Positions 1-64,000 of a DNA stretch of 64,000 nucleotides are shown piece by piece; within the stretch, counting starts at the first letter, position 1, and each line of letters starts with the position of its first letter. The position numbers and the translations under genes were made by a program. The DNA comes from Alistipes sp. (lineage in GTDB: Bacteria; Bacteroidota; Bacteroidia; Bacteroidales; Rikenellaceae). The notes beneath the pieces were generated by a model. The model made no database searches. It had not been told where the DNA came from and was given only the letters and a program-made list of their open reading frames with translations. Location of the stretch: NCBI GenBank assembly GCA_017437045.1, contig JAFSBY010000042.1:1643-65642 (forward strand). The letters run 5' to 3'.

Positions 1-422
1 GCTACGCGGCGGATGCGGTCGGGCATATCGGCCGTCAGGAAAATATTGACCGTGCGCGGGCGTTCGCGCAGGATGTAGTCGGCACAACGACCCACGAAGA
101 TGCAATCCTCGCGCTCGGCAAGCTGACGAATCACATCGCTCTGAATCTTGAAGAGCGAATCGTTCGAGAGGGGGTTGTGCAGCGCATAATCGCCGGCTAA
201 GGGCGAGCGGAAATAGCCGATCACGGCGGCCAGCATGCCCTTCTGTTCGTGTTCGTCGGCACGCTCGAAGTGCTCGGGGCTGAAGCCGCTCTCCTCGGCC
301 GCGAGGTTGATCAACTCCTTGTCGTAGAGCTTGATAGCTAACCGTTCGGAGAGTATCTTACCGACGGCGATGCCGCCACTGCCATATTGGCGACCGATGT
401 TGATGGCGTAGTGCGTTTGCAT
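1..422 (-). CDS. Cytidylate kinase-like family protein (3' end runs off window)
   Basis: Read manually, not in the ORF track: MQTHYAINIGRQYGSGGIAVGKILSERL...KELINLAAEESG...DCIFVGRCADYIL. The IGRQYGSGG P-loop variant and VGRCADY motif are typical of this family. Confidence 0.85.
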   Translation of the reverse strand, partial: MQTHYAINIGRQYGSGGIAVGKILSERLAIKLYDKELINLAAEESGFSPEHFERADEHEQKGMLAAVIGYFRSPLAGDYALHNPLSNDSLFKIQSDVIRQLAEREDCIFVGRCADYILRERPRTVNIFLTADMPDRIRRV

Positions 423-426
423 GTTT

Positions 427-1821
427 TTATGCGATTTTCTGACCGAATTTGCGAAGTTGGCTAACCAGCAGCAGCGCCGTGACCACCGCAGCGAGCAGGT
501 CGGAGGCCGGAAGTGCACACCACACTCCCCAGCTGGCCTCTAACTCCATCTTGTCGAAGAGGTAGGGTAGCAACAACAGTGCCGGCATCAGGAAGAGCAG
601 TTGGCGCGAGAGCGAGAGGAAGATCGCCTTCGAGGCCATGCCGAGGCTCTGGAAGAAGTTCGTGGCCACCATCTGGAAACCCACGAGCGGGAACATCAGG
701 AACGAGAGGCGCATACCCGTCACCGAGAGGGCGATCAGCTCCTGGTCGTGGGTGAAGAGGCTGATGACGAGCTGCGGAGCGGCCTCACCGAGCAGGAAGG
801 CGGCCAGCGAGACGGCCGTAGCTCCGTAGATCGTCAGGCGCGTGACACGCAGCACGCGGTCGTATTGGCGGGCTCCGTAGTTGTAGCCGGCAATGGGTTG
901 CATGCCCTGGTTGAGCCCCATGATGATCATCACGAAGAGGAAGGCTACGCGGTTCGTGATGCCGTAGGCACCGATCATCAGGTCGCCACCGTGCTCCTTG
1001 AAGCTGCGGTTGATCAGGATCGTGATCAGGCAGGCGGCCAAATTCATCAGGAAGGGGGCCATGCCGATGGCTAAGATGTGGTGCACGATGGTGCGTTTGA
1101 GGCGGTAGATGCCCCGACGGAAGTGCAGCAACTCGTGGGGATTGGAGAGCAGACGCAACTGCCACGTCAGGGCGATGATCTGTGCCAAAATAGTCGCTAT
1201 GGCGGCGCCACGAATGCCCCAATCGAACCAGAAGATGAAGATCGGGTCGAGCACGGCATTGAGCAGCACGGTGATGATCGTGGCGTTCATCGACTTGCGC
1301 GGGTGGCCTGCGGCACGCAGTACGGCGTTCAGTCCTAAATACATGTGGGTGACGACATTGCCCGCGAGGATGATCTGCATGTAGTCGCGTGCATAGCCGA
1401 TCGTGGCCTCGCTGGCCCCGAAGAAGTAGAGCACGGGGTCGAGGAAGAGGAGCATCAGGACGGCAAAGGCAACGCCGATGATCGTATTGAGTATCAGCAC
1501 GTTGCCCAACACGTTTTGGGCTGTGGCATAGTCGCGTTGTCCCAAGCGCATCGAGATCAGCGTAGCTGCACCTACACCCACCATGGCACCAAAGGCGGCC
1601 GAGAGGTTCATCAGCGGGAAGGTCAGCGCCAAGCCCGAGATAGCCAACGGTCCGACTCCCTGGCCGATGAAGATGCTGTCGACCATATTATATAAGGAGG
1701 TCGCGGTCATCGCAATGATGGCCGGAACGGCATACTGCACGAGCAGTTTGCGGATGCGCTCGGTGCCTAAGGCTAACGCAGCGGGTTTGGTAGCTGCGTG
1801 GGTGGGTGTTGTTGCTGCCAT
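427..1821 (-). CDS. MATE family efflux transporter
   Basis: Two-fold repeated MATE architecture (LYNMVDSIFIGQ, LNAVLDPIFIF..GIRGAAIAT, QPIAGYNYGA). Start placed at ATG 1821; the longer ORF overlaps cysS. Confidence 0.92.
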   Translation of the reverse strand: MAATTPTHAATKPAALALGTERIRKLLVQYAVPAIIAMTATSLYNMVDSIFIGQGVGPLAISGLALTFPLMNLSAAFGAMVGVGAATLISMRLGQRDYATAQNVLGNVLILNTIIGVAFAVLMLLFLDPVLYFFGASEATIGYARDYMQIILAGNVVTHMYLGLNAVLRAAGHPRKSMNATIITVLLNAVLDPIFIFWFDWGIRGAAIATILAQIIALTWQLRLLSNPHELLHFRRGIYRLKRTIVHHILAIGMAPFLMNLAACLITILINRSFKEHGGDLMIGAYGITNRVAFLFVMIIMGLNQGMQPIAGYNYGARQYDRVLRVTRLTIYGATAVSLAAFLLGEAAPQLVISLFTHDQELIALSVTGMRLSFLMFPLVGFQMVATNFFQSLGMASKAIFLSLSRQLLFLMPALLLLPYLFDKMELEASWGVWCALPASDLLAAVVTALLLVSQLRKFGQKIA

Positions 1822-1833
1822 CTGGTTGTCGCT

Positions 1834-1862
1834 TGTCACACTGTCACATGTCACAGGGGGCT
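1834..1862. repeat. Heptamer tandem repeat (TGTCACA)x3 followed by GGGGGC
   Basis: tgtcaca-c-tgtcaca-tgtcaca-gggggc in the cysS-MATE gap. Confidence 0.7.
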
Positions 1863-1888
1863 TCCGAGGAGGATCGGTGGGGTGGGCG

Positions 1889-3361
1889 TTACTCCAACTC
1901 CCAGTCGGTGCCGTCCTTGCGGTCCTTGACGCGGATGCCGGCAGCAGCCAAGCCGTCGCGGATGCGATCCGAAGCGGCCCAATCCTTCGCAGCACGTGCC
2001 TTCAGTCGCTCCTCGAGGAGCATCTCCACGAGCGGGGTTACGCGGTCGCGGCCCGTCGTGGCGGTCGTGCGCTCATCTTGCAGACCCAACACCTCAAAGG
2101 CGTAGCGGTGGATGGTGGCCTTCAGGGCCTCCAGATCCTCGGCCGTGAAGCTCTCCTTGCCCTCGATAGCCGAGTTGATCGTGCGTACCCAGTCGAAGAG
2201 GGCCGAGATGACCATCGGGGAGTTCAGGTCGTCGGCCATAGCCTCGGCACAACGACGCTCCAACTCCGCAGGATTGACCGTCGAGGTGGCGGCAGGCTTG
2301 ATCTTACCCAGCGCCTCGATGCCCTTCATGAGGCGATCCAACCCCTTCTCGGCAGCCTGCAGGGCCTCGTTCGAGAAGTCGAGCGTCGAGCGGTAGTGGG
2401 CTTGCAGGACGAAGAAACGGATCGTCATCGGCGTGTAGGCCTGTGCCAACATCTTGTGCGAACCGGTGAAGAGCTCCTCGAGGGTGATGAAGTTACCGAG
2501 CGATTTGCCCATCTTCTGGCCGTTGATCGTGATCATGTTGTTGTGCACCCAGTAGCGGGCCGAGTCGTGACCCAGCGCGGCGGTCGATTGGGCGATCTCG
2601 CACTCGTGGTGGGGGAACATGAGGTCCATGCCGCCACCGTGGATGTCGAAACGCTCACCCAAATACTTCGTGCTCATGGCTGAACACTCCATGTGCCAGC
2701 CCGGGAAACCATCGCTCCAGGGCGAGGGCCAACGCATGATGTGCTCGGGCGAGGCCTTCTTCCAGAGGGCGAAGTCGAACGAGTTGTGTTTGTCGCTTTG
2801 GCCGTCCAACTCGCGCGTGCCGAGGACGATATCGTCGAGGTTGCGACCCGACAGACAGCCGTAGTGGTGTTGTTGGTTGTATTTCTCGACGTCGAAATAG
2901 ACCGAGCCGTTCGAGATGTAGGCGAAGCCCTCCTCGAGGATGCGCTTGACGAACTCGATCTGCTCGATGATGTGGCCCGAGGCGTGGGGCTCGATCGAGG
3001 GCGAGAGGACACCCAGCTGCGTCATGGCGTTGCGGTAACGCTCCGTGTAGTAGTGGGCTACCTCCATCGGCTCGAGTTGCTCGAGGCGGGCCTTCTTGGC
3101 GATTTTATCCTCGCCCTCATCGGCATCCTGCTCGAGGTGGCCGACATCGGTGATGTTGCGCACGTAGCGCACTTTGTAGCCCAACGAACGGAGGTAACGG
3201 AACAAGAGGTCGAACGTTACGGCCGGGCGTGCATGGCCCAAATGGGGATCACCATAGACCGTGGGGCCGCAGACATACATGCCGACACGACCTTCGGTCA
3301 GCGGCTCAAAGACCTCCTTGCGGCGCGAGAGGGTGTTGTAGAGCGAAAATTGGGGTTCCAT
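1889..3361 (-). CDS. cysS: Cysteine--tRNA ligase
   Basis: [13 protein letters not shown] (HIGH), [31 protein letters not shown] (KMSKS). Confidence 0.98.
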
Positions 3362-3450
3362 AACCTTCTGTATAGCTAATTTTAGAGTTTGCTTGTATCT
3401 AATTCTGCAAAGATACAATCTTTTTTTGGGAATATGCGCCGAGCAGGCAT

Positions 3451-3572
3451 TAGAAATTCAAAATTTAGAATTCAAAATTTAGAATTATTTTTCTTGAATT
3501 ACAAATTACATTACATTACAGGGGGTGCACCCTGTAATGTAATGTAATTTGTAATTCTAAATTTTGATTTTG
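3451..3572. repeat. Family A palindrome copy 1 with flanking TTAGAATT/CAAAAT tandem repeats
   Basis: Perfect 28-bp arms 3496-3523 / 3530-3557 (gaattacaaattacattacattacaggg). Outer caaaatttagaatt repeats 3451-3487 are mirrored at 3553-3567. Confidence 0.9.
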
Positions 3573-3615
3573 CAAAAAGCTGCGCAATAAGATTGGATGT
3601 TCCGCGTTTATTGCG

Positions 3616-3623
3616 TACTTTTG
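3616..3623 (+). promoter_or_regulatory. Bacteroidetes sigma-A -7 box (TACTTTTG)
   Basis: Matches TAnnTTTG, 26 bp upstream of ATG 3650. Confidence 0.6.
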
Positions 3624-3649
3624 CACCTTGGAAAATAAGCCACTTACCA

Positions 3650-6600
3650 ATGATACACAATTTTCGCACCTGGAATAACTTAGTCGGCTGGGGCGTCTTT
3701 GCCATAGCTGCCGTGGTCTATCTGCTGACCATCGAGCCCGTAGCCAGCCTTTGGGACTGCTCGGAGTTTATCGCCACCTCCTATCGCCTCGAGGTCGGCC
3801 ACCCGCCCGGAGCACCGCTCTTCATGATGCTGGCCCGCATCGCCTCGCTCTTTGCCCCCTCGGAGGAGTATGTCGCTATGGCCGTCAATGCGATGAATGC
3901 CCTGGCGAGTGCCTTCTGCATCCTCTTCCTCTTCTGGACGATCACCCACTTGGGGCGTCGCCTCCTTACGCGTGGCGGAGCACCCCTGACCCCGGCAGGC
4001 AGCTGGGCTGCGATCGGTGCCGGAGCTGTCGGTGCGCTGGCCTATACCTTTACGGACACCTTCTGGTTCTCGGCCGTCGAGGGGGAGGTCTATGCCCTCT
4101 CGTCGATGTTTACGGCCTTGGTCGTGTGGCTCATGCTGCGGTGGGAGGATCAGGCCGATGAGCCCCATGCCTGGCGATGGATTGTCTTGATCGCCTACTT
4201 GATGGGCCTCTCGATCGGTGTGCACATCCTGAACCTGCTGACGATCCCCGCCTTGGTCTTCATCTACTACTTCCGCACGACGGAGCGGGTGACGCTCGGC
4301 GGATTGGTTCTCTCGACCCTCGTGGCGGGTATTATCCTGCTGGTGATCAACGGCATAATCATCCCCTATACGGTCTATTTCGGGGCGATGCTCGACCTGT
4401 TCTGCGTCAATACCCTGGGGCTGCCCGTGAACTTCGGCATGGCCCTCTTTGCGCTGCTGCTCATCGGCGGATTCGGCTACGGAGCGTGGCTGATGCACCG
4501 CAAGGGCAAGGTGCTCTGGAACGTGATCCTGCTCTCGACGACGATGATCCTGGTGGGCTTCTCGTCCTATGCCACGGTGACGATTCGTGCGGCTGCCAAC
4601 CCACCCATGAACTCGAACAACCCGAACAACCCCCACGCCCTGCTCTCGTTCCTGAACCGCGACCAATATGGCAATCGTCCGCTCCTCTACGGAGCCTACT
4701 ACTCGGCACCTCCCGAGGGGTATGTCGAGAAGACGAATTGGTATTTGGACGAGGATGGGAAGTATAAGCAGGGGACGACGATCTCGGGCTATACGTTCGA
4801 TCCGAAATTCATGCACCTGTTCCCCCGCATGTGGAACTACAGCAAGTCGGAGCGCGACTACAAGCAGTGGTCGGCCTACCGCACCAAGAGCGAGGTGGTC
4901 CGCGACCGCGAGGGCAACATCGTGCGCGACGAGCGGGGCAATCCGCTGCGCGAGGAGGTGTTAGACTATGGTCAGAAGGTGCTCTACGACGATGGCTACG
5001 AGGTGCAGACGATCATCGAGCCAACCTTTAGGGAGAACCTGAATTTCTTCTTCACCTACCAGCTCAACTACATGTATTGGCGCTATTTCTTGTGGAATTT
5101 CGTCGGTCGCCAGAGCGATATTCAGCCCACCTCATCGACCATCACCGATGGCAATTGGATGTCGGGCATTCGGGCCGTGGACGAGCTCTACCTGGGCCCG
5201 CAGGAGAACCTGCCGCGCGAGATCGCCGAGAACAAGGGGCGCAACCACTACTATTTCCTCCCCTTCCTGCTCGGTTTGGTGGGTCTGCTCTATCAGCTCA
5301 ACCGCGACCAGCGCAACTTCTCGATCGTCATGTGGCTCTTCATCATGACCGGTGTGGCGTTGGTGGTCTACTTCAACTCCTCGCCCGGTGAGCCGCGCGA
5401 ACGCGACTATGTCTATGCCGGATCGTTCTACGCCTTCTCAATTTGGTTGGGGCTGGGTGTGCTGGCCTTCTACGAGCTCTTTGCCTGGATCACCCGCCGC
5501 AAGAGCTGTGCCGCAGCGGCTGTGGCGACGCTGCTCTGCCTGGGTGTGCCGACCCTCTTGGCGGCCGAGAACTGGGACGACCACGACCGCTCGGGTCGCT
5601 ACATGGCTCGCGACATCGGCTGGAACTACCTGCAATCGACCCTGCCGAACTCGATCATCCTGAACTATGGCGACAACGACACCTTCCCGCTGTGGAACAA
5701 CCAGGAGGTCTACAACGTGCGTCCCGATGTGCGCATCATGAACACCTCCTACTTGGGTGGCGAATGGTACATCGACGAGATGAAGACCGCAGCCAACGAT
5801 GCGGCCGGAGTGCCCTTCACGCTGCCGAAGTATAAATATACCTATATGAACGATTGGGTGCCGATCAAGGAGGTGATCGACCGTCCGGTCAATATCAAGG
5901 AGGTGATGTCGTTCATCCGTAGCGACGACCGTGCCTCGCAGATCAAGTTGGTCGATGGCTCCTACACGGACTACCTGCCGACGCGCAAGATTGCCTTGCC
6001 GGTGGACAAGGAGAATGCCATCCGCTCGGGCATCGTCAAGGAGGAGGATCGCTCGCTGATGGTCGATACGGTCTATATGGAGCTGCGCGGCTCGTCGATC
6101 GACAAGAATAAGCTGATGATCCTCGACATGCTGTCGAACTTCGATTGGAAACGCCCGATCTACCTCACGCAGGTCTATATCCTGCAAGATCTGGGGCTGA
6201 TGGACTACCTGCAATTCGACGGCTACGCCTATCGTTTGGTGCCGATTCGCACCCCCAGCGAGAGTGCTTGGGACATCGGACGCATCGACCCGGATTATGC
6301 GGCTCCGCTCCTGCGCGATACGTTCCGCTACGGCAATTTGAGCGACCCGGAGGTCTATGCCGACCACTTCGTGCAGTACAATTTAGGGGCCTCGGGGGCA
6401 CGTCAAGCCTTTGCGCGGGTGGCCAAATCGTTGTTGGCCGAGGAGCGCGTGGCTGAGGCGGTCGAACTGCTCGATTTAGGTCTGGAGCGTCTGCCCGTGG
6501 AGCAGATTCGCTTTACGGATGCCAATACCTATCCCTTCTTAGAGGGGTACTATGCTGCCGGCATGATGGGCGACGAGACGGCCAACGAAAAGGGCGATCG

Positions 6601-6856
6601 ACTGATGATGGCCTACCTGAACAACCTGATCGAGTACATCGAGTACTACCTGCAGTTCGAGGGTGCACAGGCCGAGATGGTGGATCGTGCGCTCAGCCGC
6701 CGCTTCGAGGAGCTGGAGGAGGCCTATCTGCTCGCCTCGTATGCGCGTCGTTACGACCTGCTGCGCTATATGAACGACTACTACCGCACGTTGGGTGTCG
6801 AGGAGAAGGACCTGATGCCGATCCCCGGCGAACAGACCGAGGCACTGGATCGGTAG
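3650..6856 (+). CDS. DUF2723 domain membrane protein (TMEM260-like GT-C fold glycosyltransferase)
   Basis: SLWDCSEFIATSYRLEVGHPPGAPLF, FWFSAVEGEVYA, ERDYVYAGS, YGDNDTFPLW motifs; many hydrophobic segments; about 1070 aa. Confidence 0.88.
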   Translation: MIHNFRTWNNLVGWGVFAIAAVVYLLTIEPVASLWDCSEFIATSYRLEVGHPPGAPLFMMLARIASLFAPSEEYVAMAVNAMNALASAFCILFLFWTITHLGRRLLTRGGAPLTPAGSWAAIGAGAVGALAYTFTDTFWFSAVEGEVYALSSMFTALVVWLMLRWEDQADEPHAWRWIVLIAYLMGLSIGVHILNLLTIPALVFIYYFRTTERVTLGGLVLSTLVAGIILLVINGIIIPYTVYFGAMLDLFCVNTLGLPVNFGMALFALLLIGGFGYGAWLMHRKGKVLWNVILLSTTMILVGFSSYATVTIRAAANPPMNSNNPNNPHALLSFLNRDQYGNRPLLYGAYYSAPPEGYVEKTNWYLDEDGKYKQGTTISGYTFDPKFMHLFPRMWNYSKSERDYKQWSAYRTKSEVVRDREGNIVRDERGNPLREEVLDYGQKVLYDDGYEVQTIIEPTFRENLNFFFTYQLNYMYWRYFLWNFVGRQSDIQPTSSTITDGNWMSGIRAVDELYLGPQENLPREIAENKGRNHYYFLPFLLGLVGLLYQLNRDQRNFSIVMWLFIMTGVALVVYFNSSPGEPRERDYVYAGSFYAFSIWLGLGVLAFYELFAWITRRKSCAAAAVATLLCLGVPTLLAAENWDDHDRSGRYMARDIGWNYLQSTLPNSIILNYGDNDTFPLWNNQEVYNVRPDVRIMNTSYLGGEWYIDEMKTAANDAAGVPFTLPKYKYTYMNDWVPIKEVIDRPVNIKEVMSFIRSDDRASQIKLVDGSYTDYLPTRKIALPVDKENAIRSGIVKEEDRSLMVDTVYMELRGSSIDKNKLMILDMLSNFDWKRPIYLTQVYILQDLGLMDYLQFDGYAYRLVPIRTPSESAWDIGRIDPDYAAPLLRDTFRYGNLSDPEVYADHFVQYNLGASGARQAFARVAKSLLAEERVAEAVELLDLGLERLPVEQIRFTDANTYPFLEGYYAAGMMGDETANEKGDRLMMAYLNNLIEYIEYYLQFEGAQAEMVDRALSRRFEELEEAYLLASYARRYDLLRYMNDYYRTLGVEEKDLMPIPGEQTEALDR

Positions 6857-6876
6857 AGGGTCGTTAGCCCCCCCCG

Positions 6877-7318
6877 ATTACAAATTACATTACATTACAG
6901 GCCATGCCCCCTGTAATGTAATGTAATTAGTAATTGGAGGCGAAGCCTCCAATTACTAATACCTACAATCCCTCCTAAATCCTCCCTTTGATAAGGGAGG
7001 ACTTGAGGGGTAGTTCTAACGACCGTCTGTGCTGGGGTTCTAATAACCGCTGATACAGAGGGAGTTATAAGAATAATAAGAATAATAAGAATAATGTGAA
7101 TGCAGACGCTTATAGGAATAGGACTTTAGGCAGCCTTCACATAATTCCTATAACTCTTATTTTATTCCTATAATTCACTCTAAATTCTCAATTTAGGCGA
7201 ATCCAATTCATTTTGAATTCTAAATTCTAAATTTTGAATTTGGCCTTCGCAGCCTCCCAATTACAAATTACATTACATTACAGGGGGCATGGCCTGTAAT
7301 GTAATGTAATTTGTAATT
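6877..7318. repeat. Composite nested inverted-repeat element (family A copies 2 and 3 in opposite orientation, GCGAAGC hairpin, family C hairpin, 9-mer and 7-mer tandem repeats)
   Basis: Palindromes 6877-6934 and 7259-7318 with reverse-complementary cores ggccatgccccc / gggggcatggcc; 14-bp hairpin 6928-6958; (ATAATAAGA)n near 7068-7094. Confidence 0.9.
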
Positions 7319-7349
7319 CGATATGTCGATTGTAAGCATGACCTTCGGG

Positions 7350-9137
7350 TCACTGCTGTATTTTTACCAACTGCTCGCGGTAGGCATTCAGGATGCGCGA
7401 TTTGGAGATAAAGCCCAGATAGCGATTCTCCTTGTCCACGACGGGCAACATCCAGGTGCGCCCATCCTCAAATTTGGGCAGAATCGACTGTATGGCCTCG
7501 TGCTGCAAGATGCGATCGGGCGGCTGAATCATGTAGCTCATGATCGTAGTCCCATACTTCTCGCGCTTGAACATATCCTTGCGCAGGTCGTCTAACTGCA
7601 CGACACCTAACAGATGGCCGAAATCGTCGATCACGGGGAAGATATTGCGCCGTGCCGTGGCGATGATGTTGATCAGATCGCCCAAGGTCATGTGCTCGCG
7701 GATGCGGATAAAGTCGGTCTCCATCAGCTCGTCGAGCTTCAGGAAGACGAACACCGACTGATCCTTGTCGTGGGTGAGCAGCTCGCCTCGCTGCCGCAAC
7801 TGCTTGGTGTAGATCGAGTCGGGATCGAGCCAATAGTTTAGGGCGAAGGAGATGCAGGCGGTGATCATCAGCGGGATGAAGAGTTCGTAGCCGTTCGAGA
7901 GCTCGGCAATCAGGAAGATCGAGGTCAGCGGGGCCTTCATCACACCGGTCATCACACCGGCCATGCCGACCAACGTGAAGGAGGCAATCGGCACATCGAG
8001 GTCGAACAACGCATTGCAAATCAACGCCAACGCTGCGCCCGTGAAGGCACCGACGAAGAGCGACGGGGCAAACGTACCACCCACACCACCGGCGGCATTG
8101 GTCGTCGCCATGGCGATCACCTTGAAGAACATCGTGGCGATGACGAAGAGGATCACGACCCACTCGATGTGGCTGAAGGCGTAGAAGAGCGAGTTGTCGA
8201 AGAGCGGCCCCGTGCGCCCCTGCATCAACTCCGTAAAGGCCTCATAACCTTCGCCATAGAGGGGCGGGAAGATGAAGATCAGCAGGCCGAGCACGGCACC
8301 TCCGATGAGCCATTTGTGGTATTGCTTGGTCTGTCGCTTGAAGAACCGCCCCACGCGGGCATTCATCGTCGTGAAGTACCAGGCCATCAAACCGCAGCAG
8401 ATGCCCAGCAGGATGAAGAGCGGGATCTGCCACAACTCGAACCCATCCTCGGGGCTGAGTTTCACGGCGATAATGGGGTCGAAGCCGCGCAGGATAAAGG
8501 CCATGGTCGTGGCCGTGACGGTGGCAATGAGCAGCGGGATGATCGACGTGGCCGTGATGTCCAACATCAGGATTTCGAGCACGAAGACCAAGCCGGTGAT
8601 CGGGGCCTTGAAGATGGCCGCCACCGCTGCACCCGCACCGCAGCAGAGCAGCAGGGTGGAGTATTTGTAGTTCAGACGGGCCAATCGACCGACATTCGAG
8701 CCGATGGCTGCACCCGTGAGCACGATCGGGGCCTCGGGACCCACCGAACCACCAAAACCGATCGTCGTGGCACCGCCTACGACCGAGGTCCAGGTGTTGT
8801 GCGGAGCGATCTGCGAGTTGCCCCGCGACATGGCGTAGAGCACGCGCGTAACCCCTTCCGAGATGTTATCGCGCACGATGTAGCGCACGAAGAGCGTGGC
8901 CAGGATGATACCGATGACGGGGTAGATCAGGTAGAGAAATTGGGCCTCATCGACCGAGAACCACCGGGTCAGCCCCTCCTCGATGGCGTGCAGCAGCAAC
9001 TCAAAGAGGAAGGTCCCCACACCGGCCAGCAGACCGACAATGACGGCCAGCACCATCAGCATCTGGCGGGTCGAAAGACGCCGCGTCAGACGCAGAAAGT
9101 AGGCGTAGATGCGATCGGTAAAGCCGGAGAGGGTCAT
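7350..9137 (-). CDS. CLC chloride channel/transporter with C-terminal CBS pair
   Basis: GGSVGPEAP (gating Glu motif), AAIFKAPITG, GGTFAPSL, and two CBS-like C-terminal domains. Confidence 0.93.
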   Translation of the reverse strand: MTLSGFTDRIYAYFLRLTRRLSTRQMLMVLAVIVGLLAGVGTFLFELLLHAIEEGLTRWFSVDEAQFLYLIYPVIGIILATLFVRYIVRDNISEGVTRVLYAMSRGNSQIAPHNTWTSVVGGATTIGFGGSVGPEAPIVLTGAAIGSNVGRLARLNYKYSTLLLCCGAGAAVAAIFKAPITGLVFVLEILMLDITATSIIPLLIATVTATTMAFILRGFDPIIAVKLSPEDGFELWQIPLFILLGICCGLMAWYFTTMNARVGRFFKRQTKQYHKWLIGGAVLGLLIFIFPPLYGEGYEAFTELMQGRTGPLFDNSLFYAFSHIEWVVILFVIATMFFKVIAMATTNAAGGVGGTFAPSLFVGAFTGAALALICNALFDLDVPIASFTLVGMAGVMTGVMKAPLTSIFLIAELSNGYELFIPLMITACISFALNYWLDPDSIYTKQLRQRGELLTHDKDQSVFVFLKLDELMETDFIRIREHMTLGDLINIIATARRNIFPVIDDFGHLLGVVQLDDLRKDMFKREKYGTTIMSYMIQPPDRILQHEAIQSILPKFEDGRTWMLPVVDKENRYLGFISKSRILNAYREQLVKIQQ

Positions 9138-9142
9138 GGAGC

Positions 9143-9164
9143 GAATTTAGAATTTAGAATTTAA
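9143..9164. repeat. Heptamer tandem repeat (AATTTAG)n between trpS stop and clc start
   Basis: gaatttagaatttagaatttaa; same unit as at 3451-3487 and 7216-7241. Confidence 0.6.
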
Positions 9165-10288
9165 GCCTTCTTCTCGGCATAAGCCTTGGCCTGGGCCGCG
9201 ATCAGCTCCTTGTCGGCGAAGTAGTTGATGCGCATCGCCTCGCGCACATCGTGCAGCGTGGCAGCGGCCGTCTGACGGGCACGTGCCGTACCCTTCTCCA
9301 GAATGGCATAGACCTCCTCGATGCGCTCCTCGAAGTAGCGACGACGCTCCCGAATCGGGTCGAGCAGTTCGTTGAGGATGTTGATCAGCAGCTTCTTGCA
9401 CTTCACGTCGCCCAATCCGCCACAGCAGTAGTGCTTCTTCAGCGCGTCGAGCGACTCATACTCGGGCAGATACTTGGCAAAGTGCTCCGGTTGGCAGAAG
9501 GCATCCAGGTAGGTGAAGACGCAGTTGCCCTCGACCTTGCCGGGATCCTCTACGCGGAGGTGATCCGGGTCGGTGTACATGCTCATCACCTTCTTCTTGA
9601 CTTCGGCCGGCGTATCCGACAGGTAGATGCAGTTGCCGAGCGATTTGGACATCTTGGCCTTGCCATCCGTGCCCGGCAGACGCAGGCAGGCGGCATTCTC
9701 GGGCAGCAGAATCTCCGGCTCGACCAATGTTTCGCCATAGAGGCTGTTGAATTTATGGACGATCTCGCGCGTCTGCTCGATCATCGGCTCCTGATCCACA
9801 CCGGCCGGTACGGTCGTCGCACGGAAGGCCGTGATGTCGGCCGCCTGCGAGATGGGGTAGCAGAAGAAACCCACGGGCAGACCCTGCTTCTGGGTCGTAT
9901 CGCCCGCCTCGGCACTCTCCGAGAATCCGCGCAGCTGCATCTCGGCCTTGACCGTCGGGTTGCGCTGCAGACGCTGCACGGTGACTAAGTTCATGTAATA
10001 GAAGCACAGCTCGCAGAGCTCGGCCACCTCGGACTGAATGAAGATCGTAACTCGCTCGGGATCAAGACCTGCCGAGAGATAATCCAAAGCCACCTCGATG
10101 ATGTTTTGGCGCACCTTCTCGGGGTTGTCCCAGTTGTCGGTCAGTGCCTGTGCATCGGCAATCATGATGTAAATATCGTCAAACGTGCCCGAGTTTTGCA
10201 GCTCGACACGGCGGCGCAAGGAGCCGACATAGTGTCCCAAATGAAGTCGTCCGGTGGGGCGATCGCCCGTCAGAATAATCTTTGCCAT
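9161..10288 (-). CDS. trpS: Tryptophan--tRNA ligase
   Basis: [30 protein letters not shown]. Confidence 0.98.
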
Positions 10289-10385
10289 ATCTTGTTTTTT
10301 GTTTGTTAATCGACACAATTGCCTGCGAAAATACGAAAAAGCGCGTCGGTGACCAAAAAAGTTTTGTGTGGATTGTATTTTTTTA

Positions 10386-10393
10386 TATCTTTG
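10386..10393 (+). promoter_or_regulatory. -7 box (TATCTTTG) for oxyR
   Basis: TAnnTTTG match 22 bp upstream of the start codon. Confidence 0.6.
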
Positions 10394-10415
10394 CACAAAG
10401 CAATAAATCGAAATT

Positions 10416-11309
10416 ATGACAATCATCCAGTTGGAATACCTCTTGGCCGTGGCCAATTGTGGCAGTTTTTCGCAGGCTGCCGAGCTCTGTTTTGTGACCC
10501 AGCCGTCGCTCTCGATGCAGATCAAATCGCTCGAGGAGGAGCTGGGCGTCGTCCTGCTCGACCGCTCGAAGAAGCCGGTTGTGCCGACCGAGGCCGGTGA
10601 GGTGGTCTTGGAGCAGACGCGCGAGACGCTGCGCGCCTTTCACAGCATCCGCGAGGCGGTGCAGGAGCTCAAGGGCGAGACGAGTGGCAAGCTGCGCCTG
10701 GGTGTGATCCCGACGATCGCCCCCTACCTGATGCACCGTTTTATTCCGACCTTTGTGCGTGATTATCCGAAGGTTGAGCTGGAGATTTCGGAGATGAAGA
10801 CGGCCGATATTGTCGAGGCACTCAAGCACGACCGCATTGATGCGGCGTTGGTGGCCGGAGGCACGTGCGGCGAGGGCATTCAGGAGCACGACCTGTTCAA
10901 CGACCGCTTCTATATCTATGTCTCGCCCGAGAACCCGCTCTACGAACGCTCGAACATCCGCATCGAGGATATCGACCTGCGCGAATTGGTGATCTTGAGC
11001 CCCGGTAACTGTTTGCGCGACCAGATCATCGAGCTGTGTCAGGCCAAACGTGCGCTGCCGTCGCACTTCTCGTTCGAGTCGGGCTCGCTCGAGACGCTCA
11101 TGCGCATTGTCGATTGCACGCAGTCGGTGACGATCATCCCCGAGATGTCGGTCGATTTTATTCCGCATGATCGCCGCGATCGGGTCAAGCAGCTGGCCAA
11201 GGGCAACACCTCGCGCAAGATCTCGGTGGCCGTGCGTCGCACCTACGTGAAGAGTTCGATCATCAAGGCCCTCTCGGAGACCATTCTGCGCTGCTGCGCT
11301 CCGCGGTAG
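10416..11309 (+). CDS. oxyR: LysR family hydrogen peroxide-inducible activator OxyR
   Basis: LysR HTH (CFVTQPSLS), [10 protein letters not shown], and the redox Cys pair [12 protein letters not shown]. Confidence 0.9.
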
Positions 11310-11353
11310 GAGCAGGGCCGCGTGAATAGCATGTTTTAATGAACGGATTAGGT

Positions 11354-11635
11354 ATGAACGATCGTAGTATTGGTGCGAATATCAAGGGTTTTGTGGCCTT
11401 GATCATTGGTGGTGAGTCGCTGACATTGGGCATCGTCGGCTTTGTCCCGGCATTTGGTTTGATTGCGGTGATTTCGGCACTTGTCGGACTGGTTTTTACG
11501 CTGATAGCCTATGCCAAAGGGCAACGATTCCGCCATTTGGCGTTGCTGTTGAATCTGTTGGCCATCGTAGCTGTCGCGCTGTGGGTTTGCCTGTTGGTGG
11601 GCTTGATTCAGGCGGCCGATGCGTACGATTATTGA
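11354..11635 (+). CDS. Small multi-TM membrane protein (DUF4190-like)
   Basis: 93 aa, three hydrophobic segments; visibly paralogous to 11809-12057. Confidence 0.65.
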   Translation: MNDRSIGANIKGFVALIIGGESLTLGIVGFVPAFGLIAVISALVGLVFTLIAYAKGQRFRHLALLLNLLAIVAVALWVCLLVGLIQAADAYDY

Positions 11636-11808
11636 CGCGGGCTTGCTTATTTTTGCTGAAAAAATTTGTTTGTTTGCGGATTTTGTGTTAATTTCGTATT
11701 CGGAAACGAACGATTAAGACAACGCGCAAGCAGCCGCCGTTGCCTGATATAACTTTTTAGTGCCACCGAAGCGGCTGCGGTGACTTTAACCCTTAAAACT
11801 TTTATATT

Positions 11809-12057
11809 ATGAGTGATGTTCAAAAGAGCAACGCTATGGGCGTAACCGGTTTGGTGCTCGGTATTATTGCTTTGATTTTCTGCTGGCTGCCTTGGATCGC
11901 ATGGATTTTGGCTGTTCCTGGTCTGATCTTCTCGATTGTTGCTATGGTGAAGAAGCAGAAGTATCGCGTAGGTGGCCTGATTCTGAATATTTTGGCTATC
12001 GTGATTCCTTGGATTCTTGCTGCTGCCGTTTTGGGAGGTCTTGCTGCCATGGCATAG
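11809..12057 (+). CDS. Small multi-TM membrane protein (DUF4190-like)
   Basis: 82 aa, GVTGLVLGIIAL..PWIAWILAVPGLIFSIVA pattern; AT-rich start context; followed by a terminator. Confidence 0.8.
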   Translation: MSDVQKSNAMGVTGLVLGIIALIFCWLPWIAWILAVPGLIFSIVAMVKKQKYRVGGLILNILAIVIPWILAAAVLGGLAAMA

Positions 12058-12079
12058 TGGCTTGATCGCTGCAAGCTTG

Positions 12080-12112
12080 GAGAGGTACACTTCGGTGTGC
12101 CTCTCTTTTTTT
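12080..12112 (+). terminator. Rho-independent terminator
   Basis: gagaggtacac-TTCG-gtgtgcctctc followed by a T-run. Confidence 0.85.
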
Positions 12113-12174
12113 GTCCCTTTTTGGCTCATTGTTGTTTTTTCGGGTAAATACTTTCGTATTTATGTGAAAATTTG

Positions 12175-12182
12175 TATCTTTG
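12175..12182 (+). promoter_or_regulatory. -7 box (TATCTTTG) for the rsfS-ftsH operon
   Basis: TAnnTTTG match upstream of ATG 12210. Confidence 0.6.
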
Positions 12183-12209
12183 TCGAGATATAGACACCTA
12201 TTGCAAATT

Positions 12210-12569
12210 ATGGAAAGAGAACAACAATTGATTGATACGATTGTGGCGGCAATCGAGGATAAAAAAGGTAAGGATATTGTATCGCTCGACCTGACGGGCT
12301 TCGATGGGGCGATCTGCTCGCACTTTGTGGTCTGCAATGCCGATTCGACGGTGCAGACGTCGGCCATTGCCGACGGCATCGAGGAGAAGGTGCACGAGGT
12401 GATGGGCGAGTGGCCCTGGCGTGTGGAGGGTAAGCAGGTCGGTGCCTGGGTGGCGATGGACTATGTGGATGTCGTCGTACACATCTTCCAGAGCGAGCTG
12501 CGCGACTTCTACAAACTCGAGGAGTTGTGGGCCGATGCCCCGATGGTACGTTACGAATACGAGGAGTAA
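12210..12569 (+). CDS. rsfS: Ribosome silencing factor
   Basis: IEDKKGKDIVSLDL, FVVCNADS, WVAMDYVDVVVHIF, FYKLEELWADA. Confidence 0.96.
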   Translation: MEREQQLIDTIVAAIEDKKGKDIVSLDLTGFDGAICSHFVVCNADSTVQTSAIADGIEEKVHEVMGEWPWRVEGKQVGAWVAMDYVDVVVHIFQSELRDFYKLEELWADAPMVRYEYEE

Positions 12570-12572
12570 ACT

Positions 12573-14534
12573 ATGGCAAAACAGAAAAATAATCCCGTGC
12601 GCCGCATCAATTTCATGTGGATCTATGCGGTGATCGGTCTGTTTATCATCGGATCGTGGCTCTTTGGCGGTGAGGAGGCTCGCCCCGTGAAGGGCACGTG
12701 GCAGATGGTCGAGCCGATGATCCGACAGGGGGAGGTCGATAAGTTTGTGGTGATGAACAACCGCGAGGTATCGGTCTATCTGACCGAGTCCGCGATCGCC
12801 AAATACCGCACCGACAGTGTGGCCTCGCCTCTGAAGACGATGCCCGAGAAGGGGGCGCAGGTGCGCTTTACGATCGGTTCGGTCGATCAGCTGCGCGAGG
12901 ACCTGAAGGAGCTCTCGGCCGAGCAAGAACCGGCGGTGGAATACACCTTTGAGGAGAATACGTGGGTCGATACGCTGATCGGGTTCCTGCCCTGGCTCTT
13001 CATCATTGGCTTTTGGATCTTCCTGATGCGCTCGATGATGCGCGGAGCGGGTGGTGGTGCCGGTGGCGGCATCATGAATGTCGGTAAGGCGCGTGCGCAG
13101 GTCTTCGATAAGGATAACCACAAACGCGTTACCTTCAAGGATGTAGCCGGTCTGGAGGAGGCCAAGGTCGAGATCATGGAGATCGTCGATTTCTTGAAAA
13201 AGGCCGATAAATACCGCGAGTTGGGTGCCAAGATTCCGAAGGGTGCCCTGTTGGTAGGCCCTCCGGGAACGGGTAAGACGCTGCTGGCCAAGGCGGTGGC
13301 GGGTGAGGCCAATGTGCCTTTCCTCTCGATCTCGGGCTCGGACTTTGTCGAGATGTTTGTCGGTGTGGGTGCATCGCGTGTGCGCGACCTCTTTGAGCAG
13401 GCCAAGCAAAAGGCCCCCTGCATTGTCTTTATCGACGAGATCGACGCCATCGGTCGTGCCCGTGGCAAGAATGCCGGATTCTCGGGTAACGACGAGCGCG
13501 AAAATACGCTCAACCAGCTGCTTACGGAGATGGACGGCTTCCAGACCAATGCCGGTGTGATCGTCCTGGCGGCTACGAACCGAGCCGATATTCTGGATAA
13601 GGCGCTGATGCGTGCCGGTCGCTTTGATCGTCAGATCGAGGTCGGCCTGCCCGATATCAAGGAGCGTGAGGAGATCTTCGAGGTGCATCTGCGCACGCTC
13701 AAGCTCGACCCGACACTCGACCGTGCCTTCTTGGCTCGTCAAACCCCCGGATTCTCGGGTGCCGATATTGCCAACGTCTGCAACGAGGCGGCACTAATCG
13801 CTGCCCGCCACGATAAGAAACTCATTGCCAAGGAGGATTTCCTGGCCGCTATCGACCGCATCATTGGCGGCCTGGAGCGTAAGAATAAGATCATCACGGC
13901 TGCCGAGAAACGCAAGATTGCCTACCACGAGGCGGGTCATGCCACGGTGAGCTGGTTGCTGGAGCATGCCTCGCCGCTCATCAAGGTGACGATCATCCCG
14001 CGTGGCAAGGCGTTGGGTGCTGCGTGGTATCTGCCCGAGGAGCGTCAAATCACGACGCGCGAGCAACTCATGGACGAGATGGCCGCCACGTTGGGAGGTC
14101 GTGTGTCGGAACAGCTGACCTTTGGAGAGATCTCGACCGGCGCGCTGAACGACCTGGAGCGTGTGACCAAACAGGCCTACGCCATGGTGGCCTACTACGG
14201 CATGAGCGACGAGGTGGGTAACCGTTCGTTCTACGATTCGACCGGCCAGAGCGATATGGCCTTCACGAAGCCCTACTCGGAGGAGACGGCCCAACAGATT
14301 GACCGCGAGGCCTGCAAACTCATTGACGCGGCCTACCGAATGGCCGAGCAGGTGCTCCGGGAGCACAGCGAGGGGCTGAAGGCGATCGCCGAGCTGCTGC
14401 TCGAGCGCGAGGTGATCTTCACCGAGGATGTGGAGCGCATCCTGGGCAAGCGCAAGAAGGATCTGGCGCAGGAGCAGCCCGAGAGGGCCGAAGAGACCGA
14501 GGTGATCGCTCCCGAGACGGCTGCAGAGGTGTAA
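12573..14534 (+). CDS. ftsH: ATP-dependent zinc metalloprotease FtsH
   Basis: Two TM segments, Walker A GPPGTGKT, Walker B FIDEID, HEAGH zinc motif. Confidence 0.98.
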
Positions 14535-14590
14535 AACCCGGAAGGCCGAAGCAGAGAGTTAAGTGTACATGCAAAAAAAATGAAGACCCG

Positions 14591-15442
14591 ATGAGTGATA
14601 AGATGAAGAACATGTTGGTTCGTACGTTGAGTGGTTTGGTGTTGATCGTCGTGGTGCTGGGAGGCATCTGGTGGACGTCGTGGAGTATGCAGGCAGTGCT
14701 GCTGTTGCTGGCGTTGGTCGGCGTGTGGGAGTTCTATCGGTTGGCCGAGTGCCAGCAGATTGCTCCGCAGCGCGTGTTGGGCACGATCCTAACGCTGCTG
14801 CCCGGCTTGGTGATTTGCTTCGTAGTGGATCAGACTTCGACCCAGATGCTGCCGATGTGGATGGGAGGAATTCTCGTCTCCATGCTGCTCCTCTTCCTGC
14901 CGTTGCTCTTTATCTGCGAACTGTATCGCAAGAGTGCCACCCCACTGGCCAATGTGGGTGCTACGCTGATGGGTGCAGCTTATGTGGGTTACCCGATCGC
15001 TTGCCTGATGCTCTTCTCGTTTGAACCCGCCACGCGTTGGTTGGTGATCGCCTATATCGCCATCGTCTGGGCAAACGATGTCTTTGCCTATTTGGTGGGT
15101 ATGGCTATTGGTCGTCATCGCCTCTTCGAGCGTATCTCGCCCAAAAAGTCGTGGGAGGGATTCTTTGGCGGCATGTTGGGTGCCATGGGTTTGGCACTGC
15201 TGATTGCCTACCTGCGCAGTGAGCCTTATTGGACGTGGGCTGTCCTGTCGGTGATCATCACCGTGACGGCCGTCTTGGGCGATTTGGTCGAGTCGATGCT
15301 CAAACGAGCTGCCAATGTGAAGGATTCGGGTACGCTGATCCCGGGTCATGGCGGTGTGCTGGATCGTTTTGATGCGCTGTTGATCTCGGCTCCGTTTGTC
15401 GTGTTATCCATACTCTGTTTTTACCCAGAATATCTAAACTAA
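14591..15442 (+). CDS. cdsA: Phosphatidate cytidylyltransferase
   Basis: ISPKKSWEG, KDSGTLIPGHGGVLDRFD. Confidence 0.95.
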   Translation: MSDKMKNMLVRTLSGLVLIVVVLGGIWWTSWSMQAVLLLLALVGVWEFYRLAECQQIAPQRVLGTILTLLPGLVICFVVDQTSTQMLPMWMGGILVSMLLLFLPLLFICELYRKSATPLANVGATLMGAAYVGYPIACLMLFSFEPATRWLVIAYIAIVWANDVFAYLVGMAIGRHRLFERISPKKSWEGFFGGMLGAMGLALLIAYLRSEPYWTWAVLSVIITVTAVLGDLVESMLKRAANVKDSGTLIPGHGGVLDRFDALLISAPFVVLSILCFYPEYLN

Positions 15443-15459
15443 AGAAACCTTATAAAACT

Positions 15460-16137
15460 ATGAAAATCAATAAAGAGGGTTACAAAATTATTCTCGTTTC
15501 GGGCTTGATCTGCGCCGCTATCTGGGGGCTGTTCTATTGGTTGTTGATGAACCAGAGCAGTTGTGTGCTGATCGTGGCAGCCTCGATCTTCCTGCTCTGC
15601 TTCTGGATGTTCATCATCGCCTTCTTCCGTGAGCCGCGCCGTGTGCGCATTCACGATGAGGATCTGGTCTTCTCGCCTTGCGATGGTCGGGTGGTGGTGA
15701 CCGAGGTGGTCGTCGAGGAGGAGTATCTGAAAAAGGAGATGCTGCAGATCTCGATCTTCATGTCGGTGACGAATGTCCACATGAATTGGGTCCCCGTAGC
15801 CGGTAAGGTGGACTATTTCAAGTACCACCCCGGACGTTTCCTGGTGGCTTGGCATCCCAAATCATCGACCGAGAATGAGCGTACGACGACCGTCATTGAG
15901 ATGAAGGATGGCCGCAAGGTGCTCTTCCGTCAGATTGCCGGATTGGTGGCACGCCGCATCATCTCCTACATGAAGGTGGGCTCGCAGGTCGAGCAAAACT
16001 CCGTGGCGGGCTTCATCAAGTTTGGCTCGCGCGTGGATGTGCTGGTGCCGAAGGATAGCCAGGTGCTGGTCAATATCGGTGACAAGGTGACCGGCTCGCA
16101 GACGCCCATTGCACGGCTGAAGAAGCACGGCGAGTAG
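15460..16137 (+). CDS. psd: Phosphatidylserine decarboxylase (short type)
   Basis: FFREP, SPCDGRVV, IFMSVTNVH, FIKFGSRVD (self-cleavage GS). Confidence 0.93.
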   Translation: MKINKEGYKIILVSGLICAAIWGLFYWLLMNQSSCVLIVAASIFLLCFWMFIIAFFREPRRVRIHDEDLVFSPCDGRVVVTEVVVEEEYLKKEMLQISIFMSVTNVHMNWVPVAGKVDYFKYHPGRFLVAWHPKSSTENERTTTVIEMKDGRKVLFRQIAGLVARRIISYMKVGSQVEQNSVAGFIKFGSRVDVLVPKDSQVLVNIGDKVTGSQTPIARLKKHGE

Positions 16138-16163
16138 CCCTTCGACGCAAATTGCATGCAGTT

Positions 16164-17264
16164 ATGAATTTACAGACGTTTTGGAAGGTGTTGATCGGTC
16201 TGGCCATCACGGCCGCCGTCCTCTTTCTGGTGTGGTATTTCGCCTCGGTGGTGATTTATGTCCTGATTTCGGCCGTGCTGGCCGTGGTGGGGCGACCCTT
16301 GGTGCGCAAACTCGAGGGGATCAAGATCCACCGCTGGCACCTCTCGCGCACGTTGGCAGCCGTGATTACGCTGCTGACGATCTGGGCTGTGGGTGCTTTG
16401 GCGGGCTATCTGTTTGTGCCGTTGGTCTTCGAGAAGCTTGCCCGCTTCTCCGAGGTGGACTATGCCCATGTGCTGGGTAATTTTGACGATCAGATCGCCT
16501 ATCTGCAGGACTATATTGCCACCCATTTCCACCGCGACGGCTCGTCGTTGGCCTTGAAAGAGGCTCTGATCAGCAACCTGCGCGAGTGGATCAATATCGA
16601 GTCGGTCAATCGGGTGCTTTCGTCGATTGTCGGGCTGCTCACCTCGAGCGTGATTGCCCTCTTCTCGATCTCGTTTATCACCTTCTTCTTCCTGAAGGAG
16701 GATGGTCTGTTCTATGCCATGGTCAAGGCGATGTTCCCCGAGCGTTATGCCGAGAATATCCAGCGCGCATTGGACTCGGCTACCTACCTCTTGTCGCGCT
16801 ATTTTCGGGGGTTGCTGTGCGAGAGTCTGCTCTTGATGTTGGCCGTCTCGCTGGTGATGTACACCTTTGGCATGGAGCCGACCGATGCCGTCTTCATCGG
16901 GTTGATCATGGGTGTGATGAATGTTGTCCCCTATGCCGGTCCGCTCATCGGTGGTATTCTGTCGTCGTTCGTCGGCATTGTATCGCCGATTGAGGGCATG
17001 ACGATCGGGCAGACGATGGTGGTGATTATCTGTTCGCTGCTGATCATCAAGGGATTGGACGATTTTATTCTGCAACCTTCGCTCTATTCGGAGCGTGTGA
17101 AGGCCCATCCGTTGGAGGTTTTTCTCGTGATTCTGTTGGCCGGATCGGCTGCCGGTATTGTCGGCATGTTGTTGGCCATTCCGGGTTATACGGTCCTGCG
17201 CGTCTTTGCCAAGGAGTTCTTCTCGCAGGTGAGCCTGGTGCGTAAACTGACCGAAAATATCTGA
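16164..17264 (+). CDS. AI-2E family transporter (PerM-like)
   Basis: FFFLKE, NVVPYAGP, HPLEVFLVILLAG..GIVGMLLAIP. Confidence 0.9.
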   Translation: MNLQTFWKVLIGLAITAAVLFLVWYFASVVIYVLISAVLAVVGRPLVRKLEGIKIHRWHLSRTLAAVITLLTIWAVGALAGYLFVPLVFEKLARFSEVDYAHVLGNFDDQIAYLQDYIATHFHRDGSSLALKEALISNLREWINIESVNRVLSSIVGLLTSSVIALFSISFITFFFLKEDGLFYAMVKAMFPERYAENIQRALDSATYLLSRYFRGLLCESLLLMLAVSLVMYTFGMEPTDAVFIGLIMGVMNVVPYAGPLIGGILSSFVGIVSPIEGMTIGQTMVVIICSLLIIKGLDDFILQPSLYSERVKAHPLEVFLVILLAGSAAGIVGMLLAIPGYTVLRVFAKEFFSQVSLVRKLTENI

Positions 17265-17635
17265 TGGAGAGCGTGGTGATCGAAGGGGTCGTCACCCCCG
17301 GCCGCCGGATTGGCCATACGATCGGTTTCCCGACGGCAAACATCCCGCTTCAGCAAGGGGTGTGCGATAAAGGGGTCTATCGGGCCGAGGTGAAGGTGGA
17401 GGGTATCGAGCAGGTCTTCGATGCCATGTCGAATGTCGGCTGCAACCCGTCAGTGGGCGGTAATGAGTTGCGTCTGGAGAGTCATCTGTTGGGTTTTGAG
17501 GGCGATCTGTATGGTCGTCGTATATGGGTTCGTCTGGTGGAAAAGATTCGCCAGGAGCAGAAGTTTGCGACCTTGGACGAGCTGCGGCAGCAGCTGGAGC
17601 GCGATCGGGAGCAGATCGAAAGTCGGTTGAGATAA
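17264..17635 (+). CDS. Stand-alone riboflavin kinase domain protein
   Basis: GRRIGHTIGFPTANI, LESHLLGFEGDLYG, KIRQEQKF; no FAD-synthetase domain. Confidence 0.88.
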   Translation: MESVVIEGVVTPGRRIGHTIGFPTANIPLQQGVCDKGVYRAEVKVEGIEQVFDAMSNVGCNPSVGGNELRLESHLLGFEGDLYGRRIWVRLVEKIRQEQKFATLDELRQQLERDREQIESRLR

Positions 17636-17665
17636 GTATTTAATATATATAATAATAAGTAAACT

Positions 17666-19075
17666 ATGTTTTTGGATTTGAGTTTGCCCTACAAAGTGGC
17701 CGATATGAGCTTGGCAGAGTGGGGCCGCAAAGAGATTGAGGTGTCGGAGTATGAGATGCCCGGATTGATGGCCGTGCGTAAGAAGTATGGCCCGCAGAAG
17801 CCCTTGAAGGGGGTACGTGTGATGGGCTCGTTGCACATGACCATCCAAACGGCTGTGCTGATCGAGACCCTCGTGGAGTTGGGTGCCGAGGTGCGTTGGT
17901 GCTCGTGCAACATCTTCTCGACCCAGGACCATGCCGCCGCTGCCATTGCTGAGCGCGGTGTGCCGGTCTTTGCCTGGAAGGGGGAGACGCTGCCCGAATA
18001 TTGGTGGTGCACGGCGATGGCTATGTCCTTCCCGGGTGGCAAGGGCCCGCAGTTGATCGTGGACGATGGTGGCGATGCTACGCTGCTCATTCATAAGGGT
18101 TTCAAGGCCGAGAAGGATGCTACGACGCTCGACTATGCCCCCTCGTCGTATGAGGAGGAGGTGATTCTCGATACCCTGAAGCAGATCCTGGCCGAGGATA
18201 ACACGAAGTGGCACCGCACGGTCGAGGAGTGGAAGGGCGTGAGCGAGGAGACCACGACCGGTGTACACCGCCTCTATCAGATGCAGGAGGCCGGCGAACT
18301 GCTTGTGCCGGCTATCAATGTCAATGATTCGTGCACGAAGTCGAAATTTGACAACCTCTATGGTTGCCGCGAGTCGTTGGCCGATGGTATCAAGCGTGCT
18401 ACGGATGTGATGATTGCCGGTAAGGTAGTCGTTGTCTGTGGTTATGGCGATGTGGGTAAGGGTTGTGCCCGCTCGATGCGTGCCTATGGTGCCCGCGTCA
18501 TTGTGACCGAGATCGACCCGATTTGCGCCCTGCAAGCCGCTATGGAGGGCTTCGAGGTGAAGAGTGTGGAGAGTGCACTCCCCGAGGGTAACATCTACGT
18601 CACCTGCACGGGTAACCGCGATATTATCACGCTGGAGCACATGCAGCAGATGCGCGATCAGGCTATTGTCTGCAACATCGGTCACTTCGACAACGAGATC
18701 CAGATGGCTCGCCTGAACGATTCGGATGCCGTGCGTCAGGAGATCAAACCGCAGGTCGATAAGTACACCTTTGCCGATGGTCACTCGATCTTTATCTTGG
18801 CCGAGGGTCGTCTGGTGAACCTGGGTTGCGCTACGGGTCACCCCTCGTTTGTGATGTCGAACTCGTTTACCAACCAGTGTCTGGCCCAGCTGGAGTTGTG
18901 GCAGAAGGATCTGGCGGTCGATGTCTATCGTCTGCCCAAGCACCTCGACGAGGAGGTTGCCCGTCTGCATCTGGATAACTTGGGTGTAGAGCTTACGCAG
19001 CTGACTGAGGCGCAGGCCGATTATATCGGTGTGAAGGTAGAGGGACCATATAAGGCGGACCACTATCGCTATTAG
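17666..19075 (+). CDS. ahcY: Adenosylhomocysteinase
   Basis: [54 protein letters not shown]. Confidence 0.98.
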
Positions 19076-19131
19076 TAGAAAGTGCTTTAGGTGGGCTCTT
19101 TTGGCATCTGCCTCGGATGAAAATAGAAGAT

Positions 19132-19171
19132 CGAAAGGGCTGTCTGACAATCCTGTCAGACAGCCCTTTCG
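19132..19171. repeat. Family F hairpin / bidirectional terminator
   Basis: Perfect 18-bp arms cgaaagggctgtctgaca / tgtcagacagccctttcg. Confidence 0.75.
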
Positions 19172-19194
19172 CAAGATGATATTGTCTGTAAACA

Positions 19195-19223
19195 CAAAAA
19201 AAGCGACTGAAAATCAGTCGCTT
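19195..19223 (-). terminator. Terminator of tRNA-Arg
   Basis: aagcgactga-aaa-tcagtcgctt, with an A-run on + (U-tail on -). Confidence 0.8.
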
Positions 19224-19226
19224 GAG

Positions 19227-19300
19227 TGACACCGACAGGACTCAAACCTGTAACCTTCTGATCCGTAGTCAGATGCTCTATTCAATTAAGCTACGGTGCC
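19227..19300 (-). tRNA. tRNA-Arg(ACG)
   Basis: Cloverleaf GGCACCG..., anticodon arm TCTGA-CTACGGA-TCAGA, T-arm ACAGG-TTTGAGT-CCTGT; CCA not encoded. Confidence 0.96.
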
Positions 19301-19420
19301 GAATTGCGAGTGCAAATGTAGGGCGAAAAAGTGAATTGTGCAAATTATTTTGTAAAAATTTGCAAAATATTTTTTGTGCCGTTTGTGGGTATATGGCCTA
19401 TCTTGCTCTATATCTTATTG

Positions 19421-20563
19421 TTAGCAATAATTCGCCACATCGGCTGCCGTGATCGTTTCTCCCGAGAGAATGATCAGTCGTTCGATCGCATTGCGCAATT
19501 CGCGGATGTTTCCGCTCCACGGACGCTCTTGGAGGGCCTCGAGAGCCCCCTGTTCGATCCGCTTGGGCGTGGTACCATACTCCGAGGCGATCGTTTGCAT
19601 GAAGTGGGCCGTGAGTTCGGGAATATCGTTGATGCGCTCGCGCAGGGCCGGCACACGGATGACGATGACTCCGATGCGGTGGTAGAGGTCCTCGCGGAAA
19701 TTGCCCCGTCGGATCTCCTCCTTCAGATTCTTGTTTGTGGCGGCAATCACGCGGACATTGACCTCGATGTCGCGGTCGCTGCCTACGCGGCTGATTTTGC
19801 GCTCTTGCAACGCCCGTAATACCTTGGCTTGGGCTGCCAGCGCCATATCGCCGATCTCGTCCATGAAGAGGGTACCGCCATCGGCCAACTCAAATTTGCC
19901 TTTGCGTTGCTTGATCGCCGAGGTGAAGGCTCCCCGCTCGTGGCCGAAGAGCTCGCTTTCGATCAGCTCCGAGGGGATGGCGGCACAGTTTACCTCGACA
20001 AAGGGTGCTCCGGCACGCGGGCTCGCGGCATGCAGGTGGCGGGCCACCAACTCCTTGCCGGTGCCGTTCTCGCCGGTGATGAGCACACGGGCATCGCATG
20101 GGGCAACCTTGTCAATCAGGTGGCGTACCTGGCAGATCTCTTGCGAGGAGCCGATGATCGCCTCGGTGGTCGAGAGGCCGCTGCGTCGCGCTTTGCGGGT
20201 CGTGGACCGGGCGGTAGGGGAGGAGGGCTCCGAACGCTCGTCGGCGAGGGTTTGGTGGATCGATTGCAGCAGCCGATTCATGTCGATGGGCTTGGTCAGG
20301 TAGTCGGCCGCACCATGTCTCAAAGCCTCGACGGCCGAGTCGATCGTCGCCTCATCGGCCAAGACAATATAGGGAGCCGTGGAGGTGCGATCGGCCGGAA
20401 GCGGGTGGTCGGTGAGGACCAGATCGACCGTGCTGCGGGAGCAGATGGTGCGGGCAGCCGGATCGTTTTCAGCCGTCTCCGTAGCAAATCCTTCGTATTC
20501 GAGCCGCTCGCGCAGGGTATTTCGCATGCTTTTTGAAGCGTCGAGAATTAAAACCTTTGTCAT
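19421..20563 (-). CDS. Sigma-54-interacting response regulator (NtrC/NtrX-like), no C-terminal HTH
   Basis: Receiver domain plus AAA+ (GENGTGKE, ESELFGHERGAFTSA, LFMDEIGD, WSGNIRELRN). Confidence 0.92.
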   Translation of the reverse strand: MTKVLILDASKSMRNTLRERLEYEGFATETAENDPAARTICSRSTVDLVLTDHPLPADRTSTAPYIVLADEATIDSAVEALRHGAADYLTKPIDMNRLLQSIHQTLADERSEPSSPTARSTTRKARRSGLSTTEAIIGSSQEICQVRHLIDKVAPCDARVLITGENGTGKELVARHLHAASPRAGAPFVEVNCAAIPSELIESELFGHERGAFTSAIKQRKGKFELADGGTLFMDEIGDMALAAQAKVLRALQERKISRVGSDRDIEVNVRVIAATNKNLKEEIRRGNFREDLYHRIGVIVIRVPALRERINDIPELTAHFMQTIASEYGTTPKRIEQGALEALQERPWSGNIRELRNAIERLIILSGETITAADVANYC

Positions 20564-20744
20564 AACCTTGTTTTTACTGAAATTTTTCCTATTTTTGTCC
20601 CAAAATTAGCAAATCCTGCCGTCGATACGCAAATGCACATCCGACGACGCGGACGCCAAATAAGGCCTCCGCAAACGTTATTCGACGGCACCTTTTGGGC
20701 GATCAACCGACCCGAAAGGGGCAACTGAAGAGCAGTTTCAACCG

Positions 20745-21419
20745 ATGAAAAAAAATTACAACTACAAGCGTCGCCGGCTCTACCTGCCCGAGTATGGACG
20801 CCACATCCACGAGATGATCGATTCGCTGATGACGATCGAGGATCGCTACGAACGTAACCGTCAGGCACGTGCCGTGATTGCCGTGATGGGTAATCTGAAT
20901 CCCCTGTTGCGCGACACGGCCGATTTTACCCATAAACTCTGGGACCATCTCTTTATCATGTCTGATTTCCAACTCGATGTGGACTCACCCTATCCGCGTC
21001 CCACGCGCGAGGAGCTGACCATCACGCCGCGCCCCTTGCAGTACAATCAAGGGCGCATCCGCTATAAACACTACGGAAAATATGTCGAGCGCATCGTCCA
21101 GAAGCTCAGCGAGGAGGGTAAGGCCGAGGCTGCCGGTCGCACGATCGACAATCTGGTGCGTTACATGCGAGCCAAGAGCTACGAATACAACCAGGAGCAT
21201 CCGAACAACGAGGTGATCGTAAAAGATCTAAAGCGGATGTCCGATGGAGCTATTGAGATAGACGAAGAGGCCTTGAATAACCTCCGAAGCGACTATAAAC
21301 AGCACTTTTCGGCACGTCCGACCAAGAACGGTGCGGGCCGAGGTCGTCAGCAACAAAAGAAGGCGCATGGCGGTGCTTTCCGAAAAAATAACGGGCAACA
21401 CCGCAATTCGCAGAAATAA
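20745..21419 (+). CDS. DUF4290 domain protein
   Basis: YNYKRRRLYLPEYGRHIHEMI, KLWDHLFIMSDFQLDVDSPYP; Bacteroidetes-typical family. Confidence 0.88.
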   Translation: MKKNYNYKRRRLYLPEYGRHIHEMIDSLMTIEDRYERNRQARAVIAVMGNLNPLLRDTADFTHKLWDHLFIMSDFQLDVDSPYPRPTREELTITPRPLQYNQGRIRYKHYGKYVERIVQKLSEEGKAEAAGRTIDNLVRYMRAKSYEYNQEHPNNEVIVKDLKRMSDGAIEIDEEALNNLRSDYKQHFSARPTKNGAGRGRQQQKKAHGGAFRKNNGQHRNSQK

Positions 21420-21444
21420 TTGTGCGTATTTCGTCAAAAAATGC

Positions 21445-21452
21445 TATCTTTG
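21445..21452 (+). promoter_or_regulatory. -7 box (TATCTTTG)
   Basis: TAnnTTTG match upstream of 21477. Confidence 0.55.
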
Positions 21453-21476
21453 TAAATTGAATCTTTAGAAAACTGT

Positions 21477-22619
21477 ATGAATAAACTACCCATTCTGCTC
21501 GTTTCGGCAGCCGCCTTTATCTTGGCGGGTTGCCAATCCACGTCGGTCAAGATCGACGGTCGTTTTGTCGGCAACGATGCCAAAACGGTCTATCTGGAGC
21601 AAACCGCCTCGCAACAACAAATCGTGATTGACTCGGCTGTGCTGGATGCGCAGGGCAACTACCATTTTGAGATCGAGAAGGCACCCGAAAGCCCCATGCT
21701 CTACAATTTGGTCTATAATGCAGAGCGCATTCCGCTCTTTTTGGCTGCTGGAGATCGTCTGACGGTCAATTCGGCCGGCAATGTGGCTGCCAACTATACG
21801 GTCGAGGGATCGGAGGAGTCGGCCCTGGTGCGCGAGTTCTACCAGTCGTTCATCGTCGGAGCCCGCAAGCTGGAGACTGTAGCAAGCCGCGTGGCGGACA
21901 ATACACTCACGGCCGAGGAGCGTCAAGCTTTGGTCGAGGAGTACACGGATGCCTACTATGCGTTGCGTCGTAGCCAAATCGCCTTCATTGCCGAGCATAA
22001 GGCTTCGCTGGCCGCTGTTTATGCCATTTACCAGCGCCTGCCCGGCGATCGTCACCTGGTGGACGGTGTGACCGATGTGATCCACTACCGCACGGTGGCC
22101 GAGGCCCTCAAGGAGCACTATCCCGGCTCGCCCTATCTGGTGATGTTGCAGGGCGATATCGACCGCATGGAGGCGGGGGCTCGTCTGGCACAGCAGATCA
22201 CCGAGGCCTCGTTCCCCGATCTGACGCTGCCCGACATGTATGGCAAGAAGATCAGCCTCTCGTCGTTGCAGGGGCAGGTGATCCTGCTCGAGTTCTGGTC
22301 GGCAGGGTTGGGTAACAGCCATACGCTCAATGCCGAGCTGAAGGAGCTTTATGCCAAGTATCACGAGGCTGCCACGCCGCTGGAGATCTATCAGGTGGGT
22401 ATCGATACCTCGAAACCGGTCTGGATCAATACAGTACAGGAGCAGGCGCTGCCCTGGATTTCGGTCAGCGATCTGAAGGGTGGCAACTCGCCCGCGCTGG
22501 GCACCTACAACGTGCAGCAGCTGCCGACCAATTTCCTGATCAACAAAAACGGTGAGATCGTAGCGCGCGATCTGCGTGGTGCGGAGTTGGAGCGTAAGAT
22601 TGCCGAATTGACCCGTTAA
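21477..22619 (+). CDS. TlpA/AhpC-TSA thioredoxin-like lipoprotein (DUF4369 N-terminus)
   Basis: Lipobox ILAGC; C-terminal VILLEFWSA..EIYQVGID..LPWISVSD..LPTNFLIN; no CxxC. Confidence 0.85.
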   Translation: MNKLPILLVSAAAFILAGCQSTSVKIDGRFVGNDAKTVYLEQTASQQQIVIDSAVLDAQGNYHFEIEKAPESPMLYNLVYNAERIPLFLAAGDRLTVNSAGNVAANYTVEGSEESALVREFYQSFIVGARKLETVASRVADNTLTAEERQALVEEYTDAYYALRRSQIAFIAEHKASLAAVYAIYQRLPGDRHLVDGVTDVIHYRTVAEALKEHYPGSPYLVMLQGDIDRMEAGARLAQQITEASFPDLTLPDMYGKKISLSSLQGQVILLEFWSAGLGNSHTLNAELKELYAKYHEAATPLEIYQVGIDTSKPVWINTVQEQALPWISVSDLKGGNSPALGTYNVQQLPTNFLINKNGEIVARDLRGAELERKIAELTR

Positions 22620-23362
22620 TGCACTATTTTGCCTCGGATATCCATCTGGGAGCCGGCACGCAGGCCGAAGCCCGAGCTACGGAGCAATGCTTTGTGGCCT
22701 GGCTCGATCGTGTGGCTGCGGATGCCGAGACAATCGTTCTGGCCGGTGATATTTTCGATTTCTGGTTTGAGTATCGTCGGGTGATTCCAAAGGGCTTTGT
22801 GCGGACATTGGGTAAGTTGGCCGCCTTGACCGATCGGGGCATTCGCATCATCTTGCTGACGGGCAACCACGATATGTGGATGCGGGACTACCTGACCCAA
22901 GAGTGTGGCGTGGAGGTCTATACCCGCCCGCAAATCTTCACCTTGGGCGATCAAAAAATCTTTGTGGCCCATGGCGACAACATGAAGATTGACGGGAAGT
23001 GGCTCTTGAAACTGATGAACAACACCTTCCGTTCACGGCCCTTGCGGTGGCTCTTTTCGTGGCTGATTCACCCCGACCATGCGGTCCGCTTTGGCCGTTG
23101 GTGGAGTGGTTCGTCGCGCAAGAAGCACCATGCCGATCAGTTTGGCGAGTCGGTGACCGAGCCCCTGATCGCCTATGCACGTGAACATCGGGCACAACAT
23201 CCCGAAGCGGCCGATCACTACCTGTTTGGCCATATGCACTACCCGCGCGACTATCGTGAGGAGGGGTTGCATGTCCTCCTGCTGGGTTGCTGGGAGGGGG
23301 CGCGAGGCTCCTATGCGCAACTCGATGCGGCGGGCAATCTGTCATTAGAAATTATAGCATAA
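22619..23362 (+). CDS. lpxH: UDP-2,3-diacylglucosamine diphosphatase
   Basis: SDIHLG, GDIFDFW, GNHD, AHGD, GHMH metallophosphoesterase motifs. Confidence 0.88.
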   Translation: MHYFASDIHLGAGTQAEARATEQCFVAWLDRVAADAETIVLAGDIFDFWFEYRRVIPKGFVRTLGKLAALTDRGIRIILLTGNHDMWMRDYLTQECGVEVYTRPQIFTLGDQKIFVAHGDNMKIDGKWLLKLMNNTFRSRPLRWLFSWLIHPDHAVRFGRWWSGSSRKKHHADQFGESVTEPLIAYAREHRAQHPEAADHYLFGHMHYPRDYREEGLHVLLLGCWEGARGSYAQLDAAGNLSLEIIA

Positions 23363-23365
23363 ACG

Positions 23366-24259
23366 ATGAAACAATACCTCGATCTGTTGCGACGCATCAA
23401 GGAGGAGGGCGTTGTGCGTGGTGACCGTACCGGTACCGGCACGCAGAGCGTCTTTGGCCACCAGATGCGTTTTGATCTGCAAAAGGGATTCCCGCTGCTC
23501 ACCACCAAGAAGGTCTTCCTGAAGGGGGTGATCCACGAATTGTTGTGGTTCCTGGCGGGTGATACCAATATCCGTTATTTGGTGGAAAATGGGGTGCATA
23601 TCTGGGATAACGATGCGTTCCGTTACTACAACGAACTGTGTGTAGCCCATGGTGTGCTGCCCGTAGATCGAGATACCTTCTTGGCCTCGGCCGGCATTGA
23701 GTCGCCTATCGAGGGGTATCGTTTTGGCGATCTGAACCATGTCTATGGCTACCAATGGCGCTCCTGGCCCGTGCAGGGTGGGGGTGTGATCGACCAGATT
23801 CAGGCGGCCGTCGATCTGATTCGCCACAATCCCGAGTCGCGCCGTATCTTGGTCTCGGCCTGGAATGTCGCCGAGGTGGAGGAGATGGCCCTGCCGCCTT
23901 GTCATGTGTTGTTTCAATTCTACGTGGCCGATGGACGCCTCTCGTGCCAGCTCTATCAGCGCAGTGCCGATACGTTTTTGGGCGTGCCGTTCAATATCGC
24001 CTCGTATGCCTTGCTGACGCTCATGATGGCGCAGGTGTGTGATCTGGAGCCGGGAGAGTTTATCCATACGCTGGGCGATACGCACCTCTACCTGAACCAC
24101 ATGGAGCAGGTCGATGAACAACTTTCGCGCACGCCGCGTGAGCTGCCTACGATGCGCCTGAATCCGGAGCGTCGTTCGATTTTCGACTTCCGCTACGAGG
24201 ATTTCGCGTTGGAGAACTACGACCCTTATCCGACCATTAAGGCCCCCATGTCGTTCTAA
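23366..24259 (+). CDS. thyA: Thymidylate synthase
   Basis: [45 protein letters not shown]. Confidence 0.98.
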
Positions 24260-24271
24260 TTCGCTCCGAGT

Positions 24272-24754
24272 ATGATCAGCATCATCGTAGCCGTGGCACA
24301 AAACGGCACTATTGGCGATAAAAACAGCCTGCTGTGGCATATTCGTGAGGATATGAAGTTCTTTCGGACGACGACCTCGGGCCATCCGGTCATCATGGGT
24401 CGCAAGACCTACGAATCGTTGGGTCGTCCGCTGCCGAATCGAACCAATGTCGTCATTTCGCGTCAAAGTCTCGAGATCGAGGGGTGCAAGGTTGTCCATT
24501 CGCTCGAGGAGGCCATAGCACTCTTCCCCGCAGAGGAGGAGCTCTTCGTGATTGGTGGTGCGCAGATCTACCGCGAGGCTTTGTCGCTGGCCGATCGTCT
24601 CTATTTGACCCTTATCGAGCACGACTATGAGGGCGATACCTCCTTCCCCGAATGGGATCGGGAGGATTGGAAGTTGATCCGTTCGCAACGCTTTGAGCAG
24701 GGCGAGAGCTATCCCTATCCCTTCCGTTTCGAGCAATACGAGCGTAGCCGTTAG
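24272..24754 (+). CDS. folA: Dihydrofolate reductase
   Basis: VIMGRKTYESLGRPLPNRTN, VIGGAQIY, EGDTSFP. Confidence 0.97.
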   Translation: MISIIVAVAQNGTIGDKNSLLWHIREDMKFFRTTTSGHPVIMGRKTYESLGRPLPNRTNVVISRQSLEIEGCKVVHSLEEAIALFPAEEELFVIGGAQIYREALSLADRLYLTLIEHDYEGDTSFPEWDREDWKLIRSQRFEQGESYPYPFRFEQYERSR

Positions 24755-24879
24755 TTTGCCGGAGGACGGCTGCCTCGTTTTGTAAAAAAATGTGCGAGGT
24801 ATATCGTTGAGGGTCAGCCGATAGGGACTTTTGGGACAGATTTCCTCCGTTTTTTCTTGGTTTGTAACGATTTTTGTAT

Positions 24880-24887
24880 TATCTTTG
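24880..24887 (+). promoter_or_regulatory. -7 box (TATCTTTG) for tRNA-fMet
   Basis: TAnnTTTG 18 bp upstream of the tRNA. Confidence 0.65.
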
Positions 24888-24905
24888 CACCATCAAACGA
24901 TACAT

Positions 24906-24978
24906 CGCGGGGTAGAGCAGTTGGTAGCTCGTCGGGCTCATAACCCGGAGGCCGGAGGTTCGAGTCCTCCCCCCGCTA
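24906..24978 (+). tRNA. Initiator tRNA-fMet(CAT)
   Basis: CGCGGGG acceptor with C1 mismatch; three G-C pairs in the anticodon stem (GGG-CTCATAA-CCC); CCA not encoded. Confidence 0.96.
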
Positions 24979-24981
24979 CTC

Positions 24982-25015
24982 AAAAAGGAGAAACGATTTG
25001 TTTCTCCTTTTTTTT
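24982..25015 (+). terminator. Terminator after tRNA-fMet
   Basis: aaaaaggagaaac-gattt-gtttctccttttt followed by further T. Confidence 0.85.
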
Positions 25016-25042
25016 CGTATCGGGGGTCGGCCTCGACGGCTC

Positions 25043-25096
25043 ATACCTACAATCCCTCCAAACCTCCCTTTGATAAGGGAGGCTTTTGGCGAGGGG
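25043..25096. repeat. Family C hairpin repeat
   Basis: atacctacaatccctcc-aaa-cctccctttgataagggagg; identical to 6959-7000 except for two 1-nt gaps. Confidence 0.85.
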
Positions 25097-25321
25097 CTTT
25101 CAACCCACATCACAAAAAGGATAACGACTTCAAAGTCTTTCAGGAATGGGTTAGAGATTTCGATGCAATCTCCTACTAAAGAGGACAAATCGCAAGGTTT
25201 GTTCTTTTTTTTTGTATGGATGCTTGCAAGGGTGTCAATGCTTGACATCTGTGCTGTGTGATAGATGGCATAGTGAGCAAGCTCACAGCCATCGCCACTA
25301 CACCATGCCGCTTTCAATCAA

Positions 25322-25358
25322 AAGAGCCTGTCTAACTGTTGCGGTTAGACAGGCTCTT
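25322..25358. terminator. Family F hairpin / purC terminator
   Basis: aagagcctgtctaac / gttagacaggctctt 15-bp arms. Confidence 0.75.
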
Positions 25359-25378
25359 GTTGTGGCGTCGTGGGTGGC

Positions 25379-26326
25379 TTACTGCAGGCCGGCCAGGCAC
25401 TCCTTGACGTGCTGCTCGATGCGGTTCAGGACATCCGTAGCCTCGCCCTTGACGAACGGCTCGCCCGTGATCTGCTCGTACAGCTCTACGTAGCGGTCGG
25501 TGATGCTGGCTACGATCTCGGGCGTCATCTCGGGCACCTGCTGCCCCTCCAAGCCCTGGAATCCGTTGGCCATCAGCCACTCGCGTACAAACTCCTTCGA
25601 GAGCTGCTTCTGCTTCTCGCCCTTGGCCAGACGCTCCTCGTAGCCCTCGGCATAGAAGTAACGCGACGAGTCGGGCGTGTGGATCTCGTCCATGAGGTAG
25701 ATCACGCCGTTCTTCTTACCAAATTCATATTTCGTATCGACCAGAATCAGCCCCATCTTGGCCGCGATCTCCGTGCCACGCTGGAAAATAGCGCGCGTGT
25801 AGGCCTCCAGCTGCTCGTAGTCCTCACGGCTCACGATGCCGCGGGCGATGATCTCCTCCTTTGAGATGTCCTCGTCGTGACCCTCATCGGCCTTGGTCGT
25901 GGGGGTGATGATCGGCTCGGGGAAACGTTGATTCTCGACCATACCGTCGGGCATCGCTACACCGCAGATGGTGCGCTTGCCGGCCTTGTACTCGCGCCAT
26001 GCGTGGCCCGAGAGGTAGCCGCGGATGACCATCTCGACCTTGAAGGGCTCGCATTTGTGGCCCACGGTGACCATCGGGTCGGGTACGGCGATCTTCCAGT
26101 TGGGCAGGATGTCGGTCGTCGCGTCGAGGAATTTGGCGGCAATCTGATTCAGCACCTGGCCCTTGAAGGGAATGCCCTTCGGCAGCACCACGTCGAATGC
26201 CGAAATACGGTCCGAAACGACCATCACCAGATAGTCTCCCTCGATGCTGTATACATCGCGCACCTTACCTACATAATGTCCCGTCTGGCCGGGCAACTGA
26301 AAATCGGTCTTTACAATAGCTTCCAT
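25379..26326 (-). CDS. purC: Phosphoribosylaminoimidazole-succinocarboxamide synthase
   Basis: [41 protein letters not shown]. Confidence 0.97.
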
Positions 26327-26500
26327 GGTATCTTTTTTGTAGAGTTAATTCGTCAAAAAGGTTGGACAAAGATAGCGAATGGTTACCGTTCTGCCAAATT
26401 TTAGGTGCGAAATATCGGTTGGTGGGGCAAGAAATAGGAATATAGCTTTCGCTGATAGTGCTATAAAAAATATCAATTTGACAAATAGAAAAATATGTCT

Positions 26501-26508
26501 TATCTTTG
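26501..26508 (+). promoter_or_regulatory. -7 box (TATCTTTG) for the superoxide reductase gene
   Basis: TAnnTTTG match in an AT-rich divergent region. Confidence 0.6.
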
Positions 26509-26552
26509 CAATAAGAAAATAACACACAAACCAATAAAAGAGTTTTACAATT

Positions 26553-26927
26553 ATGGCAACGAAATTTTATAAATGCGCCCATTGTGGCAATGTAATTGAG
26601 AAGATAGTTGATTCGGGTGTTCCCGTGATTTGCTGCGGCGAGCAGATGGAGGAGTTGATCCCTAATACGGTCGATGCGAGCGGCGAGAAGCATGTACCCG
26701 TAGTGAAGCGGCTGGATGATCAGACCATTCAGGTTGAGGTGGGCAGCGTCCACCATCCGATGCTCCCCGAGCACCACATCGCCTTTGTTTACGTGGAGAC
26801 CGAGCGCGGAGGCATTCGTGTTAATCTGACCGACGAGCCCGTCGCCATCATCCACCACGGCGCCGATCGCCCGATTGCAGTCTATGAGTATTGCAATCTG
26901 CACGGGCTGTGGAAAACCACCTTGTAA
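26553..26927 (+). CDS. dfx: Desulfoferrodoxin (2Fe superoxide reductase)
   Basis: CAHCGN..CCGEQM (center I); EKHVP, HPM..EHHI, CNLHGLW (center II). Confidence 0.95.
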   Translation: MATKFYKCAHCGNVIEKIVDSGVPVICCGEQMEELIPNTVDASGEKHVPVVKRLDDQTIQVEVGSVHHPMLPEHHIAFVYVETERGGIRVNLTDEPVAIIHHGADRPIAVYEYCNLHGLWKTTL

Positions 26928-26971
26928 GCCCGTCTGAAGGCTCTTTGCCGGAGGCTTTATTCTTTCGTTTG

Positions 26972-27005
26972 CAGCGCGACCTATTCGGGTCGCGCTGATT
27001 TTTTT
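26972..27005 (+). terminator. Terminator after dfx
   Basis: cagcgcgacc / ggtcgcgctg 10-bp arms followed by a T-run. Confidence 0.85.
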
Positions 27006-27098
27006 AGTGGGCGAGGGGTGTGATGCTTTCGGAAACGCTTTTTATCCCTATTTTTTGTTCATTTCGTGGAAATAGTTAATTTTGTAAAGATTTTTTCG

Positions 27099-27106
27099 TA
27101 CATTTG
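27099..27106 (+). promoter_or_regulatory. -7 box (TACATTTG) for the PUL operon
   Basis: TAnnTTTG match upstream of ATG 27151. Confidence 0.55.
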
Positions 27107-27150
27107 TATAATGGGATGTTATGTGCAGCATTCCGACCAACCAACCAACT

Positions 27151-29316
27151 ATGAAACGAATCATACTCCTGCTCGCCGTAGTGTGGGCAACTATGGGGTG
27201 GGCTATGGCGGCCAAGCCGACGGATGTCCCCTCTTATGCGCTTGTAAATAAGGTTTTTACGGATGTAGAGGCGCATCCGCAATGGAATCAACAGACGGGC
27301 GAGGCGCTGACGACCGTAGCCTACTACACGCTCCGCTATGATGACGAGGCCCTGTGGCAGCGTGCCCTGCAGCTGGCCGCTTCGCTCATCAGCGAGAAGG
27401 GACAGATCGCCGGTTTGGAGCAGGGTTCGGATCGCGATCGTTATGCAGCAGCCCCCTTCCTCTTTGCCGCCTATGAGCGGACGGGCGAGAAACGCTATCG
27501 GCGCGCCATTGAGACGCTCTACACCTACTATGAATCGCATGCGGCTGAGGCCGACTATCTGGCTGTCAGCCCCTTCTTAGCTCAATATGCACGCCGTTAC
27601 GGCAAACGTAAGACGGGCGATGTGCGCGCGGTGACCTTCCGCACGGTCGCGGCGGAGGTGGGTCGCATGCTCGATGCTGCGGATCCGACATTGCGCACCG
27701 AGGCATTGGCCGTAGCGGTCGATCTGCTGGATTTTCTGCCGGCTAAAGAGGCGGATGCTCGGGCGTTGCGGAGCAAGGTGGTGGCGCTGTTGCCGGCAAC
27801 CGATACGGCCGAGGGGCTTTATGCCTCGCTGAAGGCGTTGCGTACGAACCTGATCAAAGGGGCGGAGTTGCGCAAACAACTCTTTGCCGAGGCCGAGCAG
27901 CGGCTCGTGCAGCAGCCGATGGAGGGCAATGTGGTCCGCATCGCAGGTGCTACGGTCGAGTGGGAGGCCTTGACCAACCGCGATCGCATCGTGGGGGACG
28001 ATCCTACGCGCCTGCTGGCCTTTCCGGGTGCCGAGGGTGGCGGCCGCTATACGACCGGAGGCCGTGGTGGTAAGGTGCTGACGGTGACAAAACTGACGGA
28101 CGATGGCTCGGAAGGGACGCTTCGCTGGGCCCTGAGCCAGAAATACCCCCGCACGGTGGTCTTTGCCGTGGCGGGCAATATCGAATTGCAGCGGCCGCTG
28201 AAGATCAATACGGGCGATCTGACCATTGCCGGACAATCGGCCCCCGGAGCGGGTGTGACGATCTGCAATTACAGCGTCGATATCAGTGCCGACAACATCA
28301 TTATCCGCTATATGCGTTTCCGCATGGGTGATCGTGGCCGCGAACAGGCCGACGCCTTGAGTGGGACGGGCAATCGGGGCATGATCATCGACCATTGCTC
28401 GATGTCGTGGTCCACGGACGAGTGTGCCTCGTTCTATGCCAACCGCGATTTTACGATGCAGTGGTGTCTGCTGGCGGAGAGCCTCACCCGCTCGGTGCAC
28501 GCCAAGGGCAACCACGGCTATGGCGGCATCTGGGGTGGACGCAATGCCACCTACCACCACAATCTGCTGGCGCACCATACGAGCCGCAATCCGCGTCTGG
28601 ATCATCCGGTGATCTACCGTGATACGCGCCGACTGAATCGTCGCGGTACGGTCGAGGTGGTCAATAACGTGATCTACAACTGGGGCTTCAAGGCCACCTA
28701 TGGCGGTGAAGAGGGGTGGTGGAATCTGATTGGCAACTATTACAAGGCCGGTCCGAGCACGAAACATCCGGAGGAGATCATCGAGATTTGGGATAATCGG
28801 GATACGCGCCACACGGTGGGCAGCTACTACTTAGCCGGGAATCAGTTGGCCGGCAATAAGGCTGTGACAAAACAGAATTGGCTGGGTGTAGAGATCGAGC
28901 AAAACCGTACGCGCGAGGAGGTGGATCATCAGATACCCTTCCGGATGCCGACGGGCAACTATACGGCACAAAAGGCTGAGGCCGCCTATCGGGATGTGTT
29001 GGCAGAGGTGGGTGCGTCGCTTTGCCGCGATGCGATCGATCAGCGCATTGTGGAGGAGGTGCGTCGGGGTACGACCACCTACCATGGCTCGAAGAGCGGT
29101 GCGGCTGGCCACATCGACTCGCAGGAGGATGTGGGCGGATGGCCCCTCTTGACAGGTGGAGAGCCGCAGCCCGATAGCGATGGCGACGGCATGCCCGACA
29201 GCTGGGAGACCGAACGCGGATTAGACCCGCACAACGAGGCCGATGGCGCACAGACGACGCTCGATGGCCGCTATACGAATGTCGAGGTCTATCTGAACGG
29301 TTTGCTGAAACGATAA
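27151..29316 (+). CDS. Secreted PL1-type pectate lyase with N-terminal degenerate GH105-like domain
   Basis: Signal peptide; C-terminal part LAFPGAEGGG..GGRGG, NIIIRYMRFRMGD, IIDHCSMSWSTDE, HHNLLAHH.SRNPR, NNVIYNW, DSDGDGMPD. The N-terminal part resembles a GH105 alpha/alpha barrel. Confidence 0.85.
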   Translation: MKRIILLLAVVWATMGWAMAAKPTDVPSYALVNKVFTDVEAHPQWNQQTGEALTTVAYYTLRYDDEALWQRALQLAASLISEKGQIAGLEQGSDRDRYAAAPFLFAAYERTGEKRYRRAIETLYTYYESHAAEADYLAVSPFLAQYARRYGKRKTGDVRAVTFRTVAAEVGRMLDAADPTLRTEALAVAVDLLDFLPAKEADARALRSKVVALLPATDTAEGLYASLKALRTNLIKGAELRKQLFAEAEQRLVQQPMEGNVVRIAGATVEWEALTNRDRIVGDDPTRLLAFPGAEGGGRYTTGGRGGKVLTVTKLTDDGSEGTLRWALSQKYPRTVVFAVAGNIELQRPLKINTGDLTIAGQSAPGAGVTICNYSVDISADNIIIRYMRFRMGDRGREQADALSGTGNRGMIIDHCSMSWSTDECASFYANRDFTMQWCLLAESLTRSVHAKGNHGYGGIWGGRNATYHHNLLAHHTSRNPRLDHPVIYRDTRRLNRRGTVEVVNNVIYNWGFKATYGGEEGWWNLIGNYYKAGPSTKHPEEIIEIWDNRDTRHTVGSYYLAGNQLAGNKAVTKQNWLGVEIEQNRTREEVDHQIPFRMPTGNYTAQKAEAAYRDVLAEVGASLCRDAIDQRIVEEVRRGTTTYHGSKSGAAGHIDSQEDVGGWPLLTGGEPQPDSDGDGMPDSWETERGLDPHNEADGAQTTLDGRYTNVEVYLNGLLKR

Positions 29317-29357
29317 ATGACAATAAACCAAATATTTACTAATCAAAACCTAACATT

Positions 29358-32300
29358 ATGACAGAGAAAATTTCCAATTGGACCTCGCGGGTAGTGCGTT
29401 GTGCATTGCTTGCAGTGGTCGCTCTGGTGATGGCTTCCGGTGACCTTTTTGCGCAGAGCAAGACGGTGAAGGGTGTTGTCACGGATGCATCGGGGCAGCC
29501 TGTGATTGCTGCCACGGTTGCGGTGAAGGGTACTACCACGGGCGTCACGACTGACGTGCAGGGTAAGTATTCGATTATGCTTCCGGCCGAGGCCGAGGAG
29601 CTGATCTTTTCGTATGTGGGCATGAAGAGCCAGACGGTGAAGGTGGGCACGCGCACGGTGGTCGATATCACCCTGCAGGAGGATGCCCAGTCGCTCGATG
29701 AGGTGGTGGTCGTAGGTTATGCGGCTGTGCGTCGTCGTGACCTTGTCGGCTCGGTCTCGTCGGTCGATAACGAGGCCCTGACGCAGATGCCCGTAACGTC
29801 GGTCGGTGAGGCTCTGACGGGTCGCATGGCCGGTGTGTCGGTGACGACGACCGAGGGTGACCCCGATGCCGAGATCAAGATCCGTGTACGTGGTGCCGGT
29901 TCGCTGACGCAGGACAGCTCGCCGCTCTACATCGTCGATGGTTTCCCGGTGGAGAGCATCTCGGATATTCCGGCTTCGGATATCGAGTCGATCGACGTGC
30001 TGAAGGATGCCTTCTCGACGGCTATCTATGGTTCGCGCGGTGCCAACGGCGTTGTGATCGTGACGACGAAGAGTGGTGAAAAGGGTCGTGTACGCGTGAA
30101 TTACAACCTCTACTGGGGTTTCAAGGAGATGGCCAACCAGGATGGTGTGAAGGCGATGGACCCGAGCCAATTTACGAAGTATCAGTATGAGTTGGCGGCC
30201 ATTCAGGATAAGGTGAGCGAGAATTACGAGCCTTACTTCGGTGCCTTCCAGGATATCGACCTCTACGAAAATGTAGCCGGTAACGATTGGGTCGATCAGC
30301 TCTTTGGTCGCACGGGTGAGCAGTTCAGCCACAATCTGAGCATCTCGGGTGGTGGTGATAAGTATAAGTGGACGGCCAGCTATTCGCGTCTGGACGACAA
30401 GGCGATCATGATCGGTTCGGACTATCAGCGCGATAACCTCAATTTCAAGGCCCAATTCAAGCCCAATAAGCGTATTTCGTTCGATGTTTCGGCACGTTAC
30501 TCGGATATGGAGGTGCGCGGCTCGGGTGCCAACTCGCTCAACGATAAGGGCTCCTCGACGACGGGTCGTCTGAAGAACGCCATCCTCTACATGCCGATTC
30601 CGGTCAAGGGTGTGGTCGAGGGCGACGACCTGGAGGAGAACTTCACCGACTGGGTACGCCCCGATGTGGCTGTTTATGATAACGATAAGTATCGTGAGCG
30701 TAAGAATTGGAACGTGAATGCCGGCTTCTCGTGGGAGATTGTCGATGACCTGAAGCTCAAGGTGGAGATGGGTCTGGACAACTACCGCCAGACGACCTAT
30801 TCGTACTACGGTCTGACGTCGTACTACGCACGTACCAACTCGTCGGTCTTCGCCGAGGATGGTTCGGCCATGCCGTCGGCCTTCATGAACGATGTGGATC
30901 GTGAGCGCGTGCGCAATACCAACACCCTCTCGTACGACTTCAAGAAGCTGATCGGCAACGACGACCACAAACTCTCGTTGCTGCTCGGTGAGGAGTATAT
31001 CATCACCAAGTCGAGCACGCTCAATACGACGGTCGATGGTCTGCCGACCTTCTTCGATGCCGATAAGGCGTGGAAGTTCATGGGTTCGGGTACCCCCTCG
31101 TCGGTGAGCAAGTTCTACAATCCGGACGATAAGCTCTTCTCGTTCTTCGGTCGTTTGAATTATGAGTTTAAGGGCAAATACCTGGTGTCGGCTACGATGC
31201 GTGCCGATGGTTCGTCGAAGTTCTCGAAGGGCAACGAGTGGGGTTACTTCCCCTCGGCCGCTGTGGCTTGGCGTCTCTCGGGTGAGAATTGGCTCAAGGA
31301 TGTTAGCTGGCTCGACAACCTGAAGATCCGTTACAGCTTCGGTACGGCGGGTAACAACAACATTCCGGCCGGTTTCATCAACCAGGAGTATCAGGCCTAC
31401 ACGTCGGAGCACATCTACGGCACGGATGGCTATTGGAGCACCGTATCGAATGGTGGTAAGCTGGTGATGGCCAACAAGGATCTGCAGTGGGAGACGACCG
31501 TTTCGCACAACTTGGGTCTCGATTTCGGCTTCTTCGGTAACCGCATCAACGGTTCGGTCGATCTGTATCGCAATACGACCAAGGACCTGCTGATCGCCTT
31601 CCCGACGGCCGGTAGTGGTTACGATTTGCAGTATCGCAATGCCGGTGAGATTCGCAACTCGGGTGTCGAGATCGCCCTCAATGCTGCGATCGTGCAGAAG
31701 GAGAAGTGGGGTATCAACTTCTCGGGTAACATCGCCTTCAACAAGAACGAGGTGGTCGATCTGGCACAGCTCAATGCCGAGGGTATCGTGACCGCTTCGG
31801 GCTGGCATAGCTCGATTACCGACGACTTCAAGGTGGTGACCGGTGGTGCGCTGGGTGATGTCTATGGTTACACGACGCTGGGTCGCTATGAGGTGGCCGA
31901 CTTCGATCTGGACTACTATGCCGAGACGGGCAAGTGGAAGGTGCTGGAGGGCGTAGTGGACGGCTCGTCGGTGGTGGGTGACTGCCGCCCGGGTTCGCTC
32001 AAGCTGGCCGACTTCGACGGCGATGGTAAACCCGACAAGCAGGTGATTGGCAACGTGCAGCCCGACTTTACGGGTGGTTTCTCGCTCTCGGGCTATTTCT
32101 ATGGCTTCGACGTAGCGGCCAACTTCACCTATTCGGTGGGTAACAAGGTCTACAATGCCAACCGCATCGAGTTCTCGGCTTCGCACAAATATACGGGTGC
32201 CGGTTCGATCCGCAACCTCTCGGAGGAGATGGCGCTGGGTAACCGCTGGACCCACATCGACTGGACGACGGGTGCTGTGATTACCGATCCCGATCAGTTG

Positions 32301-32624
32301 GCTGCTGCCAATGCCGAGACGACGCTCTGGTCGCCCTACGTGACCAAGACCTTCGTCTACGATTGGGCCCTGGAGGATGCTTCGTTCCTGCGTTTGAGCT
32401 CGCTGACGGTGGGTTACACGCTACCGCAGTCGCTCACGCGTAAGATTCGTCTCGACAAGGTGCGCTTCTATGCTACGGGCACGAACCTGTTCTGCTGGAC
32501 CGACTATTCGGGCTACGATCCCGAGGTCGATACGCGCCGTGCGACCCCGCTGACCCCCAATGTGGACTATTCGGCCTATCCGAAGAGCCGCTCGTGGGTA
32601 TTCGGTATCAACCTCAGCTTCTAA
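29358..32624 (+). CDS. SusC/RagA TonB-dependent receptor
   Basis: LDEVVVVGY, DLVGSVSSV, PLYIVDG, IDVLKDA.STAIYGSRGANGVVIVTTK, C-terminal YPKSRSWVFGINLSF. Confidence 0.97.
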   Translation: MTEKISNWTSRVVRCALLAVVALVMASGDLFAQSKTVKGVVTDASGQPVIAATVAVKGTTTGVTTDVQGKYSIMLPAEAEELIFSYVGMKSQTVKVGTRTVVDITLQEDAQSLDEVVVVGYAAVRRRDLVGSVSSVDNEALTQMPVTSVGEALTGRMAGVSVTTTEGDPDAEIKIRVRGAGSLTQDSSPLYIVDGFPVESISDIPASDIESIDVLKDAFSTAIYGSRGANGVVIVTTKSGEKGRVRVNYNLYWGFKEMANQDGVKAMDPSQFTKYQYELAAIQDKVSENYEPYFGAFQDIDLYENVAGNDWVDQLFGRTGEQFSHNLSISGGGDKYKWTASYSRLDDKAIMIGSDYQRDNLNFKAQFKPNKRISFDVSARYSDMEVRGSGANSLNDKGSSTTGRLKNAILYMPIPVKGVVEGDDLEENFTDWVRPDVAVYDNDKYRERKNWNVNAGFSWEIVDDLKLKVEMGLDNYRQTTYSYYGLTSYYARTNSSVFAEDGSAMPSAFMNDVDRERVRNTNTLSYDFKKLIGNDDHKLSLLLGEEYIITKSSTLNTTVDGLPTFFDADKAWKFMGSGTPSSVSKFYNPDDKLFSFFGRLNYEFKGKYLVSATMRADGSSKFSKGNEWGYFPSAAVAWRLSGENWLKDVSWLDNLKIRYSFGTAGNNNIPAGFINQEYQAYTSEHIYGTDGYWSTVSNGGKLVMANKDLQWETTVSHNLGLDFGFFGNRINGSVDLYRNTTKDLLIAFPTAGSGYDLQYRNAGEIRNSGVEIALNAAIVQKEKWGINFSGNIAFNKNEVVDLAQLNAEGIVTASGWHSSITDDFKVVTGGALGDVYGYTTLGRYEVADFDLDYYAETGKWKVLEGVVDGSSVVGDCRPGSLKLADFDGDGKPDKQVIGNVQPDFTGGFSLSGYFYGFDVAANFTYSVGNKVYNANRIEFSASHKYTGAGSIRNLSEEMALGNRWTHIDWTTGAVITDPDQLAAANAETTLWSPYVTKTFVYDWALEDASFLRLSSLTVGYTLPQSLTRKIRLDKVRFYATGTNLFCWTDYSGYDPEVDTRRATPLTPNVDYSAYPKSRSWVFGINLSF

Positions 32625-32654
32625 TTTGACTACACTAAAAACGAAGACAAGAAT

Positions 32655-34562
32655 ATGAAAAAGATAGTTTATATGTTGGCCTCTGCAGCGTTGCTCTGCA
32701 GCTCGGTTTCGTGTAGCGATATGGTGGAGTCGGAGTCGAAGTCGTCGTTTGACGCCTCGGTGGTCTTTGCCTATCCCACGCTGGCCGAGGAGAATATCAT
32801 GTCGATCTATCAGATCTTCGGCCAAAACAATGCCTATCGTAACCGTCACCACCTCTGGTATGGTTACAATACCGATATCGAGTGGTACAACAGTGCCAAG
32901 GAGGGCGATGCCAAGACGACGGTGATCGCCTACGACCCGCAGGTCAATGAGACGGGTGTACCCCTCGATGCTGCGAATGGTGTCTACACCTATATGTATA
33001 CGGCTGTCGAGCGTTGCAACCTCTGCATCGACGGTATCCGCCGCTATGGTAACCCTGAGCAGAATCCCGAAATGGCCTATCTGCTGGGTGAGGCCCTGAC
33101 GCTGCGTGCGATGTTCTATTTCGATCTGATCAAGACGTGGGGCGATGTGCCGGCACGCTTTGAGCCGATCAACTCGGCGACGATCTATGTTGCCAAGACC
33201 GACCGCGATGTGATCTACGAGCAGCTGATTGCCGATCTGCAGGAGGCTTGCGAGTATCTCTATTGGCCGGGTGAGACCGCCGCAACGAGCTTCTCGACCC
33301 GTATGAACAAGGCCTTTGCAAAGGGTCTGTTGGCCCGCATCTGTATGCAGGCTGCCGGTTATGCTCAGCGTCCCGACGATGGTCAGGTGGGTACGGGCAA
33401 TATCGGTTCGGTGCGTCGCTCGACCCGCGTGGTGAGTGGCGATTGGAGCGGTGATTATCTGTATGATATCGCCCTGAAGGCTTGCCAGGATGTGATTGCC
33501 CAGGAGGGTAAGAGCGTGGCGCTGGCTCCTACGTTCGAGAAACTGTGGCGCGATATGATGGGCTACGAGAACGTGGCAGCTGGTGAGGAGGTGCTCTTTG
33601 CCGTACCGTTTGGTCATGAGACGCGTCGTGGTCAGTGGTGCTCGCAGTATGCTGTACGCCATGAGGGTGCCGATCAGTATGTAGGTAAGGGTATGGGTGG
33701 CTCGGTGGGCCCCGTGCCGACGATGTACTATGAGTATGGCGCGGGTGATACGCGTGCCATGAGCTGCGTGAACTTCCTTTGGGGTAAGCCCGTGTCGAAG
33801 GTCTCGACCCCCGCACCGGCCAACTTCAATAAGTGGTATTTTGGTAAATTCCGCTACGAGTGGATCCCCAATGGTCAGACGATTGGCTCGGCCAACAACG
33901 ATGACGGTGTGAAACCGATCGTGATGCGCTATGCCGACGTGCTGCTGCTGGCTGCCGAGGCTGCCAACGAGATGGATCAGTTGGGTGTAGCCAAGGAGTA
34001 TCTGCGCAAGGTGCGTATGCGTGCTTATGCAGGTGACGCAGCTGCCGTAGAGGATTTCTTGAGCACGATTACGAACAAGGAGCAGATGTTCCAGGCTCTC
34101 TTCACGGAGCGCGCCTTGGAGTTCTGTGGTGAGATGATCCGCAAGCAGGATCTGATCCGCTGGGGCTTGCTCGGCGATGCGTTGGATGAGGCCAAGGAGA
34201 AGATGAAGCAGATCCGTATGCAGGGTAGCTATACCTCGGCTATCACGGGTAAGACCTATGACTACTCGCAGGTAGGTCCCTACCTCTACTACAAGCTCAA
34301 TGGTGAGCAGATCGAGATGCAGATGAGCTCGACGGATGCCGATCAGACGTTGCTCGGTGCCGGCTGGACGCAGTGGTACGAGGAGGAGGCCGGTGAGTCG
34401 GGTGCCAAGGAGAAGAAGTATGAGTATGTGAAGGAGTCGAAACTCAACGACGAGAAGATCGAACTGATCTATCTGCGCGACCCCGACACGCGCCAATATT
34501 GGCCCATCTTCTCGGCTTCGATTGCCAGCAACTATATGCTTGTCAATGACTACGGATATTAA
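32655..34562 (+). CDS. SusD/RagB lipoprotein
   Basis: Lipoprotein Cys (SVSC), GEALTLRAMFYFDLIKTWGDVP, MRYADVLLLAAEA, ERALEFCGEMIRKQDLIRWG. Confidence 0.95.
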   Translation: MKKIVYMLASAALLCSSVSCSDMVESESKSSFDASVVFAYPTLAEENIMSIYQIFGQNNAYRNRHHLWYGYNTDIEWYNSAKEGDAKTTVIAYDPQVNETGVPLDAANGVYTYMYTAVERCNLCIDGIRRYGNPEQNPEMAYLLGEALTLRAMFYFDLIKTWGDVPARFEPINSATIYVAKTDRDVIYEQLIADLQEACEYLYWPGETAATSFSTRMNKAFAKGLLARICMQAAGYAQRPDDGQVGTGNIGSVRRSTRVVSGDWSGDYLYDIALKACQDVIAQEGKSVALAPTFEKLWRDMMGYENVAAGEEVLFAVPFGHETRRGQWCSQYAVRHEGADQYVGKGMGGSVGPVPTMYYEYGAGDTRAMSCVNFLWGKPVSKVSTPAPANFNKWYFGKFRYEWIPNGQTIGSANNDDGVKPIVMRYADVLLLAAEAANEMDQLGVAKEYLRKVRMRAYAGDAAAVEDFLSTITNKEQMFQALFTERALEFCGEMIRKQDLIRWGLLGDALDEAKEKMKQIRMQGSYTSAITGKTYDYSQVGPYLYYKLNGEQIEMQMSSTDADQTLLGAGWTQWYEEEAGESGAKEKKYEYVKESKLNDEKIELIYLRDPDTRQYWPIFSASIASNYMLVNDYGY

Positions 34563-34598
34563 CAGATAACCCACTTTTTTTTTAGAAAACACATTTTT

Positions 34599-37559
34599 AT
34601 GAAAACGATATTCAAAAAATGGTTCGTCGGTATGCTGGCTGCCGTAGCTACTCTGGCAGGCGGTTGTTCCGACCCCGACGGCATCGTCGAGGAGCTGGAC
34701 GTCGATCGTGTCTTCTCGCCGCTGAATTTCGAGGTGCTGTTGGAGAACAATGTCAATGCCACCTTCTCGTGGACGGTGAGCAGCGGCATCGAGGCCTATC
34801 AACTCGATCTGCAGTATGAGAATGGCTCTAGCTACCACGCTGCTACGATTCCGGTTCTCTCGGACCAGACTACGCTGACGTATGCCATGCCCGAGCTGCC
34901 CGGTAAGACCAAGTTTGTGGCCAATCTCTATGCCTTGAGCCCCGATCCGAATGTGGATAACTCGAAGCCGGCACAGTGCATCTTCGAGACGGGTGTCGAG
35001 CAGCTCTTCTTGAACGACGGTGTGATTCCCGATGCCGATATTACGGCTACGACGGCTGTGCTGCGCTGGTTGGCCGGCTCGAACGTCACCCACCTGGAGG
35101 TGGACAACGGTATCGGTGCCATCCAGCTCGACGAGACGGCCAAGGCCGAGGGTATCTATACGCTGACGGGTCTTACGACCGGCACGTTCTACACCGTAAA
35201 CCTCTGCCGCGATACGGCTGTTCGTGGTACAACGAGCTTCACGGCCAGCGATAAGCAGTCGATTGCACTCCTCGAGAAGGGTGCCAATGAGCTGACGATC
35301 GGTTGGTCCGAGACGGCTGCTGTGGATGAGGTACGTATCTCGCCGGCTGTTGAGGCAGGTGAGTCCTTCAAACTCACGAGCGAGGAGCAGGCTGCCCATG
35401 CCTATACGGTCAAGGGGTTGAAGTCGCTCACCGAGTACACCGTGACGATCTATATCGCCGGCGTGGAGAGTGGCTCGATTACTGCCCAGACGCTGGGTAA
35501 GACTACCAAGTGGGATTTCACGACCTGGGAGGTGCAAGACTTTACTGCGCCGACGACCATCGACGGTCTGTTGATCAATGCCAATGCGGCCGTTGAGAGT
35601 GGTAAGGAGATGTATATCTCGGCCGATGCCGATCTGGGGTGCAACTACCTCGATCTGAAGGGTAAATCGTCGAATGTCGGCAAGGCCGGTCAGGCTCCGA
35701 CCGACCGTACGGTGATGTTCTCGGTCGATGGCGAAGGTGTCATCTCGATCGACTGCTACGCCAATGGTGCCGGCCGTCACTTCGCCGTTTATGTGGAGTC
35801 GCTGGGTACCGATACCGAGAAGTTTGAGGCTCCGGTGAAGGCAAACCGTGGTAAGGTTTATATCCCCGTCACAGGCTTCACGGGTGCGACGAACCTCTAT
35901 ATCTGGACCGATGCTACAATCAACCACGTCTACTCGATCGAGTGGACCGAGGGTCCGGAGGCTCAGGGTCAGTTTGCCCAGGCCTTGGCTACGCCCGTTG
36001 TGACGGTGACGCCGACCGATGCAACGATCGGTGACGAAACGGCCTTGACGATCGCTTGGGAGGCGGTTGAGAATGCTGCAAGCTATACGTGGGCTCTGAA
36101 GGGCGCAACCGATGCCGAGGGTAACCCGATCGGTGGCACGACGACCGAGCTGAAGGCCGAGGTGGCCGCTTCGGTGGTGGCTGCGTTGGCTCCGGGTACC
36201 TATACGGCCAACGTGGTGGCTGTGCCCGCCTCGACCTACCTTTATAAGAACTCGGTAGCCGGTACGGCCGACTTTACGGTCAGCGACCTCGTTTTGTCGG
36301 CTCCGACCGTGAAACTCGATCCCGCGAAGGTTGAGCAGGGTACCGAGCAGGCTGTTGTTGCTTCGTGGGAGGCTGTGAAGAATGCTGCAACCTACAAGGT
36401 TTCGTTCAACGGCGCTCCTGCTGTTGAGCAGGCCGAGCTAACCTATACGATCGACGCTGCTACGGTGGCTGCCTTGGCTGTTGGCCAATACACCCTTTCG
36501 GTGGTAGCTGTTCCGGCCGTTGAGGATACCGAGCGTCAGGAGTCGGCTGCCGGTGAGGCCAAGCTGACCATCGAGGAGCCGGCCGCTCCGCCGACGCCGG
36601 GTAATGTGACCCTCACCTGGGACTTTACCGATGCCAGCTTCGATGCTATAGCCGCAACGATTGGTACAGATAATTCATTCACCTCAAGCGTTGAGTGGAA
36701 CGGTCTGACCATCGATGGTGGAGGTAAGTCGATGAAAATGAATGGTAGCGGTAGTGGTCGTGGTGTGCAGCCAGGTGGTGCAGGCAGTGAGACAGAGCGT
36801 TACTTTGCCTTTACGGCTCCTGCCGGTGGTACGTTGACAGTCACGAGCTCGAACACGGGTAGTTCGGCGGATGATACACGCATGGTAACCGTCAGCCTGG
36901 ATGGCGCTGTAGTGGCCAGCCAGCCCAGTGGTAGCCCGACGAGTGCTCCCACTGTCACCACATTCGACATCAGTGCAGCCGGTCAGGTCAAGATTTATCC
37001 TACGGGTAACGCCCTGCGTTTCTATAAGATAGAGTTTGCCTCTGTTTCAGCCGTAGAGCCCGAGCCGGAACCTAAGACCCTTGTGCTCAATATGGCCGAT
37101 CTGCATGCTGCCGGTACGACGGGTATGCCCTCAGGATCTGATGCTACGGTTGCATTAGGTGAGAATTGGAGTTCGTGGAGCTGGGAGTCGATCAACTTTG
37201 AGTCGCGTTGTGCCCTCACCACGTCGGGCGATGCAGCTGGCACAAAGGTGCCGGTCTTCTACCTCTACAAGATTAGCAAGGTGGCTGCCGGTACATTCGT
37301 GCGCAACACCACGCCGCTGGGTGAGATCAAGACGGTGACCGTAACGCTTATCGACAATGGTGCCAAGAAGGGTAGCTACTTCACGATGACGGAGAGTGTA
37401 GCCGGTGTGAAGCAGACCGTTCTTTCATCCAACGACAATGCAGCCAACGTAGAACACGTCTACACCTTTAGCGCGGGTAACGATGGTACGTTCGAGTTTG
37501 CCAATCCGTCGGATCAGGATTGTAAGGTGATATCTATTGTGATCGACTACGTACAGTAA
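34599..37559 (+). CDS. Large surface lipoprotein, putative glycan-binding protein (FN3-like repeats, multiple beta-sandwich modules)
   Basis: Lipobox LAGGC, position after susD, FN3-like ..WEAV.NAA.Y repeats, Pro-rich linkers. Confidence 0.8.
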   Translation: MKTIFKKWFVGMLAAVATLAGGCSDPDGIVEELDVDRVFSPLNFEVLLENNVNATFSWTVSSGIEAYQLDLQYENGSSYHAATIPVLSDQTTLTYAMPELPGKTKFVANLYALSPDPNVDNSKPAQCIFETGVEQLFLNDGVIPDADITATTAVLRWLAGSNVTHLEVDNGIGAIQLDETAKAEGIYTLTGLTTGTFYTVNLCRDTAVRGTTSFTASDKQSIALLEKGANELTIGWSETAAVDEVRISPAVEAGESFKLTSEEQAAHAYTVKGLKSLTEYTVTIYIAGVESGSITAQTLGKTTKWDFTTWEVQDFTAPTTIDGLLINANAAVESGKEMYISADADLGCNYLDLKGKSSNVGKAGQAPTDRTVMFSVDGEGVISIDCYANGAGRHFAVYVESLGTDTEKFEAPVKANRGKVYIPVTGFTGATNLYIWTDATINHVYSIEWTEGPEAQGQFAQALATPVVTVTPTDATIGDETALTIAWEAVENAASYTWALKGATDAEGNPIGGTTTELKAEVAASVVAALAPGTYTANVVAVPASTYLYKNSVAGTADFTVSDLVLSAPTVKLDPAKVEQGTEQAVVASWEAVKNAATYKVSFNGAPAVEQAELTYTIDAATVAALAVGQYTLSVVAVPAVEDTERQESAAGEAKLTIEEPAAPPTPGNVTLTWDFTDASFDAIAATIGTDNSFTSSVEWNGLTIDGGGKSMKMNGSGSGRGVQPGGAGSETERYFAFTAPAGGTLTVTSSNTGSSADDTRMVTVSLDGAVVASQPSGSPTSAPTVTTFDISAAGQVKIYPTGNALRFYKIEFASVSAVEPEPEPKTLVLNMADLHAAGTTGMPSGSDATVALGENWSSWSWESINFESRCALTTSGDAAGTKVPVFYLYKISKVAAGTFVRNTTPLGEIKTVTVTLIDNGAKKGSYFTMTESVAGVKQTVLSSNDNAANVEHVYTFSAGNDGTFEFANPSDQDCKVISIVIDYVQ

Positions 37560-37577
37560 AATGAATCTAAAAAGGTA

Positions 37578-37656
37578 ATTTCTGCGTTATGCTTGCTCCC
37601 GAAATCCTCACATACGCATAGTATACTCCGGTTTCGGGAGCTGCGCAGGCCTTGAA
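37578..37656 (+). repeat. Family D structured repeat, copy 1
   Basis: 70/79 identical to 45658-45736; long interrupted stem-loop. Confidence 0.85.
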
Positions 37657-37676
37657 TGGAAATGCCTCATGAATAG

Positions 37677-37720
37677 GAAGGCCTCCGATCGAATGCAGAT
37701 CGGGGGCCTTCTTGTTTATT
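37677..37720 (+). terminator. Terminator of the PUL operon
   Basis: gaaggcctccgatc / gatcgggggccttc followed by a T-rich tail. Confidence 0.8.
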
Positions 37721-37760
37721 TGCAGATTATTGGCTACTTTTGCGGCCTAAAAGGTTAGTT

Positions 37761-39056
37761 ATGATCCATCGAAACCTCATCAAAGGACGCTTCTTGTCCC
37801 TCTCGCCGTTGCTGGTCTTTCTGCTGCTCTATTTGGTCACCTCGCTGGTGGCCGGAGATTTCTATAAAATGCCCATCGCGGTGGCTTTTATCGCCTCGTC
37901 GGTCTATGCCTTGTTGCTCTTGGGTGGTATGTCGCTCTCGGAGCGTATCGAGCGTTTCTCGTCGGGTGCTGCCGATCCGAATATCATGCAGATGATCTGG
38001 ATCTTTGTCCTGGCCGGAGCTTTTGCCCAGTCGGCCAAGGCCATGGGGGCGGTCGATGCGACGGTCGATCTGACACTCACCTTTGTGCCACCGGCCTTCT
38101 TGGCTGCCGGCCTCTTTCTCGCCTCGTGCTTTATCTCGATCTCGATCGGTACCTCGGTCGGCACGATCGTCGCACTGATGCCCGTGGCCTCGGGATTGGC
38201 TGCAGAGACCGGCTTGGAGGCGGCCTATCTGGCAGCCATCGTAGTCGGAGGATCCTTCTTTGGCGATAACCTCTCCTTTATCTCCGATACGACGATTGCG
38301 GCAACCCGCACGCAGGAGTGTGCCATGGTCGATAAATTCCGCTTCAATTTGCGTATTGCCCTGCCGGCTGCGCTGGCGACCCTGCTGATCTATCTGCTCA
38401 ATCCGGCTCATATCGAGGCGGTTGCGGTGCCGCAGACCATCGAGTGGGTGAAGGTGATTCCCTACCTGCTGGTGTTGGTGTTGGCTGTGTTAGGTGTGCA
38501 GGTGATGGTCGTTTTGTTGGTCGGCATTGTGGCTACCGGAGCCATCGGCCTTGTGACCGATTCGTTTGGCCTCTTTGATTGGTGTGGCGAGCTGGGGCAG
38601 GGTGTTGTAGGCATGGGCGAACTGATCATCATTACGCTCTTGGCCGGCGGTATGCTCGAGACGATACGTCTCAATGGCGGTATCGACTACCTGATCGCCC
38701 GCCTGACACGTCACGTGCGAGGACCGCGCGGTGCGCAAGCGGCCATTGCCGGTTTGGTCTGCATGGCCAATCTCTGCACGGCAAACAATACGATTGCCAT
38801 CCTCTCGGTCGGCTCTATCGCCCGCGAAATTGCCGATCGGTTTGGCGTCGATCGACGGAAGAGTGCCTCGCTGCTCGACACCTTCTCCTGCTTTACGCAG
38901 GGGCTACTGCCGTATGGTGCACAACTCCTGATGGCTGCCAGCCTGGCTGCCATCTCACCGCTGGAGATCATCGGAAAGCTCTACTATCCGCTACTGCTCG
39001 GCCTTTGTGCCGTCGTGGCGATCTTGGTGAAGCGGAGAAAGCGCGCTTCGCTTTAG
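37761..39056 (+). CDS. Na+/H+ antiporter NhaC family protein
   Basis: ISISIGTSVGTI, GGSFFGDNLSFISDTTIAATRTQ, ANNTIAIL. Confidence 0.9.
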   Translation: MIHRNLIKGRFLSLSPLLVFLLLYLVTSLVAGDFYKMPIAVAFIASSVYALLLLGGMSLSERIERFSSGAADPNIMQMIWIFVLAGAFAQSAKAMGAVDATVDLTLTFVPPAFLAAGLFLASCFISISIGTSVGTIVALMPVASGLAAETGLEAAYLAAIVVGGSFFGDNLSFISDTTIAATRTQECAMVDKFRFNLRIALPAALATLLIYLLNPAHIEAVAVPQTIEWVKVIPYLLVLVLAVLGVQVMVVLLVGIVATGAIGLVTDSFGLFDWCGELGQGVVGMGELIIITLLAGGMLETIRLNGGIDYLIARLTRHVRGPRGAQAAIAGLVCMANLCTANNTIAILSVGSIAREIADRFGVDRRKSASLLDTFSCFTQGLLPYGAQLLMAASLAAISPLEIIGKLYYPLLLGLCAVVAILVKRRKRASL

Positions 39057-41233
39057 CGCAAGAATAATAATTCGCGGTACTTCGGGAGCGGCCACAGTCG
39101 ATCATCGACCACCTCTTCGAGCTTGTCGATATGCTCGCGGATGCGATCGAAGAGCGAGGCTACCGTATCGTGGTAGGCGATCGCTTTGGCGCGCATATCC
39201 TCGATGCGATTGGCTCGTTTGCGGGCCTCGGTCATCTCGGCCGTAAGTCGCTGGATGGCTGCCGTGTGGTCCTGAATCTTCTTGATTAGGGCAATATCGG
39301 ACGAGGCATTCAATCCGCCAATCTGCGACATCTTATAGACCTTGTCGAGCAACATCGCCTCATAGGCCGAGGCTGTGGGGACAATCTGATTCATGGCCAA
39401 ATCGCCCAATACACGTCCCTCGATCTGGATCTTCTTGACATAGGTTTCCCATTTCACCTCGGTGCGGGCCTCCAGCTCGATCTGCGAATAGACCTCCGTG
39501 CGGGCAAAGAGCTCGATGGTCTTGGCATCGAGGTAGCGGTCGAAGATCAGCGGTGTCGAACGCTCGCAGTCCAGACCACGGCGGGCAGCCTCCTCGCGCC
39601 AAGCATCCGAATAGCCGTTGCCGTCGAAACGAATCGGGGCACAGGCCTTGATCATCTGCTTGAGCTCCTCGTAGATCGCCTTCTCCTTCTTCATGCCCGC
39701 CTCGATCTTCTGATCGACACGCGTCTTGAACTGCGTCAGCTCGTCGGCCAATGCCGTGTTGAGCGTGATGATCGCTTCGGCACAGTTGTCCGACGCTCCG
39801 GCAGCACGGAACTCGAAACGGTTACCCGTAAAGGCAAAGGGCGAGGTGCGGTTGCGGTCAGTGTTGTCGCGTAGTAGGGTGGGGATGTGCGAGATACCGC
39901 TCATCTTGAAGACCCCTTTGGCATCGAAACGGATGGCATTATCCCCCTTCGAGGCGGCCAACTTATCCAATACGGCCGAGACCTGTGTGCCGAGGAAGGT
40001 CGAAATGATCGCCGGCGGAGCCTCGTTGGCACCCAGACGGTGGTCGTTCGTGGCACTCATGACGGCTGCCTTGAGCAGTCCGTTGTGTTTGTAGACCGAC
40101 GAGATGACATTGACCAGGAAGGTGATGAATTGCAGATTCTCCGAGGCCGTTTTGCCCGGGCTCATCAGATTGACACCCGTATTGGTGCCCAACGACCAAT
40201 TGTTGTGCTTACCCGAGCCATTGATCCCCTTGAAGGGCTTTTCGTGGAGCAATACCCGGAAATGGTGGCGGCGCGCCGTCTTATCCATGATCGTCATCAG
40301 CAGCTGGTTGTGGTCGTTGGCCAGATTCGCCTCCTCGAATACGGGAGCCAACTCAAACTGATTGGGTGCCACCTCGTTGTGGCGTGTTTTGACCGGAATA
40401 CCCAACTTCAAACACTCATACTCGAGTTCCTTCATGAAGGCCATCACGCGCGTCGGAATCGCCCCGAAGTAGTGGTCCTCCAACTGCTGATTCTTGGCCG
40501 ACTCGTGCCCCATCAGCGTGCGTCCGGTGAGCATCAGGTCGGGACGTACGGCCCACAGACTCTCATCGACCAGAAAATACTCCTGCTCCCAGCCCAGGTA
40601 GGTGTGCACCTTCTCCACGTTGCGGTCGAAGTAGTGGCAGACCTCCGTAGCGGCTTTGTCCACAGCGGCAATCGAACGCAGCAGAGGCACCTTGTAGTCC
40701 AACGCCTCGCCCGTGTAGGCGATAAAGACGGTCGGAATACAGAGCGTCGTATCGACAATAAAGGCCGGCGAGGTGGGATCCCACGCCGAATAGCCGCGAG
40801 CCTCGAAGGTGTTGCGGATGCCTCCGTTGGGGAACGACGAAGCGTCCGGCTCCTGCTGTACGAGCAGCTTGCCCGAGAACTCCTCGAGGACACCGCCAAA
40901 ACCATCGGGCTGGGCAAAAGCGTCGTGCTTCTCGGCTGTTCCGCCCGTCAGCGGCTGAAACCAGTGGGTGTAGTGGTCAGCACCATGCTCTAAGGCCCAT
41001 TGGCGCATGCCGGCTGCAATCGAATCGGCCACCTCACGTGTCAGGGGTGTGCCGTTCTCCATCGTATCGGAGAGGATCTGATAGGTGCGCTTGTCGAGGT
41101 ATTTGCGCATGGCGGCATGCGAGAAGACCTTCTCACCGAAATAGTCCGAAGGACGACCCTCGGGGGCATCGACCTCAACGGCCGTGTGGTTGATGGCTGC
41201 ATCGACCATCTTGAATCTGAGCGATGATGACAT
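39053..41233 (-). CDS. glnA: Glutamine synthetase type III
   Basis: THWFQPLTGGTAEKHD, EPDASSFPNGG, HNEVAPNQFE, HEKPFKGINGSGKHNNWS, DRNRTSPFAFTGNRFEFRA. Start placed at ATG 41233. Confidence 0.96.
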   Translation of the reverse strand: MSSSLRFKMVDAAINHTAVEVDAPEGRPSDYFGEKVFSHAAMRKYLDKRTYQILSDTMENGTPLTREVADSIAAGMRQWALEHGADHYTHWFQPLTGGTAEKHDAFAQPDGFGGVLEEFSGKLLVQQEPDASSFPNGGIRNTFEARGYSAWDPTSPAFIVDTTLCIPTVFIAYTGEALDYKVPLLRSIAAVDKAATEVCHYFDRNVEKVHTYLGWEQEYFLVDESLWAVRPDLMLTGRTLMGHESAKNQQLEDHYFGAIPTRVMAFMKELEYECLKLGIPVKTRHNEVAPNQFELAPVFEEANLANDHNQLLMTIMDKTARRHHFRVLLHEKPFKGINGSGKHNNWSLGTNTGVNLMSPGKTASENLQFITFLVNVISSVYKHNGLLKAAVMSATNDHRLGANEAPPAIISTFLGTQVSAVLDKLAASKGDNAIRFDAKGVFKMSGISHIPTLLRDNTDRNRTSPFAFTGNRFEFRAAGASDNCAEAIITLNTALADELTQFKTRVDQKIEAGMKKEKAIYEELKQMIKACAPIRFDGNGYSDAWREEAARRGLDCERSTPLIFDRYLDAKTIELFARTEVYSQIELEARTEVKWETYVKKIQIEGRVLGDLAMNQIVPTASAYEAMLLDKVYKMSQIGGLNASSDIALIKKIQDHTAAIQRLTAEMTEARKRANRIEDMRAKAIAYHDTVASLFDRIREHIDKLEEVVDDRLWPLPKYRELLFLR

Positions 41234-41660
41234 AGACTGAAAATCTGTTTCTGCAAAGGTAGAAATTTTCTGTTTATGTCGTATCGCCAAAAGTGTAAAT
41301 TTTTGCCGATACACTGAATTTTTACCTGTTTTTCGTGAAAATGGCTGCTTTTTTCGGGGCGAGGATCGAAAAAACGCCCTCTTTTTTGGGAAAGTGGCGC
41401 GAAAAACCGGTCGTTTGCTGAAATTTTGGATTTTTTGAATTTTCTCGATTTTGAGGAGTTTTAGTGGAAAAGTGGTCGAAATAGCTGATTCTGGGGCAAA
41501 GGGTGTTAAAAGTGGTCGATTTGTCCGATATGGCGTAGAGAACTTTGGGATTGTTATTTTCCTAACAAAATGTGTGTTATTTTGCAGAAAAATGTGTATC
41601 TTTACGCGCATTTTTAAGGCAATAAGCAATACCTAACAAAATATTAACTAAAAAAGAGTT

Positions 41661-43496
41661 ATGGCAAATTCCAAAAGTGAAAAGCTGTTCGCTGAATTTC
41701 CCGCCGTCTCGACCGAGAAGTGGGAAGAGGTGATCACAGCAGACCTGAAGGGTGCCGACTACGAGCGTAAGCTGGTATGGCGTACGGGCGAGGGCTTCAA
41801 CCTGCGTCCCTACTACCGTGCCGAGAACCTCGAGGGCATCGAGTTCCTGGGCGCAAAAGCCGGGGAGTTCCCCTATGTGCGTGGTACGCGCTGCAACAAT
41901 GAGTGGCGTATCCACCAGACCGTGAAGGTGACGGATCCCGTAGCAGCCAATGCCGAGGCATTGAAGTTGCTCAATTCGGGTGTCGATTCGATCGGTTTCT
42001 GCTCGTGCGGTTGCACGAAACTGACGGCCGAGGGCCTCGATCAGCTGCTGGCAGGTATCGTGCTGCCGGCCGTTGAGATGGTCTTCTGCGGTGAGTGTGT
42101 AGGCGAGGTGGCCGAGTTGGTACTCGCTAAGTTGGAGAAGGAGGGCGTTGAGGATGCCCACATCTCGTTTGTGATTGACCCCATTGTGAAGGGCCTCTCG
42201 AAGAAGGGAGCACTTTGCGACGAGTGCATGCAGAAGGTTGCTGCCCTGGTGAAGAAGGCTGCCGCCTGGAAGCACGTGCGCGTGGTTACGGTCAGCGCAC
42301 AGATCTTCGGCAACGCCGGCTCGACGATCGTCGAGGAGTTGGCTTTCGCCCTCTCGGCAGGTCAGGAGTATATGGCTCGTCTGACCGATGCCGGTCTGAC
42401 GGTCGATGAGGCTGCTCGTGCACTGCGTTTCTCGTTCTCCGTATCGTCGAACTACTTCATGGAGATCGCCAAGTTCCGTGCGGCTCGTATGTTGTGGGCC
42501 AACATCGTCAAGGGTTATGAGCCCGAAAAGCTCTGCTCGTCGAAGATGCTCATCCACGCCGAGACGTCGCGCTGGAACCAGAGCGTGTACGACCCCTATG
42601 TGAACATGCTGCGCGGTACGACCGAGGCGATGTCGGCTACGATTGCCGGTGTACACTCGCTGGAGGTTGTTCCCTTCAACGCCGCTTATGCCGAGGCTGA
42701 TGAGTTCTCGAAGCGCATTGCTCGCAACGTAGAGCTGCTGCTCAAGCATGAGTCGCACTTCGACCAGGTGGTCGATCCGGCCGGTGGTTCGTACTACATC
42801 GAGAACCTCACGGCATCGATCGCTGCCGAGGCTTGGAAGCTCTTCCTCGAGTTGGAGGAGAAGGGTGGCTATGCTGCCGCTTATGAGGCCGGTGTGATCA
42901 AGGAGAAGATCGAGGCTTCGGCTGCCCTGAAGGATAAGAACATCGCTACGCGTCGTCAGATCCTGCTGGGTGCTAACCAGTATCCCAACTTCACGGAGGT
43001 TGCCGGTGAGGAGCTGACGATGGAGGCTGTAGAGCGCGACGTGAAGGAGGGCAACCTCTTGAACGCCTACCGTGGTGCTATGGCTTTCGAGAAGATGCGC
43101 CTCGAGGTGGATCGCTCGGGCAAGGAGCCGAAGGCCTTCATGCTCACCTGCGGTTCGCTCGGTATGGCACGTGCTCGTGCACAGTTCTCGTGCAACTTCT
43201 TCGGTTGCGCCGGTATCCGCGTGATCGACAATACCTTCTTCAAGTCGCTTGAGGAGGGCGTTGAGGCCGCTTTGGCTTCGAAGGCCGAGATCGTGGTTGT
43301 CTGCGCTTCGGATGACGATTATGCCGAGGTAGCTCCGAAGATCAAGGAGATGCTGGGTGGCCAGGCAATCTTGGTGGTTGCTGGTGCTCCGGCCTGCACG
43401 CCCGAGTTGGAGGCACAGGGCATTACGAACTTCATCAACGTGAAGTCGAATGTGCTCGAAACACTGAAGTTCTACCTTAAAGAGATGGGAATCTAA
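41661..43496 (+). CDS. mutA: Methylmalonyl-CoA mutase small subunit
   Basis: [26 protein letters not shown]; lacks DxHxxG; precedes the large subunit. Confidence 0.93.
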
Positions 43497-43498
43497 TT

Positions 43499-45634
43499 AT
43501 GAGAGCGAAATTTTCTGAACTCAAATACGATGCTGCAGCCCAGACGACGTGCTGCGGCAAGAAGCGCTGCGAGGATAAGCAGCCTTGGATGACTGCAGAG
43601 CAGATTCCCGTCAAGGGAATGTACACGGCCGAGGATTTGGCCGGTATGGAGCACCTGAACTATGCTGCAGGTGTGGCTCCCTACCTGCGTGGTCCCTATT
43701 CGACGATGTATGTGATGCGTCCCTGGACGATCCGTCAGTATGCCGGTTTCTCGACTGCCGAGGAGTCGAATGCATTCTATCGTCGTAACCTGGCTGCCGG
43801 CCAGAAGGGTCTTTCGGTGGCCTTTGACCTGGCTACGCACCGTGGTTACGATGCTGACCACCCGCGTGTAGTCGGTGATGTTGGTAAGGCCGGTGTGTCG
43901 ATCTGCTCGGTCGAGGATATGAAGGTGCTCTTCAACGGTATTCCGCTCGATCGCATGTCGGTGTCGATGACCATGAACGGTGCCGTGCTGCCCATCCTGG
44001 CCTTCTACATCGTGACGGGTCTGGAGCAGGGTGCTACGCTCGACCAGCTGGCCGGTACGATCCAGAACGACATCTTGAAGGAGTTCATGGTGCGTAACAC
44101 CTACATCTATCCGCCCGAGTTCTCGATGCGTATTATTGCCGATATTTTCGAGTACACGTCGAAGAATATGCCCAAGTTCAACTCGATCTCGATTTCGGGT
44201 TACCACATGCAGGAGGCAGGTGCTACGGCCGACATCGAGCTGGCCTACACGCTGGCCGACGGTCTGGAGTATCTGCGTGCCGGTATCAATGCCGGTATGT
44301 CGGTGGATGCCTTCGCGCCGCGTCTGTCGTTCTTCTGGGCTATCGGTATGAACCACTTCATGGAGATCGCCAAGATGCGCGCCGCTCGTATGTTGTGGGC
44401 CAAGATCGTCAAGCAGTTCGATCCGAAGAATCCCAAGTCGCTCGCCCTGCGTACCCACTCGCAGACGTCGGGTTGGTCGCTCACCGAGCAGGATCCCTTC
44501 AACAACGTGGCTCGTACGGCTATCGAGGCTATGGGTGCTGCGCTGGGTCACACGCAGTCGTTGCACACGAACGCGTTGGACGAGGCTATCGCCCTGCCGA
44601 CCGACTTCTCGGCTCGTATTGCACGTAACACGCAGATCTACATCCAGGAGGAGACCTCGGTTTGCCGTCAGGTCGATCCGTGGGCAGGTTCGTACTATGT
44701 AGAGCACCTGACCAACGAGATTGCCCACAAGGCGTGGGAGCATATCCAGGAGGTGGAGAAGCTGGGCGGTATGGCCAAGGCTATCGAGACCGGTATTCCG
44801 AAGATGCGTATCGAGGAGGCTTCGGCCCGCACGCAGGCTCGTATCGACTCGGGTGAGCAGAAGATCATCGGTCTGAATGAGTACCGTCTGGAGAAAGAGG
44901 CTCCGATCGACATCTTGGCCGTAGATAACACGGCTGTACGCGAGAGCCAGGTGAAGCGTCTGCAGGAGCTGCGCGCTAACCGCGATCAGGCGGCTGTTGA
45001 TAAAGCGTTGGCTGCCATCACCGAATGCGTGAAGACGGGCGAGGGTAACCTGCTCGAGCTGGCCGTTGAGGCTGCCAAGGTACGCGCTACGCTGGGTGAG
45101 ATCTCGGATGCTTGCGAGGTTGTTGTAGGTCGCTATAAGGCCGTTATTCGTTCCATTTCAGGAGTTTATAGTTCAGCTGTGAAAAACGATGATTCGTTCG
45201 AGCGCGCCAAGGAGATGTGCGCCGAGTTTGCAAAGAAGGAGGGCCGTCAGCCGCGTATCATGATCGCCAAGCTGGGTCAGGATGGTCACGACCGTGGTGC
45301 TAAGGTCGTAGCTACGGGTTATGCCGATATCGGCTTCGATGTCGATATGGGTCCGCTCTTCCAGACGCCCGCCGAGGCTGCCAAGCAGGCTGTGGAGAAC
45401 GACGTACACATCGTGGGTGTGTCGTCGCTGGCCGCCGGTCACTTGACGCTCGTGCCGCAGATCATCGAGGTGCTGAAGAAGTTGGGTCGTGAGGATATCA
45501 TCGTCGTTGTGGGCGGTGTGATCCCCGCACAGGACTACGATCAGCTCTATCGTGACGGTGCAGCTGCTATCTTCGGCCCCGGTACGAAGATTGCCGTGTC
45601 GGCGATTAAGATGTTGGAGATTCTCGCAGAGTAG
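43499..45634 (+). CDS. scpA: Methylmalonyl-CoA mutase large subunit
   Basis: [26 protein letters not shown]12-binding [10 protein letters not shown]. Confidence 0.97.
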
Positions 45635-45657
45635 TAATCAAAGCCGTCTGACGGGCG

Positions 45658-45760
45658 ATTTCTGCGTTACGCTTGCGCTCGAAATCCTCACATACGCATA
45701 GTATGCTGCGGTTTCGAGCACTGCGCAAGCCTTGAACTCACCTCGTCATACAACTTTGAT
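45658..45760 (+). repeat. Family D structured repeat, copy 2 (with imperfect terminal inverted repeats, about 45646-45751)
   Basis: See copy 1; gtctgacgggcgatt versus aactcacctcgtcatac at the ends. Confidence 0.85.
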
Positions 45761-45769
45761 GTTAAAGCG

Positions 45770-45804
45770 AAAGGGGGAGCACTGAAGCGTGTTCCCCCTT
45801 TTTT
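45770..45804 (+). terminator. Terminator T1 after mutase operon
   Basis: aagggggagcac / gtgttccccctt followed by a T-run. Confidence 0.8.
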
Positions 45805-45882
45805 GTCTAAAACTCGGCTCATCATTCCCAATCTGTAAAGTAGAGAAAAGGGTTGTTCGCCATGGCGGGCAACCCTCTCTTT

Positions 45883-45939
45883 TGCTGCGGTTTCGAGCCC
45901 TGCGCAAGCCTTGAACTCACCTTGTCATACAACTTTGAT
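45883..45939 (+). repeat. 57-bp direct repeat of 45704-45760 (right half of family D)
   Basis: 55/57 identical. Confidence 0.9.
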
Positions 45940-45945
45940 CATCGC

Positions 45946-45983
45946 AAAAGAGTGTGTCCCCTTGCAGGGATACACTCTTTTTT
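45946..45983 (+). terminator. Terminator T3 after the second direct repeat
   Basis: aaaagagtgtgtccc / gggatacactctttt followed by T. Confidence 0.8.
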
Positions 45984-46079
45984 CGTTCGCTCTGCAGTGT
46001 GTACTTTTGTCCGCCAAGTGGGAGGTCGTTTATCGAAGTGGCCTTCCTTGTTTTGTGGGGCTGTTAGCTTGCATTCTTG

Positions 46080-46120
46080 CCCATTGCTCCCATTGCTCCC
46101 ATTGCTCCCATAACTCTTAT
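46080..46120. repeat. 9-mer tandem repeat (CCCATTGCT)x3 + CCCATAACT
   Basis: Direct reading; ends in ataactcttat, also seen near 7150. Confidence 0.8.
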
Positions 46121-46132
46121 ACCCCCTCCCGC

Positions 46133-46168
46133 AAAAAAAACTCCCCCGACCAACCGGTCGGGGGAGTT
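46133..46168 (-). terminator. Terminator of rpsU
   Basis: aactcccccgacc / ggtcgggggagtt, with an A-run on +. Confidence 0.85.
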
Positions 46169-46189
46169 GAGCTATCTATCGGTGAACGA

Positions 46190-46381
46190 TTAGTCGTCCA
46201 GGTGATAGGTGTGCTGTACGTAGATGGCGTGAGCCATAGCGTCGCGCTTTGCGATCGAAGGCTTCGTGAAGTACTGACGACGACGCAGCTCCTTCAGAAC
46301 GCCCGTGCGCTCATACTTACGCTTGAACTTCTTCAGGGCGCGCTCGATGTTCTCGCCCTCCTTTACCGTAGTGATAATCAT
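46190..46381 (-). CDS. rpsU: 30S ribosomal protein S21
   Basis: VKEGENIERALKKFKRKYERTGVLKELRRRQYFTKPS. Confidence 0.97.
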   Translation of the reverse strand: MIITTVKEGENIERALKKFKRKYERTGVLKELRRRQYFTKPSIAKRDAMAHAIYVQHTYHLDD

Positions 46382-46615
46382 AGTTGTATTCTTTTTTTTG
46401 TGTTTAATGCTTCTATTGTTTGAGGTTGTCTCCCCGCTTGGGCAAGCCTCCTCTGGGCTTGGGAACTCTTTGTTGGCGAGCTGTTCCTCGCTCGGGATCG
46501 CTGCATGCTACTCATCGTAGGCAACAGCAGATCGCTGTTTGATCAATTTACAGTTTTGAATCGCTTTCTTGTAAGGTGTGCACCCCGAACCATTTGCTTG
46601 TTTATCACAAGCCGC

Positions 46616-47680
46616 TCAATCGGCCTCCGTGCCAAAGACCAAATAGGGTCTTAATCGCTCGGCCTCCTCTTGGGTTACTATTTTGTGTCGTACCAATTCC
46701 TGGGTGCTACTCCAACCTCCTTTCTGCGTTCTAAACTTAATTATTCTCCGTAACATGCCCGGCGGAATGTATGGATGCCGTCGGAGCGTTTCCGGAGGTG
46801 CAAAGTTAATATCAATTTTTTGAATTTCATTACTATCACAGCAAATTTGTTGCGAAATTTTGTAATAATTTTCGGGTGTGACCCCTCTAACCTCCCGAAT
46901 TTGCTCAATATGATGGAATCCACCGAGGCGCAGCCGGTATTTTAGGATCTCGACGACCGTCTTCTCGCCAATACCTACCACACGTCGCAGGGTGGCCGAG
47001 TCGGCTCGATTGATCTCGATCGGCTCCTCCCACGGGGTAGGCTCCGGCTCGGGGAAGAGGATGTAGGGCTCCAAGAGGGTGGCAATCGAATCCTCTACGA
47101 CGTAGCACTCCCGGAACTCTTCCATGTCGCGGAATCCGCTCCGGTCGCGCCAACGAATCACCGCCTCGGCCTGCCGTTTGGTAAAGGCTCCGATGGCGCG
47201 CAGATACTTGGCCGATACGGTGTCGATGCGGAATGGCGCGAGGGGTAGGCGAGGCAGGGAGTCCTTTACGCGCGTATAAGTATAGGTGCGCTCGGCGCGT
47301 GGTTTGATGCGATAGGCCTCGCCAATCTGGATGTAGGGAGCTAGCACCCGATAGGCCGAGTCGCTGATGCCATAGCACAAGGCCACATCTTCGGGGATGC
47401 GGAACACCTTGCCCGAGGCGCGAAATTTGAGTAGCGAGACCGCCTCGTAGCGGCTCATGCCTAACTCGCGGAGGGCCTCATAATCGGCCGTGTTGGGGTC
47501 GAAGGGGGCGAGTCGCAGGCTGTCGATCGGCTCCTCGGCTTCGTTGAGGCGTTCGACGGCTGCTGTGGCAAGGCTGTCTTCGCGACGCTCCGCGAGCCGC
47601 AGCCCGAGGATCACAGCCCCGGCCAGCAGCACAAAGAGCACCACGCCTTGCGACTCACGCTTTGTAAACCAACTTCCCAT
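46616..47680 (-). CDS. Helix-hairpin-helix (ComEA-like) domain protein
   Basis: N-terminal TM; repeated FDPNTAD, IEINRADSATLRRVVGIGE, IDINFA HhH modules. Confidence 0.88.
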   Translation of the reverse strand: MGSWFTKRESQGVVLFVLLAGAVILGLRLAERREDSLATAAVERLNEAEEPIDSLRLAPFDPNTADYEALRELGMSRYEAVSLLKFRASGKVFRIPEDVALCYGISDSAYRVLAPYIQIGEAYRIKPRAERTYTYTRVKDSLPRLPLAPFRIDTVSAKYLRAIGAFTKRQAEAVIRWRDRSGFRDMEEFRECYVVEDSIATLLEPYILFPEPEPTPWEEPIEINRADSATLRRVVGIGEKTVVEILKYRLRLGGFHHIEQIREVRGVTPENYYKISQQICCDSNEIQKIDINFAPPETLRRHPYIPPGMLRRIIKFRTQKGGWSSTQELVRHKIVTQEEAERLRPYLVFGTEAD

Positions 47681-47714
47681 AAGACAAAGGTACAAAATGT
47701 TTTGGGCCTACAAA

Positions 47715-47752
47715 CAAAAAAAGAGAGCCAATTTTGGGCTCTCTTCTTTTTG
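47715..47752 (-). terminator. Terminator following the duplicated sdhB 3' end
   Basis: aagagagcc(a)a / ttgggctctctt flanked by A/T runs. Confidence 0.75.
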
Positions 47753-47766
47753 TGATCCGTCAGATT

Positions 47767-47812
47767 GCTTAGTCTCTCAACTTTGCACGCAGGAACTCGC
47801 GGTTCAAGCGAG
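47767..47812 (-). repeat. 46-bp direct repeat of the sdhB 3' end (att-like)
   Basis: 44/46 identical to 47935-47980; both differences are synonymous in the sdhB frame. Confidence 0.92.
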
Positions 47813-47886
47813 TCCACCCCTTTTCAAAGGGGCCGGGGGATTGTCAATATCATTTGTGCTCTGCGCATATCGCTCGCTCATTGCTA

Positions 47887-47920
47887 CAAAAAAAAGAGCC
47901 CCGCAGGGCTCTTTTTTTTG
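47887..47920 (-). terminator. Terminator of sdhCAB
   Basis: caaaaaaaagagccc / gggctcttttttttg. Confidence 0.88.
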
Positions 47921-47936
47921 TACGTATCACGTTGGC

Positions 47937-48680
47937 TTAATCTCTCAACTTCGCACGCAGGAACTCGCGGTTCAAGCGAGCGATATGTGCAATAGAGATC
48001 CCCTTCGGGCACTCGGCCTGGCAAGCACCCGTGTTGGTGCAGTTACCGAAGCCCAGCTCGTCCATCTTGGCAACCATGGCCTTGGCGCGACGAGCACCCT
48101 CTACGCGACCCTGCGGCAGCTTGGCCAGCGACGAAACGCGGGCAGCCACAAACAGCATAGCCGAACCATTCTTACACGTTGCAGCGCAAGCACCACAACC
48201 TACGCAAGCGGCAGCATCCATCGACTCGTCAGCATCGGCCTTCGGAATCGGAATAGCATTGGCATCGGGTACCGAATTGGTGCGAACCGATACGTAACCA
48301 CCGGCCTGGAGAATCTGGTCGTAAGCACCACGATTCACTACGAGGTCCTTGATCACGGGGAAGGCAGCCGAACGCCACGGCTCGATGGTGATCGTGTCGC
48401 CATCCTTGAACTTGCGCATATAGATCTGGCAGGTCGTGGCATTCTGGCCGGGACCGTGTGCCAAACCGTTGATGTGCAGCGAGCACATACCGCAGATACC
48501 CTCGCGGCAGTCGTGGTCGAATGCCACGGGATCCTTACCCTCGTGTACGAGGTTGTTGTTCAGAATATCGAGCATCTCGAGGAACGACGTGTCAGCCGAA
48601 ATGTCGCTAACCTTGTAGGTCTCGAATGCGCCCTTCGATTTTGCGTCCTTCTGACGCCATATCTTTAAGGTGAAATTCAT
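47937..48680 (-). CDS. sdhB: Succinate dehydrogenase/fumarate reductase Fe-S subunit
   Basis: [31 protein letters not shown]. Confidence 0.97.
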
Positions 48681-48719
48681 AATTTCTGTGTTATTAAAGT
48701 GTTGTACGTCAAAAGTTGA

Positions 48720-50666
48720 TTAGTCTTTGTAGTTACGCTGCTTGCGCTCGGTGAACTCGTAGTCGAGAGCCTCCTTCGTCAGCTCGGGAGCCTCGTCCAT
48801 ACCCTTGTACTCCCATACGGCAGCATAGGAGAACTCCTCGTCGTGACGCAGCGCCTCGCCCTCCTCGGTCTGGTGCTCCGAGCGGAAGTGGCCACCGCAC
48901 GACTCCTCGCGGTTCAAGGCGTCGCGAGCCATCAGCTCACCCAACTCCAGGAAGTCGGCCAGACGCAGTGCCTTCTCCAACTCTACGTTGAACGACATGG
49001 GATCGCCTACGACCTTCACATCCTTCCAGAACTCCTTGCGCAGTGCCTGGATCTCCTTGATAGCGGTGTTGAGCGACTCCTTCGTACGAGCCATGCCGAC
49101 ATTCTCCCACATGATGTTACCCAACTTCTTGTGGATGTCGTCCACCGACTGCTTACCATTGATTGACATCAGCTTGGCGATCTTATCCTTCACGGCCTTC
49201 TCTGCCTCGTCGAATGCAGGCGTATCGGTCTTGACCTTCGGAGCCTGAATCTTCTTAGCGAGGTAATCGCCGATCGTGTAGGGCAGCACGAAGTAACCAT
49301 CGGCCAGACCCTGCATCAGGGCCGAAGCACCCAGACGGTTAGCACCGTGATCCGAGAAGTTGGCCTCACCGATTGCATACAGACCCGGGATCGTGGTCAT
49401 CAGGTTGTAGTCCACCCAAATACCACCCATCGTATAGTGCACGGCGGGGAAGATCTGCATCGGCTCCTTGTAGGGGCTTACGTCGGTGATCTCCTCGTAC
49501 ATGTCGAACAGGTTGCCATAACGCTGCTTGATGATATCCTCACCCAGACGCTCGATGGCGGTCTTGAAATCGAGGAATACGGCCAGACCGGTCTCGTTTA
49601 CACCATAACCGGCATCGCAACGCTCCTTGGCGGCACGTGAAGCCACGTCACGCGGCACGAGGTTACCGAAGGCCGGATAACGACGCTCCAGGTAGTAGTC
49701 GCGGTCCTCCTCGGCGATCTGCGAGGGCTTGAGCGTACCTGCGCGCAGCGCCTTCACATCCTCCAACTTCTTGGGAACCCAGATGCGGCCGTCGTTACGC
49801 AACGACTCCGACATCAGCGTCAGCTTCGACTGCTGCGTGCCGTGTACGGGGATACACGTGGGGTGGATCTGCGTGAAGCAGGGGTTGGCAAAACCGGCAC
49901 CCTTGCGGTAGCACTGGAATGCAGCCGAACCGTTCGAACCCATGGCGTTGGTCGAGAGGAAGAATACGTTACCGTAACCACCCGATGCGATGACCACGGC
50001 GTGTGCACCATGACGCTCGATCTCACCCGTTACGAGGTTGCGAGCGATGATACCGCGAGCCTCGCCATCTTCGACAACGATGTCGAGCATCTCATGACGC
50101 GGATAGCTCTTTACCGAGCCGGCAGCGATCTCCTTGTTCAGGGCAGCGTAGGCACCCAGCAGCAGCTGCTGACCCGTCTGACCACGTGCATAGAAGGTAC
50201 GCGATACCTGGGCACCACCGAACGAACGGTTAGCCAGCAGACCGCCGTACTCACGTGCGAAGGGAACACCCTGGGCTACGCACTGGTCGATAATGAGGTT
50301 CGACACCTCGGCCAGACGATAGACGTTCGCCTCACGAGCGCGGTAGTCACCACCCTTGATCGTATCGTAGAAGAGGCGATAGACCGAGTCGTTGTCGTTC
50401 TGATAGTTTTTAGCGGCGTTGATACCACCCTGTGCGGCGATCGAGTGGGCACGACGGGGCGAGTCCTGAATGCAGAACACCTTGACGTTGTAACCCAGCT
50501 CGCCGAGCGACGCAGCAGCTGCACCACCACCCAGACCGGTACCGATCACGATGATGTCGAGCTTGCGCTTGTTGGCGGGGCTCACTACCTTAATGGCTGC
50601 CTTGTGGTTGCTCCACTTTTCGGCCAGAGCACCGGCAGGAATTTTAGCATCTAATTTGAAAGCCAT
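48720..50666 (-). CDS. sdhA: Succinate dehydrogenase/fumarate reductase flavoprotein
   Basis: GTGLGGG FAD motif, [29 protein letters not shown]. Confidence 0.97.
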
Positions 50667-50707
50667 ATTGTTGTGTGTTTTATTTGTTCACAAATTGGGT
50701 TTGAGGA

Positions 50708-51421
50708 TTAGCACGCTGCGCAGCAGGGGCAGTGTTGAGCTACGTAGTACCATACTACGACGGCTGCAAAGCCCAGGAAGATGAGCGTAGCCAGTGCGTT
50801 GGCAGCAAACTTCAGACGCGGATACCACGTATCGTTGGCGCAACCGGCCGTCTGGAACATCGACCAGATACCGTGCGTGAGGTGGAACCACAGAGCCACG
50901 AACCATACCAGGTAGATCACGACGTTGTACCACTCCTTGAAGGTGTAGGCGATCAAGGCAGCACCATCGGTCGGCGATACAACCTGACCATTGCAGAGCA
51001 CAACCTCATGGTTGTCGAGCAGCTCCTGCAGCTGCATCTTGGCCCAGAAGTGCGTCAGGTGCAGACCCAGACCCAGCAGGACGATGACACCCAGCACCAA
51101 CATGTTTTTCGACGACCACGACACACCCGGCTCCTTGGTCGTTACGGCATAACGCTGTTTACCGCGAGCACGGTAGTTGTCCAGCGTCAGAATCAGCGCA
51201 TAGCCAAAGTGAACCAATACGCCCAATGCCAATACAACCGTTCCGGCAAGTGCATACCAGTTAGCACCGAGGAATTTGCAGATGGCATCATAGCCCTCGG
51301 GCGAGATGATCGCCACGACGTTCATGGACATGTGGAAGAGGATGAAGAGTACCAGGAACAGACCCGAGAGGCTCATCACCAGCTTCTTGCCCAACGAAGA
51401 ATTGCAAAGAAAGCAGCTCAT
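50708..51421 (-). CDS. sdhC: Succinate dehydrogenase cytochrome b subunit
   Basis: KKLVMSLSGLFL..FHM, HLTHFW, HLTHGIWSMFQT; operon position. Confidence 0.93.
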   Translation of the reverse strand: MSCFLCNSSLGKKLVMSLSGLFLVLFILFHMSMNVVAIISPEGYDAICKFLGANWYALAGTVVLALGVLVHFGYALILTLDNYRARGKQRYAVTTKEPGVSWSSKNMLVLGVIVLLGLGLHLTHFWAKMQLQELLDNHEVVLCNGQVVSPTDGAALIAYTFKEWYNVVIYLVWFVALWFHLTHGIWSMFQTAGCANDTWYPRLKFAANALATLIFLGFAAVVVWYYVAQHCPCCAAC

Positions 51422-51589
51422 AATGAATTAAATTTGTTGTTTGTTATGTAATGAATTGAAATTTCTGCCTACAAAGATAGTTATTGTTTGTGGAATAACA
51501 AACCTTCTGGTCGCTTTTCTTTGGATAAAAAATAGGTGTAGAGGCCGTTCTATTTGTATTTTTCGTGCTTTTGGTGTAAATTTGCCTCG

Positions 51590-53419
51590 ATGAGTAGCGA
51601 TAAGCAGGCGTTGAAGGAGCAGGTGGCCCAGCTGCCGCTTTCGCCCGGGGTCTATCAATTTGTAGATCGTCGGGGCGAGATCATCTACGTCGGTAAGGCC
51701 AAATCGTTGCGCCGTCGTGTCAGCTCCTATTTCGTGGAGAGCAAAGAGCACTCGGTTAAGGTGCGAGTGCTGGTCAAGCAGATTGTCGAGATTCGCCATA
51801 TTGTCGTCGATTCGGAGCAGGATGCCCTGCTGCTGGAAAATTCACTCATCAAGAGCCTCCAACCGCGCTACAATATCCTGCTCAAGGACGATAAGACCTA
51901 TCCCTGGATCGTGATTCGCCGTGAGCCGTTCCCGCGTGTGGAGTCCACGCGCAGGTTGTTGCGTGACGGGTCGCACTATTTTGGCCCTTACAGCTCGATC
52001 TCGATGCAGCGCAGCATCCTCGAATTTATCCGCGAAGTGGTCCCTTTGCGCACCTGTCGGCTGAATCTTGCGCCGGCCGAGATCGCACGCGGCCGCCATA
52101 CGGTCTGCCTGCAATACCATCTGGGCAATTGCCGTGGTGCCTGCATCGGTGCACAAACCGAAGCGGAGTATGAGGCTGATCTACAACTCGTTCGGTCGAT
52201 CCTGAAGGGCGACCTTCGTCCCGTGCGCGCCTATCTGACCGCGCAAATGGAGCAGGCGGCCGAGGCGTTGCTTTTTGAACAGGCCCATCGCTACAAACAG
52301 CGACTCGATGCCCTCGATAACTATGCCGCCCGTTCGGTGATCGTCAGCCCGAAGATCACCGATACGGATGTCTTCTCGCTGCTGGTCGATGACGATGTGG
52401 CCTATTGCAATTTTGTGCGTATTCGCCACGGTTCGGTGGTCGGTGTTACCACGGCGCGACTGACAACGGGTGTCGATAGCTCGGAGGCCGAGATGCTGAC
52501 CCTCGGCATGCAGCACTTAGTCGAGCAGGTGGCCGAGGGCGCGCTGGCACGCGAGGTGATCGTCCCCTTCCTGCCCTCGGCGACGATGCTCTTCGATGGG
52601 GTGACCTTCACGATTCCGAAGCGGGGTGAGAAGCTCGAATTGTTGGAGTTTTCCCAACGCAGTGCCCGCATCTATCGTGCCGAACAGCTTAAAAACCTGG
52701 AGATCAAGAATCCCGAACGCCATACCGAACGCTTGATGGAGTCCATGCGCAAGGAGTTGCATCTGACGCGACAGCCGCGCCACATCGAATGTTTCGATAA
52801 CTCCAACCTGCAGGGTACCTATCCCGTGGCTTCGTGTGTTGTTTTTCGTGATGGCAAGCCCTCGCGGAGCGAATATCGCCACTTCAATGTCAAGACGGTC
52901 GAGGGCCCGGATGATTTTGCCTCGATGCGCGAGATTGTCTATCGCCGTTACAGCCGCCTGCTCGAAGAGGGGGCCGAGCTGCCCGATCTGATCATTGTCG
53001 ATGGTGGCAAGGGGCAGCTTTCGAGTGCCTACGGGGTCTTGTGCGAGTTGGGAATTGCTGACCGCGTGCCGATTGTGGGTCTGGCCAAGCGCATCGAGGA
53101 GATCTTCTTCCCGCACGATCCGATGCCCTACTATTTGAGCCGTACGGGCGAGCCGCTGAAGGTGGTCTGCCACCTGCGCGATGAGGCGCACCGCTTTGGC
53201 ATTACCTTCCATCGACAGAAACGAAGCAAGGGGTTCATCCATAGCGAGTTGGAGCAGATCGAGGGGGTGGGCGAGCGCACGATTAGCGTGCTCTTGAACC
53301 ATTTCCGCACGGTGGAGAAGGTGCGCACGGCCCATATCGAGGAGCTTTCGGCCCTGATCGGTCCGGCAAAGGCGCGCAAGGTGAAAGCCTATTTTGACAA
53401 TCGGAAACAGACAAAATAA
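51590..53419 (+). CDS. uvrC: Excinuclease ABC subunit C
   Basis: GIY-YIG (PGVYQF..IYVGKAKSLR), IECFDNSN, LIIVDGGKGQL, C-terminal HhH. Confidence 0.97.
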   Translation: MSSDKQALKEQVAQLPLSPGVYQFVDRRGEIIYVGKAKSLRRRVSSYFVESKEHSVKVRVLVKQIVEIRHIVVDSEQDALLLENSLIKSLQPRYNILLKDDKTYPWIVIRREPFPRVESTRRLLRDGSHYFGPYSSISMQRSILEFIREVVPLRTCRLNLAPAEIARGRHTVCLQYHLGNCRGACIGAQTEAEYEADLQLVRSILKGDLRPVRAYLTAQMEQAAEALLFEQAHRYKQRLDALDNYAARSVIVSPKITDTDVFSLLVDDDVAYCNFVRIRHGSVVGVTTARLTTGVDSSEAEMLTLGMQHLVEQVAEGALAREVIVPFLPSATMLFDGVTFTIPKRGEKLELLEFSQRSARIYRAEQLKNLEIKNPERHTERLMESMRKELHLTRQPRHIECFDNSNLQGTYPVASCVVFRDGKPSRSEYRHFNVKTVEGPDDFASMREIVYRRYSRLLEEGAELPDLIIVDGGKGQLSSAYGVLCELGIADRVPIVGLAKRIEEIFFPHDPMPYYLSRTGEPLKVVCHLRDEAHRFGITFHRQKRSKGFIHSELEQIEGVGERTISVLLNHFRTVEKVRTAHIEELSALIGPAKARKVKAYFDNRKQTK

Positions 53420-53439
53420 GTTGAAAAAACAGTAATATT

Positions 53440-54354
53440 ATGGCAAAGAAACACACACTGAAAGATTGGATCATGGTGACGCGCCCCTGGTCGTTTACCG
53501 CTTCGGGCCTGACCGTCGTGACGGCGTTGATCTATCTGCATTGGCTGACCGGAGCGGTCCATTGGGGCTATGGTTGGTGGGCCGTAGGGGCCATTATTCT
53601 CTTCCATGCAGCCGGTAATACCTGGAGCGACTACCACGATTTCCGCTCGGGGGTAGATACCGTGGAGGGGGCTATCAGCATCCCGACCCTGCGTGAGGGA
53701 ATCTTCACACCGAAGCAGGTTCGCAACCTCTCCTTAGTCTTGTTGGCCTTAGCTGTGGCCTCGGGTGTCGCTTTGATGTGTTTTACGGGCTGGTGGCTGT
53801 TGGCAATCGGAGTGGGCGGTATTCTCTGCACGCTCTGCTATCCCTATTTGAAATATCGCGCTTTGGGCGATTTGGTAATTCTGCTTGCCTATGGTCTTCT
53901 GCCGGCAATCGGTACCTCGTTTGTGGCGCTGGGACACATTGATTGGCGCGTGCTGTGGGTTGCCCTGCCGGTAGGTCTGTTGGTCGATGCGATTTTGCAT
54001 GCCAATAATACGCGTGACATGGCGACCGATCGTCGCGCCTCGATCCGCACGATGGCACATGGCTTGGGTCTGCGTGGGTCGGTGGTGCTCTATGTGCTCG
54101 AGGTGTTGTTCCCCTTTGTGTGGGTGGCCGTGTTGGTGCCCTTTAAGATCTTCCCCCTGTGGTCGTTGATGTTGGTGGCTGTAATGCGTGTTGCGATGCG
54201 CAATAGTGCCCAGATGCGCGCCTATAAAGATACGGAAAATCCGGCTGAAATTGCCACCCTCGATCAGCGATCGGCACAACTGCAGATGCTCTTCTGTCTG
54301 GTGATGATCGCTTCGCTATTGTTAGATGCTTACCTGAAAACGCTGATCGGATGA
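53440..54354 (+). CDS. menA: 1,4-dihydroxy-2-naphthoate prenyltransferase (UbiA family)
   Basis: VTRPWSF, NTWSDYHDFRSGVD, LHANNTRDMATD. Confidence 0.85.
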   Translation: MAKKHTLKDWIMVTRPWSFTASGLTVVTALIYLHWLTGAVHWGYGWWAVGAIILFHAAGNTWSDYHDFRSGVDTVEGAISIPTLREGIFTPKQVRNLSLVLLALAVASGVALMCFTGWWLLAIGVGGILCTLCYPYLKYRALGDLVILLAYGLLPAIGTSFVALGHIDWRVLWVALPVGLLVDAILHANNTRDMATDRRASIRTMAHGLGLRGSVVLYVLEVLFPFVWVAVLVPFKIFPLWSLMLVAVMRVAMRNSAQMRAYKDTENPAEIATLDQRSAQLQMLFCLVMIASLLLDAYLKTLIG

Positions 54355-54968
54355 GACGACTGATCTTTTCGCTCGTGGTCGCACTGCTGCTCTGGACGTT
54401 GATGTTCTCGCCGTGGACCGCCCCCCACTTTGATTTTTGGACCGCCATGAGTGGCTCGGCGGCGATCTTGATCGGCCTGGCTACGCTCTTTGCAGCCCCT
54501 TGGTGGCGCAAGCTGCAACTGACGCGTGAGAATCTGGTGCTGGGCTTGGGGATTGCCTTGGTGCTCTGGGGCGTGTTCTGGGTTGGGGATAAGGCCTCGT
54601 CGTGGCTCTTCGATTTTGCCCGTGAGCAGGTCGATTCGATCTATGGCATCAAGGGGGAGACTTCGCCCTGGGTGCTTTCGCTGCTGTTGCTGCTGCTGAT
54701 CGGCCCGGCCGAGGAGATCTTCTGGCGCAGCTATGTGCAGGATCGCCTGTCGGCCAAGTGGGGCCCCAATCGAGGCTTCCTGCTCGCTACGGCGGCCTAT
54801 ACATTGGTCCATCTGCCGTCGGGTAACTTTATGCTCGTGATGGCCTCGATGGTCTGTGGCCTGGCATGGGGCGGGCTCTATCGCGTGATGCCCCAACGCT
54901 TTGCGGCTATTCTGATTTCACACGCCGTGTGGGATGCAGCGGTCTTTGTGTGGTTCCCGATCATGTAG
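54351..54968 (+). CDS. CPBP (CAAX/Abi) family intramembrane metalloprotease
   Basis: PAEEIFWR, TLVH, ILISHAVWD. Confidence 0.9.
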   Translation: MRRLIFSLVVALLLWTLMFSPWTAPHFDFWTAMSGSAAILIGLATLFAAPWWRKLQLTRENLVLGLGIALVLWGVFWVGDKASSWLFDFAREQVDSIYGIKGETSPWVLSLLLLLLIGPAEEIFWRSYVQDRLSAKWGPNRGFLLATAAYTLVHLPSGNFMLVMASMVCGLAWGGLYRVMPQRFAAILISHAVWDAAVFVWFPIM

Positions 54969-54990
54969 TTCTGACTAAACCACTCCTAAC

Positions 54991-55035
54991 CAAAAGGGAC
55001 TGTCCTCAACCTGCTTGTTGTGACAGTCCCTTTTG
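54991..55035. repeat. Family F hairpin / bidirectional terminator
   Basis: caaaagggactgtc / gacagtcccttttg arms between convergent genes. Confidence 0.75.
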
Positions 55036-55055
55036 TTGATGCTGTAGTGGTCGAT

Positions 55056-55661
55056 TTACGCGCCCCGCTCGAAGCCGAAGCCGAGATAGACGCTTTCGTA
55101 GTTCTCGAGCATTTTGATAATCGTTTGCAGGTAGCTGATGTTGCTGCCGACGCTCTTGATCAGCTGCAGGAGCTTATTGACCGGAAAGACCAATTGCAGT
55201 TTCGAGCCGTCGATGTAGGCCTTAGCACTCATCGAGCCGAGCAACTTCGCATCGAACGAGAACTGCATCGTGTGGCTCTCGGGGTCGAACGTGTAGGTGC
55301 CTTTCAGCTCTTTCTTGCCCAGCGTGGCCGTGAAGGTGTTGTCTGATTGGAAGGTGAATGAGGCGGCACCCGCTTTGATGCCGACAAATTGATAGGCCTT
55401 CTCGAGCTTGGGCGTGATGGTCGATTCGATGGCCGAACTGCTCAGGTTGGAGAGCATGTCGTCGCTCTCGAAGCGCACGGCAGGCTCTTTGTAGTTCCAT
55501 GTGCCCTGGATGGCCGTAGCGGTCAATTTGCCGCCGGTCAGCTGATCAACCAATTCGGTGGCTGCACCCGAGGTGAGCTCTTTCAGGATGTCGTCCCAGG
55601 ATTGGGCCGAGAGGGTCGTGGTGCCCAAGAGTAGCAGCAATATACAATAGAGTCTCTTCAT
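55056..55661 (-). CDS. Exported protein, DUF4923 (lipocalin-like) family
   Basis: Signal peptide; GTWNYKEPAVRFESD, KLEKAYQFVGIK, GTYTFD. Confidence 0.75.
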   Translation of the reverse strand: MKRLYCILLLLLGTTTLSAQSWDDILKELTSGAATELVDQLTGGKLTATAIQGTWNYKEPAVRFESDDMLSNLSSSAIESTITPKLEKAYQFVGIKAGAASFTFQSDNTFTATLGKKELKGTYTFDPESHTMQFSFDAKLLGSMSAKAYIDGSKLQLVFPVNKLLQLIKSVGSNISYLQTIIKMLENYESVYLGFGFERGA

Positions 55662-55675
55662 AGCTGTGTGGTGGT

Positions 55676-57610
55676 TTATTGGTATAAAGATTCGATTTCG
55701 TTGAACCACATGCGGGCCGAGGCATCGGAAGGCATACGCCAAGCACCACGCGGTGAGAGCGATACCGAGCCGACCTTCGGGCCATCGGGCATGGCCGAAC
55801 GTTTGAATTGTTGCGAGAAGAATCGACGGAAGAAGACCTCGATCCAATGGCGAATGGTCTCGCGGTCATAGAGGCCCTGGAAGGCAATCTCGGCTACATA
55901 GAGTAATTTGCGCGGCCCATAGCCCGAATGGATGAAGTGGTAGAGGAAGAAGTCGTGCAACTCATAGGGCCCGACCAGATTCTCGGTCTTTTGGTCGATC
56001 TCACCCTGCTTGTTGGCGGGTAACAGCTCGGGACTGACGGGCGTAGCCACCACATCGAGCAGAATCTCGCGGATGCGGTCGCCTGCGGCATACTGCTCGG
56101 CCGACCAGCTGACCAGCGCGCGAACGAGGGTCTTGGGGACCGAGCCATTGATGCCATACATCGACATCTGATCCCCGTTGTAGGTTGCCCAGCCCAAGGC
56201 CAATTCGCTCAAATCGCCCGTGCCGATCACAATCGCATTCTCCATGTTGGCCAGATCCATCAAGATCTGCGTGCGCTCGCGAGCTTGGGCATTCTCATAG
56301 GCTGCCGAGCGGTCGGCCGGGTCGAGTGCAATGTCGCGGAAGTGTTGCTCGCAGGCTGCCCGAATCGAAATCTCACGAGAGGTGATGCCCAGCAGCTCCA
56401 TCAGTTCGACGGCGTTTTGGTAGGTGCGATCCGAGGTGCCGAATCCCGGCATCGTAACACCGATAATCTGCTTGCGGTCGATGCCCAACTTATCGAACGT
56501 GCGTACCACCGCCAGCAGAGCCAGGGTCGAATCCAGTCCACCCGAGATGCCGAGGATGGCGCGAGTGCAGTGGGTATGTTGGAGCCGTTTTGCCAAGCCG
56601 TGCGATTGGATCTCGAGAACTTCGTGGTAGAAGGTGTTCGGATCTTCGTCGGCTTGGGGCAGGAACGGCGTGGGCGAAATGGTTCGATCCAACCCGGTGG
56701 TCTGCATCGGCTCGGGGATCTCCATCTCGATGACCATATTTTCGTCTCCGGCATGATTGACACGGAATGAGGTGTTGCTACGACGCTCAAACTCCAGATA
56801 TTGGATGTCGATATCGGCTACGATGAGCTGCTCGTCCAGCGAGAAACGCTCCGATTCGGCCAACAACTTACCATTTTCGGCAATGAAGGCCTTACCGGCA
56901 AAGACCAGATCGGTCGAGGACTCGCCAAAACCGGCCGAGGTATAGACATAGGCCGAGAGTGTACGAGCCGACTGCTGCGAGATGAGCTGACGCTGGTAGT
57001 TGTGTTTCCCGACCTTCTCGGGCGAGGCCGAGAGGTTGAAGATCACCTTCGCACCGTCGAGCGCCAACTGCGACGAAGGGGGTTGCGGCACCCACAGATC
57101 CTCGCAGATCTCCATGCCGAACTCCACGCCATTGACCTCGAAGGTCAGCCCTACGCCAAAGTCGCTCGTCAGATCGCCAATCGTGATCTGCTCCTCTGTG
57201 ATGCCGGCACCCGAGGTGAAGACGCGGTTCTCGTAGAACTCCGAGTAGTCGGGGATGTAGCTCTTCGGCACGACGCCCAGAATCTTACCCTGCGAGAGGG
57301 CTACGCCGCAGTTGTAGATGGCCGATCCGTGGCGGAGCGGTGTGCCCACCAAGACCACCAACGGCAATTTGCGGGTCTTGCGTACCAAGCGCACCAGAGC
57401 CTGCTCGGCGGCATCGAGCAACGTAGGTTGCAAGAACAGATCGCCACACGTGTAGGAGGTGATGGCCAACTCGGGAAAGGCGACGATCTCGGCACCCCGA
57501 CGAGCCGCCTGCTCCGAGAGGGCAATGATATGATCGACATTGTGGTCGCAGTTGGCCACCTCGACATGAGGTACCGCGGCTGCAACCTTCAGAAAACCAT
57601 ACGCGTTCAT
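55676..57610 (-). CDS. nadE: Glutamine-dependent NAD+ synthetase
   Basis: Nitrilase domain (FPEL, EICEDLW) plus SGGLDST, YENAQARERTQ, GTGDLSELALGW. Confidence 0.96.
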   Translation of the reverse strand: MNAYGFLKVAAAVPHVEVANCDHNVDHIIALSEQAARRGAEIVAFPELAITSYTCGDLFLQPTLLDAAEQALVRLVRKTRKLPLVVLVGTPLRHGSAIYNCGVALSQGKILGVVPKSYIPDYSEFYENRVFTSGAGITEEQITIGDLTSDFGVGLTFEVNGVEFGMEICEDLWVPQPPSSQLALDGAKVIFNLSASPEKVGKHNYQRQLISQQSARTLSAYVYTSAGFGESSTDLVFAGKAFIAENGKLLAESERFSLDEQLIVADIDIQYLEFERRSNTSFRVNHAGDENMVIEMEIPEPMQTTGLDRTISPTPFLPQADEDPNTFYHEVLEIQSHGLAKRLQHTHCTRAILGISGGLDSTLALLAVVRTFDKLGIDRKQIIGVTMPGFGTSDRTYQNAVELMELLGITSREISIRAACEQHFRDIALDPADRSAAYENAQARERTQILMDLANMENAIVIGTGDLSELALGWATYNGDQMSMYGINGSVPKTLVRALVSWSAEQYAAGDRIREILLDVVATPVSPELLPANKQGEIDQKTENLVGPYELHDFFLYHFIHSGYGPRKLLYVAEIAFQGLYDRETIRHWIEVFFRRFFSQQFKRSAMPDGPKVGSVSLSPRGAWRMPSDASARMWFNEIESLYQ

Positions 57611-57627
57611 TGTTTTTCTTCTTGGTT

Positions 57628-58845
57628 TTATTTAGCCCATAATTGTACCAGATTCAGGATCACCTGCAGGGCACGTTGCATGGTCGTGAGCGAACAATAC
57701 TCATAGCGGCCGTGGAAGTTCATGCCTCCGGTGAAGAGGTTCGGGCACGGCAGCCCCATGAACGAGAGACGGGCACCATCTGTACCGCCACGAATCGGGC
57801 GTACGAGCGGCTTGACACCGGCCTGCTCCATCGCCTCGATGGCTCGCTCGATCACCTCGGGATGTGGCTCGACCATCTTGCGCATGTTGTAGTATTGATC
57901 CTTGAGGATCAGATTGACGGCATCACCGCCATACTTGGCACGCAGGAAGTCGACTGCCGACCACATGAAACGTTTGCGTTGCTCGAAACGGTCGGCATCG
58001 TGGTCGCGGATGATGTAGGAGAGCTGCGCCTCCTCGACCGTGCCACTCACACCGACGCAGTGGTAGAAACCCTCATAGCCCTCGGTGTGCTCGGGACGCT
58101 CCCACGTGGGCAGCAGATGCATCATCTCGCCGGCAATTTCGATCGCATTGATCATCTTGTTCTTGGCATATCCCGGGTGTACGTTGCGCCCTTTGATCAC
58201 CACCTTGGCACTTGCAGCGTTGAAATTCTCATACTCCAACTCGCCCTCCATGCCGCCATCGACCGTGTAGGCAAAGTCGGCACCAAAGGCTGCGACGTCG
58301 AAGAAATCGACCCCTCGACCCACCTCCTCGTCGGGGGTGAAGCCGATGCGGATCTTGCCGTGTTTGATCTCGGGGTGGGTGAGCAGGTACTCGGCTGCGG
58401 TCATGATCTCGGCTACACCGGCCTTGTCATCGGCACCGAGCAGCGTCGTGCCATCCGTGTGGATGAGCGTGTGTCCCTTGAAGAAGGTCAGCTCGGGGAA
58501 CTCCTCCACGCGCATCGTCAGGGCGTTGTTCAGCTTGATGTCAGCTCCATCGTACGACTCGATGATGTGCGGTTTGACATCCTTGCCACTCATGTCGGGC
58601 GAGGTGTCCACATGGGCGATCAGACCGATCACAGGGGCAGCTTCGCACCCTGCCGAGGCGGGGATCGAGCCCATGACGTAGCCATATTTATCCATCGTGA
58701 CCTCGGTCATGCCCAAGGCCTCCATCTCCTCCTTCAGGGCATTAAGCAGCACCTTCTGCTTCTCGGTTGAGGGGAATGTCTCGCTCGTCTCGTCCGACTG
58801 GGTGTCGAATGCGACATATTTCAAGAAACGATCTAACAACTCCAT
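57628..58845 (-). CDS. pepT: Peptidase T
   Basis: IAHVDTS, LGADDKAG, FTPDEEVG, PIRGGTDG. Confidence 0.97.
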   Translation of the reverse strand: MELLDRFLKYVAFDTQSDETSETFPSTEKQKVLLNALKEEMEALGMTEVTMDKYGYVMGSIPASAGCEAAPVIGLIAHVDTSPDMSGKDVKPHIIESYDGADIKLNNALTMRVEEFPELTFFKGHTLIHTDGTTLLGADDKAGVAEIMTAAEYLLTHPEIKHGKIRIGFTPDEEVGRGVDFFDVAAFGADFAYTVDGGMEGELEYENFNAASAKVVIKGRNVHPGYAKNKMINAIEIAGEMMHLLPTWERPEHTEGYEGFYHCVGVSGTVEEAQLSYIIRDHDADRFEQRKRFMWSAVDFLRAKYGGDAVNLILKDQYYNMRKMVEPHPEVIERAIEAMEQAGVKPLVRPIRGGTDGARLSFMGLPCPNLFTGGMNFHGRYEYCSLTTMQRALQVILNLVQLWAK

Positions 58846-58884
58846 AAATCTGCTAATTTTGAATGCTAAAATTTGAACTGAACA

Positions 58885-60954
58885 CTACTCCTTTTCGGCT
58901 TTTGCCTTCAGCGAATGCCATGCAAAGTAGGCAATGATGACGAGGTACATCACCAGCGCAGTCCACTCGGCACCCTTCGAGGGGGTCCATTCGCCCAAGA
59001 ATTGTTGGGCACTCAATACCCAATGGGCGATTCCGTTATCCGAACTTTGAGCCCAAGCAGCCAGGCCGCCCTGCACGTCGGCAAATTTCAGAACGGCACT
59101 GATGACACCCATCAAAGCACCACCGGCAATGAATCCCGAAGCAATGAGTGTACCACGGTCGAAGCGAGCCTTGTTCGTAGCCTCATCCTTCGAGCGGGTC
59201 GAGACAAACCAAGCGACCAAACCACCCACTACGAGCGGGGCGTTGAGGTGCATCGGGATGAACATACCGAGCGCAAAGGCCAGAGCCGGCACACGAATCG
59301 AGGTGAGCACCAACGCCAGCGCGGCACCGCAGAAATAGAGCATCCAGGGGGTCTTGCCACCCGTCATGAGCGGTTCGATGACGGCTGCCATGGCATTGGC
59401 CTGCGGAGCTACGAGGGCATCTTTGCCCGTAAAGCCATAGGCCTCGTTCAGCACGATCATCACACCGGCTACGGTAGCGGCCGAGACGAGCGTGCCGAGG
59501 AACTTCCACGACTCCTGCTTCTTGGGCGTCGTGCCGAGCCAATAGCCGATCTTCAGGTCGGTGATGAAACCACCGGCCATCGAAAGAGCCGTGCAGACCA
59601 CACCGCCGATGACCAGGGCTGCCGTCATACCCGTCGTACCCTCCAGACCGACGCTTACCAGCACGATCGACGAGAGAATCAGCGTCATGAGCGTCATGCC
59701 CGAGACGGGGTTCGTACCCACGATGGCAATGGCATTGGCCGCTACGGTCGTGAAGAGGAAGGCGATCACGAAGACGATCAAAATGGCCACGATCGACTGC
59801 GTCCAGTTGTCGAGCAGACCGAAGTGGAAGAAGACGAAGACGCTGATCAGCGTAGCGCAGAGCACCGAAAGGATCAACTTCATCGGCAGGTCGCGCTGCG
59901 TGCGCTCGGTCGTTACGGTGGCGTCCTTCTTGCCCGTTAATTCGCTGACAGCCAGTCCGACAGCCTGACGGATGATGCCTCCCTGACGGCAGATGCCGAT
60001 GATGCCGGCCATGGCGATACCGCCAATGCCGAGCGGCTTACCGATATAGGTAAAGAGGCTCTCGGCCGTGAAGATCTGCTCGGGATGTTGGGCGATCTCA
60101 TCGCTGGTGACACCCAGCAGTGAGGCCATGACGGCCGGATCAATCGCCTCGGCCAGCGAACCGACCAACGGCACGATGATGAACCACACCAGACACGAGC
60201 CGGCTGTGATGATGAGGGCATATTTCAGACCAATGATATAACCCAGACCCAATACGGCGGCCGAGGTGTTGATCGAAAAGACCACCTTGAATTTGTCGGC
60301 CACCATCGTGCCCCACTCGGTGACGCGCGTCGAGACGGTATCGACCCACAGGCCGAACGTGCCGACGATGAAGTCGTACAGACCACCGACCAGACCGGCC
60401 ACGGCCAACAACTTGGCCTGGTTACCGCCCTTCTCGCCCGAGATAAGCACCTCGGTCGTAGCCGTAGCCTCGGGGAAGGGGTATTTGCCGTGCATCTCCT
60501 TGACAAAATATTTGCGGAAGGGGATCAGCAGCAGAATGCCGAGCAGACCACCCAGCAGCGAGGAGAGGAAGACCTGCCAGAAGGCGGCCTCCAGCCCTAA
60601 GATGTAGAGGGCCGGCAGGGTGAAGATGGCACCGGCGACGATCACACCCGACGAGGCACCGATCGATTGGATGATGACATTCTGCCCCAGCATGTTCTTC
60701 TTACCCATGATCGAGCCGATACCTACGGCGATGATGGCGATGGGGATGGCGGCCTCGAAGACCTGACCCACCTTCAGTCCCAAATAGGCGGCAGCTGCCG
60801 AGAAGATGATGGCCAGCACCAGACCCATGATGACCGAATAGGGGGTCACCTCACGGGGCTTGGAGTTGGTGGGCATCACCGGTTCGTATTGCTCCCCGGC
60901 TTTGAGTTCGCGGTAGGCGTTTTCGGGAAGCGACGTGTTGTGTTGTTCTTGCAT
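58885..60954 (-). CDS. OPT family oligopeptide transporter
   Basis: YLGLKVG, IIQSIGAS, FPEATATTEV, TNPVSGMTL, DLKIGYWLG, APQANAMA. Confidence 0.94.
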   Translation of the reverse strand: MQEQHNTSLPENAYRELKAGEQYEPVMPTNSKPREVTPYSVIMGLVLAIIFSAAAAYLGLKVGQVFEAAIPIAIIAVGIGSIMGKKNMLGQNVIIQSIGASSGVIVAGAIFTLPALYILGLEAAFWQVFLSSLLGGLLGILLLIPFRKYFVKEMHGKYPFPEATATTEVLISGEKGGNQAKLLAVAGLVGGLYDFIVGTFGLWVDTVSTRVTEWGTMVADKFKVVFSINTSAAVLGLGYIIGLKYALIITAGSCLVWFIIVPLVGSLAEAIDPAVMASLLGVTSDEIAQHPEQIFTAESLFTYIGKPLGIGGIAMAGIIGICRQGGIIRQAVGLAVSELTGKKDATVTTERTQRDLPMKLILSVLCATLISVFVFFHFGLLDNWTQSIVAILIVFVIAFLFTTVAANAIAIVGTNPVSGMTLMTLILSSIVLVSVGLEGTTGMTAALVIGGVVCTALSMAGGFITDLKIGYWLGTTPKKQESWKFLGTLVSAATVAGVMIVLNEAYGFTGKDALVAPQANAMAAVIEPLMTGGKTPWMLYFCGAALALVLTSIRVPALAFALGMFIPMHLNAPLVVGGLVAWFVSTRSKDEATNKARFDRGTLIASGFIAGGALMGVISAVLKFADVQGGLAAWAQSSDNGIAHWVLSAQQFLGEWTPSKGAEWTALVMYLVIIAYFAWHSLKAKAEKE

Positions 60955-60989
60955 GATATGAAAAGTCGGTTAAGTGCGTGAAAAGATCA

Positions 60990-61316
60990 TTATCGGTTGT
61001 CGCCGCTGCCGGTCAGCTTCTGGCGATTCATGCGCGAGCGCAGCTTATCGACGTTGGTTTGAGCCACCTCGTCGAGCGAGAAGCCCAAATCGTGCGAAAG
61101 GGTGGCGCAGTACCACAGAACATCGCCGATCTCCTTCATGATCTCGGCTTTGATCTCGGGGGTGAACTCCTTGTGGGAGTCGCGGATCACCTTCTTGACC
61201 TTGTCGGCTACCTCGCCGGCTTCGCCCGTCAGACCGAGCGTGGGGTAGATGATGCGGCTGTCTTCGGGGTAGATGGCCGTCTCGAGTGCGTGTTGTTGGT
61301 ATTCGTTGAGTGTCAT
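60990..61316 (-). CDS. MazG-like nucleotide pyrophosphohydrolase
   Basis: LGLTGEAGEVADKVKK, EIGDVLWY, NVDKL. Confidence 0.92.
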   Translation of the reverse strand: MTLNEYQQHALETAIYPEDSRIIYPTLGLTGEAGEVADKVKKVIRDSHKEFTPEIKAEIMKEIGDVLWYCATLSHDLGFSLDEVAQTNVDKLRSRMNRQKLTGSGDNR

Positions 61317-61513
61317 AATTTGTATGTTTTTATAATTTCATTATAAAGTCGCCCAAAAGTAGCGAAAAAAAATCAAATAGGCAAAAGAAGCCCTCTTGCA
61401 TGGGCAATTTTTGCGCGTTGTGTGCCCTTGAAATGCGCATTTGAAGGTCGAAACTCCGCATCTTCGGGCTTGGTGCGTCTAAAATCTCCGCCGCTTGTGC
61501 AACGCCCAAACAA

Positions 61514-61550
61514 CAGGGACTGCCGCAACATGGTTGTTGGACAGTCCCTG
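61514..61550. repeat. Family F hairpin
   Basis: cagggactg(c)c..caac / gttg.gacagtccctg; resembles 54991-55035. Confidence 0.65.
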
Positions 61551-61563
61551 ATCCCTTTTTTTG

Positions 61564-62808
61564 TTAGAGGAGTTCGATTGTTCGTTCCAATCCGATCGAA
61601 TGCGACCCTTTGATCAGAATCAGTGCATCGCTCAAGGGGTGCGCACGCAAGGCTGCACACAGCTCCTCGCAGGTGGCGTAGTGGCGAATCTGATCGGAAG
61701 AGGTACCGATGTCCGATCGGGCGCGCCCAAACTCCTCGCCGACGAGGATCAGTTCGACCTGCGGATGGGGCAAGAGCTGTTCGATGATGCGGCGATGCTC
61801 CTCCTCGGCCCAACTGCCCAACTCGCGCATGTCGCCAAGAATCAACACCTTGCGTGATCTCGATCCGAGCGACTCTTGCAGTAGGTTGGCTACCGATAAT
61901 TGCATGCTCGAGGGGTTGGCGTTGTAGCAATCGACGATCAGCGTGTTGCGCTCGGTCTCGGTGCGCTGCGAACGGTTGTTCTCGGGGTGATAGCTGCCGA
62001 TAGCCTGCGCAATAGCCTCCTCCTCGACCCCGAAATGACGGCCGATTGCCACCGCGGCAGCTACATTGTAACGGTTGAAATCACCCTCTAAATGGTGCTC
62101 AATGCCTGTGGCCTGCTGCTCCGAGTAGCGGATCTGTTGCAGCGAGCCTCGTGCATCGGCCATCGATTGCAGTATCTCGTCCTCGGTACGCACGAAGGCC
62201 GTGCCGTTGTGTTGCGCCAGGTAATCAAAGAGTTCGCCTTTGCCACGACGCACCCCTTCGACGCCGCCAAATCCCTCCAGATGGGCGCGACCGACGTTGG
62301 TGAGCATACCGTAATTGGGGGCTGCAATGGCACACAGCAGGGCTATTTCGCCACAACTGCTGGCGCCCATCTCCACGATGCCGAACTCGATCGAGCGATC
62401 CATAGCCAGCAACGTGAGCGGCACACCGATGTGGTTGTTCAGATTGCCGCGCGTGGCATAGAGCGCGAATCGCTTGGCCAGGACACGGGCCGTCAGCTCT
62501 TTGGTCGTGGTCTTGCCATTCGATCCGGCGATGGCCAAGATCGGAATGCCGAGTGCGAGGCGGTGCTCGTGAGCCAACTGTTGCAGTGCCGTAAGTGTGT
62601 TATCGACAACGATATAGCGTTCGTCTGCGGCGACCTTCGGGTCATCGACTACGGCATATGCCGCCCCTCGCTCGAGGGCCTCGGCCGCAAACTGATTGCC
62701 GTCGAACGAGGCTCCGCGCAGGGCAAAAAAGAGCGATCCGGGCAGGATGCGACGCGTGTCGGTCGAGATGCTCGGATGCGCACAAAATAACTTATAGAGC
62801 GGGGTCAT
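61564..62808 (-). CDS. murF: UDP-N-acetylmuramoyl-tripeptide--D-Ala-D-Ala ligase
   Basis: STDTRRI, GSNGKTTTKE, NLNNHIGVPLTL, DCYNANPSSM, LGDMRELG, KGSH. Confidence 0.96.
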   Translation of the reverse strand: MTPLYKLFCAHPSISTDTRRILPGSLFFALRGASFDGNQFAAEALERGAAYAVVDDPKVAADERYIVVDNTLTALQQLAHEHRLALGIPILAIAGSNGKTTTKELTARVLAKRFALYATRGNLNNHIGVPLTLLAMDRSIEFGIVEMGASSCGEIALLCAIAAPNYGMLTNVGRAHLEGFGGVEGVRRGKGELFDYLAQHNGTAFVRTEDEILQSMADARGSLQQIRYSEQQATGIEHHLEGDFNRYNVAAAVAIGRHFGVEEEAIAQAIGSYHPENNRSQRTETERNTLIVDCYNANPSSMQLSVANLLQESLGSRSRKVLILGDMRELGSWAEEEHRRIIEQLLPHPQVELILVGEEFGRARSDIGTSSDQIRHYATCEELCAALRAHPLSDALILIKGSHSIGLERTIELL

Positions 62809-62816
62809 AGGCGGGG

Positions 62817-63890
62817 TTAGATAAACTTATCGCCGGTGTGGAATTTCACCTCGTCGATGAATTTTTTGATGCTTTGCTCCTCGCTGCGGGGGCAAATCAT
62901 CAAGACATCCTCCGTATCGACCACGATATACTCCTTCAGACCGCTGATGACGGCGATCTTCTCCTTGGGTAACGAGACGATCGAGCTGCGCGTGTCGTAG
63001 AGGAAGCAACCCTCCTGCGGGATGGCGTTCGCATAGCGATCCTTGCGCGAATGCTGATAGACCGAGCCCCAGGTGCCAACGTCGCTCCATCCGAAGTCGC
63101 CACAACGCACATAGACATTGTCGGCCTTCTCCATCACGCCATAGTCGATCGAGATGGCGCGGCACTCGGCAAAGACCTTCTCGACAGCCTCCTCTTCGGC
63201 CTCTGTGCCCAATGCCGGCATCAGGTTGCGGAAGAGGGCGTGGTGCTCGGGCAGGTAACGCTCAAAGGCATCGACAATCGAGCGAACCTTCCAGATGAAG
63301 ATGCCTGAATTCCAGACAAATTCGCCACATTGCAGGAAGGTCTGCGCCAACTCAAGGTTGGGCTTTTCGGTGAAACATTTCACCTTCGAGATAGGCTGAT
63401 TGTCCGAGACCTGGATGTAGCCATAACCCGTGTCGGGGCGTGTCGGGCGGATGCCGACGGTGAGCAGCGTGGGGTGCTGGGCGGCAAAGTCCATGCACTC
63501 GCCGATGACCGATCGGAACTCATCCTCGTTGAGAATCAGGTGGTCGGACGGAGTGACGATCATCTCGGCCTCGGGGTCGCTCTTCAGCAGCGAATAGGCT
63601 GCATAGGCGATGCACGGAGCGGTGTTACGACCGATCGGCTCGCACAAAATCTGCTCGGGCTTCAGCTCGGGCAGGTGCTCCAACACCAACGCTTTGTATT
63701 TGCGGTTGGTGACCACCAAGAAGTGGTCGGCCGGAATCATCTTCTCGAAACGCTCGAAGGTGTGTCGGATGAACGATTTGCCCGTCCCGAGGATGTCGAG
63801 AAACTGTTTGGGCATCGTTTGACGGCTCTTGGGCCAGAAGCGAGAGCCGATGCCACCGGCCATAATGATACAATATTTGTTGTTTTCCAT
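62817..63890 (-). CDS. manC: Mannose-1-phosphate guanylyltransferase
   Basis: IMAGGIGSRFWPKSR..PKQF, EPIGRNTAP, GYGYI, FTEKP, SIDYGVME, WSDVGTW. Confidence 0.93.
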   Translation of the reverse strand: MENNKYCIIMAGGIGSRFWPKSRQTMPKQFLDILGTGKSFIRHTFERFEKMIPADHFLVVTNRKYKALVLEHLPELKPEQILCEPIGRNTAPCIAYAAYSLLKSDPEAEMIVTPSDHLILNEDEFRSVIGECMDFAAQHPTLLTVGIRPTRPDTGYGYIQVSDNQPISKVKCFTEKPNLELAQTFLQCGEFVWNSGIFIWKVRSIVDAFERYLPEHHALFRNLMPALGTEAEEEAVEKVFAECRAISIDYGVMEKADNVYVRCGDFGWSDVGTWGSVYQHSRKDRYANAIPQEGCFLYDTRSSIVSLPKEKIAVISGLKEYIVVDTEDVLMICPRSEEQSIKKFIDEVKFHTGDKFI

Positions 63891-63974
63891 AGTTTACAGG
63901 GTGTTTCAGGTAACAAAGATAAAAATATTTTGTAACTTTGTCGCATGTAAGTGCCGTAAAAATTCACAGGAAGC

Positions 63975-64000
63975 ATGAAAATTAGACTTTTTACCCTACC
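63975..64000 (+). CDS. 5' end of a CDS (MKIRLFTL...), runs off window; possibly a CDP-alcohol phosphatidyltransferase
   Basis: ATG after a TAACTTTG -7 box; only 8 codons are visible, so the product is a guess. Confidence 0.3.

Follow-up and report, generated by a model that had tools for sequence, protein, structure and literature searches.

Short intergenic repeats that are modular or bounded by inverted repeats, form long hairpins, vary in module number and have no transposase of their own are exemplified by BOX in Streptococcus pneumoniae and Correia in Neisseria. BOX keeps the fixed order boxA-B-C, and Correia has inverted repeats of a constant 51 bp and duplicates TA at its target; both occur in about 100 or more copies. 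In the NIME arrays of Neisseria, the dRS3 repeat, which is 20 bp long (ATTCCCN8GGGAAT), flanks RS elements, and 611 RS elements were counted in strain FAM18 (PMC1797815). There, a short inverted-repeat unit brackets many 50-150-bp, AT-richer cassette families in syntenic intergenic arrays with strain-variable unit number and length, which have been proposed as recombination substrates and for which no dedicated transposase is known (PMC1797815). REP sequences are imperfect palindromes of 20-40 bp that end on one side in an unpaired tag (GTAG or CGTC), and in the REP/BIME/REPIN-RAYT systems of Proteobacteria such extragenic palindromes form hairpins, are assembled into mosaics, often lie downstream of genes, and are hot spots of rearrangement (PMC3733652). 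Within the order Bacteroidales, the BrickBuilt MITE of Porphyromonas gingivalis is a species-restricted, strain-variable intergenic repeat with inverted-repeat ends and an internal short tandem array; by its description, a 23-nt minisatellite lies between a leader and a tail with small terminal inverted repeats, in 19 copies (PMC4596501).

In the present study, we analyzed a stretch of 64,000 nucleotides (the window) on contig C40 of an Alistipes metagenome-assembled genome (MAG; G000, 2.22 Mb, 45 contigs, 55% GC, 92.8% complete). The window contains three near-identical palindromes of 58-64 bp, termed PalA (Table 1). Each has perfect arms of 26-28 bp made of ATTAC or ATTACA units, with the sequence (A)ATTACAAATTACATTACATTACAG, around a G/C-rich centre of 6-8 nt. 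The window contains the arm 18-mer ATTACATTACATTACAGG six times (0 in 100 shuffles), and the window copies are predicted to fold as single-stranded DNA with -23 to -28.5 kcal/mol (z = -9 to -12). Copy 1 lies between two divergent genes, cysS (1889-3361, - strand) and a TMEM260_N/DUF2723 gene (3650-6856, + strand), both assigned from Pfam matches of identical products, and is wrapped by inverted CAAAATTTAGAATT repeats, with arm pairs 3454-3479/3546-3571 at 88% and 3469-3487/3552-3570 at 95% complementarity. Copy 2 starts 21 nt past the stop codon of the DUF2723 gene, and copy 3 ends 31 nt short of the stop codon of a convergent CLC channel gene (7350-9137, - strand). Over 61 nt, asymmetric cores included, copies 2 and 3 show 98% complementarity and are thus mutually inverted; 319 nt of other hairpin modules separate them. 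The preliminary description had placed the palindromes at 3496-3557, 6877-6934 and 7259-7318, with 25-28-bp arms of ATTAC units and a GC-rich core, and had noted the inverted repeats around copy 1 and its position between divergent cysS and DUF2723; all of this is borne out, with limits now at 3496-3557, 6877-6937 and 7257-7318. PalA is the boundary module of a larger, modular intergenic mosaic and no free-standing element.

Table 1. PalA copies and accompanying modules, in window coordinates
Feature	Position	Strand	Remarks
105-bp unit (E array + linker + PalA copy 1)	3454..3558	.	exact indel, missing in two conspecific MAG contigs
E array and linker	3454..3495	.	AATTCAAAATTTAG x2 from 7-nt units; linker ATTATTTTTCTTG
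PalA copy 1	3496..3557	.	28-nt arms, 100% complementary; 6-nt centre GTGCAC
Right-hand E-like motif	3552..3572	.	TTCTAAATTTTGATTTTG; half element end, half target
PalA copy 2	6877..6937	.	26-nt perfect inner arms; 31 nt at 90%; 8-nt centre; core GGCCATGCCCCC
B mini-hairpin	6926..6960	.	GGAGGC GAA GCCTCC with ATTAGTAATT/AATTACTAAT extension
C module	6961..7010	.	hairpin CCTCCCTTTGATAAGGGAGG at 6981-7000; dispersed by itself, genus-wide
D module, long AT-rich imperfect hairpin	7053..7190	.	GAATAATAA / TTATAGGAA-type units; fold
Internal E array	7205..7242	.	ATTTTGAATTCTAAATTCTAAATTTTGAATTT
B' half-hairpin	7243..7258	.	GGCCTTCGCAGCCTCC
PalA copy 3	7257..7318	.	26-nt arms, 100%; 8-nt centre; core GGGGGCATGGCC
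E seed	9144..9161	.	AATTTAGAATTTAGAATT; in 23-bp spacer upstream of CLC gene start

In all PalA copies but one, the neighbours are constant: E arrays (AATTCAA/AATTTAG) and the linker lie on one side, and on the other come, in this order, the mini-hairpin B (GGAGGCnnnGCCTCC), hairpin C and the long AT-rich hairpin D. Cassettes of 200-480 bp composed of E, B, C and D modules are enclosed by PalA pairs, and the order and orientation of PalA and these modules vary, as in mosaic arrays of the BIME or NIME type. The modules also occur solitarily; for E, 83 matches at about 40 loci were found in this genome and none in a reversed-genome control. Being true 7-nt VNTRs, the E arrays upstream of the CLC gene differ in unit number among strains: the window has a seed of only 2.5 units, and other strains have a 310-390-bp composite of a half-PalA and expanded 7-nt arrays.

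Over the whole genome there are eight full copies and one degenerate copy of PalA, not only the three in the window, and a hairpin census showed them to be the longest stems of the genome. They fall into three neighbourhoods of at most 10 kb each, a clustering equalled in 4 of 200,000 random placements; when a diverged variant at C13:75962 is counted, there are seven loci. PalA was not found in 24 genomes of the same genus and 16 of the same order. Among 185,579 species representatives scanned, only one other, Alistipes sp. fecal_MAG_176, carries it; this genome shares 94.2% ANI with G000 over 610 kb and is thus a sister species. The E and C modules were present in 76 of 120 sampled Alistipes congeners; the PalA part matched only in G000. 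A sister palindrome family, with arms of CGTTACAAN units (GTTAC-armed) and the centre GGGGTGCACCCC shared with PalA, has at least 10 loci in G000 and is patchy across the genus. Viral contigs gave 0 PalA matches, and plasmid and phage records no match. No Rfam family was matched, apart from sub-threshold hits to generic hairpins (miRNA precursors) that we take as chance, and in full-text literature we found no description of PalA-like repeats or of Alistipes intergenic repeats. The view of the preliminary description that this is a dispersed, non-autonomous repeat unlike classical REPs stands, and the repeat is non-coding. Matches of the arm 18-mer in metagenome contigs were discarded as candidates: all 120 returned loci were on one strand only and none was palindromic, and the contexts inspected were (ATTAC)n-type microsatellites.

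In its part within the array, PalA seems to resemble dRS3 in NIMEs or PU/REP in the BIMEs of E. coli. However, dRS3 and RS are far more abundant per genome, whereas PalA is about 60 bp long with ATTAC-unit arms and has nine copies in three clusters; furthermore, PalA has no sequence similarity to dRS3, belongs to another phylum, and shows no link to a phage or an IS110-type recombinase. Since by inspection it has no homology to dRS3 or to the enterobacterial PU/REP, it is an analogue of these repeats and not a member. In the case of REP, the bases flanking the PalA arms differ between copies (cttg, cccg, tccc, ctcc and others) without a constant tag, so that neither GTAG nor CGTC is found, no RAYT gene, which in those systems is usually flanked by REPs, was found in six genomes, and AT-rich arms in palindromes of 58-64 bp and nine clustered copies contrast with GC-rich REPs of 20-40 bp that are dispersed genome-wide in tens to hundreds of copies. 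By tag, RAYT gene, size and copy number, PalA does not fit the REP/RAYT group. In contrast to BrickBuilt, PalA has hairpin arms that consist of the tandem units (5-9 nt), and the mosaic's modules recombine freely. Unlike BOX and Correia, the PalA mosaics vary in order and orientation and are very low in copy number. PalA is real and undescribed, and it is a variation on the theme of mosaic intergenic repeats rather than a categorically new one.

To compare strains, contigs encoding exact alleles of the neighbouring genes were taken as conspecific haplotypes. DUF2723 alleles that are 0-69 of 3207 nt apart have 0, 1 or 2 PalA upstream and 1, 2 or 3 downstream. The upstream spacer, which in the window is 288 bp with a solo PalA, is an empty 183 bp or a composite of about 700 bp with two PalA in alleles 52-69/3207 nt from that of the window. 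Downstream there are two PalA (as in the window), two with the whole unit reversed, or three, and only one in the sister species. Over both regions compared, the same sites hold 0-3 PalA in spacers of 183-869 bp among haplotypes with at most 2% gene divergence; the arrays keep their position and vary in length, and the repeat is not fixed among relatives, with conspecific sites empty, solo or multi-copy. Because the structures are reproduced in independent assemblies (L219 and L220 equal the window; L234-L237 agree with each other, as do L239 and L240), they are not one-off assembly errors. Contigs with the DUF2723 gene only 0-4 nt different still vary in spacer structure, but these need caution because some are short and begin or end in PalA.

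The upstream spacer also provides one exact empty site, a test proposed in the preliminary description. Between the empty allele (two NCBI MAGs; L239 was aligned) and the window there are 0 substitutions in 183 nt and a single gap of 105 bp at 3454-3558, with an AAATT direct repeat at both junctions (3454-3458 and 3559-3563). Such a pair would be expected if the 105-bp unit, or the composite, were a MITE that has the E arrays as terminal inverted repeats, duplicates 5 bp of AAATT(T)-type targets on insertion and depends in trans on a transposase missing from the assembly or belonging to a family not yet known. The E arrays are inverted at the outer ends of some composites (C8:24860-25590; 3454-3572; L138 and L140 in other species); other composites end directly in PalA. 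The AAATT repeat and the E ends in inverted orientation agree just as well with insertion of a transposon-like element, and the species-restricted, patchy distribution, which the GTTAC-armed family shares, and the location of contig ends in these repeats point the same way. However, the empty site is itself E-like (TTAGAAATTTTGATTT), so homology-driven exchange fits as well. The ends of gained or lost units vary, from PalA alone (C8:22044) to E-linker-PalA (3454) and whole composites elsewhere, and the clustering of copies within 10 kb also argues against a MITE. In a second empty/filled pair, at C8:22044, only AATT, part of the palindrome itself, is found and the flanks do not match. Moreover, the same right junction is filled in the sister species and in most strains, so the empty allele probably arose by precise loss or by allele replacement and is less likely to be ancestral.

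The search for a partner enzyme bears on the same question. Y1/RAYT (PF01797) had no match in G000, the sister G041 or the four repeat-rich congeners among G071, G048, G092 and G016, with control genomes matched, and PF01609 (DDE_Tnp_1), PF00665 (rve), PF01548 (IS110) and PF00239 (serine recombinase) had none in the G000 assembly. The absence of transposases noted earlier for the window thus extends to the whole assembly for the six families tested, although this is weak evidence in a MAG of 45 contigs and 92.8% completeness, given that IS elements are often lost in assembly. Nor did we find, in the genome, plasmids or phages, a longer element with shared PalA or E ends that could be the parent of a MITE. 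On these grounds, we consider a MITE unlikely. The other partners proposed in the preliminary description besides RAYT, namely reverse transcriptase, Avd-like/23S-IVS four-helix-bundle proteins (PF05635) and DUF559, likewise gave no match in this 92.8%-complete assembly, and nothing points to the repeat-synthesising enzyme that it had suggested, since the changes in unit number look like ordinary slippage. Of its proposal of a non-autonomous mobile repeat, the non-autonomous part stands and the mobile part is not supported: the changes seen are deletions, inversions, duplications and exchanges, with no demonstrable new transposition. Two further candidates were rejected. A PF07282 match suggestive of a TnpB partner is a 492-aa Cas12f-like ORF, which lies beside a small CRISPR-like array on a different contig and has no PalA in its vicinity; and pairs of GTTAC-armed palindromes 1.5 kb apart in the congener G071, examined for a transposase between them, enclose what on reading of the sequence is an apparent two-gene regulator operon.

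Larger rearrangements have their junctions at the same repeats. In the second region (G000:C8:15-27 kb), three spacers around a MatE gene have 0-3 PalA copies by strain. In haplotype L246, a block of 5.4 kb with GH106, GH88 and GH28 is inverted, with one junction in the middle of the C8:16570 PalA copy and the other in the composite that follows the MatE gene. PalA copy 1 is the junction of inter-locus joins in other strains (break at window 3556, which is C40:5198): L243 (JGI) and L251 (ENA), with different MatE alleles, have this composite next to MatE joined to the cysS side of copy 1 at C40:5198. In L222 and L223, DUF2723 composites continue into a locus of the GTTAC-armed family at C8:154.45 kb. 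Repeats can cause mis-joins in short-read metagenome assembly, and L222, L223, L227 and L246 are possibly chimeras, but the L243/L251 junction recurs in two data sets. Between the species, a cassette is inverted at the orthologous locus of G000 and the sister G041 (C8:24860-25590), and a gene-bearing segment of 2.5 kb between two composites corresponds to a single composite in the sister species.

Inversions of this kind raise the possibility that a site-specific tyrosine recombinase acts on PalA, whose inverted arms around a short asymmetric core would be comparable to lox, FRT or dif sites, with pairs of copies forming programmed invertons or shufflons of cassettes and gene blocks. The reverse-complement asymmetric cores of copies 2 and 3, the occurrence of cassettes and of the 5.4-kb block in both orientations among strains, and the four tyrosine recombinase genes of the genome would agree with this. 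However, these genes are on contigs C38, C17 and C27 and none is near a PalA cluster; the cores vary freely among copies and among strains at one site, unlike the core of a crossover site; many copies are half-palindromes or have run-length bulges; and a scan for sigma-70-type promoters recognized no promoter-like cargo in the cassettes. Opposite orientations were seen only between strains or species, at 85-87% identity. In the alignment of the window against L239, for example, 278-718 matches 710-279 with collinear flanks, and the inverted cassette is 85% identical against 96-97% for the flanks, which indicates an allelic replacement or an old event rather than a fresh flip. Since inverted alleles are not identical and the cores differ, a simple inverton was rejected as the main explanation, and a recombinase target of this type is very improbable.

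The comparison covered 47 different PalA-like sequences, among them a few half-copies and diverged variants. Almost all full copies are identical in their inner arms (17 + 17 nt). Their centres vary (GGGGGTGCCCCC, GGGGGCACCCCC, GGGGTGCACCCC, GGCCATGCCCCC, GGGGGCATGGCC and others), and in the A/T runs of the outer arm the length changes are confined to one arm; half-palindromes exist. Between G000 and sister orthologues, five of six pairs have 0 substitutions in 170 inner-arm nt (P about 4e-5 at 5.8% genome-wide divergence), a test with ascertainment bias, as the copies were found by arm similarity. Selection could explain this conservation as well as gene conversion. In the sixth pair (C8:16570), both arms of the sister species' copy have switched to a second subtype, ATTACACCCATTACAG. 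A compensatory mutation that preserves structure was considered and rejected here; because this subtype is known at other loci, a swap by gene conversion is the simpler reading.

PalA might instead be primarily a selected RNA element, namely a very stable 3'-UTR stem-loop serving as bidirectional terminator or exonuclease block, and its dispersal would be the re-use of a working hairpin. Three of the six PalA-proper loci lie between convergent genes and several copies begin 16-50 nt past stop codons; the predicted RNA folds are very stable, the arm sequence is conserved, and the PalA-holding spacers have no other terminator-like site. However, selection on structure only would let the arms covary rather than preserve one sequence. 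PalA does not have the GC-rich stem and U/T tract of an intrinsic terminator: no U-tract follows the stem, a terminator scan gave 0 terminator-like sites in 3300-7500, and the ordinary terminators of G000 differ in consisting of an A-tract, a GGGCTGTCCAAC hairpin and a T-tract. Furthermore, copy 1 is flanked by divergent promoters and two MAGs do without it, one of the sites is located in a 5' leader, and 0-3 copies are tolerated at one site across strains. A putative role as an RNA 3' hairpin would be secondary; as a main function we hold it to be highly unlikely, and both this and a programmed inverton are less likely than the explanation by recombination that follows.

The explanation that we favour, and consider reasonably probable, is that PalA is the palindromic boundary module of a non-coding mosaic repeat in one Alistipes species pair, which changes by recombination, gene conversion and slippage. 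Owing to its palindromic symmetry, each copy is a direct as well as an inverted repeat of any other, and recombination between two of them can delete, invert, duplicate or translocate. The outcomes found among strains are collapse to a solo PalA, triplication, inverted cassettes, cassette replacement, block inversion and distant joins, and the breakpoints of the PalA-centred rearrangements lie inside PalA; these inferences of recombination come wholly from the comparison of assemblies. What favours recombination within a mosaic is this range of outcomes with junctions inside PalA, combined with arms that stay uniform, the swap of arm subtype, copies that cluster locally and no mobilising gene found. 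The family would then change, and probably spread, by host recombination, gene conversion and template switching among copies and AT-rich E-like seeds. Replication slippage of 5-9-nt units and hairpin-promoted deletion may contribute, gene conversion would keep the arms uniform, and a dedicated enzyme would not be needed.

Alistipes is an abundant gut genus, and here a 60-bp palindrome family marks the spacer differences of near-identical strains, while the same sites are the junctions of larger inversions and inter-locus joins, all with no recognisable mobilising gene in the assembly. The PalA sites are very fine strain markers and candidate sites of gene-order plasticity beside genes for glycoside hydrolases, efflux and membrane glycosyltransferase-like proteins. 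They also break, and may mis-join, short-read MAG assemblies; contig ends fall in PalA- and E-type repeats. The mosaic adds to the neisserial NIMEs and enterobacterial BIMEs an analogue from Bacteroidota, unusual in its microsatellite-like hairpin arms, and provides a tractable case for studying how repeat families arise and stay uniform.

In 18 other Alistipes species, the spacers upstream of the DUF2723 orthologue have short-tandem-repeat and palindromic sequences of their own. As these spacers have repeats of their own, E and C are found genus-wide and the GTTAC-armed family is patchy, PalA is one lineage-specific instance of a genus-wide habit. Going further, Alistipes might continuously create lineage-specific palindromes with short-tandem-repeat arms, by hairpin-templated slippage and template switching or by an unrecognised hairpin-acting enzyme, and the palindromes, as portable sites of recombination, would cause spacers and gene order to be reshuffled between strains of gut bacteria; we regard this as quite unlikely. 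Palindromes with tandem-repeat arms in this material include those with ATTAC units, those with CGTTACAAN units around a GGGGTGCACCCC centre, and those of the GGCTAA or GTCAC type in other spacers.

A sister family of PalA, the 58-64-bp palindrome with ATTAC-unit arms around a G/C core, was found in the source Alistipes genome (G000). Its arms are tandem CGTTACAAN 9-mers and its centre, GGGGTGCACCCC, is the same as that of PalA. The family is regionally clustered, the ends of contigs C8 and C41 adjoining in the sister genome, and across the genus palindromes with CGTTACAAN arms are patchy (abundant in the congener G071, some in G048). Furthermore, one stem sequence, GGGCTGTCCAAC…GTTGGACAGCCC, with flanking A and T tracts, is common to many ordinary bidirectional terminators throughout G000, and these terminators are themselves a dispersed hairpin family.

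On contig C8 of G000, the MatE gene has a hairpin with arms of the 7-nt E repeat in its 5' leader, and a promoter -7 box, TACCTTTG, precedes this hairpin by about 20 nt. The orthologue in the sister species (G041) has PalA there and some strains have nothing; therefore, different hairpins take the same position. The cysS-MatE spacer of the window (contig C40) has a 75-bp insert specific to G000, containing GTCACACTGTCACATGTCACAGGGGG, a GTCAC-unit arm that resembles a palindrome on contig C34.

The E arrays, 7-nt VNTRs with the units AATTTAG, ATTTTGA, ATTTTGC and ATTCTAC, are hypervariable. Upstream of the CLC channel gene, whose start codon is 6 nt downstream of the arrays, strains differ several-fold in unit number, and the indel alters the C-terminal end of the upstream tRNA-synthetase-like gene (…KAYAEKKA* versus …KAYA*).

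On contig C13, a 2.5-kb segment is flanked by two composites (PalA with other modules in one spacer); in place of the segment, the sister species has a single 397-bp composite. This segment includes an ORF for a 274-aa lipoprotein-like protein and a short-chain dehydrogenase-like fragment, the latter called solely by a Rossmann-type motif at its N terminus. Several of the insertion/deletion breakpoints between G000 and the sister genome carry members of a further dispersed family of intergenic motifs, …GCGCAAGCCTTGAA[CA]T….

Outside the window, a 492-aa ORF on contig C17 matches the Cas12f1-like_TNB domain. Downstream of it, a 35-nt repeat, GTGTTAATGCTTTGACTTTTAAGTGGATATCCAAC, occurs about four times, with spacers between the copies. 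The locus resembles a type V CRISPR locus in miniature, and the approximately 3 kb inspected showed no evident adaptation genes.

Positions of the features (G000 contigs, unless indicated)
Feature	Position
CGTTACAAN-armed palindromes	C16:42-128, 2270-2417, 2685, 7251-7319
	C8:144706, 149764, 154450
	C41:126208, 131418, 138197
	C27:140406
GGGCTGTCCAAC…GTTGGACAGCCC terminators (examples)	C38:185979, C43:81897, C2:145876
MatE 5' leader	C8:23393-23471
cysS-MatE spacer	window 1787-1878 (C40:3429-3520)
Palindrome resembling GTCACACTGTCACATGTCACAGGGGG	C34:24389
E array upstream of CLC gene	window 9144-9161
E array, conspecific strains	L221:8680-9030; L230:8705-9075; L234:8720-9150
2.5-kb segment	C13:81462-83958
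…GCGCAAGCCTTGAA[CA]T… at breakpoints	C13:55249, C40:47553, C43:37962, C13:10602
Cas12f1-like locus	C17:70338-72270

Follow-up and report, generated by a model that had tools for sequence, protein, structure and literature searches.

A hypervariable, non-coding mosaic repeat locus between two convergent genes of a gut Alistipes, probably reshuffled by recombination between palindromes

Introduction

In the NIME arrays of Neisseria, 20-bp dRS3 inverted repeats (ATTCCCN8GGGAAT) flank diverse RS units, the number of units in an array differs between strains, and recombination at the boundaries is the favoured hypothesis (PMC1797815). Of the systems compared here, these arrays are the closest architectural match to the locus described below, a 442-bp composite between two convergent genes of an uncultured gut Alistipes. 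In both, short palindromic boundaries with a GC-rich centre separate diverse, AT-richer non-coding units of 50–300 bp, several boundaries occur per array, unit number and array length vary between strains, and boundary recombination is the working hypothesis, no dedicated enzyme having been established (PMC1797815). Arrays of boundary repeats, variable units and strain-differing unit number were all found in Alistipes. The likeness is one of working and not of membership in a sequence family: the Alistipes boundary, unrelated to dRS3, is a perfect palindrome of 60 bp whose arms are pentamer microsatellites; copies number in the tens, as against hundreds for NIME; the host is a gut Bacteroidota, where natural transformation is not known to be involved; and no phage is known to integrate at the palindrome.

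REP/BIME and REPIN-RAYT systems of E. coli and Pseudomonas also consist of extragenic palindromes clustered with conserved linkers (PMC2817692, PMC3333891, PMC3116915). As in Alistipes, two inverted palindromes can form one long hairpin and the repeats are frequent between convergent genes. The BIME linker has its counterpart in a conserved module order (B-C-F-G-E), but the relative orientation of neighbouring palindromes is not fixed, and they do not alternate regularly. An earlier sequence-only reading of the locus had suggested a REPIN-like unit. This assignment was not sustained, as no RAYT/Y1 transposase was found and the genome has just 8 palindrome copies (a count from a draft assembly, which may hide some) where REPINs have tens to hundreds. 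In REPIN-RAYT genomes the cognate RAYT, a Y1 HUH transposase, is usually encoded between REPs. In addition, the spacer between palindromes is 320 nt and not tens of nt; the two copies at this locus are inverted and pair over 61 nt but lie 319 nt apart, and other alleles have direct copies or three of them.

Within the Bacteroidales, the BrickBuilt MITE of Porphyromonas gingivalis resembles the Alistipes mosaic in being species-restricted, strictly intergenic and low-copy (19 for BrickBuilt), with a tandem-repeat array inside, small inverted ends and a strain-variable copy structure; it consists of a single array of 23-nt bricks, with a leader before it and a tail after it, and promoter activity has been shown for it (PMC4596501). 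The Alistipes mosaic has terminal inverted repeats and a small non-coding size, as MITEs do, but differs in its several module types, nested palindromes and boundary palindromes that stand alone. Mazel in 1990 and Elhai in 2008 reportedly described AT-rich 7-nt tandem arrays (STRR) in cyanobacterial spacers, and small dispersed palindromic repeats nested like a Russian doll. Heptamer arrays in spacers, nesting and fast turnover between strains are common to both; the phylum and the sequences differ, and the Alistipes arrays are inverted pairs that form palindrome arms.

We consider it probable that the 442 bp are one allele of a hypervariable non-coding mosaic repeat locus, NIME/BIME-like, that is reshuffled by recombination between palindromes. 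We found no description of these Alistipes repeats in the literature. The locus adds a gut Bacteroidota example to the few mosaic intergenic repeat systems (NIME, BIME), whose spread is unexplained when RAYT is absent.

Results

Anatomy of the composite

The window (the whole 64,000-nt stretch analysed) comes from a metagenome-assembled genome (MAG) of an uncultured gut Alistipes (Rikenellaceae; 2.22 Mb, 45 contigs, 93% complete), an assignment made from the flanking CLC protein. A 493-nt spacer at 6857–7349 lies between two convergent genes, with these features in and beside it:

3593–6856, plus strand: gene for a TMEM260-like/DUF2723 membrane protein, left neighbour of the spacer
6877–6937, no strand: palindrome A, left copy, with ATTAC-pentamer arms (6877–6900, 6913–6936) and a 12-nt centre ggccatgccccc (6901–6912)
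6926–6960, plus strand: module B hairpin, a 16-bp perfect stem with core GGAGGC/GCCTCC and a GAA loop
6961–7012, plus strand: module C hairpin CCTCCCTT-tgat-AAGGGAGG with conserved flanks
7013–7069, plus strand: module F, two direct GTTCTAAnnACCG 13-mers (7013–7025, 7037–7049), then a conserved tail
7062–7178, plus strand: module G, a 9-mer array ATAAGAATA x3.2 (7067–7095) folded on a complementary tract (7133–7161)
7179–7244, plus strand: module E, an AT-rich heptamer array AATTCTA/AATTTTG at 7210–7241
7243–7258, plus strand: B-like half site (ggccttcgcagcctcc) that joins the cassette to the right A copy
7259–7318, no strand: palindrome A, right copy, with 26-nt perfectly complementary arms and centre gggggcatggcc
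7339–7352, minus strand: small GC hairpin (tgaccttcgggtca) overlapping the CLC stop codon
7350–9137, minus strand: gene for a CLC chloride channel, right neighbour of the spacer

The sequence-only reading had described a single element with inverted termini. The inverted copies are there (6877–6937 versus 7257–7317, 61 nt, 98% complementary, 319 nt apart), with the cores that it had named, ggccatgccccc and gggggcatggcc, the right centre being the reverse complement of the left. However, the left terminus is itself self-complementary over 31 nt at 90% and the right over 26 nt at 100%. Each terminus is therefore a whole palindrome, and the "inverted termini" are two hairpin copies and not the halves of one. 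The view of the 442 bp as one unit had to be given up, as its ends are independent palindromes that also occur singly.

Between the palindromes, all of the claimed structures were found again. The module B hairpin (arms 6926–6941 and 6945–6960) has the perfect stem and GAA loop reported for it but is longer, with 16 pairs measured in place of 14; its outer bases are common to the right arm of the left A copy. The module C stem (6977–6988/6993–7004) spans 12 nt at 92%. The 9-mer tracts of module G do face each other (7075–7103 versus 7133–7161, 83% complementary; the array itself is 3.2 copies at 100%), and the 7-mer tract of module E holds 4.6 copies, with an imperfect fold-back between 7179–7196 and 7220–7237. 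No open reading frame longer than 26 amino acids lies inside the composite, as expected from the claim that none explains the region. The GC hairpin at 7339–7352 is native flank, common to alleles with a single A, and lies outside the repeat.

A repeat family dispersed across the genome

This MAG contains 8 copies of palindrome A (60 bp, with ATTAC-pentamer arms and a GC-rich 12-nt centre), and none was found in 200 further Alistipes species genomes that were searched. Some copies are solo (e.g., window 3496–3557), and the centres occur both as GGGGGCACCCCC and as its reverse complement GGGGGTGCCCCC. When the spacer was compared with its own genome by BLAST, the interior resolved into a cassette of about 320 nt with the fixed module order B-C-F-G-E, in which module G is optional, being missing from "short" cassettes. 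The same succession of modules is seen again, next to A or A-like palindromes, at five or more other loci, among them C8:24860–25580, C13:81460–81740, C13:83540–84080 and twice on contig C16. The C8 locus repeats the A...A plan with an additional outer layer of inverted E arrays; nesting is therefore a trait of the repeat family. These loci bear out the proposal of a dispersed, non-coding, hairpin-rich composite at an insertion hotspot.

Module C has 25 genome copies (against 0 in a reversed-sequence control), module E 23 arrays and module B about 10 hairpins; all of these counts are lower bounds, since several contigs of the draft MAG end in E or C modules. E and the core of C, unlike A, are present in other Alistipes species too. 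The B loop changes in nearly every copy (GAA, GCA, GTA, TTC, AGA and others); GCGAAGC is therefore not conserved, and the special role proposed for this mini-hairpin falls away. The C stem has T..A in 17 copies, C..G in 7 and a mixed pair in 1. This variation preserves pairing, and two subfamilies could alone account for it.

Contig C16 also carries a second palindrome family (50–125, 2330–2415 and 2650–2710; L129), with GTAACG-type 8–9-mer arms and the centre GGGGTGCACCCC, as in A. These palindromes take A's position beside E arrays and cassettes; the centre is kept and the microsatellite arms differ.

Strain alleles at the TMEM260-like/CLC junction

Conspecific assemblies were collected via members of the CLC protein's 90% identity cluster. 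The strain evidence comes wholly from metagenome assemblies, which can mis-join repeats. Flanking-gene DNA is 98–99% identical to the window in most assemblies and 96–97% identical in L009 and L121. These last two have a spacer of 116–125 nt with a single A and 0 cassettes. In L103, L104, L107, L109, L113–115 and L118–120, the spacer is 382–721 nt long, with 2–3 A copies and 1–2 cassettes. However many copies an allele has, one A immediately follows the TMEM260-like stop codon. Presence or absence, unit number and orientation thus all vary across strains, the opposite of the invariance that the sequence-only reading had named as speaking against it.

The unit gained or lost between strains is about 385 nt, a cassette plus one A. 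L115 is missing the second unit of L104, and what it has aligns with the first A-cassette-A there at 96.8% over 308 nt; L104 and L109 have spacers of 708 nt and 480 nt between flanks that are 99.4% identical. What separates the window from the solo alleles is a block of 383 nt with the repeated arm at its borders. When the two A copies of the window were joined in silico, a join via their left arms gave the L009 allele (98%, same centre gggggcatggcc) and one via their right arms gave the centre orientation of L121 (ggccatgccccc). No target-site duplication was found at this junction beyond A itself.

Orientation varies as well. The cassette reads B-C-F-G-E in the window and E-G-F-C-B in all nine other distinct composites at the junction, and the A pair around the cassette has direct centres in L119 and L115 and inverted centres in the window. 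The window composite is not an assembly accident, since a 1,093-bp stretch across it is 100% identical, in the same orientation, in two independently assembled samples (identity and orientation were read in these two; six further contigs with the same CLC protein are not among them). An artefact could have been suspected from the MAG source, as repeats break assembly and E or C modules lie at the ends of several contigs. The sequence-only reading had also suggested a scar left by a lost cargo gene; this would have to explain why all loci have the same non-coding modules in their interior, without any piece of a gene and with no reading frame above the 26 amino acids already given. Either account, artefact or scar, is scarcely credible.

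Despite the 98–99% identity of the flanks, cassettes are 80–87% identical throughout (at this junction, at the neighbouring junction and elsewhere in the genome), and oppositely oriented ones are about 84% identical. A near-identical donor of the window cassette was sought within the same genome, among the other strains' alleles of this junction and at the cysS-side junction, and none was found, all candidates being 80–87% identical. The orientation difference may therefore reflect an independent insertion and not an inversion in place. The window allele also retains the outer flanks of the solo alleles, while those of the other composites differ, including an E array on the CLC side, which favours separate events. 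The difference in orientation is real, and on these alignments it may have arisen by independent insertion into a solo A.

These observations bear on whether the locus is a phase-variable inverton, in which a promoter would be switched by a site-specific invertase that turns over the 319 nt between the inverted A copies. Bacteroidales are rich in invertons (invertible promoters), and as in these, a stretch of a few hundred bp lies between inverted repeats (here of 61 nt) and occurs both ways round in conspecific strains. We regard this as very unlikely here. Both independent assemblies read share the window orientation and the other lineages all have the opposite one, so each lineage seems, judging by the assemblies, to have a single orientation; opposite cassettes are only about 84% identical. 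There is no invertase gene nearby, no adjacent tyrosine recombinase and no serine recombinase in the genome, and the position is between two gene 3' ends, with promoter signal not above chance.

Neighbouring junctions

The two adjacent spacers of the window carry related features:

3455–3572, no strand: solo A (3496–3557) wrapped by inverted E arrays, in the divergent cysS/TMEM260-like promoter spacer
9144–9161, minus strand: 2.5 AATTCTA heptamers, in the 23-nt class-Ib tRNA synthetase/CLC spacer (9138–9161)

The cysS/TMEM260-like spacer holds 2–3 A and 1–2 cassettes over about 575–790 nt in G031, L103, L104 and L113, and it is also filled in L121, whose contig ends within the composite. In L119 and L120, the site is empty and one AATTT is kept; in the window, this 5-nt sequence flanks the element as a direct repeat. 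The pattern of filled and empty sites is also compatible with transposition and target duplication.

The synthetase/CLC spacer is without a repeat in the 96% relatives and holds a 200–390-nt composite in five other strains (among them L103:5670–6000, L113:5600–6000, L115:2620–2880, L123:5790–6000), with about 3 to 13 heptamer copies. No target duplication was found there. These composites replace the last codons and the stop of the gene (...AEKKA* becoming ...AKFKM* or ...AKSKM*), and in some strains they thus rewrite the end of the neighbouring tRNA synthetase. As modules lie in divergent and co-directional spacers too, they are not confined to convergent gene ends.

Search for a mobilising enzyme and known families

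In the 93%-complete genome, Y1/RAYT transposases (PF01797) had no match while control genomes matched, and serine recombinase and IS110 genes were not found. Four tyrosine recombinase genes are present, none of them adjoining a repeat island. Two are Xer-sized, and the other two belong to large genus-wide integrase families with no species-specific distribution; these two large integrases were considered as the engine and rejected as ordinary members of their families. No A copy adjoins a transposase gene, and no autonomous parent with A ends was found. Since 7% of the genome is missing and contigs end in repeats, an enzyme gene could be unassembled. A lone TnpB/Cas12f-like reading frame (C17:70350–71816, L134; 488 aa, PF07282 match) is distant from all repeat islands. 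Two composites on C13 enclose a segment (81700–83550; L127:3740–5540) that was considered as a recombinase carrier; it contains a DUF4377 gene and a truncated piece of a short-chain dehydrogenase instead.

The spacer had no match in phage, plasmid and viral-contig collections. A metagenome pattern scan gave 0 matches with the flank pattern and 2 with the A pattern, both on unrelated AT-rich contigs.

A non-autonomous element moved in trans would be either a MITE with A-derived ends or a cassette for which A is a lox/FRT-like core site; in the latter case, a trans-acting tyrosine recombinase would integrate, excise and invert cassette circles. Several observations are in keeping with such movement. 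First, A has the geometry of a recombinase core site, with 24-bp inverted arms and a nearly symmetric 12-bp GC spacer. Second, gain or loss always involves a cassette plus one A, as for the integration of a one-site circle, and the cassette lies between direct centres in L119 and L115. Third, AATTT is repeated at the filled cysS-side site as compared with the empty one, and the genome does have four tyrosine recombinase genes. We nonetheless judge movement in trans, in either form, to be unlikely though possible. The tyrosine recombinases are Xer-sized or of genus-wide families, and no recombinase or transposase gene lies beside any repeat island; RAYT, IS110 and serine recombinases were not found in the genome, nor was an autonomous copy with A ends; and the synthetase/CLC composite overwrites gene-end sequence without a target duplication.

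One form of this idea would reach further, and we hold it to be doubtful: A could be the core site of an unrecognised site-specific recombination system that moves non-coding hairpin cassettes as circles between chromosomal docking sites. Speculatively, A would be lox-like, its 24-bp inverted arms enclosing a GC-rich spacer of 12 bp that is nearly symmetric, and the GTAACG-type arm family of C16, which has the GGGGTGCACCCC centre in common with it, would belong to the same scheme. If this were true, one enzyme would yield integration, excision, inversion and centre flipping, and the system would be a non-coding counterpart of integron cassettes.

Folding and possible function

Folding of the region as single-stranded DNA or RNA had been proposed along with the sequence-only reading, and the 493-nt spacer is indeed extremely stable relative to dinucleotide shuffles (DNA z = −15.8, RNA z = −16.9, about −16 either way; 0/100 shuffles match). 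Such folding would fit a selected function between the TMEM260-like and CLC genes: as a terminator or insulator that works both ways, as a stabiliser of mRNA 3' ends or as a structured small RNA. The retention of an A right after the TMEM260-like stop codon in each junction allele, and the paired T..A and C..G variants of the C stem with one mixed copy only, point the same way. However, modules also occur in a divergent promoter spacer and a co-directional spacer, hence they are not tied to 3' ends, and whole units come and go among near-identical strains, one site being empty in two strains. Rfam 15 gave no match at gathering score, only sub-threshold ones of generic hairpins to eukaryotic miRNA-precursor models. 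No terminator-like site (a GC-rich stem-loop with a T run) was found in 6700–7500, and promoter-like sites were at the shuffle expectation or below. More distant Alistipes have an ordinary 85-nt terminator at the TMEM260-like/CLC junction. Orientation is independent of replication direction: modules are split about 50:50 relative to GC skew (C copies: 5 with, 6 against), and a replication-direction polarity of the modules was rejected for this family on these counts. Considering these points together, we think a selected function quite improbable.

Proposed mechanism

We infer recombination between palindromes as the mechanism, together with a lack of selected function. In this scheme, A would be the recombination point between units. 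Because A is two-fold symmetric, any two copies share both direct and inverted homology, and exchange between them could proceed via homologous recombination or via replication template-switching at the hairpin. Such exchange would add or remove a cassette plus one A, turn the cassette one way or the other and reverse the asymmetric centre of A; it could also leave a solo A, with its centre either way round. Exchange between internal modules such as E would give further variants. Template-switch correction of quasi-palindromes and slippage deletion of long palindromes are established bacterial mutation routes, and template-switch correction or slippage would also hold the microsatellite arms complementary. 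Insertion at the loop centre was considered as well and rejected; it predicts chimeric or perfectly symmetric centres, which the alleles do not show.

Under recombination between palindromes, the element, which encodes nothing, would most likely be DNA that is selfish or neutral and is tolerated chiefly where gene ends converge, with at most side effects on transcript 3' ends. The locus supplies clean natural before/after alleles (solo, one-unit, two-unit and opposite orientation) in strains that are 96–99% identical, and these are suited to asking if palindrome-palindrome recombination alone moves cassettes. Such loci are strain-typing markers, and they cause contig breaks, and possibly chimeric joins, in Alistipes metagenome assemblies. 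In L105 (7789–8571), the CLC-side composite is followed by a DUF4377 gene in place of the TMEM260-like gene; either the repeats brought about a real rearrangement here or the assembly is chimeric.

Related arrangements in other species

In a more distant Alistipes (L017:5770–6510), the CLC/TMEM260-like junction holds a GC-rich spacer of about 750 nt with internally repeated GC-rich segments, unlike the AT-rich modules. Another Rikenellaceae MAG (L013:6550–6730) has inverted arrays of an AGTTGAA-type heptamer on both sides of an ordinary terminator hairpin, where the corresponding gene ends; fold-backs whose heptamer arms have another unit sequence therefore exist in related species. Inverted pairs of E-type heptamer arrays occupy the two ends of a spacer in other Alistipes species (L002:1160–1200 and 1490–1540; L006:1495–1535), and one of these arrays begins within a gene's last codons and provides the stop codon.

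What the first reader, a model, noticed from the sequence alone, without database searches (positions are those of the whole stretch)
47715..47991. Duplicated sdhB 3' end with synonymous-only changes, second terminator and an inverted copy of the junction
Seen: 47767-47812 repeats 47935-47980 (last 14 codons plus stop; 44/46 identical; GCG to GCA and GAT to GAC are both silent), and each copy is followed by a different terminator. In the 122-bp spacer, 47862-47877 (TGCGCATATCGCTCGC) is the reverse complement (15/16) of 47976-47991, the sequence straddling the repeat's start inside sdhB, and a family C hairpin abuts the duplicate. Established: integrative elements carry a copy of the target gene 3' end so the gene is restored on insertion. 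Inference: a minimal or decayed element targeting sdhB, an unusual target. The inverted junction copy is not explained by simple att duplication and might be a recognition arm or guide-like sequence.
Basis: partly seen in the sequence, partly recalled or inferred. Interest (0 to 1): 0.68.

Follow-up and report, generated by a model that had tools for sequence, protein, structure and literature searches.

The report
Hairpin repeat module duplicating sdhB's end
The duplicated end of the succinate dehydrogenase gene is real. It is one unit of a small non-coding hairpin module, found at the ends of conserved genes and tRNAs in many Alistipes gut bacteria, that carries a direct and an inverted copy of its insertion site; it is not the scar of a classical integrating element.

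Summary
It is not a one-off. The "family C hairpin" (core GACAAWCCCTCCAAACCTCCCTTTGAWAAGGGAGG) has about 29 copies in this genome and occurs in 65 of 151 Alistipes species genomes.

A subset of copies shares one layout: gene end (R1), a spacer often holding a terminator, an inverted copy ("anti") of the 12-20 nt straddling the start of R1, the hairpin, then a second gene end (R2). I found it at sdhB, rny, der, korB, a TonB-dependent receptor gene, tRNA-Thr and the tmRNA gene. tRNA-Gly loci show a looser variant.

At sdhB the module occurs in about 15 species, as 1 to 3 tandem units of about 170 bp, while two close relatives are empty. At korA-korB a clean empty-versus-filled comparison shows an insertion of about 145 bp.

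The inverted piece follows each species' own synonymous changes. The orphan copies differ from the gene mostly at third codon positions.

I found no integrase in the element or beside any hairpin copy, and no Y1 transposase, reverse transcriptase or IS110 recombinase gene. Best reading: a non-autonomous repeat module whose arrays grow, shrink and vanish by recombination between the R copies. How it inserts is unresolved. The earlier scan note e1-4195578 saw the same hairpin on other DNA.

The parts
47937..48680 (-). sdhB/frdB, the iron-sulfur subunit (247 aa). Its last 14 codons plus stop lie in R1.
   Evidence: ORF; Pfam Fer2_3, Fer4_8 and Fer4_7.
47975..47991 (-). Junction inside sdhB (11 nt upstream of R1 plus the first 6 nt of R1) that the inverted piece complements.
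   Evidence: Inverted repeat I2, 16/17; chance expectation 0.01.
47935..47980 (-). R1: in-gene copy of the 46-nt repeat (14 codons, TAA, plus 2 nt).
   Evidence: family D1.
47885..47922 (.). Terminator 1: a perfect 17-bp palindrome with A8/T8 tracts, able to act in both directions.
   Evidence: repeat I1; fold.
47862..47878 (-). 'anti': inverted copy of the sdhB junction. Its one mismatch to the resident gene falls on a synonymous site (GCG versus GCA).
47813..47855 (-). Family C hairpin, the most divergent copy in this genome: GATATTGACAATCCCCCGGCCCCTTTGAAAAGGGGTGGA.
   Evidence: nhmmer 33.7 bits, E 4e-8; family alignment.
47767..47812 (-). R2: orphan copy of the sdhB 3' end, 44/46 identical, still reading ...[13 protein letters not shown].
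47716..47750 (.). Terminator 2, of the 'Tb' type shared with other species' sdhB arrays.
   Evidence: alignment.
47767..47934 (-). One 168-bp repeat unit (spacer plus terminator 1, anti, hairpin, R). This is the period of the array.
   Evidence: Spacing 168. Periods of 169-182 bp in most other species, 215 in G121 and 303 in G045.
46616..47695 (-). Downstream ComEA-like gene (HHH_3). It is not syntenic in relatives and is not part of the module.

Best explanation
The locus holds one 168-bp unit plus the native gene end of a genus-wide, non-coding, non-autonomous repeat module built around a conserved hairpin of about 38 nt (family C).

Layout of a full module: a direct copy of the interrupted gene terminus keeps the gene intact and leaves an orphan copy. 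A 12-20 nt inverted copy of the sequence spanning the duplication boundary follows, usually just after a terminator. The rest is short, fast-evolving filler.

Shown: (a) the layout recurs at many conserved genes and at tRNA and tmRNA genes; (b) it is an insertion relative to empty orthologous sites; (c) unit number varies from 0 to 3 between species, and from 1 to 2 among metagenome contigs of one locus type.

Inferred: once a unit is present, homologous recombination between R copies adds, removes and shuffles units and can restore a scar-free empty site. This would keep the orphan copies looking like coding sequence.

Inferred with less confidence: the first unit at a site arises by a duplicative, template-switching (copy-choice) event around the hairpin. 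That event would write both the inverted patch and the direct repeat from local sequence. An integrase acting on att sites is the less likely origin.

Whether the long stem between the coding sequence and the inverted piece serves the element (single-stranded DNA recognition) or the host (fate of the RNA 3' end) is open.
For: Family size: about 29 hairpin copies in this genome. The 35-mer with up to 3 mismatches is in 65 of 151 Alistipes genomes, with 0 hits for the reversed control pattern, and is identical across species whose genes differ by 10-20%.

Same layout elsewhere: RNase Y, Der GTPase, tRNA-Thr and the tmRNA 3' end in this genome; korB, a TonB-dependent receptor gene and an AIRS_C gene in metagenomes and relatives. 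The tRNA-Gly locus carries a 40-nt flanking repeat and the hairpin but no junction-spanning inverted piece. Gene identities come; the tmRNA was recognised by eye, since ARAGORN called no gene in the truncated locus.

sdhB module in about 15 species with 1-3 units. Two terminator types occur in swapped order. The 92%-identical relatives G016 and G109 carry no module.

korA-korB: a full-length (filled) match in 2 of the 124 genomes with a match; in the genomes with two listed matches the flanks lie about 20 nt apart, and the seven empties aligned show korA stop, 2-5 nt, then the korB ATG. This defines an insertion of about 145 bp with an orphan 30-nt 5' end.

der: the inverted piece lies 29-38 nt after the stop in 14 of 30 species, R2 is present in 11 of 30, and the empties G016 and G109 carry the same downstream flank that follows R2 in this genome.

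The inverted piece tracks the resident gene. At sdhB own identity is 14.6/16 against 13.4/16 for other species' genes, with 0 of 100,000 permutations as good. At der, TTTTTCGGG/CCCGAAAAA becomes TTTTTCCGG/CCGGAAAAA. At rny, GTACCCGGG versus CTTATCCGG is matched.

Differences between R1 and orphan copies fall 11/2/35 by codon position.

Small direct repeats flank the inverted patch. Copy number varies from 1 to 2 units among metagenome contigs of one locus.

No mobility genes found: no ORF in the spacer; no Y1 transposase in 6 genomes; no RVT_1 or IS110 DEDD domain in this genome; integrases lie elsewhere.
Against: - No insertion intermediate or enzyme is identified, so the template-switch origin rests on anatomy only.
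- The same part order at many loci looks more deterministic than sporadic replication errors.
- Many hairpin copies are solitary, without repeat or inverted piece, so the hairpin alone does not force the layout.
- The hairpin can lie in either orientation relative to the inverted piece and R (tRNA loci versus protein genes), which no simple model predicts.
- Compensatory changes in the stem and in the hairpin variants fit a selected structure as well as re-copying does.
- The codon-position count used a pattern that tolerated only third-position variation in 9 of the 15 codons. My hand count on the 8 unconstrained codons gives 7/2/21 and was not scripted.
- The species genomes are related, so permutation values overstate independence.
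- This genome is 93% complete, so a trans-acting gene could be missing.
Confidence: 0.55

Rival explanations
1. Scar or miniature derivative of a site-specific integrative element (att duplication by a tyrosine integrase; a CIME-like cis-mobilisable remnant). The spacer would be the fused attP arms.
For: Direct repeats that restore a gene's 3' end, and targets typical of integrases: tRNA-Thr, tRNA-Gly, the tmRNA 3' end and housekeeping genes. Tandem arrays resemble tandem accretion. tRNA-Gly loci carry further repeat motifs and tRNA 3' fragments that could be real att remnants.
Against: There is no recombinase in or beside any module, and the 4 integrase genes of the genome are remote. No kilobase-sized insertion between the R copies was seen in the roughly 57 species whose sdhB downstream I read. 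One conserved hairpin serves about nine different targets, each with its own target-derived arm. At korB the 5' end of a gene is duplicated inside an operon. The length of R varies from 25 to 73 nt.
Confidence: 0.12
2. A selected structured element working at the RNA level (3' UTR, trailer or small RNA). The inverted piece pairs with the end of the coding sequence, enclosing the stop codon and terminator, and the hairpin follows. It would control 3'-end stability, read-through or processing.
For: The predicted fold has the 17-bp stem between coding sequence and inverted piece, at -114 kcal/mol with z = -7.8. Compensatory changes keep that stem at sdhB, der and rny. Hairpin variants in different lineages keep their stems through double changes, for example CCTCCCTT/AAGGGAGG, CCCCTCCTT/AGGAGGGG and TCCCCCTTT/AAAGGGGGA. 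The position after the stop is fixed within each locus.
Against: The orientation relative to transcription is not constant: reversed at korB and at tRNA loci. The module is optional, with close relatives empty. The first terminator lies between the pairing partners. Array units each carry an inverted piece that cannot all pair, and some have decayed (G082, G118, G097). There is no Rfam match. No expression data could be obtained.
Confidence: 0.2
3. A self-guided mobile module. Folded as single-stranded DNA or RNA, the inverted piece and the adjacent direct copy flank a scaffold hairpin and present both strands of the target to a trans-encoded enzyme. Analogies are the guide sequences of IS200/IS605 ends, the folded attP of CTX-type IMEX phages, and the two guide strands of an IS110 bridge RNA loop.
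For: Geometry: antisense-left, hairpin, sense-right, overlapping by 3-13 nt at the junction at every locus. Junctions tend to follow WWWTC (ATATC|G, TTATC|C, TTTTC|G, AAATC|G, TATATC|G, GATTC|A), read by eye. The target junction is regenerated, which would allow repeated insertion, and arrays are seen.
Against: No Y1 transposase, IS110 recombinase or reverse transcriptase gene was found. The guides would have to be rewritten at each new target by an unknown step. R is far longer than any known guide. Solitary hairpins lack guides.
Confidence: 0.12
4. A one-off local tandem duplication or an assembly artefact in this genome only.
For: The two R copies in this genome share lineage-specific residues (LRAKLRD), as a recent in-place duplication would.
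Against: The same layout is present in more than 12 independently assembled species and at other loci. The two terminators differ, while the coding part is 96% identical.
Confidence: 0.03

Closest known systems
REP/BIME, ERIC/IRU and similar small extragenic palindromic repeats
   Same: Short conserved hairpin, tens of copies per genome, mostly just after genes and terminators, mosaic and tandem arrangements, optional between strains, no coding capacity.
   Different: No RAYT/Y1 transposase gene in six genomes. Full modules carry long copies of the neighbouring gene end plus an inverted copy of the junction, which I do not know to be described for REP or ERIC.
Integrative elements and CIMEs that duplicate a gene's or tRNA's 3' end (for example ICESt1/CIME at fda, NBU elements at tRNA genes); from my own knowledge
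   Same: The gene end is restored, an orphan copy is left, targets are tRNA, tmRNA and housekeeping genes, and arrays can form.
   Different: About 120-170 bp with no recombinase. One hairpin family serves many different targets. An inverted junction copy is present. A 5' end is duplicated at korB.
Quasipalindrome and template-switch mutations, and microhomology-mediated templated insertions
   Same: Short inverted and direct copies of nearby sequence appear next to a stable hairpin. Small direct repeats flank the inverted patch. Filler DNA is present.
   Different: Here the outcome is stereotyped, recurs at many loci and is conserved across species. It is not a sporadic mutation.
Folded single-strand attachment sites and guide-bearing ends (CTX phage attP(+), IS200/IS605 guide sequences, the IS110 bridge RNA target loop)
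   Same: An inverted copy of the target lies 60-100 nt from a direct copy. The pairing reconstitutes the target duplex. The target is regenerated and arrays follow.
   Different: This is an analogy only. No Xer-dif-like common target, no Y1 or IS110 enzyme gene, and target-specific sequences differ at every locus.
The 'four-helix' intergenic repeat of Rikenellaceae noted earlier in this scan (e1-4195578)
   Same: It shares the family C hairpin as one helix. It is optional, structured, and found in Alistipes-like genomes.
   Different: That composite has its own inverted ends and a long variable hairpin and shows no gene-end duplication. The sdhB module uses only the C hairpin plus target-derived parts.

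Membership tests
Integrative element / att-site scar (tyrosine integrase) | Direct repeats of the target flank the insert | tested here: met
   46-nt repeat, 44/46.
Integrative element / att-site scar (tyrosine integrase) | A recombinase gene in the element, or a larger element at the same site in relatives | tested here: not met
   No ORF of 40 aa or more lies within the 122-bp spacer. PF00589 hits sit on other contigs or 30 kb away. The sdhB downstream regions I read hold only 0-3 small units.
Integrative element / att-site scar (tyrosine integrase) | One specific attachment sequence per element family | tested here: not met
   The same hairpin sits at about nine unrelated targets.
REP/BIME with RAYT | Short conserved extragenic palindrome in many copies | tested here: met
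   About 29 copies here; 65 of 151 genomes.
REP/BIME with RAYT | A cognate Y1 (RAYT) transposase gene | tested here: not met
   PF01797 is absent from G000, G097, G109, G042, G091 and G111, and the control genomes were positive.
MITE | Terminal inverted repeats, a short fixed target-site duplication, and a parent IS | tested here: not met
   Flanking repeats are 25-73 nt and variable. The ends are target-derived. No parent IS was found.
IS110-type element with bridge RNA | DEDD/serine recombinase gene with an adjacent two-loop RNA | tested here: not met
   PF01548 is absent from G000. The unit is only 168 bp.
Diversity-generating retroelement (template and variable repeat at a gene's 3' end) | A reverse transcriptase and adenine-specific differences between the repeats | tested here: not met
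   No RVT_1. The differences are A/G and C/T at synonymous sites.
Invertible DNA switch (inverted repeats flanking a segment) | Inversion gives a second functional state | tested here: not met
   Read: inverting 47879-47974 would replace the sdhB tail and stop after about 20 new codons without reaching R2.
Described RNA family (Rfam 15) | A match to a curated covariance model | tested here: not met
   Only sub-threshold terminator-like hits. None on composite copies apart from a neighbouring RNase P RNA.
Alistipes family C gene-end module (defined here) | Order R1, spacer or terminator, inverted junction copy, family C hairpin, R2 | tested here: met

The most novel reading that the evidence does not exclude
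The module is a self-targeting mobile unit. The inverted junction copy and the adjacent direct copy, held on either side of the conserved hairpin, act as a nucleic-acid guide that presents both strands of the target to a trans-acting enzyme. A new guide is written from the target at each insertion. If so, this would be a naturally reprogrammable, protein-free cargo for guided insertion at the ends of conserved genes.
Probability: 0.1. Interest if true: 0.88.

Novelty: new variant of a known kind. Interest (0 to 1): 0.62.

Why it matters
Small intergenic repeats are usually treated as simple hairpins. Here a hairpin family comes with stereotyped copies of its own insertion site. A direct copy keeps essential genes intact, and an inverted copy stays complementary to the gene through synonymous change.

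This gives a tractable system in common gut bacteria for two questions. The first is how non-autonomous repeats spread without disrupting genes. The second is how gene-end arrays turn over.

It also matters for annotation and assembly. Orphan gene ends, double terminators and contigs joined across the shared hairpin copy (L142, L163) are to be expected at these loci.

Tried and rejected
- Rfam at a permissive threshold on 46000-49000 and on six composite copies: nothing relevant.
- Exact search for the sdhB junction plus R 52-mer in metagenome contigs: no hit, so no same-species empty or filled alleles were found.
- Y1 transposase, reverse transcriptase and IS110 recombinase searches: all negative. 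Integrases are not linked to hairpin copies.
- Filler segments (spacer, and the linkers on either side of the hairpin) have no second copy in this genome, so they are not flanks carried over from a donor locus here.
- Inversion between the 17-nt arms does not join sdhB to R2 in frame (read by hand).
- A diversity-generating retroelement reading was rejected: no reverse transcriptase and no adenine bias.
- Fold-back priming by the spacer's 3' end: no microhomology where it would be needed (by eye).
- One literature search found no description of such modules. A second query was malformed and not repeated.
- The automated classifier for repeat and inverted piece used strict distance cut-offs and missed known cases such as rny. 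Its counts are therefore lower bounds.

Full report
**1. The observation**

On the minus strand the window encodes sdhC (50708-51421), sdhA (48720-50666) and sdhB (47937-48680). Pfam supports all three.

The last 14 codons, the stop and two further bases of sdhB (47935-47980) recur at 47767-47812 with 44/46 identity. Both differences are silent and both copies end in TAA.

Between the copies lie, in gene orientation:
- a perfect 17-bp A/T-flanked terminator palindrome (47922-47885);
- a 17-nt stretch (47878-47862) that is the reverse complement, 16/17, of the sdhB sequence straddling the start of the repeat (47991-47975);
- 10 nt of linker;

A second terminator (47750-47716) follows the orphan copy. 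The 17-mer pair is expected 0.01 times by chance.

**2. The hairpin is a genus-wide family**

The window lies in a 2.2-Mb draft genome, 55% G+C and 93% complete. The closest sdhB relatives in the public genome collection are Alistipes and other Rikenellaceae assemblies.

A profile built from the first copies finds about 29 family C hairpins in this genome. The sdhB copy is the most divergent.

There are two sub-types. One begins GATATAGACAAW and is the one seen with target copies. The other begins AATACCTACAAT and sits inside larger composite repeats.

The core 35-mer with up to 3 mismatches occurs in 65 of 151 species-level Alistipes genomes, up to 13 times per genome. The reversed control pattern gives no hit. 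The core is letter-identical in species whose housekeeping genes are 80-90% identical.

An exact 38-mer scan of metagenome contigs returned 72 loci; several contig names say human gut and two name animal samples.

I saw such composites myself.

**3. The sdhB layout is a family layout**

I use these labels, read in the direction that places the gene before the hairpin:
- X: gene body.
- R: the duplicated terminus.
- S: spacer, often with a terminator.
- anti: reverse complement of the end of X plus the start of R.
- y and x: short linkers.
- C: the hairpin.
- D: native flank.

The layout is X-R-S-anti-y-C-x-R-D.

| Locus | Where | Details |
|---|---|---|
| RNase Y gene | this genome | R about 60 nt; anti CCCGGGTACG |
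| Der GTPase gene | this genome | the two copies differ at 5 positions, all synonymous, including TAA/TAG; anti CCCGAAAAATCC |
| tRNA-Thr(CGU) | this genome | two tandem units |
| a second tRNA 3' end | this genome, at two contig ends | tandem units |
| tmRNA 3' end | this genome | R is the terminator itself; tmRNA recognised by eye, ARAGORN called no gene in the truncated locus |
| TonB-dependent receptor gene | metagenomes and relatives | period 124 |
| AIRS_C-domain gene | metagenomes and relatives | |
| korB | metagenomes and relatives | the 5' end (ATG plus 8 codons) is duplicated and C is reversed relative to the gene |

The tRNA-Gly(CCC) locus in this genome is looser. It has a 40-nt repeat of the native flank on either side of C and a sense copy of the tRNA 3' end abutting C, but no junction-spanning inverted piece. 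tRNA-Gly(GCC) loci in metagenomes and relatives carry an inverted copy of the tRNA 3' end after C, without an R duplication.

At tRNA loci C is inverted relative to anti and R, so the hairpin's orientation within the module is not fixed.

Many copies are solitary, with neither repeat nor anti.

**4. It is an insertion, and it comes and goes**

At the korA-korB junction, 124 of 151 genomes matched the query. Only G140 and G062 gave a full-length match, meaning a filled site. In the genomes with two listed matches, the two flanks lie about 20 nt apart. The seven empties I aligned show korA stop, 2-5 nt, then the korB ATG. The filled allele, which is also the recurrent metagenome form, has about 145 extra bases. 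The native flank adjoins the orphan copy, and a 45-nt fast-evolving filler precedes the true gene.

At der, the inverted piece lies 29-38 nt after the stop in 14 of 30 species and a second gene end is present in 11 of 30. The close relatives G016, G109, G082 and G118 are empty. G016 and G109 carry the same downstream flank that follows the orphan copy in this genome.

At sdhB:

| State | Species genomes |
|---|---|
| Two or more intact R motifs | G000, G045, G047, G054 (3), G082, G091, G097, G118 (3), G121, G140 (3), G163, G165 |
| Decayed second copy | G042, G011, G004 |
| No module (92% identical relatives) | G016, G109 |

Two terminator types occur in opposite order in different species. 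Arrays end either after a terminator or after a hairpin.

Metagenome contigs of the TonB-receptor locus type carry one or two units.

All of this fits frequent recombination between R copies. I infer unequal exchange, loop-out, and reintegration or transfer. Such exchange can also erase the module without a scar.

**5. Two signs of constraint**

First, the inverted piece follows its own gene.
- At sdhB, identity to the resident gene averages 14.6/16 against 13.4/16 for other species' genes. None of 100,000 permutations was as good. The complement is perfect over 20 nt in G042, 18 nt in G004, 16 nt in G165 and 14 nt in G091 and G011, despite different Ala and Arg codons.
- At der, the three module-bearing species with TCC instead of TCG have CCGGAAAAA instead of CCCGAAAAA.
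- At rny, G000 and G091 differ at three synonymous sites and the inverted pieces match each.
- In other species the piece has decayed (G082, G118, G097).

Relatedness of the species inflates these statistics. The pattern needs either re-copying, gene conversion between the arms, or selection for pairing.

Second, orphan copies differ from the in-gene copy mainly at third codon positions: 11/2/35. The pattern I used to find copies allowed only such variation in 9 of 15 codons. My hand count on the 8 free codons gives 7/2/21. This argues that orphan copies are not simply rotting in place. Exchange with the functional copy, or origin from other lineages' functional alleles, would explain it.

In this window the inverted piece also differs from the resident gene at a synonymous site (GCG versus GCA).

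**6. What it is not**

- The spacer encodes nothing.
- There is no Y1/RAYT gene in six genomes, and no reverse transcriptase or IS110 DEDD domain in this genome. Its four tyrosine recombinase genes are unlinked to hairpin copies.
- No Rfam family matches.
- Filler segments are unique in the genome.
- Inversion between the 17-nt arms would truncate sdhB (read).

The integrative-element reading keeps some weight because the targets (tRNA, tmRNA, housekeeping gene ends) are classic integrase targets. It fails on three points: the recombinase, target specificity, and the korB 5'-end case.

**7. Mechanism**

Shown: the anatomy, the insertion status, copy-number change, and covariation.

Inferred: array dynamics by homologous recombination at R.

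Inferred with lower confidence, about one in three: the first unit arises by template switching around the hairpin. Three observations fit this:
- The inverted patch is often bracketed by short direct repeats. Examples are TTGTTGTGCA/TTGTTATTTACA in the G097-type sdhB unit, CGCTGCGGTGG/CGCTGCGCTGG at the AIRS_C gene, and GATTTACAAT/GATATCGACAAT at der.
- Fillers are unique.
- The direct copy restarts within a few bases of a short microhomology in some units, such as CGAC in G054.

Selection would then keep only outcomes that preserve the gene end. That explains why R always reaches the stop or start codon.

Against this origin, the part order is very regular, and junctions tend to follow WWWTC. 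Both hint at an enzyme or a guided single-strand process.

The predicted RNA fold is strong (z = -7.8), so an RNA role is a live, non-exclusive rival.

**8. Comparison and verdict**

The module works most like a REP/ERIC-type extragenic hairpin repeat combined with the gene-end-restoring duplication known from integrative elements. It meets the full definition of neither; the membership tests give the details.

I know of no description of hairpin repeats that carry an inverted copy of their own insertion junction. One literature search found none.

I rate it a new variant of a known kind, of moderate to high interest. The most novel reading still open is a self-guided insertion module, at about 10%.

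Limits: no read or expression data, draft genomes, related species, and part of the counting done by eye.

Noticed in passing
window 6959-7010 and about 25040-25090 (G000:C40:8626 and C40:26708): Two further family C hairpins of the AATACCTACAAT sub-type lie in the window. The other follows a tRNA gene and its terminator, without any duplication.
   Followed up: partly
L009 (G016), L016 and L025 downstream of sdhB; G000:C32 about 22000 downstream of the rny orphan copy: A different repeat of about 110 nt (…GGTGATTTC..GTTACGC…AATGCTCACATACG…GCAAGCCTTGAAATCCC…) recurs after gene ends in several Alistipes genomes. It looks like another small mobile family.
   Followed up: no
L232, L225, L223, L146, L238, L240, L230, L226: Composite elements bounded by the inverted ends GTTTTAGCCTTTCG/CGAAAGGCTAAAAC. 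They hold a long hairpin whose stem sequence differs completely between copies while its loop CAAGC..GCTTG is kept, followed by an A-rich tract and family C. This is probably the 'four-helix' repeat of note e1-4195578.
   Followed up: partly
L142 and L163 (metagenome contigs): The left flank of the korB module is joined through the shared hairpin to the right flank of the TonB-receptor module. This is either an assembly chimera at the repeat or real recombination between hairpin copies.
   Followed up: no
L119, L120, L174, L250, L251, L256-L258; G000:C41:95400-96200: tRNA-Gly loci carry a second conserved motif (…CCTTCCAGGGGTTGGGGGTGTAAA…) together with repeated tRNA 3' fragments and, after the hairpin, an inverted copy of the tRNA 3' end. 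These may be genuine attachment-site remnants of another element nested with family C.
   Followed up: no
L181, L182, L185 and L279 downstream regions: Heptamer microsatellites (CTAAAGG-like: GGTTACTAAAGGATGCTAAAGG…) lie just beyond the modules in several species.
   Followed up: no
L184 (G091), 225-265 nt after the sdhB stop: The start of an inverted piece is fused directly to the end of an R copy (GAGGCGAG|TTCTTATCTGCGAAGATTCAGGACTGA). This looks like an internal deletion across a GCGAG microhomology that removed the hairpin.
   Followed up: no
der locus: None of the seven sampled species whose der gene reads GGAYTTCTC instead of GGATTTTTC has the module. This could reflect a target requirement or simply clade structure.
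   Followed up: no
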